The notes beneath the pieces were generated by a model. The model saw only the letters and a list, made by a program, of their open reading frames with translations. It did no database searches and had not been told where the DNA came from. This document shows, piece after piece, positions 1-64,000 of a stretch of DNA of 64,000 nucleotides. The translations under genes were made by a program, and so were the position numbers. The stretch is taken from positions 73,532,001 to 73,596,000 of the forward strand of contig NC_083230.1 in the NCBI RefSeq assembly GCF_032191835.1, given 5' to 3'. Position 1 is the first letter of the stretch, and each line of letters opens with the position of its first letter. This stretch comes from Heteronotia binoei. Its lineage: Eukaryota.

Positions 1-1760
1 CTATTTTTCTGGGAATGATAATACAATGTACTGAAATAAGTGCATACCTAAAATTGAATAGATTTCCATTGTCCTTCAAAAAAGGATTTTTAAACATTAT
101 GCATATCTTGCTTTTCTTCTTAAGCAAGATTCAAAGTGAGTTAGGATTCACTTTCTTGTAATTTCAAAGGGCATCAGGTAAGCCAAAAATATTCTGGAAT
201 AAATCTATGATAAAGACGCTTACCCAAAATGCCAAATGGAGGGCTGAATGTATCTTCTATTCTTTAGAGAAAGTGCAGCAGAAGTGATGGTTCATTAAGT
301 CCTATGTATCAGAGGGCTCCCACTCTGTTAGGATCCAACAGGTAGTACTGCTTCCAGGGATTTTTTAGAATATTCCTGCTGGGGTGCTATGTTAGATATG
401 GTTGTCCAGCTGCCTGAAAAAAAGGCAGAAGAACAAGCCTTCATAAAACATAAGGGGTGGGGTTGAATGTTACGGCTTGGCTTTGCTGTTCACAACATAC
501 TAGCCGTTTGGGAACTAGCAATTTGTCCCTGAAATTTACCCCTAAAACACAATGACAGGCCAAAAATCAACACAGAATGACATGTGCTTTCCATTTCCTG
601 CAGGAGTTTAGAATGAGAAAAGGCCAAAATATGTCATTAATGGTTATCAGCTGAATGTTGCAGGTAAAAGTTGTATGTGTGCAGAAGTTTGCAAATCAAA
701 TAGGAAAGAGTCCCATATTGCCCACTGGGATTTACTAACTCATGAATCATGAAAAAAAAATCAGAGTTTGGATAGTCAACTAATTTATTGCCCTGATGAA
801 TCTTTGCTGCACTAGATTCACTAATGGGATTATTTTCACAGGCATTGAACACAAGATTATAGGTTTCCCTTTTCACATTAATGTACAATCTTGTGTAGTT
901 TCCAAATCCAGGGAGATGATCATATTCTGTATGTTATGTAGTTTGGGAAGTACTCTACTGTAAGAAAAGTATACATCTATAGTTTTCAGATTTTGCCTTC
1001 CGGTTTTTAAAACTTTTGGAATGTGTTAATGATAGTGTCTAAGAACAGATCAGGAGACATCAATATAACTTATATAAAAGAATAATCTATACCATTCATC
1101 TCACATTCTCATGAGAATAAAGATGACCAAGAGATTATTCTTATATTTGAAGGAAAATTCTTACAGTGCTGTGCAGCATGTTTGTGAAAATATTATTGAT
1201 AATGGTATTCATCAAATACATGAAGTTAAAGGTTTGGGGGAAGATATGTTTGCTAAATATTACAAAGTTGATTGGTCTTCTATTCTATAAATACAATAAT
1301 ATGCAAGTTTATTTGTGAGTGGGTCCCATATGGGCCATGTTCATAGGATGCTAACTTCCACATGTTTCAACTCCTTTTTGCAATATGCAGGTGGTAGTTG
1401 AAGTGAAATATTTTTGCATTAAATTCATGTATGAATTGAAATCAATTTATTTAAGCACATTAATTTTGTGTCAAGTTGTGTACATAGAATCCAGTCCAGA
1501 GTTTCACAAGTGCACATTTTATGTTCGATTGGCTCTATGAGGAGAAAGTTCAGTTGTCCAGAACAACTGGCCGAAATATTTGGCCAAAAAAAATTCAGAT
1601 TGAAATTAGAAATTCTGTGAAGTCAATTAAGACATCTAAATATTTCACAGAAGACAAATTACCTGGCTGTACACCATTAAAATCTAAAATTTGTAGTTTA
1701 TATCCTGAATTAATCCAGTCTACATCCACTGAAATTAATGAGATTATAAAGAAGTAAGTG

Positions 1761-2044
1761 GCTGTTTTCGCACTGACCTTAATCAGCAGCGAGGCCCCTC
1801 TTCACCACGCAGGATCGGCGCGGATTTCGCACTAATTGCCGCGGAGCACCCGGAAGAGCCGGAAAGTCCCGCGGCTTTTGCAGCGCAAACGGAAACCACC
1901 AAAAACCAGTTTCCATTTGCGCCGCAAAAGCCGCGGGACTTTCCGGCTCTTCCGGGTGCTCCACGGCAATTAGTGCGAAATCCGCGCCGATCCTGCGCGG
2001 TGAAGAGGGGCGTCGCTGCTGATTAAGGTCATTGCGAAAACGCC
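1761..2044. mobile_element. Palindromic MITE (non-autonomous DNA transposon, possibly PIF/Harbinger-type)
   Basis: Almost the whole 284 bp folds back (GCTGTTTTCGCACTGACCTTAATCAGCAGCG ... CGCTGCTGATTAAGGTCATTGCGAAAACGCC). Flanked by GTG/GTG (1758-1760, 2045-2047), a possible 3-bp TSD. CpG-rich against AT-rich flanks. Confidence 0.8.
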
Positions 2045-2850
2045 GTGTTGGTCTGCACTGTTAGACACTCAGCTCTAAATCAGTTCTCTTTGGGCTTGTA
2101 GTTATGGTAAAATTATCTTCTACTCTAATACTACAAAAAAGAGAAGAAATTACAAGCCATCTCATATTTTGTAAAGTAGAAATCACATTATGTTAAATTA
2201 TTCGAATATGTGATGAGCACAGTTGCTCCACAGTTTGCATCTGCCTCCTTGTATAGATCTGCTAGATCAAAGGTGCATTATGGTGCAGATATATGGTGTA
2301 GCTGCACAGCAGAACAAAACAAGAAGTGGACACAAAATGACTGATAACAAAATTTGTCCCTCTAGATGGAGAGATATTATGCTTGCAGTGTAGAATATTT
2401 GTGGTGAATGAGGATGGAATGTAGATGCTTATATAGCCAACATTGCTGGCAGATTAGCCTGTTATCCAGATCATAATGAGCTACACACAAACATATATCA
2501 TGCCAGAGAAGCCTATTAGACAAGGAGCATGCTGAAGAATCAATTATGCCAGATGGTACACAAGAAAGCAAAATGCCAAAACAAACAAAAACAAACCAGG
2601 GAAAAATCATTACCCAAAGAAGTTTGGGACAAAAATAGATCATGGTTCCAAATACATTGTCTCATATGTTGATCCCTTTTGTCCTTTCCTCAATACTTTT
2701 TTCACTGTAATACCCTCTTATTCCATATAATCGGTGCTGTGGTCATCTGAAACCTTAGAAAGTAAGAGGCGGGTGAGCAGAGAATCTCAAATATTTATCA
2801 AAGGCAGCTCAGTTCCAGAGGTAACACAAACACATGTAGCTGCTTTACAC

Positions 2851-3010
2851 TGAATCAGACTACTGGCCCATCAAATTGAGTACTACCTGTTAAGACTGGC
2901 AAAGGCTTTTGAAGGTCTTAGGCAGATAGCTCTCATATCACTTACCACCTGATCCTTTTAGCTGCAGATTCTAGGGGTTGAACCTAGATACTCTACCACT
3001 GAGCCACAGC
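2851..3010 (-). mobile_element. Decayed tRNA-headed SINE fragment
   Basis: Similar to the better-preserved copy at 13563-13767 (tgaatcagac...ggggttgaacc...ctctaccactgagcc). Confidence 0.55.
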
Positions 3011-4517
3011 CACAGTTTTCATTTCTATAAAATGATGCCCCAGCCCTTTTTATTGTGGAGATATATGGAAGGAAGGTGCTGCTGATTTTTGTCCTAATTT
3101 CCTGGAAAAGAATGGGGAAGGAAGTTGTGAGATAGCAGATGCAGAGGAGATAAAAATTCAACCAGATCCATGTTTGCTGTGAGAACCATACCCTCAGAGA
3201 GCCACTATGAATGTCACGTGGAAAGAAAAATAAAAACAAAACAAAAAATGGAGAAAAGTATGCTGAAGACTAGTGTGTAAACTGTTGCCAACTTTCTATC
3301 TCTGCATTCAGAACAATAAGAACAACATAAAAAACCCTTGTTATTTGGAAGCAGCCTAATTGTTGCCATGTATCTCATTAAGGACTCAGCAAAACATTTC
3401 TCTATTTACAATGAAAATATATTTATATTTTTGTGGAAAAACAATTTTTTATCTGGCATTGTCTTTTTTCCTTTTGACCCCTGACTCCTTTCCTAGGGGC
3501 TCACAATCCATGGTTGAGATTCATTGACCTAAGATTAGCCAATCCAGAGAGCTGCATAATATTGTTGTTACTTTACTCTGTTTTCCTCATTATATCAAAT
3601 AATCTGCTTGTAAAAGAAACAGTATTTTGAGCCACCAGGCTTAAATACTTTAAATAGTTTAAAATCAGATCATTAAAGTTTGTTCTAACAAATAATTGTG
3701 GCCTAAAATAACATGTATTTATGTCTCAGTCAATCATATGTGTCAACAGCCTTGGAACCTGTTTGCAGAAAGAGATAAATCTGAGTACAAAGTTTTAGTT
3801 GGATCCAGATTAATTTTTCCAATGGCAAAATGGAACTTTCGGCCTTCCACATCAGCCCATTGATCTCCAACCAATACAGCTCGGGACCCTGAGGAAGACA
3901 TGAGGGTGATCTGCAGCAGGAATGAGGAATCAGTGGAAATTGCCAGTTCAGTCTGGATCCAAACCTTTGCTTAGTTTTAAGATAACTATTGCTATTACTT
4001 TCAGTTATGAGATGTTAACTGCCCAGAAAAATGAGGCCACACTTGCCTATGTAAACTCATCAGAAGGAGTAGTGACAAGTTGTACCATGTCAGTGAAAAG
4101 AGAAACAACTTGTCTTACCAACAGATGTTCATTTTGGAAACATCTTTAATTCATAACCTAAGAGATTTAGCAGATGCTCCATTAGTCAACTAGTACTCTG
4201 TAGGGCTGAAGTGTAAGCATAGACCATTTAGCCTTCTATAGAGCTGACATACTTCTAGTGTTGGACGATCACTAGAGACTTCAACTTTCATATGTCACAA
4301 TTACTTTCATATGTCACAATTTTATTTTGGCAAAATAATGTTTCTTCCATCAGCAGGTTGCATACTATTCTCTGCAGCAGCAGCAGTTCTCAAACTGTAC
4401 ATCAGGAACCAAAAGTAGGTTACAGTTCCCTTAGGAGTGAGTCACCAGGCCAGGAAGAGAAACAAAATGGTAGAGCTAGAAGAGGACAGTCTGGGAGGTC
4501 AGTGGTAACTTTTATAG

Positions 4518-4787
4518 AACCATCGAATCATAGAGATGGAAGGGACCTCCAGGGTCATCTAGTCCAATACCTTGAACAATGCAGGAATTTCACAAATAAC
4601 TCCCACACACACATACATCTCCAGTGACCCCTACTCCATGCCCAGAAGATGGCAAAAACCTCCAGGATCTCTTCTCAAATTGGCCTGGAGAAAAATTGCT
4701 GACTGACTCCGAAGTGGCAATTAGCATTTCCCTGGGCATGTAAGAATAGGCCATGAGAACTAAGCACTGATGCAACCCTTCCTGCCC
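4518..4787 (-). mobile_element. CR1-type LINE 3' fragment
   Basis: aatcatagagatggaagggacctccagggtcatctagtcc is the reverse complement of a CR1-type 3' end. The same motif recurs at 60067. Confidence 0.65.
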
Positions 4788-5121
4788 AAGTTGGGCTTGC
4801 CACTGCCTAATGTACAAAACAACCATAAACTAAAGCCTGCTGGTCAAGTATGCTATATCTTTATAAATACTAAATATGTAAACTAAACTCTAAGCTTGTT
4901 CAATATCAACTGATGTGAGCTTCCTTCATTTTATGTTGGGAAGGGGGAGAGTAATAGAGTTACATTGTAAGCAGGTCTCAAACAGCACAGTAAGTAAAAA
5001 AGTAGATTGTACTTTATTTTTTTTAATTGAGAAATGCTTTTGTATAGGCTTTCCTTCTTGATATCTTTGTGATATGAAAGGATAGACTGCATACTTTTCT
5101 TAGAGTTTTATGTGATGGAAT

Positions 5122-5998
5122 TGTGACACTCTATCACACCCTGCTATGGCGACGCCAGCCTATTGCCTCCTGCCTCAGCGAGGGCAGCTAAATATACGTT
5201 AGTCTCTTCGGGGGTCTGATATGGTAGATGAGCAGGGGACCACTGCAGATTTAAAGTCTTTCCCAATCACACGAGCACCAGAGAACGTAACAGCAAACTA
5301 TAGTTCTATATTTACAAAATGGGCTTTAACTGGGGGATGGGATGTATATACAGAGGCTAGTTTATATCTTGTAGGAATAACATTGGCTATACAGTATGTT
5401 GGCTAGACCCTCCAGCAATGCTCTGAGGTATTTCAGGGTACACAGTTCTTCTATTAATCCACTCTCCTAAACTTTAATCAGGCTGGCCTCTTGGGCTTTG
5501 AGTGCCTGGTCCCTTGAGTCTTCTGGTTTGATAAGCCCCAGCTCTCCTGACTCCCTCAGACCCACGGCTCTCCCTCAGCCTCCTTATAAACTCCTAGGAG
5601 CAGTGTATCATATGTCTGTGACCACTAAAGTCTTCCACTTAGACATTCTCTGTCACCTTCCTCTTCCTTAGAGGACACTTGTGACCTAGAGATATGCCTC
5701 ACGCTCAGCCACCTGGCTGATTTCACAGAGTGTAGATAGAGCTTCACTTCACACCAAGCCTCTCTCACACTCTCTGAGTCCAACTCTTTCTTTCTGACCG
5801 TTTTTTCCTCCCTATCAGTTAACCTCTGAGCCGTTAGCTGTCACTCAGGACTTGAGAGTTCTGAGCACCCCTGGCCCCCACCTTCGGGTCACATGACTCA
5901 GGGCTCTCTGAGTCCTCAGCTTCTCCATTAACCCATTAATTCCGTCACACTCTCCTTATGCATACTTTTTACAATACCAAATAAAGTATCGAGTAACA
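5122..5998 (-). mobile_element. Putative solo LTR (Gypsy/ERV-like)
   Basis: TGTGAC...GTAACA inverted termini (TG...CA) and a minus-strand TATA-like TTTATAAGG near 5582-5590. No TSD found. Confidence 0.5.
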
Positions 5999-8113
5999 TA
6001 CTCTGATGTGTTCTTAAGGGAAGTAATTCTTTAGATAGCATTAGTGACCTGCTATTCTAGTTGCTTCCAAGGATGTATGAGAAAGAAATGCCCTCAGAAT
6101 AGGGTTGCCAAGTCCAATTCAAGAAATATCTGGGGACTTTGAGGGTAGAGCCAGGAGATTTTGGGGGTGGAGCCAGAAGACATTGGGGGCAGAGCCAGGA
6201 GCAAGGGTGTGACAAGCATAATTGAACTCCAAGGGAGTTCTGGCCATCACATTTAATGGTACAGCACACCTTTTAAAATGCCTTTCTTCCATAGGAAATA
6301 ATGAAGGATAAGGGCACCTTCTTTTGGGGCTCATAGAATTGGACCCCCTGGTCCAATCGATTTGAAATTTGGGGGGTATTTTGGGAAAAGGCATTAGATG
6401 CTATACTGAAAATTTGGCGCCTCTACCTCAAAAAACAGGCCCCCCCAGAGCCCCTGATACCCACGGATTAATTCTCCATTATTCCCTATGGAAATCATTC
6501 TCCATAGACAATCAAGATGGCAGTGCGCAAGGAGCTCCGGTGCTAGACGGACGTGGCAGAGAGGTCTGCAGAGAGCGGTCTGCAGCTTTGTTCTGGCTTT
6601 GGCCTCATCACCGGAATACATTGGTGTCCATGCCTCTGTGGGCCTTGGCAGAGAAACCGGGGGAGCGCCAAGGGAGCCTCTGCTCCCCCGGAACACCCTG
6701 TGGTGCCGGCTTGATTTCAAGGTGCTGAAGGGCTGGTGGTCGGCCAGGGTGGGAGTGGGAGCAAGGGTGGGAGTGGAGCAAGGGCCTTGTGCTCCATCTG
6801 GTGAGAAGCTGGGAGGGGAACTTCCTTTTCCACCCTTTGCTCTGGCAGACTGAGAGTGTGCCTTCGGCGCCTGGGGATACTTTGGCACTCGAACTGCACC
6901 GGATCGCACTTTACACTTGCTGCACTTTATTCCATCCAGAACTCAGAGATCTTCAACTCATTTCATCAAGAAAGGACCGATAGAGAGCTTGCTTTGCTTT
7001 CAACCTATGCATTTAGCACATTATTTACACTTTGGTGGAGCCCATTGTCTTACTCAGCTCATTTGTTACTACTGAGCCATATTGTTCATTGCTGGTTAAA
7101 TTCAATTTACTTAGTTAATTGGTTTGTTAGGCTGGGCTAATCCAATTGGTAAAGTTGTCTGTATTTGTATTAGTATTTAAGAGATTGAGGAGGGTCTTAA
7201 TTAATTGGTTAGTTTGAGGAGAGATTTGATTAATGTAATTATCAATTGGATTGAGTAATCTCATAGATTAGAAGGAAGGGTTTAATTAATTAACTAGTGG
7301 AAATTAAATTGATTATTAAATTGATGCCTTTTAATTGTAATTTAAAGATTGGTTTTAGTTAGTGGATTGAGTCAATTGGGTTAAATTTAAGTGCGGAGGG
7401 TGTCCTATATTAATTAGCTAATAAAGGTTTAAATTAGTAGTAGGGGTCAATTTATCTGAAAAATTTAGATTCTGTGATTAATGGGCCTGAAGTGTAATAG
7501 ATTAAGGAACACAAGCTAGGTGAACCAACTCGGCTCGATAGCACTGTTCAGGGGAGGCCATGACTGGGTCAGGAATTTCGGTCATTTTGGGGCAGGGGAG
7601 ATATGACAGTGGGACTAGGTTTCAGAGATCAGGAACAGTCTAGAGATATGGGAAAGCTCGGACCTCTTCCCTCCTACGTCCCATCCCAAGGTATGCAGGT
7701 TGTGAGGCTAGAAAGATTTATTCGGCTCTGACATTGGTGTTGATTAATGCCAGGCCTATCAATAATAAGACCTACACCCTACATGATTATTTTATGGAAC
7801 AACAGATAGACCTGAATCAGCTTACCCCACTCGGGTTCTCAGTCCTCCACCAATCGTGGACTACTGGCCGGGGGGGGGGGGTTGTGGGGCTCATTCGTGA
7901 GTCTTTCTCTTTCAGGACACTTCCTGACCCAAACATCATGGGCATTGAATGTGTTGGTATGATATGGGAAGCCGAGGAGAGTTTGGCTATCTGGGTTGTG
8001 TACTGGGCACCCAACACACCCCCAGAGAGCCTGCCTGCTCTGCTAGAGGCGGTATCAACTTGGGCATTGGCATTCCCCAGATTATTAGTCCTGGGGGATT
8101 TCAATGTTCATGT

Positions 8114-8409
8114 AGCAACAACAGCAACAGCAAGCCTTTATTGGCATAAAACAGATTTAGCAGTAAAATAGCAATATAAATAATATAAAATCCTAGATTA
8201 TAGAGTACATAGGGAGCTAATATACATAAAATAAGTAAAATATATATGAGTCGAGTTTAGCCAAATTAAATAATTAAAACAAATAAAAAGTGGTCATTCC
8301 AGAACCATTCTCTGTCCTATTTCCATGGCCTGTTGAAGAAATCTAGCCACCATTAAAGTGGTGTCATTTAAAAGTTTGTGGACACTTGTTGGGAGTCTAT
8401 GTCCTTACC
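8114..8409 (-). mobile_element. 3' fragment of an RTEX-like LINE inserted in the L2
   Basis: Flanked by aatgttcatgt/aatgtccatgt (8103-8113, 8410-8420), a TSD with 1 mismatch. Minus strand has AATAAA plus a (GTT/GCT)n tail. It translates ...KLLNDTTLMVARFLQQAMEIGQR*, resembling the C-terminus of the 9303-9806 ORF. Confidence 0.6.
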
Positions 8410-9225
8410 AATGTCCATGTTGATGATGCAGCTTCCATGCAGGTCCAGGACCTGGTGTCATCCATGGAGACACTGGGGCTCAGCCAGATTGTTTTGGCTC
8501 CCACTCATCAGGCCGGACATACGCTCAATTTGGTCTTTGGGGCAGGGATAATACCAGATCTGATAGCTGTCAATACAGTTCCATGGTCAGATCATTCTGC
8601 CCTGAAAGTCTGACTGGACCAGCAGCCCGCCTCCTGTTTGGGCGGCGAGCAGATTTATGCTTGCCCACAGAGCCAACTGGCCCCAGAGCGGCTTCAGGAG
8701 GCTCTGCGGGATCCGATGCCTCCAGGCTAGTGGAGGACTGGTATTCCTGGCTCTCCACAGCCATCGATGATATTGTGTCCCGGCACCCTCTTCGCTGCTG
8801 CACCAAAGCAGTGCCTTGGTATACCTTGGAGCTGCAGAAAATGAAGCGGCAGCTTAGATGGTTAGAGCGAGTGTGGCAGTGATCCTATGATGAAGAGTCT
8901 AGAACTTCTTATAGAACATTTATGAAGGTCTATGAGAAGGGAGTGAAGTCCACTAAGAGAGATTTCTATGTGGCCTCCATTGCATCTGCGAAATTGCACC
9001 CAGACCAATTATTTAAAACGATTCAATAATTGACTATGGTGCCAGTTGGCAATCAAAAGTTTAGGGAATTGGATATCAGCTATGAGGCCTTTGTTATTTA
9101 TTTATTTATTACATTCAATCTATATCCCGCCCTCTTCGCAAGCGGACTCAGGGCGGCTCACAACATTATACAATACAATCAACCCAATAAAACATATAAA
9201 ACCATAATTTACTTATTTCAATTTT

Positions 9226-9929
9226 AAACCATTCTATGGCGCTGCTTCAGCACAATATAAGCGGTATTGAATTCTCGACTGTGATCACCAGAGTCCCTAG
9301 CAATGATGGAACTGAGGGATGCGAAAGAACTTTTGCGCCTGAGGTTGGTTGAGCTTGAACTGAGATCTGCTAGAGCTAGTCTTTCTGCGCACATTTTCTT
9401 AGGGATGCAAGCCGAAGTACTGTCCCCAGCCAGGTATCTTTTCAACATCACTATCCCAAAATATCGGATAGCTTTCTCAAAAGCACGACTCAACGCACTT
9501 TTCTCTTCGGTGCTTTTGGGACGTTACGCTGGGTACCCATATCTGGAAAGATTGTGCCCCTGTAATTGCAATAAGGTCGAAACAACTCTCCACATCGTTT
9601 TGCACTGCCCTAATTACAATGACTTGAGGGCAAGATTAATCTCTCCGATTCTTGGGTCCTTGGCGGGCAGGCAGGAGGATGAGCAAATTGCCTTCCTCCT
9701 GTCTGACGCTCTTTCTGACGTTTCATCTAAGATTGCCCATTTCTGTTATGCTGCTCAGTTGGAAAGGAGGAAAATTGAGAATGTAAATCTTGGTTATGAG
9801 TTTTAACAATATGTGCAATAGTTGGCGTCAGGAATTTTGTGTAAGAGGTGATGGGTTTGTTTGTATGATTTTGTTTTTGTTTGTATTAAGCTGGTCGGAT
9901 GACCGTGAATAAAGTACTACTACTACTAC
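9226..9929 (+). mobile_element. 5'-truncated RTEX-like non-LTR retrotransposon; ORF2 C-terminus at 9303-9806
   Basis: Translation YRIAFSKARLN...GRY...ERLCPCNCNKVETTLHIVLHCPNYNDLR is a Cys/His C-terminal motif. Followed by AATAAA and a (TAC)n tail at about 9909-9929. Clade assignment is from memory of the motif. Confidence 0.7.
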
Positions 9930-12883
9930 ACCAGAATTCTATATGATGTCCGGTGTCAGCCCTTTTTCAATTAAACAGCAAAAGCCTGCTTAAACAATTC
10001 AGTCTTACAGGCAGACAATTTATTTCCCAGACAAAGTCTCAACTCTCCACCATAATCTCCCAGCAACAACTGACACAGTATGGGAACTGGAAGCCTGTTG
10101 TCCATCTTTGGGTCCTACTTTTAGATCTTTCTGCGTTTGACACGGTTGACTATGATCTAATGACCCACTGCCTTGCCGACATTGGAGTCCAGGGGGTTGC
10201 CTTACAGTGGTTTTCCTTCTTCCTCTGTGGTCGAGGACAAAGTGAGTGACGCGGGGAGGTCTTCTCGCCAAGCAACTAGCACCCTATCTGGCTCTTTGGG
10301 ACTTAGCTACAGTGATCCATGCAACAGTCACTTCCAAACTAGACTACTGTAACTTGCTCTACGCAGGCTTACCCTTGAGGCTGATCTGAAAGCTCCAGCT
10401 GGTGCAGAATGCCTGTATGGGAGAGCAGTTGGCCGATGCTGCACAGTTTGCACCAGCTACCAATTGAGTACTGGATCCGCTTTAAGGTTTTAGTATTGAC
10501 GTTCAAAGCCTTGCGCAGCCTGAGACCGGCATACTTGTGAGACCTTCTCTCCCCATGAGCCCCGGAGGTCGCTACAATCGGCCAACCAACATCCTCTGAC
10601 CATCCCTGGTCCAAAGGACATCCGGCTTGCCTTGACCAGGGCTTTTTCAGCCCTGGCCCCGGTGGAGGTTTGGGCCCTCCAGGATTTGTTACCATTCTGG
10701 AGGGCTTGCAAGATGGAGCTGTTCCATCGAGCCTATGGCTGAGGCAGACGGCTGCCGTATCATTTAAACGCCCCCCCCCCCCTGCACTGATTGCACTGTA
10801 CTGATTCCTTGAAACCAATATAGCCGGGATTTGAATACCTAGGTTGGGACAAGTAAGCCTAATCGATCTGTTCATACCATCTATGCCGCCTCACCTTATG
10901 TGAGCTGTGGCTTAATTGTCTTAATTTTAAACTGTTTTAACTGTTTTGTTTTAAATTGGTTTATTTTATTGTGTTGGAAGCCACCCTGAGCCCACTATGG
11001 GAAAGGGCAGCCTATAAATCTATGGAAATAAATAAATAAATAGAGAATAATTGCCCAGTATACATTTCCCTCCCCCCCCCGCTGCCACTTTCTGATGACC
11101 CTAAAGCGGGGGGGGGGGGCTCCAAACCTGGGGATTGGCAACCCTCTCTCTCACACACACACTTACTGGGTCTGGTTCCTCCACAACGACATCTGAAAAG
11201 AACAGGGTCTACACTGCTCTCTCTCACTCTCATGCACACACACTTAGTTGCTCTGAAACGAAAGCAAAACAAACTGAGGAACTGTGTTGCTGACCCTTCC
11301 CATGAAGTACTTCCTGCTCAACTTTAAAGGCACACAGACACAGATTTTGAAACGGACCTGTTTGCAGGTTTCTAAACCTGCCCAAGATCTAGAGCTGCAT
11401 GGTGGCTGTGGGGGCGGGGCTTCCCCCGCCAGCCAGCTGGCTGGGGGTGGGGGGAAGCCTGTAAAACTGGGGGATCTCCTGCTGGGACCTGAGGATTGGG
11501 AAGCCTACCTCAGATTCTTATATGGTCAACCTGAGCCAGAGAAGGCCAGGCATGCCTAAGTTTCTGTATACTATGCTCAATGTATGCTCAAGCTGGTATA
11601 AGTTATTAAGGTTTAATTGAAAAATTAACAAAGAAAAGTATTGTCCCTCAAGCAGTGAGACTAAAACTTTTATGTGGGAGCAAGTTTTAGCATGCATCTC
11701 CCCACATGAAAACCAAGCTGGTACAATTCCTGCAGAGGACAATTTTAGCCAGTGATTGTTTCAATTGGCTTTCCAATTGGTACTGTCAGATTTTATCAAT
11801 TAATTGGTATGACTAATAAATTTAACCTGTAATCATAAATGAAAACTTGGTTCCAATTAATTAGTCATGCTCACAATATTCAAAGATTTTTGAACTTACT
11901 ACAACTGATAGCATCAGCAAAGTTACTGACATTCTACATATACAAAAATAAAGAATAAATCTGGGTCATTACTGGATTAGTTTAAAAGAAGTTAAAGGTT
12001 TTTTATTATGCAAATTTCCTAGCACCCTAAGATACATGAGTCACACTTTATGCATGCATAACCACTTCCAAGTTGGCTTGCAGCTACTTATCAGTCAAAA
12101 TGATGACATCCATGCTATGTGACATACCCTTTCTCACTGGACTTCTTGCCAAAGCTAAGAACAGGCACATTCAGATGTAAGAGAAAGAGTGGAGAGATTC
12201 AAATCCAAAACCTAAGAAAATCCAACCTTTCTTTGTCTTGATTAGTCTTTTGTGTACTTATTATCCTTGCTAGCTGATCCCTAAAAACTGACATGGGATT
12301 CAGCTTCTTGAAAAAGCTGCTTGCTGCTAAAATTAATCCACAGATGATTCGCACTACGATTAGAGACTAGATGGATCCTTTCTGATGCATACGTATAATG
12401 ATGAACAAAGTCTAGGAATCTGTAAAATATCCTATTATTCTTTCACGTGCCTTGGCAGCATTCTGAATATAATTTCTGAAAAGTGATGTCCTTTTAATAG
12501 CTCTTCCAGTTCTGAGTCCAAAACAGTAACATGTGACTTTCTGTAATATATACTTAGAAAAATCATTTTAATGTAATCAACTTAATAAAGTTTATGCATC
12601 TTTCTTATTCAGCCCCATGCTTTCACAAAAGGATACACAGTTCATACATTTTTGCATTCTAAACTTGATATAAGAGATTAATTGCATGACAAGCCAGGCT
12701 CCTGTAAAGTTTATCTTTCTGTATATGCCATTTCTATTACACCCACTCCACCCTTTATTCTAAATGCTCTCCATCTTACTATTACCAAAGCAGCAAAAAC
12801 AAAAATAAATTTAATTTATACGCTACAATCTGTTGCACATTAGATCCTCTATTTACATAGCATTTATGTTTGGATTTTTAAGT

Positions 12884-13083
12884 AGTAGAAGAAGATATAT
12901 ACAAACCACCCTTAACTCGGAGTCTCAGAGTGGCTTACAATCGCCTTCCCTTCCCCTCCCCACAACAATCTGTGAGGTGGGTAGGGGCTGTGAAAGCTCT
13001 GAGATAATTGCTCTTGAGAGAACAGCTGTGAGAGAAACTGTAATTGACCCAGGGTCACGCCAGCAGCTTCATATGGAGAAGTA
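12884..13083 (-). mobile_element. Squam3-like (MIR/CORE-derived) SINE, partial
   Basis: Reverse complement of the family copy at 14365-14651. Confidence 0.8.
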
Positions 13084-13214
13084 GACTGCACAAGCCTGAA
13101 AAAGAATGTTCTATGTGTTTAACAGGGGGGTTATTGTGTGGAAATGGGCAGCTGAAGCATTTTATGACATACAGGTAAACAATATCACCTGAAAATAGCA
13201 TCCACCTTGACTTG

Positions 13215-13562
13215 GATAGCCCAGGCTAGCCTGATCTCATCAGATCTCAGAAGGAAAGCAGGGATGGCCCTGGAATTCACTGCCACAGGAGGTGGTGGCG
13301 GCCACGAGCATAACCACCTTCAAGAGGGGGTTAGATAAAAATATGGAGCAGAGGTCCATCAGTGGCTATTAGCCACAGTGTGTATGTGTGTGTGTGTGTG
13401 TATACATATATATATATATATTTTTGGCCACTGTGTGACACAGAGTGTTGGACTGGATGGGCCATTGGCCTGATCTAACATGGCTTCTCTTATGTTCTCT
13501 TATGTCAGTATTTGGAAGAGATACCACCAAGGAAGTCAAAGGACATGATGCAGAGGCAGGCA
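13215..13562 (+). mobile_element. 5S rRNA-headed Sauria-type SINE fragment, split by a CR1 insertion (parts 13215-13273 and 13505-13562)
   Basis: gcctgatctcatcagatctcagaag..gcaggg..ggccctgg | tcagtatttgga..gagataccaccaaggaa follows 5S rRNA collinearly, then continues into a Sauria-type gcagaggcaggca body. Confidence 0.65.
13274..13504 (+). mobile_element. CR1 LINE 3' end
   Basis: Translates NSLPQEVVAATSITTFKRGLDKNMEQRSISGY*, followed by a CR1 3' UTR (ggactggatgggccattggcctgatc...cttatgttc). Confidence 0.85.
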
Positions 13563-13767
13563 TATGAACATATGAAGCTGCCTTATACTGAATCAGACCT
13601 TTGGTCCATTAAAGTCTACTCAGAGTGGCAGCGGCTCTCCAGGGTCTCAAGCTGAGGTTTTTCACACCTATTTGCCTGGACCCTTTTTAGTTAGAAATGC
13701 CGGGGATTGAACCGGGACCTTCTGCTTACCAAGCAGATGCTCTACCACTGAGCCGCTGTCCCTCCCC
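13563..13767 (-). mobile_element. tRNA-derived SINE (second squamate family)
   Basis: Minus strand ggggagggacagcggctcagtggtagagcatctgcttggtaagcagaaggtcccggttcaatccccggc has A/B boxes followed by a non-tRNA body. Confidence 0.8.
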
Positions 13768-14364
13768 AAATCCTGTCTCCAGGATTGCCTTCTTCAACAC
13801 CCGAGCATTCAAATCTCTGGAGGTTCTTTGCCCACGCCTTGCCCTCTGAAGTTCAATGGAGAGCCACAAAACAGAGATGTCTTTGAGTAACACCCTCCAA
13901 AAGAAATTCACACAGCACCCTCCCTATTAGCCTTTTGGTGACTGATGAAGATGGAACGGCCTTCTATCTGTACTAATTTAAAAGATCTTTTTTCCACTGG
14001 GTTGTGAAATTGCTGATGTTTGTTGATCCTTAAATACTGGAAACAGTTTTTGTGCATTCACTGAGCCCTGCAGTCTGTTGATTTCTTAAGTTTTAAGGTT
14101 TATCACATCCAAGATTGATGCTGCTGCTGCTGTGTAGGATGAACTGGTTCTAAAAGCTCTTACCAAATATATATTTAGATCTCAAGTGTGTTTTTTAACA
14201 TATTATTTCTGCTGAAGAAATGCTACAGCTATGAGACCCAGTTGTTTGGTGTAGTGTAGAGACTCAATGGTAAACCACCTCTTAATGGCTCTTGCCTTGA
14301 AAACCCCATGGGGTCATCATAAGTCAGCTGTGACCAAATTGGGGGAGGGGGGAGAATCCCATTA

Positions 14365-14651
14365 AGCCAGTTTGGTGTAGTGGTTAAGTGTGCGGACTCT
14401 TATCTGGGAGAACCGGGTTTGATTCCCCACTCCTCCACTTGCACCTGCTGAGATGGCCTTGGGTCAGCCATAGCTCTGGCAGAGGTTGTCCTTGAAAGGG
14501 CAGCTGCTGTGAGAGCCCTCTCCAGCCCCACCCACCTCACAGGGTGTCTGTTGTGGGGGAGGAAGGTAAAGGAGATTGTGAGCCGCTCTGAGACTCTTCG
14601 GAGTGGAGGGCGGGATAGAAATCCAATATCTTCTTCTTCTTCTTCTTCTTC
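14365..14651 (+). mobile_element. Full-length Squam3-like SINE
   Basis: tRNA-like head (ggtgtagtggttaag...ggtttgattccc), MIR-like core acctcacagggtgtctgttgtgggg, and (TTC)n tail. Confidence 0.88.
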
Positions 14652-16733
14652 TCTATTCTGCAGGAAGCTGACAACCCTTTTCTAGTGGATGATAGACTTG
14701 TGATATTGCATACACACACACATAAAGGTAAAATGAGCAGAGGTGCATGAGATTGAAAGTGTGAGGGCCCACACTTTCAACCTCATCTCACTACTAGCAT
14801 GATAATAAATCCTGTGATTATTATTATTTATTTTATTCATTTGTACCTCACCTTTCTCCCAAAGTGGCTTACATTGTTGTCCTCTGTTCCATTTTATTCT
14901 CACAACAGCTCTGCGAGATAGGTTAAGCTAGGAGAGGTTGTAACAGACTCAAGGTCATCCAGCAACCTTCCATGGGGATTCAATCTTGGGTCTCTCAAAT
15001 AATAGTCCAATACTTTTAACTGCTATACCACACTGGCTCTCAAATGTACGTTATATATGTTATGAATATTCTCATAGAGTAGTTAGCTTCTTCTTCCCCT
15101 ACTAATGATTATTATTTGGGAATTATATCTTAACACTATTGGAAGATAAAGTACTTTAGAATGATATAGGAGAGACCATTTCTGCTTGTAATCAACCATC
15201 TCTTTTAACACTGGATATTTCTTCAGCCTGAATAAAGATGCAGAAAGTTTAAATTGAATTCCCTCCTCAAGTCATTCTTCTTTTAAAAAATCAAAGTCCT
15301 ATAATATTAGATGTGAATCTATAAGGTGGTGGTGCTTTGTAGTGAGCAAGTTAGAACCAGTGTATCATTTTTGGTTCAGTAACTTACTGGAATTTGTTCC
15401 CCAGCAATTACATGGCTATAAGCACCAGCTGTAATTGTTGAGCACATGACAACAATCAATTGCACTTTGAGTCTATAAATAAGGGGTTTGAGAAAGGAGG
15501 ATTCAAGATAGATTTGTCAGAGAAAATGACACAAGTTATTCAGTTTTTCAGTTACTTTTATTATACAGAATATGGTGGCAAGAAAATGGCATTTTTTTAA
15601 ACCCTTAGTAGTTTTTAATGACTTTTGTACAAATGCTTGCCACCACTGTCGTTCCTTAACAGCTGTAATCCAGAATGTCTGGCTATGGACAAGTTCTTTG
15701 AAACACTAGGAATATAATGGCAAAGCATAAATAGTTGTTGAGCAGGACTGATGCCCAATCAAAAATAAAAGGAGGGGAGCACACAAAGAGACTAGGCTCT
15801 AGATCAAACAAAATGCTACTGAAAAATTCCAGATTCCAGGAGTCATATTACATTTAGATTTTGAAAATTTCATTGTATCACTAAGGCATAAAAATAATTT
15901 GAAGTTAAACAAGAGATTGGTTTTCACAGGAAACATTTTGTAAGCTCCATGTTGATATCTAAATGCATAAACATAATTTTTTTCAAGCATGTTATATTAG
16001 TGTTCCAGAAACATTCTTTAATTGGCTAAGACTTACTTTATATTGAAACAATACAATTTCCTTCCACAGAATATTTATGAAAAGCAGCCATAGTTATTGA
16101 AGAGCCATTAATTAAAATGTTTAATGGTGCAATCTGGTAACTATTGATATCTGTTTTACTTTATACCAAAGCTTTAAATTTACACTGTGGTCAAAAGAAA
16201 GAGATTGGCAATGTCTTAATTAGTTACTTGGCACTGAACATACTCTTTTGAAAAGAAGCAATGCCATATGTGTAAAAGAATACATAATAATAAAAATAAA
16301 GCAGCTCTTATGAACTTAAGTTCAAATTCTATTATCCAAAATTTTGCTTCCATTTAACTTAAATGATAATATCAAGCAATTTAAATTCTACATACATACA
16401 TGCGCAGATTCACCCAAGCTTCAAGTAAAGGTCGAAGAGGGAACAATATCAGCGAGTGAATTAAACACTCTCAACAAATTTACGAATTAATTAATATTCA
16501 GGTTGAGGTTATAAAATGAACCTTGTTCACACTTAAACACAATAGCAACAGATACAGGACGCTAATTCTTTACACTTCTTAGAAGCACACCAGGTCCACC
16601 TAGTGGAATTTTTCTTTACTACACCGATTTTATGTCATTTTGTAAACAAATTACAAATGAAAGGAGGGTAATAGTACAACTTGACCATCATTGTACCATA
16701 TGGCATTGATGAATTTCTCATCTGTATTCCAGT

Positions 16734-16949
16734 CAATGTTCCCTCTAAGCTGTGGAGTCTTGTGAGCAAAAATTCTACTTTGTGAGCTACTGGCATTAGT
16801 GTTGTGAGCTACTGGCATTACATTTGAGAGCTACTATATAAATTAGTTTGCTCTAGGGCCATTTTTCCTGAGCTGAGACAAAAATGTGTGAACTGGAGAC
16901 TAAAAAATTGTGAGCTAACTCACACTAACTCAGCTTAGAGGGAACACTG
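16734..16949. mobile_element. hAT MITE with perfect 8-bp TSD
   Basis: TIRs CAATGTTCCCTCTAAGCTG / CAGCTTAGAGGGAACACTG. TSD ATTCCAGT at 16726-16733 and 16950-16957. Confidence 0.92.
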
Positions 16950-17718
16950 ATTCCAGTATATCTAAATATTCTTAATTGTTTAGATCATACAATCCCAATA
17001 AGATTATGCCTAAAGCAGAGAGCATGGAGGACCAAGACATATCATGACAGAAATACCAGTAGGATGAATATATGTGTGTGTGTGTGTGTGTGTGATTGTA
17101 AACACACATGTGGGTTAAGTAAATGAGAAGAAAAATCAAGGTCATTGTTTCTCCCACAAATGTTAGCTGTGACTATATTACCCAATGTGATGTGATGAAA
17201 ATTAATTTTTCCTTGCCAGATGACTCCTAAAAATTGACATCATGGAATACAGCATTTTGAGTAAGGCTTTCAGTTTCAATTAATCCACTGAAGATTCATC
17301 CTTAGAAATAGCTGATGGATCCATTCTGACACATACATATAATACACAATAAGCAAAGTCTAGGAATCACTGAAATACCTTATTTTGTTTATCTTTGCAG
17401 CTTTTTAATGACAGCTATCAATAGTACATTATTTTTACTAATTCTTTAAGCATCTCATGACTGACCACAAGGAATTCTTGTGACATTTGTGAGAAAGTTC
17501 TTATGTGATTTTCTCCAGTCATTACTGTATTCAGGTATGCGCTCACAAAAAAAGCATGAACAAAAGGATGACAGGATACAGTTATCATATCCCTAAAATT
17601 GCTAATTATTATGGATGTGCACTTATATAGTAATCAAAGTCTGAACAAAAAATGTAGTTATAATAACTAGTCTAAACTGCAAAATTAACAACCATTTGTG
17701 ATATTCTCATATCTTCAG

Positions 17719-17854
17719 ATCTGGCGATTTATTCTGACAGGTTAGAGGAAGAAAGGAGAATGTTCTTTCTTTCAGATATTATAACTGACAAGGATGCTTT
17801 CCAGTTAGCAGAATTAGACACAGATCTCATTACTAAAGAGGATTGTGCTGATAG
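17719..17854 (+). CDS. Candidate coding exon of an unidentified gene (DLAIYSDRLEEERRMFFLSDIITDKDAFQLAELDTDLITKEDCADR)
   Basis: Acceptor tcatatcttcag, donor AG|gtttgt, 136 nt open. Phase-compatible with 17969-18071 across a 114-nt intron. No homologue recognised. Confidence 0.4.
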
Positions 17855-17968
17855 GTTTGTTTTTTGAAAATACAGTTTATAGGAATCCCATTGCAGGTTG
17901 ACTGGCTTATATAAAGACTAGTGTCTGTTTGTTTGCTATTTTACTCTCTCTCATTCTCTGGCATACAG

Positions 17969-18071
17969 ACAGACACCACTGCCAGCTGAATGGAGGAAGA
18001 GTCAGATAGAGGATACTTATTGTCCCCTTGAATTCCAGGCAGTGTCTGCCATGCTACATTTTTTCAATAAT
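17969..18071 (+). CDS. Candidate coding exon (QTPLPAEWRKSQIEDTYCPLEFQAVSAMLHFFNN)
   Basis: Pyrimidine-rich acceptor ctctctctcattctctggcatacag, donor AAT|gtatgt. Open in the frame required by the previous exon. Confidence 0.38.
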
Positions 18072-18159
18072 GTATGTGCACTGGAATCAGTAATATACAA
18101 ACAGACAGATTTAGGACCAAATTAAAAGTGAGCTCTCTCAATGTCATTTAAAAAAAAAA

Positions 18160-18423
18160 AAGCAGCTGAGAAGAAGAATTGCAGATTTTGAATCAGAGAC
18201 TCAGAGCGGCTTACAATTTCCTTTATCTTCTCCCCCCACAACAGACACCCTGTGAGGTGGGCGGGGCTGAGAGGGCTCTCACAGCAGCTGCCCTTTCAAG
18301 GACAACCTCTGCGTTAGCTATGGCTAACCCAAGGCCATTCCAACAGGTGAAAGTGGAGAAGTGGGGAATCAAACCTGGCTCTCCCAGATAAGAGTCCATG
18401 CACTTAACCACTAAACCAAACTG
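18160..18423 (-). mobile_element. Squam3-like SINE
   Basis: Reverse complement of the family consensus seen at 14365. Confidence 0.85.
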
Positions 18424-19179
18424 AGGGAGATGGATTTAAAGCTTCCCCCACTCCCTGCACCATTTTCTTAATAAAAACCATTTATCCCATCCGCTATTAA
18501 ATCAAACAGAGAGATAATACAGGCAGGAGCACACAGGTGAGGGAAAGCAAACCTTTCCCCCTCCCATGCCTTACTTCTGTGTGCTCTGTTTTCTGCACAT
18601 TTTTCCTATCTGGATCACTTCTAATATTGCAGCCAGGTTTCAAGCTGTGTGGAAGTTCCAATGGGCAAGAGCCACTGTTTTCTCCAAAGCAGTCAACAGC
18701 CTCCCACCCTGCACAATATGAGTTGATGAGAGCCAGGCAGAAGCTCCAGAGAGCCTTCTCCTCATATGTTACCGTAGGGTTGCCAACTTCCAGGAGATCT
18801 GGAATTATAACTGACCTCCAGATAATACAGATCAGCTCCCCGGGAGAAAATGGCTGCTTTGGAAGATGGACTATATATGGTGTTATACCTTGCTGAGATT
18901 CCTTCCTACCTCAAACCCCACCTTCTACAGGTTCCACCCACAAAATCTCCAGGTATTTCCCAACCCAGAGCTGGGAACCCTATATGGCAGCTGCTGTACT
19001 GCAAGACCTAGCCAAATTGCATAAATTAGATGATAGTGAGTTGTTCAGGAAAAGTTGTGCTGCGGCCTTCAGCAGACTCAGCCAAGTTTTGCAAATTGCA
19101 CAGTAATGAGTTTCCCAAGAAAGTCATGAGGTTGCCATCTAGAGTTGCCAACCTCCAGGTGGTGGGTGAAGATCTCATG

Positions 19180-19660
19180 TAGGGTTGCCAACCCCCAGTA
19201 GGGGGCAGGGGATCCTCCAGTTTGGATGCCCTACCTCCACTTCAGAGTAATCAAAAAGTGAGGGAGGGAAGGAAATGTCTGCTGGGCACTCCATTATACC
19301 CTATGGAGACCAGTTCCTATAGAGTATAATGGAGACTTGCTCCATGGACATTGGGGGCTCTAGGGAAGGCTGCTTTTTGAGGTAGAGGCACCAAATTTTC
19401 ATCACAGAATCCAGTGTCTTTCAAAGCACCCCCCAAGTTTAAAAAAGATTGGATTGGGGATCCAATTCTATAAGCCCCAAAAGAGTGTGTCCCATCCTTC
19501 ATTATTTCCAAAAGGAGGGAAGGCATTTATAAGGTGCACAGTCCTTTTAAATGTGATGGTCAGAACTCCCTTTGGAATTCAATCTTGCTTGTCATACCCT
19601 TGCTCCTGGATCCACCCCCAAAGTCCCCAGATATTTCTTGAGTTGGACCTGGCAACCCTA
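19180..19660. mobile_element. Complete TAGGGTTGCCA-family hAT MITE, nested in a related MITE within a MITE cluster (about 18777-20080)
   Basis: TIRs TAGGGTTGCCA / TGGCAACCCTA. Near-perfect 8-bp TSD atctcatg/atctcatc (19172-19179, 19661-19668). Confidence 0.88.
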
Positions 19661-21867
19661 ATCTCATCAGATTACAACTGATCTCCAGGTGACATCACGT
19701 TTTACCTATTTAGGTCCATCTTGATTTTTACAATTTTGATGTGGTTGTTGTTGGCCTGCATTGTGCTGTTTATTTGGTCATGGACTGTAATAAAGCAAAC
19801 TGAACTGAACTGAACATCATAGTCCCTCTTCTTCCCAAACCACACCCTTTTCAGGCTCCAACTCCCAAAATCTCCAGGTATTTCCCAATCCAGATTTTAG
19901 CTTTTCCAGGTCTGTTGGAAAATACCTGGAGACTTTGGGAGTGGATCCAGGATCCATGGCACAATGTCATAGAGTCCAACCTTTAAAGCAGCTATTTTCA
20001 CCAGGGCAGCTGATCTCTGCCAGCTGGAGATCAGTTGTAAAAGCAGGAGATCTCCAGGCCACACCTGGAGACTGGCAACCTTAATGCTGTTGCACTCCCC
20101 TTGAAGAAACAAGTTCATAGTCTGTGGGTGCTCTTGGAGTTGCCTTCCTATTGCAGATATTGCATAATATTCCTATTATTTTGTTGTGTTGTGTTTATCT
20201 CATGCTTTTCAAAGTCAACATGGAAAACCATCACTATCTTGTGAATAAGCCATTTTTCTTTTATAAATTAAAAGGTGACATGGGAGGGGAGCTAAAAAAT
20301 ACACACACAAACATGGAACAAAATCATTTAAATTACTTTTCATCCATTCAGATTTTGTTTAAATTATCATGGATCTGGCACTGAAAATATCTTTGTGGTT
20401 TTTGAAAAAGGGAATATTCTTCATTAGTCCATTGGATTGTGTGACTGCTCCCTTCAAGAGAATTACATTAATAATGGGCTGATGTGGGGTGTAGGGTGGG
20501 GAAGGAGTCTATTTTGAAGTTGCATCCAGTGGATCACCTATGAGACAACTGAGCTGCATTTGAACCAGAAGTGTACATATTCTTTCATGTTACTTTAAAT
20601 AATGCAGTAACTTATTGGATGTATAAACTCCCCAACCCTAGGATATGCATACCAGTGCAGAATCTGTCCACCCATTCTGCAGTGATTTACATTATTTGTT
20701 AATTATTCAATTTAAACTATTTTAGATTAAATGTTGTGTGGGAGTGTATTTGAATAATTTTAATGATCATGTATAAAAGCATTTAAATTCTTGAAGAAAA
20801 TCTAGAAAAGTCTAGAACCAGGAATCTATAACTAATTTATCTGAGTTCTGGTTAGTAGTTCAAAGTTATGGAGACAAAACAGATAAAATGCTGTTAATCT
20901 CACACACCTTATGTTTCTGTAAACTTTCAAAATATATGGATTTATTTGTCAAGCAGGCATTTTAATATATCTGCACAATTCACCCACCTCCTGTGATACT
21001 TTGAAGAATATTTTAAGTAATTTTACTTCAGAAGGAGACTGTATTTTAATGTAATTTTTATCAGGTTTTGAACAAGAAAAACCTAGAGGCTAGCAAGAGA
21101 GAAAAAGATCAAAGAGCTGAATAAAGGCGTAACTTAGTTATGTTATTGCCAGCCTCCAAAACACTCTGAAAAACTGAAGGGAGTAAACATACATTATTTA
21201 AGGTTACTGGAGAATGATATATAAACAAGAATTAATAAGAATAAATTACAGGGAAGATATTTTATTTTCTTCATTTTTTTACCATGCCTTCCTCCTCAAA
21301 GTAGCTAACTTTATCCTCCTCTCCTCCATTTTGTCCTCACGACAGCCCTGTCAGATAGGTTAGGCTGAGAGCCTGTGACCTGCCCATGGTCACCCAGCAA
21401 ATTTTCATTACAGAGGTGGGGATCTCAACCTGGGTGTCTCTGATTCTAGTCCCACACCATAACTGCCAAACAGTGTAAGGAATATAAAACAGAAAACTAC
21501 AAAGAAGCAACTTTTCAAATATGGGAATGTCAGGGAAGTTGCTGTAGCGTCAAGGATTTGTTTAAAAAAAAAAGTCAAAAAGTTCAACAAGCAGGAATTA
21601 AAAATGACATAGTTGGAAGATAGAATTTTGAAAGGATAGCCTTTTTGCAGTTTGATTTTGTAAGGCTGACAAATTCAAAACATTACTAGCCTCATTCACT
21701 ATTTGTCTCCTACCTCATGCACAATAGATCACCATACCATTCTAATCTAATTCAGTTTCTATTCCTTCCCTTCTTTAATACGGTATCCCGGTTATGGCTA
21801 TTGCTGTAAAAATGTCATATTCTCATCACATCCAGGTTAGAATACTATAATGTGCTTTGCTGAATGA

Positions 21868-22135
21868 GGACGAAGAAGAGAAGGAAGAGGAAAAGGAAGA
21901 AGAGGAAAAATGTTATACTCCATCCTTCACTAACTGAAAGAGTCTTGGAGTGGCTTACAATCACTTTCCCTTCCTCTCCCCACAACAGACATTCTGTTAG
22001 GTAGGTGGGGCTGAGGGAGCTCTGTGAGAACTGTGACTGATAAAAGGTCACCCAGCTGGCTGCATGTGGAGGAGTGGGGAATCAATTCCGGTTCTCCAGA
22101 TTAGCGTCTGCCACTCTTAACCACTACATCAAGCT
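21868..22135 (-). mobile_element. Squam3-like SINE with (TTC)n tail
   Basis: Family core and head on the minus strand; GAA-rich tail at about 21868-21910. Confidence 0.8.
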
Positions 22136-22185
22136 GGAAGACAGCCTTGAAGGTGCAGGGAAAAGCCCCCTACTTTTCATACACA

Positions 22186-23422
22186 TGGACATCATGATCA
22201 CCAGTATGGTTGCCAGGGTGCCTGGAGTTTTGACTCGCACACATCTGCTCTAAGAAGTGGACTTTGCCCATGGTTTCTAAGGCTTATGTGGATACTATAA
22301 GCCTCAGCTTTGCAGCCGCATTCTACATCTCTGGATGGGTGTTAGCCAGAACTACAGACGAGCTTCCAGCTGTTCCTTGTGTGCCCAGTCTTGGCCACTG
22401 CAGTGGAAGAAGCCATGCCACCATGTTTCCAGCCTGTTTCCATGAACCAAAGGCTAACACCACCAGAATCCATCTTGTTTTCCTGACTCCATATCCAACA
22501 GCTGCTTCAACTTCTGCATAAGGCAATAGAGCTTATCCAGGCATGGATCCTGCCAGACCACTCAAGCCTTTGTCCAATGAAACCCAGGACAAAGACTGGT
22601 GCCAGGAAGAAGACTAAAGAAGAGGAAGACCATCTCCTGCCAGAGCAAAGTCTTTTGTCTAAATCCTGGTGTTACCTAGGCCAACATTTGGTTTTCTATT
22701 GTCACCTTTTTAGATAAACCCATCTAATCTTAAATGTCCCCCACCCAGTAGTCACTTCTATTCTTCTCCCCAGCTGTCACTTTGGAGCCACCCCAAGGCC
22801 TGTTTCAACCTGAAAGTTCTCTCAGGTATACAGGATCCAGGCAAGTTCATTGGTCAAGAGCAGGTACCCAATTAGGTGCCACCAAGGAACTTTCTATTGG
22901 CTACTGCAGTAGTCCAGCCCTTACGGTCACTGCAGAGCCTCCCCTTTCTCCTCCCTCATACCTCCCAGCCCCTGAGGGTCTAAGGTAGTCTATTTAACCT
23001 CTGACCCAACTCTACTCATGTGTGCTTCTATCAGTATCCCACCTTCCGCTGCACAGATCCATCCCCAATTCCTGATCAGTTTTGGGTCCCTTACCCACTT
23101 CCTCACTCATCACCAATTGGAGCCTTCCTCAAAGACTACAATAGGTAAATATTACCCTGTGTGTCTACCCTTTATGTTCCGCTATCCATCTATCTATTTT
23201 TCCTAGGACTGTATGTGTGATTGTATGTGTATTTTTATCTTGTATGGAAGGCTATATTTTTCTCAATAAATTATAATTGGTTTTACTAAATTAGAGTCCC
23301 CATTATTTAAGCATTACTCTCTGGTTGGTTAATCTTGTATACATTGGGAAAACGATCCCTAGTGAGCCAGGTGCCCACCTGACTAATTCCCCAACCTCAT
23401 TTTGAGGGCATTTTGGCTTACA
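22186..23422 (+). repeat. LTR-like interspersed repeat, copy 1
   Basis: TG...TTACA termini and internal AATAAA. Collinear over about 1.2 kb with the reverse complement of 53589-54957. No TSD found. Confidence 0.55.
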
Positions 23423-23589
23423 AAGATAAGATGATATGCTTATTTTTTTTTTTAAAAAAATACTATGTATAACTGTATAGTGAACTTGTACAGTGGCATA
23501 AAAACCTAGCCTTTGTTTCAGATAAAAAAATAGATGGAAACTTCAGTTAGTCCAATACAACAGCCAGACTGTTGTAAGTAGCTAGATAC

Positions 23590-24010
23590 ATGGACAGTAT
23601 CAACTGCACTGTTTCTGTTTCCAGGCACAATTCAAAATGCTAAAATGCTGGATCTTATGTTTAAGACACTAAATGTTTTGGGGCACCTGAAGAACTGACT
23701 TCTCCAATATTGTCCAGTTAAAATCCTCTCCAAAGTCCTGCTTTCTGTGTCCTCTCCTGCAGAGGTGAGGCAGATGGTGCCTAGGGATAGGACTTTTTCA
23801 GTGGTGGTGCCTTGAGGTTCACCTATGACTGGCGTACCCTATTCCTTTTAGGTGTCAGGCCAAAACACTTTTTTAAAACCTAGGCTTTTAACTGTGTAGT
23901 TCCATCTTTTAGAACTCTTTTTATGGTCTGCTTCTGTGGCTTGTGGTTTTATGTTTGTTTTGATTATTGTTATGTCTGATATTTTAATGAATGTGAGTAG
24001 GTACTTGTGA
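23590..24010 (+). mobile_element. Old L2 3' fragment
   Basis: Resembles the 3' part of the 6509-11039 L2 (ttcaaaatgct..., agggcttt(t)tcagtggtgg, T-rich 3' UTR). Confidence 0.5.
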
Positions 24011-25150
24011 GCAGGCACCTGTGAGAAACTTGTGGGGAAATTCCCCTGGTAGTCCCCACTTTCCCTTCTGGTTTCAAACCATGCCCCTGACAGCCCCCTC
24101 CCCATCCTTCCAGTGCCTCCTCCTAACCACCAAGAGGCAAAGAAGGTGGTGGCCAGGGAGATGTAATAATGTCTTCAGAATTATGTGGTTGAATATGTGT
24201 CAGTGTTGCCCACACAGGAAGCACCCCATCTAGAGATACACTGCCATAACATCACTAATGTCAGTGTGATGACATGCCAGAAGGATATTTCTGGTTGAAT
24301 ATATATCTCATATATGCCTTATCAGTATTTTTCAGATATATCCAGTATCTCCAAGGCAGTGGGATCTGACATTAAAGGGAATACACAAACCGTCTGCTCT
24401 ATCATGATGATTCTCTCACAGACCTGTAAGGATCTCTGAGGATGGGCAAAGAGGATAAAAAACAGACCTGTCCTGCAGCTTTACTTCACGTTCTGGACTA
24501 GATTTCTTGGAGTCCTGGTGGTGCTTCTGGCTGATGTTCTGGTCTGTGTCAGTCTCAATGTGGGTCTCAGTGGCTAAACAGGACTAGGTTTCCTGAAATT
24601 TTGGTACCCTTGGCTCAAAAAACAGCCATGCTAACCTCCACCCCCCCCCCCCCAGCAAGAGTTCCCTGACTGGGAATATTGGATAAGAACAATTTTGGAA
24701 TTAAAAACATAGAAACAAACACCTCCCAAACCCTGAATCCAAATCCCCAAACGGGGACCCAGATAATCTGGAACACCTGTATAGAAACAATTCCCAAAAT
24801 CCCAGTCCTAAAAATACTGATTTCCCCCCCTCCCCATGCACATTTCTGAACTTTCCATAAACTTTCAAACTGGTTGTGGCTGTTCATGCCAGTTTGTGAC
24901 TTGTCAGGAACTGCACTACATGAACTGGCCAAAATTCATCACAAACTTTAGTTTGTGAGTCAATTTGTGCCCATGCCTACTGATAGCACCGACCAATCCT
25001 GTATAGAATGGATCCTGTGCAAGCCAAAGACATCAAAGTCATAGGAGACCTCCCCCACGATACTATATGCACTCTAAATTCCACCCCCCCATTGTTTTGA
25101 AGTTCTGTAAATATTTAGATTGAGTGGAGACCATGCTCTATGTGACAGCC

Positions 25151-25340
25151 CTTCCGGTACTTGAAGATGATGATCATATCACCTCTTAATCATCTCCTCT
25201 CCAAGCTAAACATACCCAGCACAGCCTTTCCTTATAGGACTGGTCTCCAGACCCCTTGCCATCATTGCCCTCCTCTGGAAATGCTCCAGCTTGTCTATAT
25301 CCTTCTTAAACTGTGGTGCTCAAAACTGAACACAATACTG
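25151..25340 (-). mobile_element. CR1 RT fragment
   Basis: ctccaagctaaacatacccagc...ttcttaaactgtggtgctcaaaactgaacacaatact is the reverse complement of a CR1 ORF2 region. Confidence 0.6.
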
Positions 25341-26296
25341 TTTACTGTTTTTAAAAAGTTTTATAAATTTCAAGGAATTCTTTATAAGGAAGTACATTTT
25401 GGTGGGCAGATAACCCTCCAGGATCTCATGCAGCTCAAAGTGTAGCAATTCCCCTGTATTTGGGCATTGAGGTATGTAACTGCAGGAGAATAGTGAAGAG
25501 GAATCCAACAGCTCAGGCTGTGGCATTATATGTGAGTAGGCAAGAGACATACGCATGACTATCACAGAGAGACTTTTCAAAAAGTGTTCCTTTCTATTGG
25601 ACTTTATTCATACTAGCCACATTCTGTTAACATATAAAAGATGAAGGCGGGTAGTGTGGCTGCTGAGCACAGTCTGAAAAGAGAGGCAGGAAATAATCTA
25701 GACCTATTTAGTTTTTTAAAAGGGTTGGCTAATTGTGCTGTAGCTCTGCTGAAACAGCACAATTTAAAAAAAAAACCTTCAAAAAAGCCTGGGAAGCAAC
25801 TTCCACTTTGCCCTTAGTCTTGTCTATGCTGAGAGCACTTGGAATTCAATGGTGATTTGGAACAGTCTGGACAAGTTGAGCTGCAAACTGCAAAATTAAT
25901 GGGCTCGCTGAACTTCCCCTGTACATACATGTTTTTATTGCAAGTCAATTCTCCTTTTCCTGAAATTATTATCCTGTACTCAGTTATAATGAGGAATGCT
26001 TAAGCAGCTATTAGTTCAATTCACATTCTGCTCACTGGACATGATCAGAGAGTGGGCTTCCCAACCTTCAGGTGGGACCTGGAAATGTCCTGGAATTATA
26101 ACTGATCTCCAGACTACAGAATCAGTTCCCCTGGAGGGTAGAGTTTATGGCAGGGGTGACCAAACTGCAGCTTGGGAGCCACATGCAGCTCTTTCACACA
26201 TATTGTGCAGTTCTCAGATACGATTGCCAATTTCCGGGTGGGTAAAATAAAGAAAGAACACTGTGAGATTGACAAGCTTTAAATAAATGCAACACA

Positions 26297-26893
26297 GTCC
26301 TTTGAAATGCTCAGTTCATTAAAACTTTGCAAAATATCTTTTAAACAGAATCCAAATGACTCAACTGAGCTCAATATGCAGAAATTATATCAATGGTTCC
26401 AAAAAAAGGTCCACATTCAATGCTGTAATAAATTGGTAACATATCCTGCTGTCCGTACATCCCATTTCCTGATAGACGCAGGTGTATCATAATATTTGAA
26501 TAATGTAGAAGTTTTTTTATCAGGAGCCTGTGCTAAGGCAACAGCTCACATGCAATAGCTTACATCTCTGTTTGCACAATCGGTTCCTGATAAAAATACA
26601 GGCGGCCAGTAGAAGTGGCAAATGAAACACGAATTGAACCTTGGACTCGTGTAGCCATACCTATTGGATGGAGGACTGCTACTCTACATTATTCAAATAT
26701 CATGGTACACCTGCGTCTATCAGGAAACGGGATGTACAGACAGCAGGATATGTTACCAATTTATTACAGCATTGAATGTGGACTTTTTTGGAACCATTGA
26801 TATAATTTCTGCATATTGAGCTCAGTTGAGTCACCTGAATTCTGTTTAAAAGATATTTTGGAAAGTTTCAATGAACTGAGCATTTCAAAGGAC
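26297..26893. repeat. Long inverted repeat: arms 26297-26509 and 26683-26893, about 95% identical, 173-bp spacer
   Basis: Manual alignment gives about 9 substitutions and one 2-nt indel over about 212 bp. Confidence 0.9.
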
Positions 26894-27177
26894 CAGGTTT
26901 TTTTTTTAAAGTCTCCTTCTAGCATGGTCATGTTGTAAAGTGCATATATATGTATTTTATTTTTCTATGCAAATAAAGTATTGAGTTTTAATAGAGACAT
27001 GTGTGTGATATTTGTTCATGTCTTATTGCTCTCAAACATCTGACATTTATTCTTTGTGGCTCTTAGGTTAAACAGGTTTGGCTGGTATTATAACCCACTG
27101 ACATCCCTTCCCTCTCCAAACATCCATCCTCTTAGGGTTCTCAAGTTGTCCCTGGCCACCATTGGGGTATGGGGGGT

Positions 27178-27440
27178 AGGGTTGCTAGCTCCAGGTTGGG
27201 AAACCTCTGGAGATTTGGGAGTGAAGCCTGGGGACAACAGGGACCTCAGGGGGGTACAATGCCATAAAGCTCACTCTCCAAAGCATACATTTTCTCCAGG
27301 GGAACTGATCTCTGTCGTCTGGCAATGAGCTGTAATTCTGGGGAATCCCGAAGTCCCACTTGGAGGCTGGCATCTTTATACCCTCCCCAAACGCCACTCT
27401 CAAGTCCCCAGGTATTTCCTTATCTGGGGCTGGCAATCCT
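27178..27440. mobile_element. TAGGGTTGCCA-family short MITE
   Basis: tagggttgctag...tggcaatccta termini, with the internal motifs shared by copies at about 19790-20080, 47335, 55885, 57803 and 61690. Confidence 0.7.
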
Positions 27441-28229
27441 ATTAGGGAGGCAATTTTTTGTCGGATAGTCTGGCCGTTCATGAGCAGTGCGAGCAATTCA
27501 GCAGGTTACTTCCTTACATTCAAACAGTATAGTACAGTGAAATTGGCAGCATTTTGTGCATGCATGCTTCACACAACCTAATGGGCACTTTAATACTGTC
27601 TCCTCCCTCCCCCGAACAGACCTACTGTGGGCCTTCTGCAGCCCTTTGTTTATACACAGAGTCAGCAGGCTACAGGGTTATTTAAACATTTTAAAAAGGT
27701 ACATTATTTGTTCATTAAGTCCATGTTAGTGACATTTTTTTCACATGTGCATTTTAACGCAGCTGTATGGGAGTTGTAGTTATATTGACATCATTTAATG
27801 ACTTGATCAACCATCCATGATCCTGGATGCAAAAGAGGTTGTAAGAAAGAAGGAATTAAATGCCACCACCATAGCTACTGTGCAACAGCAAAGCTATTCA
27901 GCATACTGCTTGAGTTGGACACCAATGAAGCAAGATCTGAAGAGCTTAAAAAAAAAAAAAGTATGTTCACCTGCCAAATCTGACGTCACTCTGAACTCTG
28001 GGTGTCTCTCTGGGGGAAAAAACATCTAGATGAATTTCATGCTTATATGCTACTTTTTTGTCTGTATGGTTGTCAGTTATTGCTAATTACCAGTGTTGCC
28101 ATATGTTCAAAAATTGGATTACTTTAACCCCTTACTTGGTGTCATTGAAACTGTTGCAATCCAGATATTAAAGTTTCCACTTTTTGTGAATGTAAACATA
28201 ATTTAAAGACTCATACAATATTCTATTTC

Positions 28230-28305
28230 AGTAGACCAGAAATCTGCTTATGAGGCAGAGATGGCTTTAGTTGCACTAGTGGATGATTTATAGCTGGAAA
28301 GACAA
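28230..28305 (+). mobile_element. Short L2 RT remnant
   Basis: Translates ...YEAEMALVALVDDL, matching the L2 RT motif (H/Y)STETALVALVDDL. Confidence 0.5.
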
Positions 28306-29204
28306 TTTTTCCGTTTGATCCTAATATAGTTATTGTTCACTTTTGATATAGTTAATAATTCCAGCCTGTTGAACTATTTAGACTATGATTTTGGAGTGTA
28401 CAGCACAATCTGCTGCATTTTGTTTCCCTGTCAAATCAATGACAGAGAGAGTGATTCAGATTTGTGGGAACTTGAGGGTCCTTCAAGAATACTGTTTTTG
28501 CTAATCTTTGAATGAGATCATCCAAATCAGCAGGCTGCCATAAATATGTTGATGATTGCCAGCTCTGTAGTTTTATATCTAAGTTGCTTCCATGTATGAA
28601 ATTATTCAGATTTGTGGGGAAAAATTCCCACATGGAGGCAGACTGATATAGAACGACAGAGTTTCCTTGTATTAAAGGGGAATTGTCTACATGATATCAT
28701 GCTCATTCAGACACAATTTATGGCTTTCCTGGAGCTTTCCCCTTTATGCTGAAGGGGGGGGGGAGTTATTTTAATCATGCTTAGAGGTGCATCTTTGAAG
28801 CAGCTGTAGGAGAATATCTGCATGGAGACTCCCTCCATTTCCACTACTGGAAGGGGGAAGAAACTAAGCTCCACTTTCAGAATGGCATAAACAGTTCACT
28901 GCCCTATGCTGTTCCCCTTTTTAGCACTGAGCCATGGGAGAGATCTTGGCAAAACCACAAGGTACCAACTCACTGGGGGAAGAAGGAGAAGAGTGGGGGC
29001 AACAGCAAGAATGTGTGGTGGAGGGTCTGTATGTGGATGCTGTTCCCATGCCGCTTACTGCTGTTGCCATGCCAGAGGCATGTCTTTGTCTCCCATGTGG
29101 AATCAGTCAAAGCCTCCAGAAGCAACTCTTATCTTTCTTGAATTAGTATTTGGTCACTATGTTCATGCAGTAAAGAATAAACAAGCTGAAAATGATTCAG
29201 GTGG

Positions 29205-29460
29205 GCAGCCATGATGGTCTGAAGCAGTAGAAGACAAATTTTGAGTCCAGTGTCACCTTTAAGACCAACAAAAGTTTATTCAAAGTATGAGCTTTTGTAT
29301 GGAGGCACACTTCCTCAGATATACAGAAATGGAAGTTAATATTTCCTGCATACCTGAACATAGGTAAACAGCAAATTAACACACAACTTAATGAAGATGT
29401 TTCAAAATATGCAAAAATTAGATAGCAATAACAAGCTGAGTTTTCTAGGTCACAGTTTGG
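29205..29460. mobile_element. Penelope-like element fragment
   Basis: gagtccagtgtcacctttaagaccaacaaaagtttattcaaag...cacacttcctcagata is the same terminus family as 50790-50950. Penelope assignment is from memory of squamate repeats. Confidence 0.55.
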
Positions 29461-30143
29461 ATTTAATTACAGGGGAAAAACAGTGGAAGAATAAATTTGT
29501 CAAAGTAGGAGACTAATATGTAAAAATATCTTAATTGTTAAGAGTTGCACTGTGTGTGCCAAGGTGGTTCCATTTGCCTTTCCTGTGAGAGGCTAGCACC
29601 TTCAGAACCATTCTGACATGGTGAGCAAAGCCAGCTGGCTTTCTGAGGTGGGGGCTGCCCTGGCACACAGTTTAGGCATGGAGCCAGAGGAAACCCCCCT
29701 GGATACAGTGGGATTAAAGAAAAAAGATCTCTGGTTCTAGAAGGTGTCATCCACAGAACAGGGCAAAAAGGAATGCTGGGGAAGCAGCCCACAAAAATGG
29801 CCTTCCCATTATGAGATCCCATTCAGAGGGTGCGCTGGGAATATAACCAAGGGCACTGCCTCAGGACCCAGTGAAGGTTCACCCACACCCTGGGTTGTTC
29901 TGCCTATGTAGAAGGGGTCCCAATTCTCCTCTAGGCTCAGTTGAGCATTTGGTTGCCAACAGTCCAGTAAGGAGACCGTTAACTCCCACTCAGCTGCATG
30001 CTCCAAGTAAACCCTTCTCCCCATACAGCATTCTCACAATGCGTACTCACATTTCAGTTATTCTTTTTGCCCCCTTCTAGATTTATAGTGCCCACAAACC
30101 ATCTGACTAATACTTATGGGAAGATTTCATACAAGGCTTTCAG

Positions 30144-30246
30144 ATTCACTGCAGGAGTCCCTGGATGGACACTGATGCACATTACTTCAAATCCATTCAG
30201 GGAACAGGAGCTAAAATAGCCAAGGAACGCCTAACAGGGGATGGTG
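30144..30246 (+). CDS. Candidate coding exon (IHCRSPWMDTDAHYFKSIQGTGAKIAKERLTGDG)
   Basis: Acceptor ggctttcag at 30143 and donor GTG|gtaaac. A stronger acceptor at 30080 is in the same frame but includes a TAA at 30108-30110. Confidence 0.3.
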
Positions 30247-30269
30247 GTAAACTTTTAGGCCCTTCCTTG

Positions 30270-30620
30270 CAGGGTTGCCTGGTCATACCTGGCAGCCAGA
30301 GGGGGATATACTTTGTATGTGCTTTGCACACTCGGTTTAATGATGTCACCCAGAAGTGACATTATTGCACCAGGCACATTGGGGGAGGGGAGCCCTAGCA
30401 TTATGATTATCATAAAGTTTTTTTTCCAAATGATGTAATGTCCTCACCAGCAATGTGCCTGGTGCAATAATGTCACTTCCAGGTGACATCATTATGCTGG
30501 GCATGTTGTGGAGTGCCATTGCTCTTCAGGGCTGGGGCTCCCCTGTTGGCTAGTTCTATGGTGATGGGATGGAGGCCCTGAAATAGGGGGAACCCCTGCC
30601 CCCAGAGGGAGGCTGAAAAC
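30270..30620. mobile_element. hAT-type MITE with internal 42-bp inverted repeat (about 30340-30492)
   Basis: cagggttgcc start; atgatgtcacccagaagtgacattattgcaccaggcacattg pairs with caatgtgcctggtgcaataatgtcacttccaggtgacatcat. Confidence 0.65.
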
Positions 30621-30989
30621 CGTACTTCCTTGAATGGGCCCTAGTTTAGAGGCTGAGGGACAGCCATGTCACCTGCTACCTTAATTTCCAGTTGATGGGC
30701 CCAGAGGACTCTTAATAATTATACCAAATCACTCCAGGTCTTCTTCAGCTTGGACAGAGAGGTAAGCGTCCTGTTAGAAGAGGGGAAGACAGAGGGCACC
30801 ACCATCAGCTCACATATCTCACCATAGAGCTTGACTCTGCTGTGGGGTCATCTAGGTTGTCAGAGATTTGATGGTGGAGTCAGGCAAGCTGCCTGCCTCC
30901 TATTCTGTTTAGGCAGTGGCTGGGCAGCATAGTGCAGGCGGTGTATAGTGGGCTCCCTGTGTGGCCAAAAAGGAGATTCTGGGGTTGAC

Positions 30990-31115
30990 AGGGGGCAGGT
31001 CAGCCAACCTCAGGGCTGACATATTGGGCACACCCCAGGAGAATGGTGATGACTAAAAATACCGGGTTCTACAGCCCTAATAGGGGGCAGGACAGCCAAC
31101 CTCAGGGCTGACATA
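30990..31115 (+). repeat. 34-bp direct repeat (30990-31023 and 31082-31115)
   Basis: agggggcagg(t/a)cagccaacctcagggctgacata, 33/34 identical. Confidence 0.85.
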
Positions 31116-32427
31116 CTGCCCTTAGTTACCTTAACAGGCAAGTTTGGGAAGGTGCTGACAGCGCTTGGGCTGTCAACCACACCCACTTTCCCCAGCCTAT
31201 GCTGCATCAAGACTTGAGGAACCTGTAATCAAAAAAGTTGTGATCTATGTAGTCTCTCTCACCAGTTGTGATCTATGTAGTCTCTCTCACCATGGTCTGG
31301 TCCTCACTCCAGGCACAAAAAGTATTATATGGGGTATGTTTTTCAATTTTACTGTTAATTTGGTGCAGCTCCTTGCATCTTTGTCTACAAAATGTTAACT
31401 CTAAAGAGTTAAAAAATAAATAAAGTGCAGATACTTTATTCAGAGTTCCTCAAACATTCTGTAGGCAGTATAAGTGGTTGCCTATGGCAACAAACCATTT
31501 AGAGACTATTTGTTTTATCAGTTTATTGTATGATGGATTGTGGGCTGTAAAGGGAGGCTGTTTTCTAGCTTATCTATGCTTGCCTTTAGTCTGCTTTTCT
31601 GCTTTCTAAAAGAAGCATCCCATACTGAACCCTTCAAGGGAAACTCACTTTCCAAACAGTGAGATTTATGATAATTGATTAGGTGATCTGTAATGTTAAT
31701 TTTGTATCAAACAACAGAACATTCAGTTAGGACATTTCCAGGAATGGACCATTTATTTGGAGATAATTGGGAGAGGGTGAAAATTTTTTCTTAGCTTATT
31801 AAATGAATTTTCCTTGTGTCCATGCAATGTATTAAAAATACTGTTCTTCAAGTAGAACACAATATGAACTTAAAATATTCATTTTTGATTGTTATGGCTT
31901 AAAATTGCTACCAGTCAGCAGGTTTGTCAGTCAAATGTAATTTGTCATAGCATAATGGTTCTCAGAAAAAAAGAGGCAGGAAAAAAATACTTGCTTTTCA
32001 AAAAAACAAATACAGGAGGACAGAAATCTCTTGTCCATAAGGAAACAGGAGAGAAGCCTGTGTTTTCATTAAGATCTCAAATTTGGAAAATTTAATTTTT
32101 TATTTTCTGTTTAAAGAAAATAGAAGAAAAGAAGACACACATAGCATTTTAATCCACCATCATTTTCCAGCAAGCATCAGATTCCTCAGAGAAGGGATCA
32201 AAGATCATTTCTAGATTACAAAAGACAGGACCTCTCAATTGCTTCACACTTTATAGAGTATGAAGGCTGGATTTTGTATTCCCACCCTCTGTACTGTGTA
32301 ACAGCAACACATGACTTGCATGTTCTCCTCAATTCCTATGCATGTGGTGCTTAACTTGGATTGCAATCCTAGATCCAACATGTGTATTCCATAATGTGTA
32401 AAGAGAGTTTTAGAAACACTGGAAGTT

Positions 32428-32907
32428 AAGGGCTGCCAGGTCCAACTCAGGAAATATCTGGGGAGCCAGAAGCAAGGTAGTGACAAGCATGATTGAACTC
32501 TGAAAGGAGTTCTGGCCATCACATTTAAAGGCACTACACACTTTTTAAATGCCTTCCTTCTATTGGAAATAATGGAGGATGAAAGCACCTTCTTTGGGGG
32601 CTCATAGAATTGGACCCCCTCATCCAATCTTTTTGAAACTGGGGGGGGGTGTTAAGGAGGGGTACCAAATACTATGCTAAACATTTTGTGCCTCTGCCTC
32701 AAAAAACAGCCCCCTCCCCCGTAGAGCCCCAAATATCCACAGCTTGATTCTCCATTATACCCTATAGGGACTGATCTGCATAGGGTACAATAAAATGCCC
32801 AGAAAATATTCAACTCTGCCCCCCCTCCACTTTCTGATAACCCTGAAGCTGGAGGAGGGTCCCAAACCAGAGAATCTCCTACCCCCAACTGGGGACTGGC
32901 AACCCTA
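32428..32907. mobile_element. TAGGGTTGCCA-family hAT MITE (long form)
   Basis: Collinear with 6100-6508+11040-11146 and with the reverse complement of 19180-19660. Confidence 0.82.
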
Positions 32908-35900
32908 CAGGTACCCTACGTTTCATGGCTAAGAGGTGCTATTTTGTGATCAAATTGTTAATTATTGTATGTACTCATTTAAGACCTTTTAAAATTATTG
33001 CTATTAATGTCATCCCTAAGTTCCCAGGTATTTCCTGATTTGGACCTGGCAACTCTAGTAGTAGCCCATTACAAAGAAATCCCATAACATGTCTATGATG
33101 ATCTTTTCTTGGGTGCTCCTTTCTTTTTTTTAAGTCTAAAATGCAAGAAGGTGAATGACTGCATTTACTAATCTATTTCCATAATTTATATCCATTTTAT
33201 CAAAAAGTGAAATATATTAACTGAATTAAAATATCACAAAGAAATACTGGCATCAAACACTGGCATCAACCAGAATCTTTCACAGAACATCATGTCTCTT
33301 CAGTTTCTTAAGCTGTGCTGTATAAAATGAATGATTACTTAAACTGTTTGTACATCAGCAAAATATTTATAATATTTTCAAAGTGCATAATTTTCATCCC
33401 TTCCGCTTTTCTCTAGGCATATGGTAGAGTGCACTGCATCAGTTTTAACTAAAAGAACTTTCCCCACTCACTTTTCTTTGACTCTAAGCCACAGTGGAAG
33501 TCAAGATATAGTGGGAGGGGATGACAGTGCAGATTTGTAAAAATTGCTATTGCTTATACAGAATTTCAGCCTTCAGTTAGAAACACTATAGGCTATTTTT
33601 GAAATATTTTTTTGGACTAAGGAAAATGCAAGTGCATCAGGACTAGGCATAGGTATAAAAAAAAAGTCACAAACTACAAATATGTATTGAAAACTCAAGG
33701 GTCAAACAATCTAACAGGAGGATCCAAACATGCGGTGAATTTCAATATTGCATTATTTGACATGATCCTGGAGCAACAAGTATGATTTGCCTAGCTAAGT
33801 ACATACAAAAGATGGCAGTAATAACCCACAACAAACAGGAAATGAAGGACTGATAAAAGCAGTGACAGGATATAGAGAGCAGAAGAAATGTCTTTCCAGA
33901 ATTACCAAGTTTTCAGTTTTTGTAGATTAACCTGAACATCATAGAGATGTAGGGACATAGAGGAAAAATTTCATTGTTCCATTCAGTCTTCCCCTTCCTT
34001 TATATCAGCTGGTGATGTGCTCAGGAAGCAAAGTTTTAAAAAAAAGCCTCAGATTTTCTTTTTTATTATCTCCACAACAGCTTTCTCAAAATGAATTTCA
34101 TATGACGCAAAACCACTCTACCTAGCCTACAAGCTATAATGCAACTCCATATATTTGCTGCTCAGCCCCATCACGAAAAAAATGTCAAGATAGCACACAT
34201 ATTCAGTTCCTTAGCAACATAATGAAAAAATAATTTGGAACATTGTACATATGTGTGGGAACAGTCTCCCTATTCTCTGTCATCCACAAGCTTCAATTGC
34301 ATTGTAAGTATTTGATTCTGCTTCTTTACCAGGAGAAATGAGAGAATGTATTTAAAGATTTGAAGTGTGTGTGTGCGCGTGTAAATATATATATGTCTGT
34401 GTGTGTGTAAATGCACTGCATTCATCTTTTTAAATGCTTAATGCAAAATGTTTGCAGTTTGAAGCTTCTTTGCTGTCAGTCTGAGTACTGGTTAATGGTG
34501 ATGCTCACTTTTCTATACCTGGCTATAATGAGCTCACCCTAGAAAGCAGACAATTGAGCAGGGTCAGCAGTAGGCCTGAATCTGAGACTTGTGGATATGA
34601 AAAAAAGACCATAAGTATCTAGACAGCAAAAATAGAAAATATCACAGAATGTGTGAGTGACATGTGGTTATCTCTGAAGGCAATTTGCTAGCTGTTCCTT
34701 TAAATTATAAGAACATTAAAGTCTCTGAAGGACAGAAATAGAAGTCCTGGATGAAACAAATGAAGTCTTTTAAAGAATTCAATAAAATCTTTCAACAGTA
34801 CAACAATAGTTCAAAGATATTCAGGGAGAGTCTTTTGTGTTTCAAAAAGGAATTTGTGGGCAAAGTGAGAGGAAATATATATCCAGTTCAGCATCATGCT
34901 GCTGTGACTTTGGCTTAATTATTACTTTGCTGTACTGAAGTAAAGCAGCATGAAACATGTAGTTTCATGTAACGAAGGCAGACCTTTCAGTCATCATAAA
35001 TACTGAGTCCAGGATTGCATGGAATAATAGCAGACTATTGCTTCTTGGCCTTTTGGAGAAGATCAGGTGCAGTTGGCAGACCAGTGAAGGAAGTGAAATC
35101 ATTACATTTCAGGAGCTAGGTTCTGGTTCTGGTTCTGCTTCAACTGAGGTTGCTCTGTTTGTTCACTTTCTCACTCTATGAGAGCATCTTCTCCTTGCTT
35201 ACATATTCTATTAACCTCCCTAGAGCATCATGTTCCTAAACTTGGTCAGTAGACGGTTTCTGATGCACTGCTGGGTCCCTTCAGACCTCAGTTTCTACAG
35301 ATGTACCCTGGTTATATGTTGTAATAAAGATATATGGTGGTCAAAGATTACAAAAAGAAAGGGTTTCAATACCTTTTAAAAGCAATCTACTATAACTGAG
35401 AACAACTGTATGGAGGAGGCATTGTGCAACATTTATTCTCCCCTCCTCTTTAGTTGCCACCAGACTACAGTGACATGTAGTCTTCAGACTTCGGACATTG
35501 TTTTTTCACAACCTAAATCCTGTTCATGCAACAACAAATGTGCAATGAGCAGGCCTCAGATTCAGTTGGAGCTCACAGGAGCACAGCTCCTGAACCTTTC
35601 TGAAAGTTCCACCTCCTCCTTCTGAGAGTTCCACCTCCTTGTTATTGAATAGTATGTGCAGAAGCATAACAATCCCTGGATGAGCTCCACCACCTATTTT
35701 CTGCAAAATGACCCTGGGCAATGAGTATGTGAAAAGTGGAAACAAGATCATAGCAGCAGGATCCACCCCTGACTTCCATATATTTAATGAAGGTCTGAAT
35801 ATAGCCCCATGCAATATGCACATGTACTCATTTACATAATTCAAACCCTGCTTGAGATAAGGTACCTAACTGCACCTGTGCTTACACATATATACTGATA

Positions 35901-37119
35901 TGCACATAGGATTCTGTTCAGACATTCCACTGAACACATGAAAGTCTATAATGGGTTTTTTTACCATTTACTTTGTTACTGTCATTGAATATCTTCTTAA
36001 CTGTATCTACCAAGATCCTCTGGCAATAAATTATGTAACTAACTAAATCTCATTAAATGTGGATGACTAATTCAAGACATTTTAATGTTCACATCTATAG
36101 GAAGTACTCCAAAACCATTGTAGATAATTTTATACATTAAATAACAGAAAAGGAACTAATTTTGTACTTGAAATAACTGAAAAGAAACTAATTCCTAGGT
36201 CTAACGGGAAAACAATATTTTTATTGTGGAATATACATGCTCAGGGCAGCAGAAACTATCTTTTCTCAGGCTTATGAGAATAGCAATAGCAGAACCATAG
36301 TATTAGAGAAGTTCTCCAGGAAACCACGCCCCCCCAGCAAAATATAGATTTCTGGAACTTCTGCATAATTCACTGGTTTGAAAAGATGTCACTTCTTTTA
36401 GGGCTTTGTGTCATTGTGTCATACATTGGAATATTCAGACCATTAGAAAACAGGAAAAAATGAAGTAAAAAGAGCCAGTGACATATACCACAAACAATTA
36501 TATGACAAGAAGAGAACTGAAGAGTCATCCTTTAAAGATGTTTTTCATAGCAGCACACTTCTGAGTCCCGGCACTGTTTTACATAGAATATTTCAAAATT
36601 CATTTTCAAATTCTGCGTATGTCCTGGATCCATCCAGTACACCATTTCCATGGGCAGAAGGGTTTCCACATGTGGAGTTCAACCTTTTTGTCTGCCCTTG
36701 TCTGGCTTTCTATCTGTACTCTGAAATGAGCCCTGAAATGCTTCTCCTGAAGGAGAAAGGACAGTCAGGAGCAGCATTTCAGGCAGCATCTTGGGCTATT
36801 ACAAGATAGGAAAGACAGTCATGCTTTATGGATGGAAATCTCAGCTATGAAAACACTGTTGGACCCAAGCCAGTATCATTTAAAAAAAAAAAAAGAAAAG
36901 AAACTGTTGCAGTTGTAATAGGAGAGCCAAGCTAAATGCAACACTGGTGAAATCTGTGGGCTTTCCTGCATACTTGACTTACTCCTGGCTTTCTTGGCAG
37001 TTTATCTACAAACATTAGAATTCGGTTGGGCACAATTTGTCCACACATCTGTCATCCCTCTACATTTTCACAGTTATGGAGTCAGTTTATTTTTGTCTTC
37101 ACATGCCTTCAATAACCAG

Positions 37120-37221
37120 GATTTTCAAGGGAATGTGCTGTTGTCATTGGTGGCATCATCGGCAACATCACAGCACCCATCTTTTCATCTTGTGTGCATG
37201 GTTATATATTGATATACTCTG
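37120..37221 (+). CDS. Candidate coding exon (GFSRECAVVIGGIIGNITAPIFSSCVHGYILIYS)
   Basis: Acceptor tttttgtcttcacatgccttcaataaccag, donor CTG|gtaatg, 102 nt, symmetric phase 1-1, open. Confidence 0.3.
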
Positions 37222-38986
37222 GTAATGATACATCAAGAAGGTTCTCTAATTCCCAGCTTTTAAAAAAAGTCTCTAGCACTTTTCCTTTTGTAAATATGTC
37301 TTTTTTCTTATCAGGGCTTTTTTTCCTGGGGAAATGCAGTGGAATGGAGTTCCAGAACCTCTTAATGGATGCAAAATCCTTTCAAAAATGTTTAAAATAT
37401 ATCAATATTTTAGTGCCTTTTTAAAAAATAAAATAAAAAATGAAAGATGACAACAGCCCAATCATCAAAAAGTGGGCTGGAGGTGTGAAGGAAGTTGGTG
37501 GGACAACCAAAAGAAACATTGTACACAGGGAAACAAGCAACTAAAAATCAGTTTCTAGAAAAAGATTGGTGTAAAAGTAGTCTCAAAAGACTGCTAAGTA
37601 AATTCACCATCTGTATAATAGCACCAGCATATTAATATTAATTTTATCGTTTTAGAATTTTAATAGAATTTTAATTAAACTGTTTAAATTAGTCTGTTTA
37701 AATATACTGTACAATGAATGTATTGATTTGTGTTGTTAGCCGCCCTGAGCCTGCTTCGTCGGGGAGGGCAGGATATAAATAACATCATGATGATGATGAT
37801 GATAATGATGAAAAGAAACAGAACCCCCTCTGAGGGGGGACAAAAAACCTTAAGGAAAAACTTAAAGACACAAAAATGTGTACAGAAAACAGGATAAACT
37901 GCAGCAGTATGGGGCCAGAATTGATAGGAGTGGAGAACCATGCAGAAAAACCCTGTAATCAGTCACACCCAATTTTTTAAAAGATAAATTTTCTATTGAA
38001 CCCCCCCCCCCGCCACACCCACACACACACACACACACCCTGTTACTTTAGCTCTTGAAAGGGTTCTGAATGACACTTCCTTCAGCTGCAATTGGAGAAA
38101 GTGCTGGGAAAATCTGTTCATGAATATATTCATGGCCCTGAGATGAATATTATTTGACATACTTTTTTTGTCTAAGTGAAAATACAAGAATTCTTCCATT
38201 TGAGTATTTCATAAACTATGGGTTTGCACTTGTGAAAATTATTAACTGTGTAATTTTGGAAAGATATAAAGTGGGGGCTATATTAACTACATATTAAGAA
38301 CATTCTGAAATTTATTTGAGGCATACAAAGAAAAATCAAGGTGATACACTATTCAATACAGTATGCAAATATTAAATATGTTGAAAGATTTGGGTTGTGC
38401 TTTAGTTTTCTCTACTTTTCTTTTTAAAAGGCAACAAGTAGCTTTCAAATGAGGAGACTAAAAGTATGTCCATATTATTATGCTTGTTAGAGGCCTAAGG
38501 CACATGGAACTATTTCATTAGGAAAATTCCCACATGTTTACCTTATGGAGATGTCACATTTGAGTATTAATATTCTTCCAGCAAACATAAATTAGGCACA
38601 TTAAAATCGTTACAGTTTATGAAACCCCTTTATTTCACTTCGCCCTATTTTAGGATTAACACTGACTGAGATGTTTATAAAATGCATAAATGGATTAACT
38701 TACATTAATTAATTCAACATCCCAGATTTTTTTCACAAGGTCCATCGACGTATAACCATTTATCAGAAAGGGTTTGATGTAGTCACCCAGTTCCAGGGAA
38801 TCTAGCCACTCTGCTACAGAGGTGGGGTGGTAGCCATCATTGCCTATTTGTTTCATCTGAAATATAAACATGTCATATAATTTAAGACCTTATTGGTTAA
38901 TACAAGAAAATAAAACACCTTTCCACACAATCTGAAAACTCTATAGTTCTCTAAATGCAGTTTTTATTCCAGACCATTAGTGACCA

Positions 38987-39097
38987 AATATTTTATTGTT
39001 AATTTCACTTTGCCTATCTGTCTACAACTGGTAGTGGTCCTCAGTGTATTGATTATTCTTTTGATAGGATCTTATTTGAACGTGGCCTCTCATTCCA
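38987..39097 (+). repeat. 111-bp direct repeat, copy 1 (copy 2 at 47730-47840)
   Basis: 107/111 identical by manual alignment; flanks unrelated. Confidence 0.92.
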
Positions 39098-39359
39098 TCA
39101 TTAAGCAGTCCATGCTGCTCCTTCACAACACCTCCCATGACTGACCTCCAAGTTTTCCAAATTTTTATTGTACTGTATGCTGTCCCTGCAAAAAAATGAG
39201 GTAAAGCTACCAACAGCACTATGAAAAAGTAAAAAGTTCAGACTAATAATGTTGCTACTGAACTTCAGAAAGGTTAATTGAAGTCTGACTCAACACATTT
39301 CAGTGGATCTGTATTGCTAAGTCACAGACATTTATTTATTTATATTTGTTCAAACTTTT

Positions 39360-39539
39360 GGTTCGGCCCTTCCCCAGCCAAGCCGGCTCGCCGGCGCTCA
39401 GGCTGGGGGCCGTCTTTGCCCCCTCGGAAGGAGGGAGGAGCAACGTCACCCGACATACGGGTCTTTGCTTGGGCGCGGAGTTGGGGCTATATAAGCCCTG
39501 GCTCCCGCCCTTCACCACGCAGTTTGTTTTGGCTCTCTG
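39360..39539 (+). repeat. Ngaro repeat A1 (180 bp, contains TATA box)
   Basis: 174/180 identical to A2 (45444-45623). Confidence 0.93.
39488..39494 (+). promoter_or_regulatory. TATA box of the Ngaro A repeat (second copy at 45572-45578)
   Basis: GGGCTATATAAGCC in GC-rich context near the 3' end of repeat A, upstream of the ORFs. Confidence 0.7.
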
Positions 39540-40364
39540 AACGAGAGCCACGTGCGGGTCGCGGTGCGGACGAGGCCTGATCGCGGCGAGGGACTGCGTT
39601 GAGCGCGTGCGGCGGCTCCTTTGCGCTCAGCGAGGACGCGTGCGGCGGCTATTCGGCGCTGGTGAGGCTGAGCATCCTTTTGTCTTTCAACTGTGTTGCC
39701 TGGGGTGGTTAGCGGCCGGGAGGCCGGAGCAGGCAAAGCGAGCGCGGCGGCCACCAGCATACCCCTGGCCCCTGGGCTCTTAGGGGCCGGTTTTAGGGTG
39801 GCAATTTCAGGGGGCAGTGAGCTGCTGCCACTCTCTCTTTCCCCTTGGAGCCGAGGGAAGCGCGCAGCGGCCCCTTTCAGCGGGCGGTTCGCAAGTGGGG
39901 GGCCAGTTTAAAGCATTTGCCTTTTCATTGAGGGCATAGGGCGTCGTTAGAGTGGGCTGCAGCCATTTTGGGCCCATTGGAAGCTGAGCTGCTCCCTTGG
40001 TGTGGGTCTGGCTTGGAGGGAACCTGGTGGGGGCAGATAATTACCTAACCCCCCCCCCCCTCAGGCTGGGCAGCCTGAGCCTACCTTCCCTGGTTGCTGG
40101 AGGCAACGTTGTGCTGGGGCTCGTTTTTCCAGTCACCCCCCTCCCTTCCCCTTTGGGTGCAGGGTGCCTGTGGTCCCTAGGGCAGCTGCTTTGGGGCCGG
40201 GCTGGGCCTTTGGCCTTCGGATTGGGTGTCTGGGGGACACTCCTTTACTGTAACCTTCCTACCACCACACCATCTGGTGGTGGGGGAGCGCAGAGGGAAT
40301 CTTTGAGTGACTGGGGGCAGCAGACACTGCTATTTTGCAGCCTGTGCTTATAGAAGCATATAAG

Positions 40365-41896
40365 ATGGCGCCTAAAAAGGGGCAGGGCAAGTCCAAGGGC
40401 AAGCAGCCCGCCCACCCACCGTGCGGGCGGGGTCAGCAGGGGACTCCCGCTGAGGAACCTGGGCAAGGGGAGCGGGTAAGGCTTGCCATTATGAGTCAGC
40501 TGGATGCCTTGGAACAGGACAGAGTAGCCAGGGGCGCCCCCATTTGGGAAGGGCGTCGCCGTGCCTCCGGCCGGTCAGCACGGCTGACTTTTGAGTCAGA
40601 AGTGCTCGCACGTCTATCTGCATTGCAGGGTGGGCCATCTGAGCCTGAATCACTGCTGGAACTGGACCAGGAGGAGGATCCGGAGGAAGGCCCATCGGGT
40701 GCGGCAATGGGCAGCGGTGCATCTGGTAGCGGTGTGCAGCAGACCCCTGGAGGCGCGGGTGTCTTCCCGGGTGACGGTGGTAAGCCCCCTCTTCCGCCAC
40801 TTCAAGGGTGGCCGTGGGGTCCCATTCAACTTCCTCCCCCCCCGCCGGTGGCGGGAGGGGTGGCATGGGGTGCTGGGCAGGTGGGAGTTGTGGAGCAGTC
40901 GGGTCCTGTCCAGCCGTGGGCTTGGGGTTTTCATGGAGCAAGCCCGCTTGCCAGTTCAGTCTTTTCCCCAGTGGGCCAGCAGGCGTGCGCTGTGGCGCCG
41001 CCTGCTGCCCCTGCCTCTCCGTCCACCCCTGGCATTTTGCCTTGGGGCGGTCAGCAGTTTGCCCAATTTCAGGGGGCATGGCCAGTGGCCCAGGGTAGTG
41101 GGTGGTTCTACCCCCCCCCAATCCTTATGCTAGCATTCCTTTCCACATCCTCCCTTATGGCGATACCTCTTTGCCTTTGGGGGATCATTTGACAGCTGCT
41201 ACACGTGAGAAAATTCTCCGCGAGGAGTATGTGGACGTTTTCAGCCTCCTTTTCAGAGAGCTCGAAAAGAAAAGTAAAGACGAGCTTGATGACAAGGAGA
41301 AGGAGAAATTGAAGCGCAGGAAGGTCGATAGGTCCTGGGCAAATTCGTTGCCCGGATTTTTGATCTACGCTGGGGTCATTGCTAGAGCGCAGCCGGCTCG
41401 GGCGGCAGCCCTTTTCCAGTATATAGACATTGTCTATCGGGCGTATACGGACTTCGTCGGTGCAGCATGGCTGCAATACGACGAGGCCTTCCGTATGAGG
41501 GCCGCCGTCAACCCGGGGATGCCCTGGGACCAAATAAACCAGCAGCTGTGGCTGCAGTTGATGTCCCCGGCAAAACCAAACGCCGGAGACAGGTCCGACA
41601 GTGGCCATTTAGTGCAGAAGTTGCAACAACAACAGTCTTCTACAGGGGCTCGCGTTACCGCGGGCCAGCCGGTTCAAACCCGGCTGTTATGTTGGGAGTT
41701 CGCATCTAAGGGTGTGTGCCCCAGGAAACCCTGTAAGTTTCGACACGAGTGTCCACTCTGCAGCGGGGCTCACGCACTCTCTGCCTGTAGCAGATCTAAG
41801 CCCAGAGCGGGCAGTAAGCGCCCCGGTGGCAGTGGCGGCGGTCAGCAGCCCCCTGGAAAAGGGGCCCAGCCCCATCTGCCTGACGGCACTCAATAG
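40365..41896 (+). pseudogene. Ngaro ORF1, Gag-like with C-terminal Cys/His zinc finger; frameshift in the C9 run 41111-41119
   Basis: ATG in strong context (aagATGG). ORF pieces 40335-41192 and 41102-41896 would join if the run were C10. Motifs W..YDEAFR and CWEFASKGVCPRKPCKFRHECPLCSGAHALSAC. Confidence 0.85.
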
Positions 41897-43479
41897 GTTG
41901 TTGAGTACATACCCGTGTGAGGCGGACGGCCGATACCTACGGGACGGTTTTACCTCGGGGTTCCGAATTCCATATCAGGGGACTAGGGCCCCCTTCTTAG
42001 CTCCTAATCTACGTTCGGTTGTTGGGCTCGAGCACGTGGTCTGGGCAAAAATAGCTAAAGAATGTCAGGAAGGTAGGGTCCTTGTACCTTTCGATGCACC
42101 GCCGGTCCCCACGCTGAGGGTATCCCCTTTGGGGGTGGTACCCAAGAAGGCAGCCGGTGAATATCGTATTATCCACCACCTGTCTTACCCCAAGGGGGCA
42201 TCGGTGAATGACGCCATCCCCAAGGAGCTATGCTCTGTGCGCTATACTTCTTTTGACCAGGCGGTCAAAGTAGTACGGGGTTGCGGGGTGGGGGCCGAGA
42301 TGGCGAAATGTGACATCAAGTCAGCATTTCGCCTCTTGCCTGTCCACCCCGAGAATTTTGAATTATTGGGTTTTTCCTTTGAAGGGAAATTCTATATGGA
42401 TCGGGCGTTGCCGATGGGTTGTTCGATATCCTGTGCTGCGTTCGAGCGCTTCAGTTCCTTCTTGGAATGGGCGCTCAGGGACTGGACTGGGATTAGTGAT
42501 ACGGCGCATTACCTGGACGACTATCTTTTCGTCGGCCCAGCGGGGTCAGAACAATGCGCCAGGTTGTTGACCTCCTTTCAGGAGTTAGCCCTCGAACTCG
42601 GGGTGCCGTTGGCACATGAAAAGACCGAGGGACCCAGCACGGTGCTCACCTTTTTGGGCATCGAGCTGGACACTCTGCAGCAGACCTCACATTTGATGGA
42701 GAACAAGGTCGCCGACCTTAAGGTCCGGTTGGCCACCTTGAGGGGACAGCGGAAGGTTTCGCTGTTGGAATTGCAGGAGGTTGTGGGCCACCTTAACTTT
42801 GCTTGCAAAGTGGTGGCCCCGGGCAGGGCATTTTTGAGGCGCCTGTGTGACGCTATGGGCCGGTTGCGCCCCCCCGATCACCGGGCCCGCGTTACCGCGG
42901 GAATGCGAGCGGACTTGGAGGTCTGGGAGGAGTTTTTGGGAGTTTTTCAATGGTGTTTCTTTCTGGAGGGAGGACCTGAAGATTGAAGCTGAGCTTCAGA
43001 TCTCTTCAGATGCGTCCGGAGCCAGCGGGTTCGGTGTATATTTTAGGGGACATTGGTGCGTAGAGCAATGGCCCGCGGAATGGTTGGACAGCGGGCTCTG
43101 TAGAGACCTGACATTCTTGGAATTTTTCCCCATTTTGGTGGCTGTTTGGCTTTGGGGGGAGCAGCTTGCCAACCATTCGGTCCTTTTCTGGTGCGATAAC
43201 ATGGCGGTAGTACATGTTATCAATTCTCTGACCTCTAAGTCAGTGTTGGTGATGAATTTGGTTAGGTCTTTTACCCTGCGCTGCCTCCGGTTGAATATTT
43301 TATTCCTGGCAAGGCACGTACCGGGTGTATGCAATGGGGTGGTGGATGCTCTATCTCGCCAACAGATGGTGCGTTTTCGGCAACTGGCCCCAGAAGCAGA
43401 TCCATGGCCGGCGAAAATGCCCGCGGACCTCTGGCATCTTGGGAAAAGGAAGCCGGTAGGGCCATTCAGCTGGCGCTAG
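41712..43479 (+). pseudogene. Ngaro ORF2, reverse transcriptase plus RNase H; +1 frameshift near 42940-42947
   Basis: RT motifs SPLGVVPKK, YRIIHHLS, KCDIKSAFR, LPMG and YLDD. RNase H motifs SDASG, LEFFPI, CDN and DALSR. Overlaps ORF1 and ORF3 in different frames, as is typical for DIRS-order elements. Confidence 0.92.
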
Positions 43480-44345
43480 CCCCTAGTACGAGGAGGGCAT
43501 ACGTTAGAGCGTCCACCCAATTTCGGGATTTCAGGAGTGCCGCTGCACTGCCGGATTGTTGGCCGATTCCAGCGGCGCACATCATGCAGTTCTGCGTGCA
43601 CCAGAAGGAGAGAGGCTTGGGGCTGAAAACTATTAGGGGCCAACTTGCGGCATTGGCTTTTGTTAGCAAAGCCCACGGTTTTCCTGAGTTCACGGGTGAT
43701 TTTAGGGTGAGGAAGATGCTAGAGGGCTGGGCCCGGGAGCGGGTCCAGCGAGTGGACGACAGGCAACCCATATCCCCGTCAGTCCTTAAGGGGTTGTTTG
43801 GGGGTTGGCCCAGCGTTTGTTCTTCCCCTTTTGAGGCTGCGTTGTTTCACGCTGCCTCGCTGTTGGCCTTTTTGGGGGCCTTGCGGGTAAGCGAGCTGGT
43901 AGTACAGTCTAAGGCTGATACTTCTGGGAGGGCGCTGCAGTCCGGGGATGTTAAAATTACTCATAGTCAGCTTGTTCTGACAATTCGGCGGTCCAAGACT
44001 GATCAGAGGCAGAGGAGATCCGTCATCACGATTGGCATGTGTTCTTTGCAGGAATTATGTCCGGTCAGGGCTGTTCGCCACTACGTCCAGCTTCGGGGTG
44101 ACGTTGGGGGTCCTTTTCTTCGGCATGATGATGGCTCCCCTCTCACCAAATATCAGTTCTGGACGGTGACAAGCAGGGTCCTAGCTAGGCTGGGTTTAAA
44201 GGGCGTCAAATTTGGGACGCATTCCTTCTGGATTGGGGCAGCCTCCACAGCTGCTTCAATGGGTTACATGCCCTCTGCCATCCGGCACATTGGCCGTTGG
44301 CGGTCTGCAGCCTACAAAACTTATGTGCGTCCACTGGTCACCTAA
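43329..44345 (+). CDS. Ngaro ORF3, tyrosine recombinase (open frame, but a catalytic Arg is replaced by Trp)
   Basis: LAPSTRRAY N-terminal domain; GALRVSEL (R), RSKTDQ (K), HSFWIG (normally HSFRIG), GRW and YKTYVR (Y). Confidence 0.92.
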   Translation: MQWGGGCSISPTDGAFSATGPRSRSMAGENARGPLASWEKEAGRAIQLALAPSTRRAYVRASTQFRDFRSAAALPDCWPIPAAHIMQFCVHQKERGLGLKTIRGQLAALAFVSKAHGFPEFTGDFRVRKMLEGWARERVQRVDDRQPISPSVLKGLFGGWPSVCSSPFEAALFHAASLLAFLGALRVSELVVQSKADTSGRALQSGDVKITHSQLVLTIRRSKTDQRQRRSVITIGMCSLQELCPVRAVRHYVQLRGDVGGPFLRHDDGSPLTKYQFWTVTSRVLARLGLKGVKFGTHSFWIGAASTAASMGYMPSAIRHIGRWRSAAYKTYVRPLVT

Positions 44346-44414
44346 GGGGCAGGTGGTGGGCGCTGTTGGGTTGCAATGTTGTTATCATCTGCTGACAGTT
44401 GTTTGTCTTTTCAG

Positions 44415-45010
44415 GTGCTGGGGCTCGTGGTGAGAGACGTCGTGTTCTCATCTGCAGGCACAGCATGGTTTTCTGGGCTGCCCATTTCGCCAGACGGTCT
44501 TCAGTGGGCACCCAGCTTGGCCTCAGTGCATGAGCGACTGTGGAGTGGCTGGGTCATCGGGGGCTGCGTTGGCCAGGGATTATGCCCCTGTTGTTCCGGG
44601 AGCAGAAGGCACCACCTCCACACATCCTAGTCGTCCATTTGGGAGGGAACGACTTGGGGCTGCTGTGTGGGAAGGCTCTCTCACAGCAGGCGTTGGCTGA
44701 CCTCCGCGAAATTCGGCGGAGGTGGCCTGGGGTTATTCTGGTATGGTCGGCAATTCTGCTGCATAGGGTGTGGAGGCATGCCATTTCGCCGGGTGGTGTT
44801 GAACGCGCTAGGTGCAAGGCCAATAGGGCCATTCAGAAAGCTATGGAAGGGGGATTGGGTATTTTTCTCCCGCATCCGGCCATACGGGTAGAGCAGGCTG
44901 ACCTGTATCGGCCGGATGGTGTTCATCTTTCTGAGTTGGGTAACCGGGCCTTTTTAGATGAGATACGGCAGGGTTTGCGGTTGGCTCTGGGCCATCCGTT
45001 GGGGCGCTAA
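44415..45010 (+). pseudogene. Ngaro ORF4, SGNH/GDSL-type hydrolase; in-frame TGA at 44531-44533
   Basis: Block I ICRHSMVFW (G-H-S equivalent), block III HLGGND, block V DGVHL. No in-frame ATG lies upstream of the Ser. Preceded by a branch point/pyrimidine tract/AG at 44392-44414. Confidence 0.85.
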
Positions 45011-45039
45011 TGCCTAAGCAGAGGCTTGGCATTGGCGGT

Positions 45040-45443
45040 GGCTGGAGGAGGTTTGGCCATAGGGTTTTCCAGGGGAGCACCTATGGCCTAGCACCGTTGG
45101 TGCGGTGGTCTGTATGAACCGTAGATGGGCTACACGGCTCAGTGCGGGGAATGCAGATCACAGGGAGCCTCACCTGGGCGGATCTTTCCATGGGGATCGA
45201 TGCTAGCCCAGGTGGTGAATGGCTGGAGGCCTGGCTGCTCAGCTACAACCCGAATACGGCGGGCTTGTGCTGGGGGCAGGGTGGCTCGCCCTTTGGACAA
45301 GGCGGGGTCCGGGGTTGACCCCAGGGCTTGCCTGGTTCAGGTTTTTACCCCTGCAGTTACAGTTAATTAATTGTTTAATAAAGCGGCCCGGTTTTAAAAC
45401 CCAACACTTGTGTCTGCCTCTTCATTCCGACTGGGGGGGGCAA
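45040..45443 (+). repeat. Ngaro repeat B1 (404 bp; AATAAA at 45377-45382)
   Basis: About 97% identical to B2, with a 6-bp indel and two 1-bp indels. Confidence 0.93.
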
Positions 45444-45623
45444 GGTTCGGCCCCTCCCCAGCCAAGCCGGCTCGCCGGCGCTCAGGCTGGGGGCTGTCTT
45501 TGCCCCCTCAGAAGGAGGGAGGAGCAACATCACCCGACATACGGGTCTTTGCTTGGGCGCGGAGTTGGGGCTATATAAGCCCCGGCTCCCGCCCTTCGCC
45601 ACGCAGTTTGTTTTGGCTCTCTG
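45444..45623 (+). repeat. Ngaro repeat A2
   Basis: Directly abuts B1, reproducing the predicted circle junction caa|ggttcgg. Confidence 0.93.
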
Positions 45624-45790
45624 CCCGCCCACCCTCCCTCTGGCAGTACAGGCGTATGCTGGTCGCCTTATTAGGGGCCAGGTAGGAATTTTTTCACTTC
45701 CACATAATTGGCTCACGTGGGGGTGTTTTTCGCCTACCTTGTACTGCCTAGTAGTGTTAGGATTTGTTATTGGTATTTGTTATGGTCGCA

Positions 45791-46188
45791 GGCTGGAGGA
45801 GGTTTGGCCACAGGGTTTTCCAGGGGAGCACCTATGGCCTAGCACCATTGGTGCGGTGGTCTGTATGAACCGCAGATGGGCTACACGGCTCAGTGCGGGG
45901 AATGCAGATCACAGGGAGCATCACCTGGGCGGATCTTTCCATGGGGATCGATGCTAGCCCAGGTGGTGAATGGCTGGAGGCCTGGCTGCTCAGCTACAAT
46001 ACGGCGGGCTTGTGCTGGGGGCAGGGTGGCTCGCCCTTTGGACAAGGCGGGGTCCGGGGTTGACCCCAGGGCTTGTCTGGTTCAGGTTTTCACCCCTGCC
46101 AGTTACAGTTAATTAATTGTTTAATAAAGCAGCCCAGTTTTAAAACCCATCACTTGTGTCTGCCTCTTCATTCTGACTGGGGGGTCAA
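45791..46188 (+). repeat. Ngaro repeat B2 (398 bp; AATAAA at 46123-46128)
   Basis: Copy of B1 that terminates the element. Confidence 0.93.
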
Positions 46189-46450
46189 ATTCCACCCTCC
46201 CCACAAGCGGGCTCAGTGCAGATAACAAGACAGGGTCAACGACATATTGCACTATGCAATTAATATAAATAAAAATCATTAAAACCTCTTTGGGCCACGT
46301 AGATGGAATCAGGTAGATGCCCCAACACATTGGGGACTACAGCAGGGAGGCCAACTAAGGTAGACACCCGTTGCTTCAACCAAAGGCGTGGCAGAACAGC
46401 TCTGTGTTACAGGCCATGCAGAATGGCAAAAGGTCCTACAGTGCCCTGTG

Positions 46451-46529
46451 GAACATTAGAGAAGCCATGTTGGATCAGGCCAATGGCCCATCCAGTCCAA
46501 CACTCTGTGTCACACAGTGACCAAAAAAA

Positions 46530-46562
<33 letters not shown>

Positions 46563-46910
46563 GGCTAATAGCCACTGATGGACCTCTGCTCCATATTTTT
46601 ATCTAACCCCCTCTTGAAGCTGGCTATGCTTGTACCTCCTGTGGCAGTGAATTCCACCTCCTGTGGCAGTGAATTCCAAAAGGAAGAAGTACTTCCTTTT
46701 ATCAGTTTTAACCTGACTGCTCAGCAATTTCATCGAATGCCCATGAGTTCTTGTATTGAAAGGGAGAAAAGTACTTCTTTCTCTACTTTCTCCATCCCAT
46801 GCATTATCTTGTAAACCTCTATCATGTCACCCCACAGTCGACGTTTCTCCAAGCTAAAGAGCCCCAAGTGTTTTAACCTTTCTACATAGGGAAGGTGTTT
46901 CAACCCTTTA
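46451..46910 (-). mobile_element. CR1 LINE 3' end
   Basis: Reverse complement of the same CR1 3' end seen at 13274-13504, extended into ORF2. Confidence 0.85.
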
Positions 46911-47729
46911 AGCTGATTCCACCAGGCCGGGGGCAGGGCAGAAACTTAGTAGGTTATGTATCTTTGTCAGGTTCATATATAGTATAGTCATGAATCTGTT
47001 GCACAGAGTGGTCCATGATCCAGTTGATACTGGGGTGAAACACATCAGGTACATTTCCTGGAAATAACCATACAACTACATCATGGATACAAAAGCACCA
47101 CTGGAAACTCACAGAATGTGCATGTTTTCGGTTACCATCCCAAACATCCCAAACAATCCATTGTCTACCGTCCCTCCAATCCCTCAGAAAGAAACTTCCA
47201 TCTCAAGTATTTTTAACAGACATTTAGGGATTACAATAACTATCTAATTAAGTACAGAAACAGATTGACAAAGCTACAATAGTACCCAGAAATAGCATGG
47301 TTGTTGCCTACAGTGTACACTCAGACTACTCCAGTTAGGGTTGGTAAACTCCAGATGGTGACTGGAGATCTCCTGGGATTACATTGAGGTGACAGAGATC
47401 AGTTCATCTGAAAGAATGGCCACTTTGGAAGGTGGACTCTATGACACTGAAGTCCCTCCCCCAACCGTGCCCTCCTTAGCCTCCAACCCAAAAATCTCTC
47501 ATTGTTCCCTACAAAAAACAGCTTCGAACTGAGAATCCAATGCAAAATTGCTAAATTAGGATTTATCAAGAAATTCAATACTATCTCACCCCAGATCTGA
47601 ACAAAGACTTCAAATTTATTACTACAAGTACTAATAGCACATTCCACCCCTTTCAGATTTTAATTAATTTAGTTATATCTCTGTACATTTAAAATTGGAC
47701 CTACTTACATGTTTCATCCTTCCCTTTCC

Positions 47730-47840
47730 AATATTTTATTGTTAATTTCACTTTGCCTATCTGTCTACATCTGGTAGTGGTCCTCAGTGTATTGATTATT
47801 CTTTTGATAAGATCTTATTTGAACCTGGCCTCTCATCCCA
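47730..47840 (+). repeat. 111-bp direct repeat, copy 2
   Basis: See 38987-39097. Confidence 0.92.
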
Positions 47841-47856
47841 CCCACTCCCGGCCCAG

Positions 47857-47957
47857 TCTTACATGCTTCCTGGGACAGTTGTTTTGGCTTCCCACTGGGG
47901 AGAAAACTGGAGTACAAACGATATGATAAGAAATGCATTTTTACACATTACGACAAA
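47857..47957 (+). CDS. Candidate coding exon (LHASWDSCFGFPLGRKLEYKRYDKKCIFTHYDK)
   Basis: Consensus donor AAA|gtgagt at 47958 and C-rich acceptor cccacccactcccggcccag. An alternative 180-nt exon 47778-47957 is open in another frame. Confidence 0.35.
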
Positions 47958-48151
47958 GTGAGTCCTCATATCTTGTGGAATTCTTGTGTGGTATTTATTT
48001 TAAATGCACTTATATTTTCCCATGATTTAACTGTTAAATTTCTCTCTCACTTTGTCGATCACTGACAGATGGGAAAAGCAGTTTGTCCTTGTATCCTGAC
48101 AATACTTGGTGCTTGGGAAAGATACAAAGTTGCTGTTGTTTACAGTTGAAG

Positions 48152-48321
48152 CAGGGGTGGAATTCTAGCAGGAGTTCCTTTGCATATTAGGCCACACACC
48201 CCTGATGTAGCCAATCCTCCAAGAGCTTACAAGGCTCTTTTTCGTAAGTTCTTGGAGGATTGGCTATATCAGGGGTGTGTGGCTAATTTGCAAAGGAGCT
48301 CCTGCTAGAATTCCACCCCTG
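48152..48321. mobile_element. Fully palindromic hAT MITE with perfect 8-bp TSD
   Basis: TIR CAGGGGTGGAATTCTAGCAGGAG; TSD AGTTGAAG at 48144-48151 and 48322-48329. Confidence 0.93.
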
Positions 48322-48437
48322 AGTTGAAGTACTGCTTCTTTGTGGGCAGAAAATTAACTCCTCCAAAGATATTGAAACTTCCATTGTGATGAAGAAATCA
48401 GAGATTAAGAGAAAAATCAGAAAGGATGCAATGTTAT

Positions 48438-49383
48438 TGTGATGGACTCAGGCAAGTTAGCTTGGAAGATGGGGAACAGCCTTGCAACGATTGGCTGGGA
48501 TGCAGCCATGGAAACGAAATGTAGCAAATTGGAGGAGGCTTGCAGGGAATGCCTCAGGGTTTTTGGTTTAGTTTGAGGTCTTCAGTGAAAGTCTGGAGTG
48601 TGAAGACTGGGATTTAGGCTGGTCAGTTGTGGTGTGACGCAACTGGACAAGGAGCTAAGAACAGCCAGTGGGGCTGAGTTCCTTATGGAGACAGAGCTAG
48701 GCTGAGCTTCTGTCTGAGAGAGATTGTGAAGTCAGAAGGGGGCAAAACCAGGCACCTTCTGTGAGGGAAACTCTCTGTGGGAGCTCTGCCAGTACATCTA
48801 GGCAGACTCCTTGTATAAACTGAGATCACTCAAACACTCTGGAGGGAGGACTTGGCTAGAAGGGAATTCCAAGATTCAGACAAGGAATCTAGCTGTGTCT
48901 GAGACATACAGCAGTGAGGGGTTGGTATTAGCTCTCAGAGGTGTGAGTCCTGGAAGCTAGTGTGTGTGTCTGTGTGGGAGAATTAATCTGGCACCAGTCA
49001 GGAGTTCTCAGTGTGTGTGAAAAAGAATGACTGTCAGTTTATTATTTTTATGATTTGAGAAGCCAGAGCAGAGGGCTATATCATCTGAACTGCAAAGCAT
49101 TTCTAGTGCTCAGTAGGCATTGCCTGCCTGTCCTAGGGTATTGTATAGTTCTAAAGCCTGCCAGTGTTATATTTATTTTTTATGTTATCTCAGCCTGATA
49201 AACCTCTAGTGAATAGTAATTGATTATTCCAGTAACCATCTGCCTGCCAACTGATTCGTTGTATTTGATCAGATCTAATCAATATTATTTTTATCCCTCT
49301 CCTTTGCCTTTGTAATCCAATCAATATTTCTTTGTTTTTTTACTTTTAAACTGTCTGGTGTCTAGTTTACTTTAGTTCTAACA
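48438..49383 (+). mobile_element. Possible solo LTR
   Basis: TGTGATG start, purine-rich U3-like body, T-rich 3' part ending ...CTAACA. Boundaries and TSD not confirmed. Confidence 0.35.
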
Positions 49384-49706
49384 GGATTTCTGTGTGTGCC
49401 TGAGGGATGGAGGGAAGGTGAATGGGGAAAATTTATAGTGATCACCCTCTCAAGCTGACCCCGACCAGTTCCTCACAGTTGTTTAAAACACTTATTATCT
49501 ATCAGACTTTGAGTTTTAAATGTCAGTATGTAGGTAGTTATCCTAGCCCTGAAGTGAATAGTGTTCACTTAAAGAACTATAACCTATTTCAGAAGCATAC
49601 TAATCAGAGGCAAATGAAATCAATTTGGACAATAAACCTTTGTTCTTCAACGTCATTCTTGCCAGGATGCAATGAGACAAAAGAATAGGAAACAGGAAAA
49701 AGTAGG

Positions 49707-49708
<2 letters not shown>

Positions 49709-49778
<70 letters not shown>
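49709..49778. repeat. (AT)n microsatellite
   Basis: Uninterrupted AT run of about 70 bp. Confidence 0.97.
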
Positions 49779-49781
<3 letters not shown>

Positions 49782-50789
49782 CTGGCAAAGGGGCACAGAG
49801 GACTTCACAGTATTGTCAAGTTGTGCCTCTGTTTTATTGACATCACTCCCTACAATTTTGGTTAGCACTTGGCTTGACTATCTTTGCCAGGTCTGTAATA
49901 TTTCTCCAGATTTTACAGAAATCTGTATGCAGTAACAGAGATGGCCTGGTAAAAGGAATCTGAGGCTTGGACAAGCCATTCTGCATCATTGAATCCGAGC
50001 CCTCTAAAACTATGGCTAAAGGAAAGAGCTAAGACATCTAGTACCTTTAGAAGAGTCACAAGAAGCAAATCTAATGCTGCATGGCTATTATATTGTCTAT
50101 TTTGATCCAAACAAGTTATCAGAGCTAAAGGTGAAGACTGGGGTACCTTCGTATCTGCAAATTCTCAAAACACTAGTTTTTTCATTCAAATGGACAGTGA
50201 GGTTTGTTTTTACTTTACAACTCCTCTTTTCTTTGAATGCAAGGGCAGCTCTTGCACTCCTTATGCCAATCAGAATGCTACTTCCAGCTTTCTCAGACTT
50301 CCCTGCCTTACTGGTTATTGCCATTCTTGAAGATTCCTTTGTGATTTTTCTGATGCAGAAAAAGATTGGTAATACTTCCTTTTCTGTTTCTTTGTCTCCA
50401 TTTTGCCTCTGCTCACTTCTTGTTCTCTTTCTCTATTCTATGAGGTATGCACAGCTTTATGGGGGTAACTACTGAGTGGATGCCAGAATCAGGTACCAAT
50501 ATTGACAGGCTGTGTGGAATTTTTATGCTGAAAAGCACCGTACTATTGCTGTGAATGCTTGCTTGTAACTCTGGTTCTACTCAATAAACTACATAATATC
50601 ATTTCAGCTTATTATAGCCTGTGTTTCCTTTCTAAGCCTGCTCTAGAGCTGTCACTTTTCATTTCAGTCCCAAATTCAGTCACGTAGTATTCATTCCCCT
50701 CTGTTTGAGTCCAGAGTCCTGTATACCTGGACAAGGAAATTTATATATATCACTCCAAGCACATTTGGTAAAAACAGGGGAAAGTACTG

Positions 50790-50950
50790 GAACAAAGGTG
50801 GAATCCAGTAGCACATTTAAGACCAACAAAGTTTATTGAGAATGTAAGCTCTCAATAAAACTTTGTTGGTCTTAAAGGTGCTACTGGACTCAACTTTGTT
50901 CTACTGCTTCAGACCAACATGGCTGCCCACCGGGATGTATCTACAAGGAA
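50790..50950. mobile_element. Penelope-derived inverted (hairpin) terminal fragment
   Basis: Arms about 50790-50841 and 50850-50901 with an 8-nt loop. Flanked by aaagtactg direct repeats (about 50781-50789 and 50951-50959). Confidence 0.65.
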
Positions 50951-51546
50951 AAAGTACTGTCACTTGTATATGTGAGCCGCCCTGAGCCTGCCCCGGTGGG
51001 GGAGGGCGGGATACAAATAAAATTTTACATTACATTACATTAAGAATGTGTGTGATCGATATACCAAGAATGTGTGTGATTGATGAGCATGCCAGAAAGC
51101 TCTGACAGACTTCCAAGCTTCACTTTTCATGTGGAAAATAAAATATTTAAATCTTGCCCAAAGCAGTATATCTTGAGGAACTGTTTATGCATAATAGAAG
51201 CTTAGCACAAAGAATGCGGCAGATCATCACAGGTGAAGAAAACAGGTGAAAGAAGCAGAAAACCAGAATGAGATGTTGGAGCAGACAGTTGATTCAGGTT
51301 CAGTTTCTGGAGATTTACAGTATTGAAACAGGATGTAAAACTTTGGAAAAGCAGAACATTTGGAGATGAGAAATGAATAGGAATGTATCTTTGGTGGATT
51401 TGTTTCAGTTGAAAACGGTTCTGTAATGATGGCTTTCCCTAATACTCAAGGAATATCAGATGGTGATAGAGCTACAGCCTAGAAAAGCAGAGGTAAATAA
51501 TCAAGCAAAGAAAAGGAAAATAGAGGGATAACAGGAGTCTTTATAG

Positions 51547-52718
51547 CAAAGGTGTCAAATGTCCATCCTGCAAGCCAGAACTGGCAAACCCAGGGCTTTA
51601 ATCAGGCCTGCAGGGCTCTTTTCTTCCCCCTCCCCCTCCTGTCCTCACTCTTTGGTTCCAAGGCTGCTGAAGTTTCCAGCTCCTTCTTCCTTGTCTTCAC
51701 AGGCTGAAGTAGGAAGAAGAAGAAGATGATGATATTGGATTTATATCCTGCCTTATATTCTAAATCTCCTTTACCTTCCCCCACCCCACAACAGACACCC
51801 TGTGAGGTAGGCAGGGCTAAGGCAGCTCTCACAAAAGCTGACCTTTCAAGGACAACTCTGTGAGAGCTATGGCTCACCCAAGGCCATTCCAGCAGCTGCA
51901 AGTGGAAGAGTGAGGAATCAAACCCGGTTCTCCCAAATAAGAGTCCGCACACTTAACTACTACACCAAACTGGCTCAACATCAAACTGGCTCTCAAGCAA
52001 TTCTGGGCTTGCAAAGAAAATGCAGAATGGACTTTCTGGGAATAGTCTATCTGAGCACAGAGACCTTAATGGAAAGTCCATTCCATGTTTTCCTTGCAGC
52101 TTTATCTGTGCTGCAATGCATTTTAATGGAGCAGAGTTCAGTTTCACTTTTTAGCATTTATATGGCCAGTTAGAAGCTGGCCTTCCTGGAGCTGTGTGAC
52201 CTTGCAAATAAAGGGCTGATGCTTTGAGTCAGCATGTCTCTGCTGAATGGACCTTAGAACTGGCACCTAGTGAGTACTCTAACCTGGGAACCCACAGCCA
52301 AAGGAAGATGTTACACTGAAGAGCCCTTGCCAGTCTGAGCAGACTTGGGGGCAGGGGAGAAGCTTGCAAAGCCCAGCCATTTGGTGTTTTCCTAAACCCA
52401 GAGCATTTTATATTTTCAGTTTATATTTTTAGTTCCTATTGTGATCTTTGTGATTTTTCTTGATGTTTTATTTTTTTAATTGCATTGCCAAATCCCACTA
52501 TTCCCCCACTGTTCCATTAAAAAAAATCACAAGAATTTTAAGAATATTTGTATTTAAAGTAAAAAATAATATTTGTAATTGTGTTTCTCTTTATCCTTTG
52601 TAAAGTTTATATCTCCACTACCTCCTGGCATTACATTTTATGATACGCATGGCCTGGCCCCTCAGAGTCTCATTTATGTCATATCCAGCCTGCATAACAA
52701 ATGGGTTCGACACCCTTG
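51547..52718. mobile_element. hAT-Charlie-type MITE containing a Squam3-like SINE (about 51706-51975, minus)
   Basis: Degenerate CA(A/G)GG(G)TGTCAAA termini and internal similarity to 62801-63352. Confidence 0.65.
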
Positions 52719-53588
52719 AGGTAGAGGATATATTAGTACACTGGAATAGTCTTTGCCAATATAGCGTTGTCATTTCAGATTACTGGCAGACAGCTAGGAT
52801 ATCATGATTTAGGACCTTGTTTTGTTGCTTTTCTCAAGGGAAATAGAAATTATATATATAAGACACTATAGTTGTATTTGGGACTTTGCTGAAGACCCTG
52901 GATACAAAATTTAATAGCCATATTTCATATAAAGTATAAAGTTGTCATCTTTGATAATAAAATAAGCAGATGCTCTACGACTAAGCCATACTCCATTATA
53001 TCTGTCAGACATTATATTAATTTTATTAATCTATTTATATCCCACCTTTCTGTTCAAGAAGGACGCCAAAGGCAAATAAAAAAGTGGAACATTTGAAATG
53101 GCAAATCACAACTTCACACAGCTCTGATTATCTGGACATTGCTACAAAAGTTTACAAGAAATGGAGCAGACATGAAAGAGAACCAAAGATAAACATACTG
53201 AAGTATTTATACATACTAGGAATAAGGCCTATTGTAAAGAAAAATACAATGGGCTCTAGAAAGAGGCTCTGGATGAGTGCTCCCCAACCTTTGTTGCCTT
53301 GCCAGCCAAGTGAAGGCATTCACTTCCCCCCACCTCAAGGGGAGCTGATTCTGTCATCTAGAGAGCAGTTGCAATACTGAGTAATCTCCAGCACTCACCT
53401 GGACATTGTAACAGGAAAAAGGGATCACAGTAAATGGGATAGACAATAGAAGTTAAACAACTTCATGTCGTAATAAATTTCCATTCATATATTTCATATT
53501 GTAAATTAGGCATACTGTAAATTCGAAGAGGTATTGAATTCCCAATTAAGTGTTTTGAGCTAAAGTTGCTGCAAAAAGAAGGGCCTGC

Positions 53589-54957
53589 TGTAAGCCAAAA
53601 TGCCCTCAAAACGAGGTTCGGGAATAGTCAGGTGGGCACCTGGCTCACTCAGGATCTTTTACCTGTGTATACAAGATTAACCGTCCAGAAAAGTAATGCG
53701 TAAGAATTAAGTAAAATCAGTTAAAATTTATTAAGAAAAATATAGACTTCCATACAAGATAAAATACTCATAAAATCNNNNNNNNNNNNNNNNNNNNNNN
53801 NNNNNNNNNNNNNNNNNNNNNNNNNNNNNNNNNNNNNNNNNNNNNNNNNNNNNNNNNNNNNNNNNNNNNNNNNNNNNNNNNNNNNNNNNNNNNNNNNNNN
53901 NNNNNNNNNNNNNNNAAACAGGGTGATATTTACCTATTGTAGTCTTCAAGGAAGGCTCCAATGGCGACAAGTGAGGAAGTGGGAGAAGGGACCCAAAACT
54001 GATCAGGAATCAGGGATGGATCTATGCAGCTGAAGTTGGGATACTGCTAGAAGCACACCTGTGGGTAGCTAGTCCACAGATTATAAGGACTCTCTTGAGC
54101 CCTTAGGGGATGGGAGGTATGAGGGAGGAGAAAGGTGGTCAGCTGATGCGTGACCTCATGAAAAAGGGAGGTTTTACAGTGACCATAAGGGCTGGACTAC
54201 TGCGACAACCAATAGAAAGTTCATTGGTGACACCTAATTGGGTGCTTGCTCTTGACGAATGGACTTTCCTGGATCCTGGATACCTGAGAGAACTTTCAGG
54301 TTGAAACGGACCAGGGGGAGGCTTCAAAGTGACAGTTGGAAAGAAGAATAGAAGTGACTACTGGGTGGGGAACACTCAAGATTAGGGAACTTATCTGAAA
54401 GGGTGACAATAGAGAGCCAAACTGTGACCTAGGTAACACCCAGTATATACAAAGGAACTTGGCTCTGGCTGAAGATGGTCTTCGTCTTCTTCTGGGCACC
54501 AGTCTTTGTCTAGAGTTCCGTTAAACAAAGAAAGTGGCGGTTGGACGATTAACCACTCCTGGGGTGGGTAGGTTGCTTGTAGGCCAAAGGTGACATCTGG
54601 TGTGTACATGAGCCGTCCGCTTCGATGGAATGGAGTCAAGCCTGGTAGGAAGGTGGCTGCGTGGTGTTAGCCCTCCACGGTGGATTCCGTGGTCAGAACT
54701 TCATAACCGTTTGCCTGGATAGCTCCTGGTGGTGCAGTCTCTTCCGCTCCACGGCTGGTATACGGAATGACAGAAAGCCATCCGTTCTTCTGGTAGGCAC
54801 TCTTGTACCGGTCTAGAGTGCTTTCATGGCATTATGGCTGCTTGTACTACATAAGTCCCTTTTGCCTCTGGATAGGTTTACTCACACTCTCTGGCCAGAT
54901 GTGTGCGAGTCACTTCTCCAGGTGCTCTGGCAACCAAGCTGGTAACTACGATGTTCA
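53589..54957 (-). repeat. LTR-like interspersed repeat, copy 2 (contains the assembly gap)
   Basis: Reverse complement collinear with 22186-23422. Confidence 0.55.
53778..53915. other. Assembly gap (N run)
   Basis: 138 consecutive N. Confidence 0.99.
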
Positions 54958-55321
54958 ATAAGAGGGCTGTTCCTCACACTGCTCAACATTAAAATTAAAA
55001 ATATAATTAATCATTAAGAAAATAAGAGCAAATGGCCATCTAAAGAACAGCTTGCCTATTATATTTATAGAGGGTTGCAGGCCAGCAAACTCCAGAAGGT
55101 TTTAGCATCTGGTTGAATGTTTCAGTTTGAACTGGCTCTAGCTCCTATATGAAAAATGTACACACATAAGTGTTCTGGAGTGATTGAGAGTAAAGATGTG
55201 ATAAGAAGAATCATGAACATTGGTCACTACTAGTGGTTGTTACTCCTGAAAAAACATAGAAAGGCATTACTCCCGAGGAAGTCTACTGATGAAATGTGCC
55301 TATATCCGGGTGCTCATAGAC

Positions 55322-55482
55322 TTTTTTTTTGCAATATGGAAATGCTAATATTGGACCTCTTTTACAACATGAAGCATGCCTAATTTACAATATGAAATAT
55401 GACTTTTTTTGCAGTATGGAAATGTTAATATTGGACCTCTATTAAAACATGAAGTATGCCTAATTTACAATATGAAATATAT
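55322..55482 (+). repeat. Two-copy tandem duplication of about 80 bp
   Basis: ttttttgca(a/g)tatggaaatg(c/t)taatattggacctct...catgaag(c/t)atgcctaatttacaatatgaaatat occurs twice. Confidence 0.88.
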
Positions 55483-58400
55483 GAATGGAAATTTATTATG
55501 ACATGAAGTTTGTAAATTTTAAAATGTTGAGCATTAAAATATATGAAAGTTTTTTAATGGTTACTATATTCCTTGTTTACCATCATAGTAGTTGTTTAAC
55601 TTCTCTCACCTGGACATTGGCAACAATGGTTCCACAGGAGGAAATGGCTGGTTTGGAGAGTGGAGTCTATGGCTTTGTACATATCTGAGGTCCCACCCCT
55701 CCTCAAACCCACTCTCCAGGCTCCACTCCTCAAATCTCCAGCAATTTGCCAACCTGGAATTGGCGACTGCTAAGTCACATTGGCTATCATAGTGGGACTG
55801 ATGCTGAACAGAAGCAAGCATGCTGGCCTAAAGTCATGCCAGTCAGGGAGCATCAGATCACCCAGATGGTGCGCTACCAGGCCTAGGGTAGCCAACCTCC
55901 AGTGGAGCCAAAAGATCTCCTGGGATCACAACTGAACTCCAGACAACAGATCTTTCTTCCCCTGGGGAAAATAACTGCTTTGGAGGGTGGACTGTATGAC
56001 ATTCTATTCAGCTGAGGGCTCTCCCTTTACTGCCTAGCAACAGCATCTGGCTAGCAGCTTCCCCCAGTGGCTCAATCCTCATCTGTCCTGGGTTGAGGCT
56101 GAGGGGAGGACGAAGGGAGTGACAGGAAAGAGTAGGCTGCCATGGCCTCTGAGGAAATGCTTTGGGAGGCCAAAAAGGACCCTTTCTGAGGCCAGTTGAT
56201 GGAGAGTGCACAGGGAAGCATTGGAGATGTGTCTGTCTCTGAGGTAAGACTGTTTTGGCAGTTTATTCAGTATTCCCTGGTCTGCAGTAGGTGGGGGACA
56301 GGGAAGTCAGACAACGGGAACCCAGAGTGGAGACTGATGCATGATGAGCCAATGGTTTGTTGGGCACACCAGTCAGCCAATGGGAGTGCTCCATTTGGCC
56401 ACTACCATTAGGGAATTATTATCTACAATGCTGGAACAAAATTAGGAAAGCATACACACAACATTACTTTTGTAGATAGCAAGGACTGTTTAGAAAAAGA
56501 TGGGGTTTCATTAACTTCTTACACACAAAATGAAGCCTACTGCTGGTTACAGCACTTATTTCAAAGAAACGAACATAAGATACAAAGTAGGTGAATAATA
56601 TCACCTTTAGTTATTGCAAAGAAAGTCAACAGAGACAAAACTGATATTAGTGGAATTAAGGCAGTGGTAGAGTCAAAAATGATAACAAAGAGGCATGTAA
56701 AAGAATATTTATACTATCCAAATACAGCACAGCTGAGCATAATGACATTAACACAATAATTTCAAAGGAACTCACTGTGCAAATCTCCAAACCCAGTTGC
56801 TTTATCTGAGAATCTATAGCAATCCAATACAATTCCAGAACACATTACAAACAAGGAAGAAGAACTGAAGGAAGCCTAATTGAATCCCTTAGAAGATATT
56901 AATCATAAAATAATTATGCTGTAATACACAACTGATAAAATATCTAGTTACTAAGGTCTAATATACAATAATTAATAACAAAATATGCTAACCCAATTTC
57001 CTTCTTTGTTAGGTAGCAGAAATGATAGATGCTACTGACAGTGTGCTACTGTCACACTTTCATTTCTTATAGAAGAAAAAAAAATAAGAAATGTGTTCCC
57101 TCACACACCAGCCCAATACAAAAGTGTTATCTATACCTTTTGAACATCTGACCAATAATGATTGGGCAGGTTAAACTAAGCTATGAAAAATTTGTATCAA
57201 TTTGATTGATATCTTTAGTCAACAAATATTTTATTTTATTTATTTACTTTCCATTTATATCCTGCCCATTCCAAACAGACTCAGACAATCAAAATAAAAC
57301 CAGCATCTCAGTTTCCGATATAAAATGATAAGACATAATAATTTACAATTTAAAACAAAATACTGGTGCTTTACAACATATTAAAAGTTTAGGCGGCTCA
57401 GATCATACTAGGCTTTCCATTTATCTGTTGGTGGTCCTTCTGGTGGAGTTGCCCAGCAGTGTATTTGAATATTTGAATATTTGAATATTTAAATCTGGTG
57501 ACTGGAACTGTGAATAGGTAAGACAGATCTTTCTACAAACCTGAAAAGTCCCCCAGGTTTGGAGAAAAATGTGAAATCTAAAACTAAAAAAAAATGCATT
57601 GGGAAGTTTTTAAAAATTCAAACATCGAAGAAACACCTGTAGCTTAAAAAAACAAAACCCTGATTCACACAGTGGCTGTTGTTAGGCAACCACAGTATTT
57701 TTGGATTTTTGTGATTAAAAAGGCAGGGGGGAGGACAAGACTTCTTCCAGGCCTATTTTGGCCTTTGAGGGAGGATTCATTGAGGCCAGACCTGACTTAA
57801 ATTGCCAACTCCAAGTTGGGAAGTTCCTGGAGATTTTGTAGTGACGCCTGAGAAGTGCAGTGTTTGGAGAGGGGAGAGGCCTCATCATGATATAATGTCA
57901 CAGAGTCCACCCTCTAAAGCAGTTATTTTCTCTAGAGAGATAGATCTCTGTCATCTGGAGTTCAGCTGTAATTCTGGGGGATCTCCAAGTCCCAGCTGGA
58001 GACTTGCAACCCAAGGCCTGACAGCAGCCTCTGAATGATTTGATACCACCTGACATGCATGATTCAACTAGGCCTGTTTACTTGTTACTATTCAACACCA
58101 GCCACCCTATGAAAGCCAGTGTGGTTGAGTTATTTGAGTCTCACAATAGGCTCTGCAAGACTCAGGTTTAGATCCCCATTCTGTTGTAGAAGCTCACTGA
58201 GTGATTTTGGACCAGTCACATAGTTTCAGCTTAACGTACCTCACATGGTTGTGAGGATAAAAAGGCTTTGGTCCCCACTATGGAGAAAGACTATAGTTTT
58301 CATAAGTAGTTTTCCTAAGCTGCAGAGAGGAGGAGATGGAAAACATAAGACTGCAGATTTATACCCCACCCTTCTCTCTGAATCAGAGACTCAGAGCAGC

Positions 58401-58574
58401 TTACAATCTTCTATATCTTCTCCCCCCACAACAGATACCCTGTGGGGTGGGTGGGGCTGAGAGGACTCTCACAGCAGCTGCCCTTTCAAGGACAACTCCT
58501 GCAGGGGCGTAGCTAGGGCTTTGGGGGCCCGGGGCCCAAGATTTATGTGGGCCCCCCTACGTGTGTGCACGCCA

Positions 58575-58710
58575 CCGGAAACAGGAAGTGACGTCACTTC
58601 CAGCGATGTCACTTCCGGTGACATCATGCCACCGCCGGAAACAGGAAGTGACATCACTTCCTGTGACATCATTTCCCCCGTGCCACCTGCCGGAAACGGG
58701 AAGTGATTCC
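58575..58710. repeat. Subterminal repeat array of the hAT element (three CCGGAAAC(A/G)GGAAGTGA units; 18-bp palindrome GGAAGTGACGTCACTTCC at 58584-58601)
   Basis: Units at about 58575, 58635 and 58690, read directly. Confidence 0.85.
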
Positions 58711-59000
58711 TGAAAACTTATACTCTGGAACTTTTGTTGATCTCTGAGGAGCCGGTGGACTTTGACCTAGGAGTAATCCAAGTAAAGTTAAGCCATTTTT
58801 CAAAAAAAACAGGGCCCAGAAGTATTTAACAGCACTGTGCCAACAGCAGCCATGCCAGCACATTACCTATCATTTCCCCAGGTGATCCAGGTTACTTTTT
58901 AAAATCTTCTTGGGGACTTCTCCGTGGCTGCAGAAGTTCTGTACCGATGTTACCTGGAACGCTTTGAAAGGAAGGCCAGGATCACGCACAATCGCTATTG

Positions 59001-59705
59001 CGGGGGTGGCCGAACTTGCTTAATGTAAGAGCCACACAGAATAAATGTCAGATGTTTGAAAGCCACAAGGAAGGAAGGAAGACAGACAGACAGATGATTT
59101 ATATTCTGCCCTCCACTCTGAGTCTCAGAATGGCTCACAATCTCCTTTATCTTCCTCCCCCACAACAAACACCCTGTGAGATAGGTGGCACTGAGAGAGC
59201 TCTCCCAGAAGCTGCCCTTTCAAGGACAATTGCTACGAGAGCTGTGGCTGACCCAAGGCCATTCCAGCAGATGCAAGTGGAGGCGTGAGGAATCAAACCT
59301 GGTTCTCCCAGATAAGAGTCTGCACACTTAACCACTACAATGGGAGGGAGGAAGGAAATGGATGGGGAGGGAGGGAGAAGTGGAAAGAAATATACTTTAA
59401 CTTTAAATGCACTCTCCAAGTCACCAGCTAGCTTGGCAAAGTGATTTAAAGAGACAAATGCCTTCTCCAAGCCAGCTACAGGGCAGTGGGGATTTCAAGA
59501 AACCTGGACTGGCCACAAAAACAAAAGCTCTGTGTTAGAAACTGCGTTCTCATGGGGAATTTGCAACCTCGAGTGACAGACATGTCCATTCACAACCAAT
59601 TTTAGATCCAAAACCTTCAGGAGTAACTCAAGAAAGTTTTGAGAGCCACACGATATGTGTGAAAGAGGCACATGTGGCTCCCGAGCAGCAGTTTGGCCAC
59701 CCCTG
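59001..59705. mobile_element. Nested hAT-Charlie-type MITE, itself interrupted by a Squam3-like SINE (about 59096-59338, minus)
   Basis: Termini cgggggtggccgaac / gtttggccacccctg and degenerate 8-bp TSD cgctattg/tgctactg. A second partial copy lies at about 59975-60356. Confidence 0.8.
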
Positions 59706-60066
59706 TGCTACTGGTAACCCCCAGGTCCTTGAACTCAAACTGCACTCCCCAACAGGCTGTGGCACAGTGGAGCAGTCCCCTCTACTCCAAAGCAATTTGG
59801 GGCCAGTCTCCATCAGCCTGACCTACCTCAAAGGGTTGCTGTGAGGACACAACACAGCTCCTTAGCTGAGATCAAAGTGCACTGGACAGAGGAGCAGATC
59901 AACACAGCAGGCAGGGGACCCCTCCACCCCCAGCCCCCGGGGCTGTGGCGGCACGGAGGCCATTGGGCGTGGGGAGAGCCAAACTCACTTAATGAAAGAG
60001 CCACATAAAGTAAACATCCGATGTTTGAGAGTTGCAAGACATGCGCATCAGGGGAAGGAAGGAAGG

Positions 60067-60247
60067 AATCACAGAATCCTAGAGTTGGAAGGGACCTCTA
60101 GGGTCATCTAGTCCAACCCCCTGCACAATGCAGGAAACTCACAAACACCTCCCCCTAAATTCACAGGATCTTCATTGCTGTCAGATGGCCATCTAGACTC
60201 TGTTTAAAAACCTCCAAGGAAGGAGAGCCCACCACCTCCCGAGGAAG
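60067..60247 (-). mobile_element. CR1-type 3' fragment inside the second Charlie-type MITE
   Basis: aatcacagaatcctagagttggaagggacctctagggtcatctagtccaaccc, as at 4518. Confidence 0.7.
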
Positions 60248-60675
60248 ATGGGGAAGGAGAGGTGGGAAGAAAGCAACTTTAACTTTAAATGCATTCTCCA
60301 ATCTGCCAGCTGACTTGGCTTGGAGAAGCGATTTAAAGAGAGAAATGCCTTCTCCACAGATCAATTTTCCATTGTACCCTATGAACTCAGCAAAGAGAAG
60401 CCGAGATAGGACAAGGGGGGGAAGTATTCTGCCATATATAGAAGGAAAAAGGCAACAGAGAGATGGTGCAGATGTACCTGTGGGATCAGGGAGTAGAAAA
60501 AGGGGGAGGGTTTTGAGAAGCACAGGAACAGAAACACCTGCATGGCTAGGAGGAGTATCTGTATTTCTCATTAGCTTTGTATTACCTTTCTGAGGCTTGT
60601 GACACTGGAGTACAACCTCTGAGTGGAGACAGGGTAAATGAAAGAAGCAAATTTATATACATAATTATGTTAGAA

Positions 60676-61436
60676 TTTTTGCGCCGAGCAAGGATACAGC
60701 GACTGGGCCAGACTTTTGATCTGAGCCATGAAACTGTCCATGTTGCCCTCAACGGCGGTAAAGTCCAGCGGGAAGCTCTCCACCGGCAGCCCTGCCGCCT
60801 CGCTCCGCTGGCGGGCCGCCGCCCGCCTGCTGCTGCCCCTGCCGCCTCCAGCTTTTCCTGCCCTCCCTGCCGCCGGGCCCCCAGTGCAGCAGCCCCAAGA
60901 GCAGCAGCAGCGACAGCCTCTGCACCGTCCCTCTGCCCATCGCGCTGCGGAGCCACCGGCCGGGAAGGAGGGGGAGAGGAAGGAGCTGCGGCGGCTCGAG
61001 GGCGCCTCGGGGACGCTGCGCTCTGCCCCTGGCGGCGAGCGGCGCTTCGCGGACTCTGCGTCGGGGGGGGCTCCCACCGGCAGCCTGCGCCCGCCCGCCC
61101 AGGGTCTAGCCGCGGGGAGGGAAGCGGGAGCCAGTGCCTGACGGTGCCCGAGCGGCCAGGGCTCAAGAGCAGCAGCAGCGGCAGCCTCTGCACCGCCACC
61201 GTCCCTCTGCCCATCGCGCCGCGGAGCCACTGGCCGGGAAGGAGGGAGAGGAAGGAGCTGCAGCGGCTCGAGGGCGCCTCGGGGACGCCGCGCTCTGCCC
61301 CTGGCGGCGAGCGGCGCTTCGCGGACTCTGCGTCGGGGGCTCCCACCGGCGGCCTGCGCCTGCCCGCCCGCCCAGGGTCTCGCCGCGGGGAGGGAAGCGG
61401 GAGCCAGTGCCTGACGGTGCCCGAGCGGCCGGGGCT
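60676..61436 (-). pseudogene. NOTUM: Captured 5' fragment of NOTUM (palmitoleoyl-protein carboxylesterase, Wnt deacylase): 5' UTR, signal peptide and about 85 codons; truncated and frameshifted
   Basis: From ATG 60940: MGRGTVQRLSLLLLLGLLHWGPGGREGRKSWRRQGQQQA, then an extra base at about 60822-60824, then AAARQRSEAAGLPVESFPLDFTAVEGNMDSFMAQIKSLAQSLYPCSAQK. This matches the recalled human NOTUM N-terminus (MGRGVRVLLLLSLLHCAGGSEGRKTWRRRGQQ...PVESFPLDFTAVEGNMDSFMAQVKSLAQSLYPCSAQQ). Similarity stops abruptly with no GT donor. Confidence 0.93.
60896..61436 (-). repeat. NOTUM: Tandem duplication of the NOTUM 5' UTR/start region (units 60896-61163 and 61164-61436)
   Basis: Two units of about 270 bp, each with its own ATG (60940, 61214). 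They differ by a 6-bp indel, short indels and several CpG transitions. Confidence 0.92.
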
Positions 61437-62800
61437 CTGCGAGGGGCCCCCCAGACCTGCAGGGGCCCCCGAGACCCGGGGCGGCCCGCCCTCCCCGCCC
61501 CCCCTCTTTACGCCACTGAACTCCTGCAATAGCTATGGCTAACCCAAGGCCACTCCAGCAGCTGTAAGTGAAGGAGTGGGGAATCAAACTCAGTTCTCCC
61601 AGATAAGTGTCCGCACACTTAACCACTACACCAAACTGGCTGAAGAAAGAGCAGCAGATAAAGGTAAATTGGCTGTTGGGTGGGAAGGAGATAGTATTGC
61701 CAACATCAGGTTTGGAAAGTCCTAAAGATTTGTAGGTATCTTGCTCGTTCACAGTTCCAGTTTTGGGCAAGATGGGGTTTGAGGAGGGGAGCTGCCTCGA
61801 ATGGGTAAAAAGCCATGGACTCCACCCTCCAAAGCAGTCACTTCCTCCATGAAATCTAGCACTGTCAATCTCTTGGTGATGGCTGGAGATCAGTCAGAAT
61901 TGCAACAGATGAAAGAGATCAGTTCCACTGGAGAAAAATGGCTGCTTTGGTGGGTGGACTCTATGGCATTATACCCTGCTGAGATTACTTCCTTCCCCAA
62001 ACCTCACCCTTCCAAGGCTGTCCCCAAATCTCCACAAATTTCCCAGTCTGGAGCTGGTAACCCTAAGGGGAAATGATCTCTGTAGGTAGAAGATCCATTG
62101 TGATTCCTGGAGAGCCCCACCACTGCTGTAGGGAAGGAGAGGAATCAGGTGGGTGACTGGGAGCACTACTGCCACTTTTGATGCTGTAGGTGAGAAGCAG
62201 GTAGGAGGCCAGGAGAGTGATGCTTGGGAGGAGAGAGGGTAGGGAGGCAGAAAGAGAGACAAAGTGGCAAGCATGAAGGAGAGAAAGAAGCATGGCAGGA
62301 GGGAGAAAGTGTGAGAAATTGAGAGAATTAGGGGAAGAACGTGGAAAGCAAAGAGGGGGAATGGAATAACTACTCCAGCAAGTTTCCTGTGGGTTGTATA
62401 TGTATTTTTTGTTTGGGTGTTGTAGAATTCATCATTAAAGGCAAAAAAATATTTACTTCAAAGCATAGATTAAGGGCTATACAAACTTCCAAGATCCATT
62501 TATTTTATCCATGACACAATGCAGAGAAACAAAACCATTTCAAACAATCAGTTCCCACTGTTCATTCCCTGCCAATGACTGAATCAGCTCTAACCTGGTT
62601 TTGAGAGTGGTAACTGCATTTCACCAAGCAGAATTAACACAGACATGGCTGAAAAGTACCTGGGTAAATGCAGTGGTCTTCACAATTTTAAATAGCACTA
62701 CAAGAAAAAGTTAGGTAGTTTCCAGATGGAAATATGCTATAGATATTTACCAAGATCTGAGGTTTTTCTCTTGAAACTTAGTGTCCAGGAGTGTCTAGAC

Positions 62801-63352
62801 CAGGGGTGTCAAACATGCGGTCCAAGGGCCGGATAAGACCCTTGGAGGGGTCCTATCAGGCTCATAAGCAACTGGCTGTCATCTGCTTTCTTCTCCCTCT
62901 CTCTTGTTTCCTTCTGCATCACAGCTTGCTTTGCCAGGCTTGCTCAATCACACAGGAGCTATGGAGCAAAGCCTCTATTTTCTCCATTGGCTGAGGCTCC
63001 CTCTTGGGGAGGAAGAGAGAGAGAAAGCTTGCTTTGCCAGGCTCTGTCAATTGCACAGCAGAGCTACTGAACCAAGCCTCTCTTCCTTCTATTGGCTGAG
63101 ACTTCTCAGAGCAAGAGTTGTCAGTTATCAAAAACTGTTAAATAAACATAACGGTGCAAGCGTGCTAATGTTTCAAGCATGTTTTATTTTAATTTTTTTT
63201 AAAAAAATTTTTTAATTGTGTTTATCTGTCTCCTTTACAAAGTTTATATCTCCATTACCAGACATTACATTTTATAACACACATGGCCTGGCCCCACAAA
63301 GTCCCATTTATGTCAGATCCAGCCCTTGTAACAAATGAGTTCAACACCCCTG
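62801..63352. mobile_element. hAT-Charlie MITE with perfect TSD
   Basis: TIR CAGGGGTGTCAAAC / GAGTTCAACACCCCTG. TSD GTCTAGAC at 62793-62800 and 63353-63360, which is the Charlie-type NTCTAGAN target. Confidence 0.92.
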
Positions 63353-63406
63353 GTCTAGACCTATAAAAGACTGCCCCTAGAAAGCACTATGAAACATTCT
63401 TTAAGT

Positions 63407-63645
63407 CAGGGGTGTCAAACTCATTTGTTATGAGTGCTGGATCTGACATAAATAAGACCTTGTTGGGCCAGGTCATGTGTGTCATAAAATGTGATGCCAG
63501 CTGGTGAATAGGTAAACTTTATAAAGGACACAGTCAAACACAATTAAAGATTTATTTTTTTAAAAAAAATCTTAAAACATACTTAAAGATTAGCAGTCTT
63601 GCAATATTTTGTTTATTTATAACAGTTTTTGTTTATTTATAACAG
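63407..63645. mobile_element. Charlie-type MITE left part, interrupted by an RTE LINE
   Basis: caggggtgtcaaactcatttgttatgag... is the reverse complement of the right end of 62801-63352. Confidence 0.75.
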
Positions 63646-64000
63646 AATATCGACATAGCAGCTCTCAGTGAGGTCCATTTCCCTGAGGAAGGTAGTCTTC
63701 AAGAACACGGTGCTGGCTATACCCTCTACTGGTCGGGTAAGTCAAAGGCTGAGAGCCGCCTTTCTGGCGTTGGCTTCATGGTCAGGAACTCCATTGCCTC
63801 CAAACTCGAAAACCTTCCAACAGGTCACTCAGATCGCATCATGTCCATGCGCCTCCCACTTCAAAACAAGCAGCATGCAACACTCTTCAGTGTGTATGCC
63901 CCAACCCTTCAAGCAGATCCTGTAGAAAAGAACAAGTTCTATGCTGATCTACGCAACCTCGTACAGAAGACCCCTACAGAGGACAAGGTGATCATCCTTG
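63646..64000 (+). mobile_element. RTE-clade LINE, endonuclease region, open to the window edge
   Basis: Stop-free frame NIDIAALSEVHFPEEGSLQEHGAGYTLYWSG...GVGF...SDRIMSMRLPL...SVYAPT...FYADL...KVIILG matches RTE APE motifs and begins mid-domain. Confidence 0.88.

What the first reader, a model, noticed from the sequence alone, without database searches (positions are those of the whole stretch)
58494..61526. A hAT-type DNA transposon carrying a piece of the Wnt regulator NOTUM (vertebrate Pack-TIR candidate)
Seen in sequence: CAGGGGCGTA...TACGCCACTG termini and an exact 8-bp TSD (AACTCCTG). The flanks rejoin into one intact Squam3-like SINE, so the 3,017 bp arrived as a single insertion. Inside is a NOTUM 5' fragment lying against the right end, and no transposase. 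Established: 8-bp TSDs typify hAT elements; gene capture by TIR transposons is common in plants (Pack-MULEs) but far less documented in vertebrates; NOTUM is a secreted Wnt deacylase. Inference: this is DNA-level gene capture, not retroposition, because the piece is the 5' end with UTR, breaks within coding sequence and has no poly(A). The element may be a multi-copy family dispersing a NOTUM CpG-island fragment.
Basis: partly seen in the sequence, partly recalled or inferred. Interest (0 to 1): 0.92.

Follow-up and report, generated by a model that had tools for sequence, protein, structure and literature searches.

The report
Multicopy hAT transposon carrying NOTUM fragment
A 3-kb cut-and-paste (hAT) transposon with no transposase of its own carries a dead copy of the promoter-side end of the Wnt-regulator gene NOTUM. 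It has recently spread to at least 27 places in this squamate genome, far more copies than the few multicopy gene-carrying DNA transposons described in vertebrates.

Summary
Window 58502-61518 is a 3,017-bp element with hAT-type ends (CAGGG.../...CACTG) and a perfect 8-bp duplication (AACTCCTG). It sits as one insertion inside a SINE.

It belongs to a family with about 1,000 left ends in the genome. At least 27 copies on 11 contigs carry the same NOTUM junction. Twenty-eight of 30 fetched copies have their own perfect 8-bp duplication, and copies differ by about 0.5%.

The cargo is a chimera:
- a 320-bp piece whose only other match is on contig C2 (98%);
- about 490 bp of NOTUM upstream/5'UTR plus the first 88 codons, copied from C13.

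The NOTUM piece breaks inside exon 1, was then partly duplicated in tandem, and is frameshifted. There is no poly(A) and no transposase.

New here: a sibling subfamily (23 copies) has the same 1.86-kb backbone (0.28% different). At the same place and in the same orientation it carries a Rab-GTPase first exon with upstream and intron DNA.

The cargo is older than the burst: 3-10% from its parent, with CpG content undecayed. No RNA contig covers it.

The kind is known (Pack-TIR, Tan et al. 2021), but the copy numbers are unusual for a vertebrate. This scan has noted other gene-carrying hAT elements elsewhere in this genome.

The parts
58347..58493 (.). Left half of the host SINE that was split by the insertion
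   Evidence: Rejoined flanks align across the junction with four other SINE copies. The SINE boundary at about 58347 comes from loose ends of contigs.
58494..58501 (.). Left copy of the 8-bp target-site duplication AACTCCTG
58502..58518 (+). Left terminal inverted repeat CAGGGGCGTAGCTAGGG (YARNG-type end)
   Evidence: 13/17 match to the reverse complement of the right end; 1,021 genomic occurrences of the 25-mer.
58519..58710 (.). Left subterminal region: GGGGCCC motifs, then three ~55-60-bp repeats holding palindromes of the type GGAAGTGACGTCACTTCC
   Evidence: Repeat families D11 and D13 and inverted repeats I1, I2, I5; GGGGCCC motifs cluster at both ends.
58711..60356 (.). Backbone shared with the Rab-carrying subfamily. 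It is a mosaic: two diverged units of a dispersed repeat (59002-59089 + 59341-59470; 59971-60066 + 60251-60356), each split by a SINE-type insert (59090-59340; 60067-60250).
   Evidence: Element positions 1-1855 are 99.8% identical to L026. Direct repeats D6, D8, D12, D1, D3. The 39-mer at 60318-60356 has 1,122 genomic hits. Very high contig depth on the SINE parts.
60357..60676 (.). 320-bp filler: first captured piece, with a probable donor at G000:C2:95510121-95510440
   Evidence: All 28 genomic matches were scored: 27 element copies plus one extra locus at 98% identity that lacks the NOTUM junction.
60677..60940 (-). NOTUM exon-1 coding piece (start codon to ...PCSAQ). It is frameshifted, so the ATG frame stops after 63 codons.
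   Evidence: E=3e-19 to human NOTUM. Aligned to the parental exon on C13, it breaks 66 nt before the splice donor. The frameshift is shared by nearly all copies.
60941..61441 (-). NOTUM 5'UTR/upstream CpG-island DNA. It contains a 272-bp tandem duplication (units about 60896-61168 and 61169-61441), and the second unit repeats the start codon.
   Evidence: Repeat families D2, D4, D5 with spacing 272-274. Homology to the parent ends near 61441. Units differ 3%. GC 0.75, CpG o/e 0.81. Copies L023 and L024 have a single unit.
61442..61518 (-). Right subterminal region with GGGGCCC motifs, and the right terminal inverted repeat (ends ...TACGCCACTG)
   Evidence: Only 79% identical to the right end of the Rab subfamily. 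500 genomic hits for a degenerate right-end pattern.
61519..61526 (.). Right copy of the 8-bp target-site duplication AACTCCTG
61527..61641 (.). Right half of the host SINE
   Evidence: (D1).

Best explanation
This is one copy of a non-autonomous hAT DNA transposon of the Pack-TIR kind. The family has about 1,000 members in the genome.

Shown:
- In this lineage the right-hand third of the element consists of host DNA copied in as DNA. One piece is 320 bp from contig C2. The other is about 490 bp of the NOTUM CpG island (upstream/5'UTR plus the first 88 codons of exon 1) from contig C13, and part of it was later duplicated in tandem.
- The loaded element kept both ends and was moved to at least 27 sites, each with its own 8-bp duplication.
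- The spread is recent: copies differ by about 0.5%.
- The NOTUM piece cannot make NOTUM. It is frameshifted, has no enzyme domain, and its frames drift between copies.

Inferred:
- A hAT transposase supplied by another element moved it.
[quoted passage not shown] 2021).
- The right-hand cargo module is older than its association with the present backbone, so it was probably joined to that backbone by recombination between elements.
- A sister subfamily gained a Rab first exon in the same way.
For: Ends and TSD.
Family size: 1,021 left ends and 500 right ends, against 0 or 1 for the reversed controls.
NOTUM-type copies: 27 share the filler/NOTUM junction, on contigs C1, C2, C3, C4, C5, C6, C8, C9, C10, C13 and C21.
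Independent insertions: 28/30 fetched copies have distinct perfect TSDs.
Age of the burst: mean pairwise divergence 0.47%.
NOTUM identity: E=3e-19.
Parent: NOTUM exon 1 at C13:~62371415-62371864, with sharp homology ends inside exon 1 and about 250 bp upstream of the ATG.
No transposase domain.
Filler donor: one extra genomic locus at 98%.
Sister subfamily: the backbone is 0.28% different, the cargo is a Ras-family exon 1 (PF00071, E=4.7e-9) plus about 65 bp past a GT donor and GC-rich upstream DNA, and 23 copies exist. The intron DNA shows capture from genomic DNA.
Cargo older than the burst: 3.2% (125 conserved nt) to 10% (436 nt) from the parent, and the tandem units differ 3%.
Frameshift shared by copies.
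Literature: multicopy Pack-hAT with 5'UTR cargo and a GC bias is described in frog (PMC8277862). Lizard non-autonomous hAT families show frequent inter-element recombination and uptake of extraneous DNA (PMC3014272).
Against: - No autonomous partner with these ends was identified.
- The capture mechanism is inferred from breakpoints only. The donor sequence of the filler was not read, so microhomology at that junction is unknown.
- The NOTUM cargo is 3-10% from the resident NOTUM gene while copies differ by 0.5%, and the Rab cargo has no high-identity parent in this assembly. Capture in this very genome is therefore not proven.
- No read-level confirmation of the junctions and no test of insertion polymorphism was possible.
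Confidence: 0.85

Rival explanations
1. Macrotransposon origin. Two separate hAT insertions, or one element plus a stray right end, flanked the NOTUM 5' region, and transposase cut the outer ends. The host DNA between them then became the interior of a new composite element, with no template switching needed.
For: The cargo lies directly against a short (77-bp) right end that is only 79% identical to the right end of the sister subfamily, while the left 1,855 bp are 99.7-99.8% identical. The two ends therefore have different histories. Both cargos sit at the same end.
Against: The cargo is made of two unlinked donors (C2 and C13) joined at a sharp junction, which a single flanked segment does not explain. 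No family end was found within the 70 kb read around NOTUM. The 25-mer/19-mer end patterns show no pair flanking the C2 donor; the nearest right end is 48 kb away.
Confidence: 0.12
2. The element was loaded in another lineage and entered this genome later, by hybridisation or horizontal transfer of the hAT element. Its NOTUM and Rab pieces would then come from a foreign genome.
For: Cargo-parent divergence of 3-10% against 0.5% among copies. The Rab exon has no parent above 55% amino-acid identity in this assembly, and DNA matches are only 86-87% over about 75 bp. Runs labelled as two other organisms hold cargo-specific words. Four of five autonomous hAT families in the anole arrived by horizontal transfer (PMC3014272).
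Against: The filler piece has a 98% donor in this genome. The conserved NOTUM block is 97% identical to the resident gene. GC-rich UTR DNA aligns poorly, which inflates divergence (ts:tv about 1). A missing Rab parent may be an assembly gap or a masked stretch. An old capture followed by a recent burst explains the same numbers.
Confidence: 0.1
3. The NOTUM piece is a retrocopy (reverse-transcribed mRNA 5' end) that landed inside a hAT element.
For: The piece contains only first-exon and upstream sequence, and no NOTUM intron DNA is present.
Against: There is no poly(A) and no target duplication around the piece. It is the 5' end and breaks inside exon 1, 66 nt before the donor. It is fused to a non-genic filler from another contig. 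The sister cargo carries intron DNA past the splice donor.
Confidence: 0.02
4. Assembly artefact, or the real NOTUM first exon at this locus.
For: None beyond the lack of long-read confirmation.
Against: 27 copies share the same internal junction, and fetched copies have different flanks and perfect TSDs. The NOTUM gene with its PAE-domain exon and a complete exon 1 is on C13.
Confidence: 0.01

Closest known systems
Multicopy Pack-TIR / Pack-hAT elements of animals (Tan et al. 2021, Nat Commun 12:4280, PMC8277862), e.g. Pack-hAT-N8_XT of Xenopus tropicalis carrying 291 bp of the CAPSL 5'UTR
   Same: A non-autonomous hAT shell with both ends and 8-bp TSDs. It holds an internal piece copied from an identifiable host gene 5' region. 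Copies lie on different chromosomes with distinct TSDs. The cargo is GC-rich. The fragment is non-coding or dead.
   Different: Copy number is 27 (NOTUM type) and 23 (Rab type), against 3-5 copies in the frog example; only 4 multicopy cases were found in 100 animal genomes. The host is a squamate. The cargo is a two-donor chimera with a later tandem duplication. Two different gene 5' ends sit on one nearly identical backbone. The capture is clearly older than the burst.
Pack-MULEs of rice and other Pack-TYPE plant transposons (PMC5861414, PMC8903248)
   Same: TIR elements that carry gene fragments, often from several loci in one element. They prefer GC-rich gene 5' ends, and some members are amplified.
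   Different: The superfamily is hAT, not Mutator. The host is a vertebrate. The scale shown here is two cargo types in one family, not thousands. No expression or small-RNA evidence was found.
Non-autonomous hAT families of Anolis carolinensis, e.g. hobo-N families (Novick et al. 2010, PMC3014272)
   Same: 8-bp TSD and YARNG ends. Structures are very diverse because of inter-element recombination and uptake of extraneous DNA. The families are young, and non-autonomous copies far outnumber autonomous ones.
   Different: That paper does not report host exons or promoters as cargo: the words 'exon' and 'host gene' do not occur in it. Here the extraneous DNA is traced to two host loci, one of them a named gene.
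Helitron gene capture in vespertilionid bats (PMC4224331, PMC4778049)
   Same: A vertebrate DNA transposon that amplifies promoter and first-exon fragments of host genes to many copies.
   Different: Helitrons use rolling-circle transposition with end-bypass transduction and have no TIRs or 8-bp TSD. Here the capture is internal to a cut-and-paste element.

Membership tests
hAT superfamily (non-autonomous member) | 8-bp target-site duplication | tested here: met
   28 of 30 fetched copies have perfect 8-bp TSDs, all different. One is ambiguous in a C-run and one lacks its right end in the locus.
hAT superfamily (non-autonomous member) | Terminal motif YARNG and short imperfect TIRs (criterion as used in PMC3014272) | tested here: met
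   CAGGG at the left end and CAGTG at the right end (reverse complement); 13/17 terminal bases match.
hAT superfamily (non-autonomous member) | Target preference nTnnnnAn (from my own knowledge of hAT elements) | tested here: inconclusive
   T at position 2 in 12/28 TSDs and A at position 7 in 9/28. This is a weak enrichment in a small sample.
hAT superfamily (non-autonomous member) | Mobilised by a hAT transposase that recognises these ends | not testable with these tools
   The genome holds many intact ~940-aa ORFs with a hAT dimerisation domain, but none of those on C1/C2 lies next to a listed family end. The one nearby hit (C2:79491100) could not be read.
Pack-TIR (TIR transposon carrying captured host sequence; Tan et al. 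2021) | Both TIR-element ends present around an internal segment whose parental non-transposon locus can be identified | tested here: met
   NOTUM piece: parent exon 1 and upstream at C13:62371415-62371864. Filler: a single extra locus on C2 at 98%, known by coordinates only.
Pack-TIR (TIR transposon carrying captured host sequence; Tan et al. 2021) | Multicopy status shown by copies with distinct TSDs | tested here: met
   27 copies share the junction; TSDs are distinct.
Processed retrocopy | Poly(A) tail, 3'-anchored fragment, own target duplication | tested here: not met
   It is a 5' fragment that breaks inside exon 1, with no A-tract or flanking duplication.
Functional NOTUM paralogue (carboxylesterase of the PAE family, PF03283) | PAE/esterase domain and an open reading frame | tested here: not met
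   Only the first 88 codons are present and the domain is absent. The ATG frame stops after 63 codons in nearly all copies. The PAE domain was found only at C13.

The most novel reading that the evidence does not exclude
The CpG-island cargo is not a passive passenger. In both amplified subfamilies a host promoter and first exon sit against the right end, pointing inward, and the NOTUM island has kept its full CpG content despite 3-10% divergence from its parent. The captured islands may stay unmethylated and give the element an open-chromatin or promoter module. That could help it escape silencing and be cut out, which would explain why the cargo-bearing lineages are the ones that burst. This genome would then host an active, large-scale Pack-hAT system that prefers gene 5' ends, a vertebrate counterpart of rice Pack-MULEs. 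It might also produce small RNAs against NOTUM and other donor genes.
Probability: 0.15. Interest if true: 0.85.

Novelty: new member of a known kind. Interest (0 to 1): 0.55.

Why it matters
Gene-fragment capture by cut-and-paste transposons is a major force in plant genomes. In animals it has looked rare and almost always single-copy: 4 multicopy cases among 370 in 100 genomes (PMC8277862).

This vertebrate family has moved one captured promoter-plus-first-exon module to at least 27 sites and another to 23, within about 0.5% divergence. The hAT machinery is therefore probably still active or was active very recently.

The family is a natural system for several questions:
- how TIR elements pick up host DNA;
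- whether CpG islands keep their unmethylated state when scattered around a genome;
- whether dozens of stray NOTUM or Rab promoters and first exons create new transcription starts, chimeric transcripts or small RNAs against the donor genes.

Together with other notes of this scan on the same genome (unchecked here), it suggests that capture of gene 5' ends may be systematic in this lizard.

Tried and rejected
I did not try to read those letters by another route. Only coordinates were used afterwards.
- Pairing left and right ends on C1 gave 35 elements of 1,577-4,470 bp. This shows very varied interiors, but I could not read them.
- Counting the 39-mer at the backbone/cargo boundary, to find other cargo types on this backbone, was uninformative. 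It belongs to a dispersed repeat with 1,122 hits.
- Naming the Rab failed. The PDB search gives only generic Rab/Ypt7 hits, and the atlas look-up gives only Ras/Roc clusters. My recollection that it resembles RAB20 is untested.
- Searching for the Rab parent found no high-identity exon. Absence may reflect a gap or a masked stretch.
- Autonomous partner: none of the listed hAT-domain hits on C1/C2 lies beside a listed family end, except C2:79491100, which is unresolved.
- Reads: the joined 'empty site' form (58493->61519) seen in RNA contigs has only 18-21 letters on one side and comes from other SINE copies, so it is no evidence of polymorphism. RNA contigs cover backbone and filler (58706-59024, 59638-60095, 60353-60596) at low depth, but none covers 60620-61466. 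Transcription of the cargo is therefore not supported, and DNA carry-over cannot be excluded for the rest.
- The left-end-like site at window 44174 is a chance near-match inside an unrelated repeat.
- Retrocopy, misassembly and 'true NOTUM exon' readings were rejected (see rivals).
Full report
**1. The observation**

Reading the window directly shows AACTCCTG at 58494-58501 and again at 61519-61526. These bracket a 3,017-bp stretch that starts CAGGGGCGTA and ends TACGCCACTG. The two ends are inverted repeats matching at 13 of the first 17 bases.

If the stretch and one TSD copy are removed, the flanks align without a break across the junction. They match the SINE copy nested inside the element (79% over 258 bp) and three further SINE copies elsewhere in the window (84-88.5%, 0-4 gaps). 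The 3 kb therefore arrived as one insertion in a SINE. I could not check the name 'Squam3'.

On the minus strand, 60679-60795 translates to AGLPVESFPLDFTAVEGNMDSFMAQIKSLAQSLYPCSAQ, which matches human NOTUM at 37 of 39 residues (E=3e-19). None of the element's ORFs hits a transposase or any other Pfam family above threshold.

**2. It is a real, multicopy, recently mobile element**

A search of the window's own genome (2.63 Gb, 661 contigs; the window is C8:73,532,001-73,596,000) found at least 22 full-length copies at 99-100% identity, plus shorter relatives.

| Count | Result |
|---|---|
| 25-nt left end, up to 2 mismatches | 1,021 (reversed control 0) |
| 25-nt left end, exact | 439 |
| Degenerate right-end pattern | 500 (reversed control 1) |
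| 29-nt filler/NOTUM junction | 27, on contigs C1, C2, C3, C4, C5, C6, C8, C9, C10, C13, C21 |

Of 30 fetched copies, 28 have a perfect 8-bp TSD and all the TSDs differ. Mean pairwise divergence among 23 NOTUM-type copies is 0.47%. These are independent, recent transpositions, not segmental duplications or an assembly artefact.

The 8-bp TSD and the CAGGG/CAGTG (YARNG) ends are the features used to assign lizard elements to hAT (PMC3014272). The nTnnnnAn target preference is only weakly visible.

**3. Anatomy of the element**

- **Left end:** the TIR and a subterminal region with GGGGCCC motifs, which also cluster at the right end.
- **58560-58710:** three ~55-60-bp repeats with palindromes of the type GGAAGTGACGTCACTTCC.
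- **58711-60356:** the backbone, itself a mosaic. It holds two diverged units of a dispersed repeat, each split by a SINE-type insert. The 39-mer at the end of the second unit has 1,122 genomic hits.
- **60357-60676:** a 320-bp AT-rich filler.
- **60677-60940:** NOTUM coding sequence on the minus strand.
- **60941-61441:** NOTUM 5'UTR/upstream DNA, including a 272-bp tandem duplication that repeats the start codon.
- **61442-61518:** the right subterminal region and TIR.

**4. Where the cargo came from**

The Pfam PAE domain, which NOTUM contains, hits the genome once, at C13:62,357,263-62,357,478 on the minus strand. Fourteen kb upstream in gene sense, at C13:62,371,415-62,371,864, lies the parental exon 1.

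The parent reads MGRGTGHRLL...PCSAQNLHQELRLHLLLNSSVACNDGSPAG, followed by GTGAGT. The element's homology stops sharply after ...PCSAQ, 66 nt before that splice donor. At the other end it stops about 250 bp upstream of the ATG. The captured piece was therefore about 490 bp of promoter/5'UTR plus 88 codons, taken as DNA. It has no poly(A), no 3' anchoring and no NOTUM intron sequence, and its break is inside the exon.

The 320-bp filler has 28 matches in the whole genome, and all were scored. Twenty-seven are the element copies. The remaining one is at C2:95,510,121-95,510,440 (98%), where the NOTUM junction is absent. That locus is the probable second donor. The cargo is thus a two-donor chimera, as is common in Pack-MULEs.

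**5. A sister subfamily with a different gene**

Copies L025-L030 (about 2.58-2.59 kb) share element positions 1-1855 at 99.8% and then diverge. At the same place and in the same orientation they carry three parts, in gene sense:

- GC-rich upstream DNA;
- an intact first exon reading MKPDGKVVLLGDMNVGKTSLLHRYMERRFQGTVSTVGGAFFLKQWGPHHISLWDTAG (Ras family PF00071, E=4.7e-9; generic Rab hits in the PDB);
- about 65 bp beyond a GT donor, which is intron DNA.

This again shows capture from genomic DNA. There are 23 copies at 98-100%.

No high-identity parental exon exists in this assembly. The best protein hit is 55% identical, and the DNA hits are 86-87% over about 75 bp. This remains unexplained. 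It could be a gap, a masked stretch, an old capture or a foreign origin.

The backbone differs by only 0.28% between the NOTUM and Rab types, the same as within each type. Their right-terminal ~75 bp, however, are only 79% identical.

**6. Order of events**

| Comparison | Divergence |
|---|---|
| NOTUM cargo vs parent, 125 best-conserved nt | 3.2% |
| NOTUM cargo vs parent, 436 alignable nt (ts:tv about 1, so GC-rich misalignment may inflate it) | 10% |
| The two 272-bp tandem units | 3% |
| Filler vs C2 locus | about 2% |
| Between element copies | about 0.5% |

The order was therefore capture, then tandem duplication, then a much later burst.

Because the backbone is shared almost identically with the Rab type while the right ends differ, the cargo module and the backbone were probably joined by recombination between elements. 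That process is documented as frequent in anole hAT families (PMC3014272). Copies L023 and L024, with a single 272-bp unit, may be deletion derivatives.

The ATG-frame stop after 63 codons is shared by nearly all copies. Frames otherwise drift by indels, so there is no coding constraint.

**7. CpG content and expression**

The cargo has GC 0.75 and CpG observed/expected 0.81, the same as the parental island (0.80). The backbone has 0.30. CpG sites have not decayed faster than other sites: 7 parent-to-element and 3 element-to-parent changes among roughly 50 CpGs. I infer, without having shown it, that the island stayed unmethylated in the germline while travelling.

In contigs of three RNA-seq runs, parts of the backbone and the filler are present at low depth with no mismatches, but nothing covers 60620-61466. 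A small DNA run labelled as another organism holds a 301-nt contig on the duplicated NOTUM UTR. Runs of two other organism labels hold about 20% of the cargo-specific words. There is therefore no evidence that the captured promoter fires. The apparent 'empty site' joint only reflects other SINE copies.

**8. Mechanism**

*Shown:* the element has hAT-type ends and TSDs and no transposase. The cargo is of genomic DNA origin, from one donor that was read and a second known by coordinates. Loaded copies transposed repeatedly.

*Inferred:* the element was mobilised in trans by a hAT transposase. The genome has many intact ~940-aa ORFs with a hAT dimerisation domain, but I could not link any of them to these ends. 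[quoted passage not shown] The sharp junctions, the two unlinked donors and the local duplication all fit this.

A macrotransposon origin (two ends flanking host DNA) and import of an already loaded element remain possible at roughly 10% each. Retroposition and misassembly are effectively excluded.

**9. Comparison with what is known**

Tan et al. 2021 (PMC8277862) catalogued 370 Pack-TIRs in 100 animal genomes (81 vertebrates), 208 of them hAT. Only four were multicopy: three in Xenopus tropicalis and one in alligator. Their worked example is 291 bp of the CAPSL 5'UTR in hAT-N8_XT, on three chromosomes, with five copies mentioned. They note that multicopy cases favour GC-rich DNA.

The present element is the same kind of thing, so the category is not new. 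It differs in four ways:

- copy number, 27 and 23;
- youth of the burst;
- two different gene 5' ends on one backbone;
- the chimeric, later-duplicated cargo.

'Pack-hAT' occurs in only three papers of the searchable library. The anole DNA-transposon survey reports extraneous DNA and recombination but never mentions exons or host genes.

**10. Earlier notes of this scan**

These are unchecked AI notes. They report on other windows of the same genome, which one note calls Bynoe's gecko; I could not verify the species. They describe hAT shells carrying 5' pieces of CCDC50, CHCHD3, TERT, LONRF1 and others. One note describes a non-coding hAT family of about a thousand copies with an ETS-like repeat array, which matches the family counted here. 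So the scan has found this kind of element before on other DNA of this genome. Neither NOTUM nor a RAB20-type cargo had been noted.

**11. Verdict**

This is a new member of a known kind, with unusually high copy number and a sibling cargo. Together these make the family a good candidate for an active vertebrate Pack-hAT system.

The main limit of this work is that the remaining ~950 family members could not be read. Element lengths of 1.6-4.5 kb on C1 show that their interiors vary widely, but not what they contain.

Noticed in passing
L025-L030 (e.g. L026:3358-4095); 23 genomic copies listed: A sister subfamily on the same backbone carries a Rab-type GTPase first exon with upstream GC-rich DNA and about 65 bp of intron, in the same position and orientation as the NOTUM piece. 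No high-identity parent exon was found in the assembly.
   Followed up: partly
G000:C2:118308841-118311901, C2:107639870-107643407, C5:94185808-94187434, C5:89434092-89435277 (coordinates only): A ~58-bp motif from the right subterminal region of the family forms long tandem arrays with a period of about 90 bp inside some long family members. This probably explains part of the 4-5-kb copies.
   Followed up: no
window 58572-58706: The left subterminal repeats contain palindromes combining GGAAGT (ETS-like) and TGACGTCA (CRE-like) motifs, three units about 55-60 bp apart. They could be transposase-binding sites or promoter-like sequence.
   Followed up: no
G000, many contigs, e.g. C1:35329283, C8:81710164, C10:49234880: Dozens of hAT dimerisation-domain hits lie in uninterrupted open frames of about 937-944 aa, so an autonomous hAT family appears intact and abundant in this genome. 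Its termini were not examined.
   Followed up: no
G000:C2:79491100-79491333 (+), 4.5 kb inside an element whose left end is at C2:79495804-79495828 (-): This is the only listed hAT-domain hit lying close to a listed end of this family (about 0.035 expected by chance). It may be an autonomous or nested copy.
   Followed up: no
window 59002-59470 and 59971-60356; C13 region (L033, about 7136-7461 of that locus, inside NOTUM intron 1): The backbone holds two diverged units of a separate dispersed repeat (the 39-mer has 1,122 genomic hits). A copy of that repeat also lies about 4 kb from the parental NOTUM exon 1.
   Followed up: partly
G000:C2:95558089-95558107 (+): A right end of the exact type otherwise seen only in the window's own subgroup (CCCCCTCTTTACGCCACTG) has no NOTUM junction nearby. 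It lies 48 kb from the probable donor of the 320-bp filler.
   Followed up: no
window 61064-61334, run X2: A 301-nt contig from a DNA run labelled as another organism lays on the duplicated NOTUM UTR as two overlapping pieces (61064-61221 and 61192-61334). This suggests a slightly different repeat arrangement in that sample.
   Followed up: no
window 44100-46200: An unrelated element shows long direct repeats (about 45040-45400 and 45790-46150) next to coding-looking sequence. Scan notes for this window call 39360-46188 a Ngaro retrotransposon.
   Followed up: no
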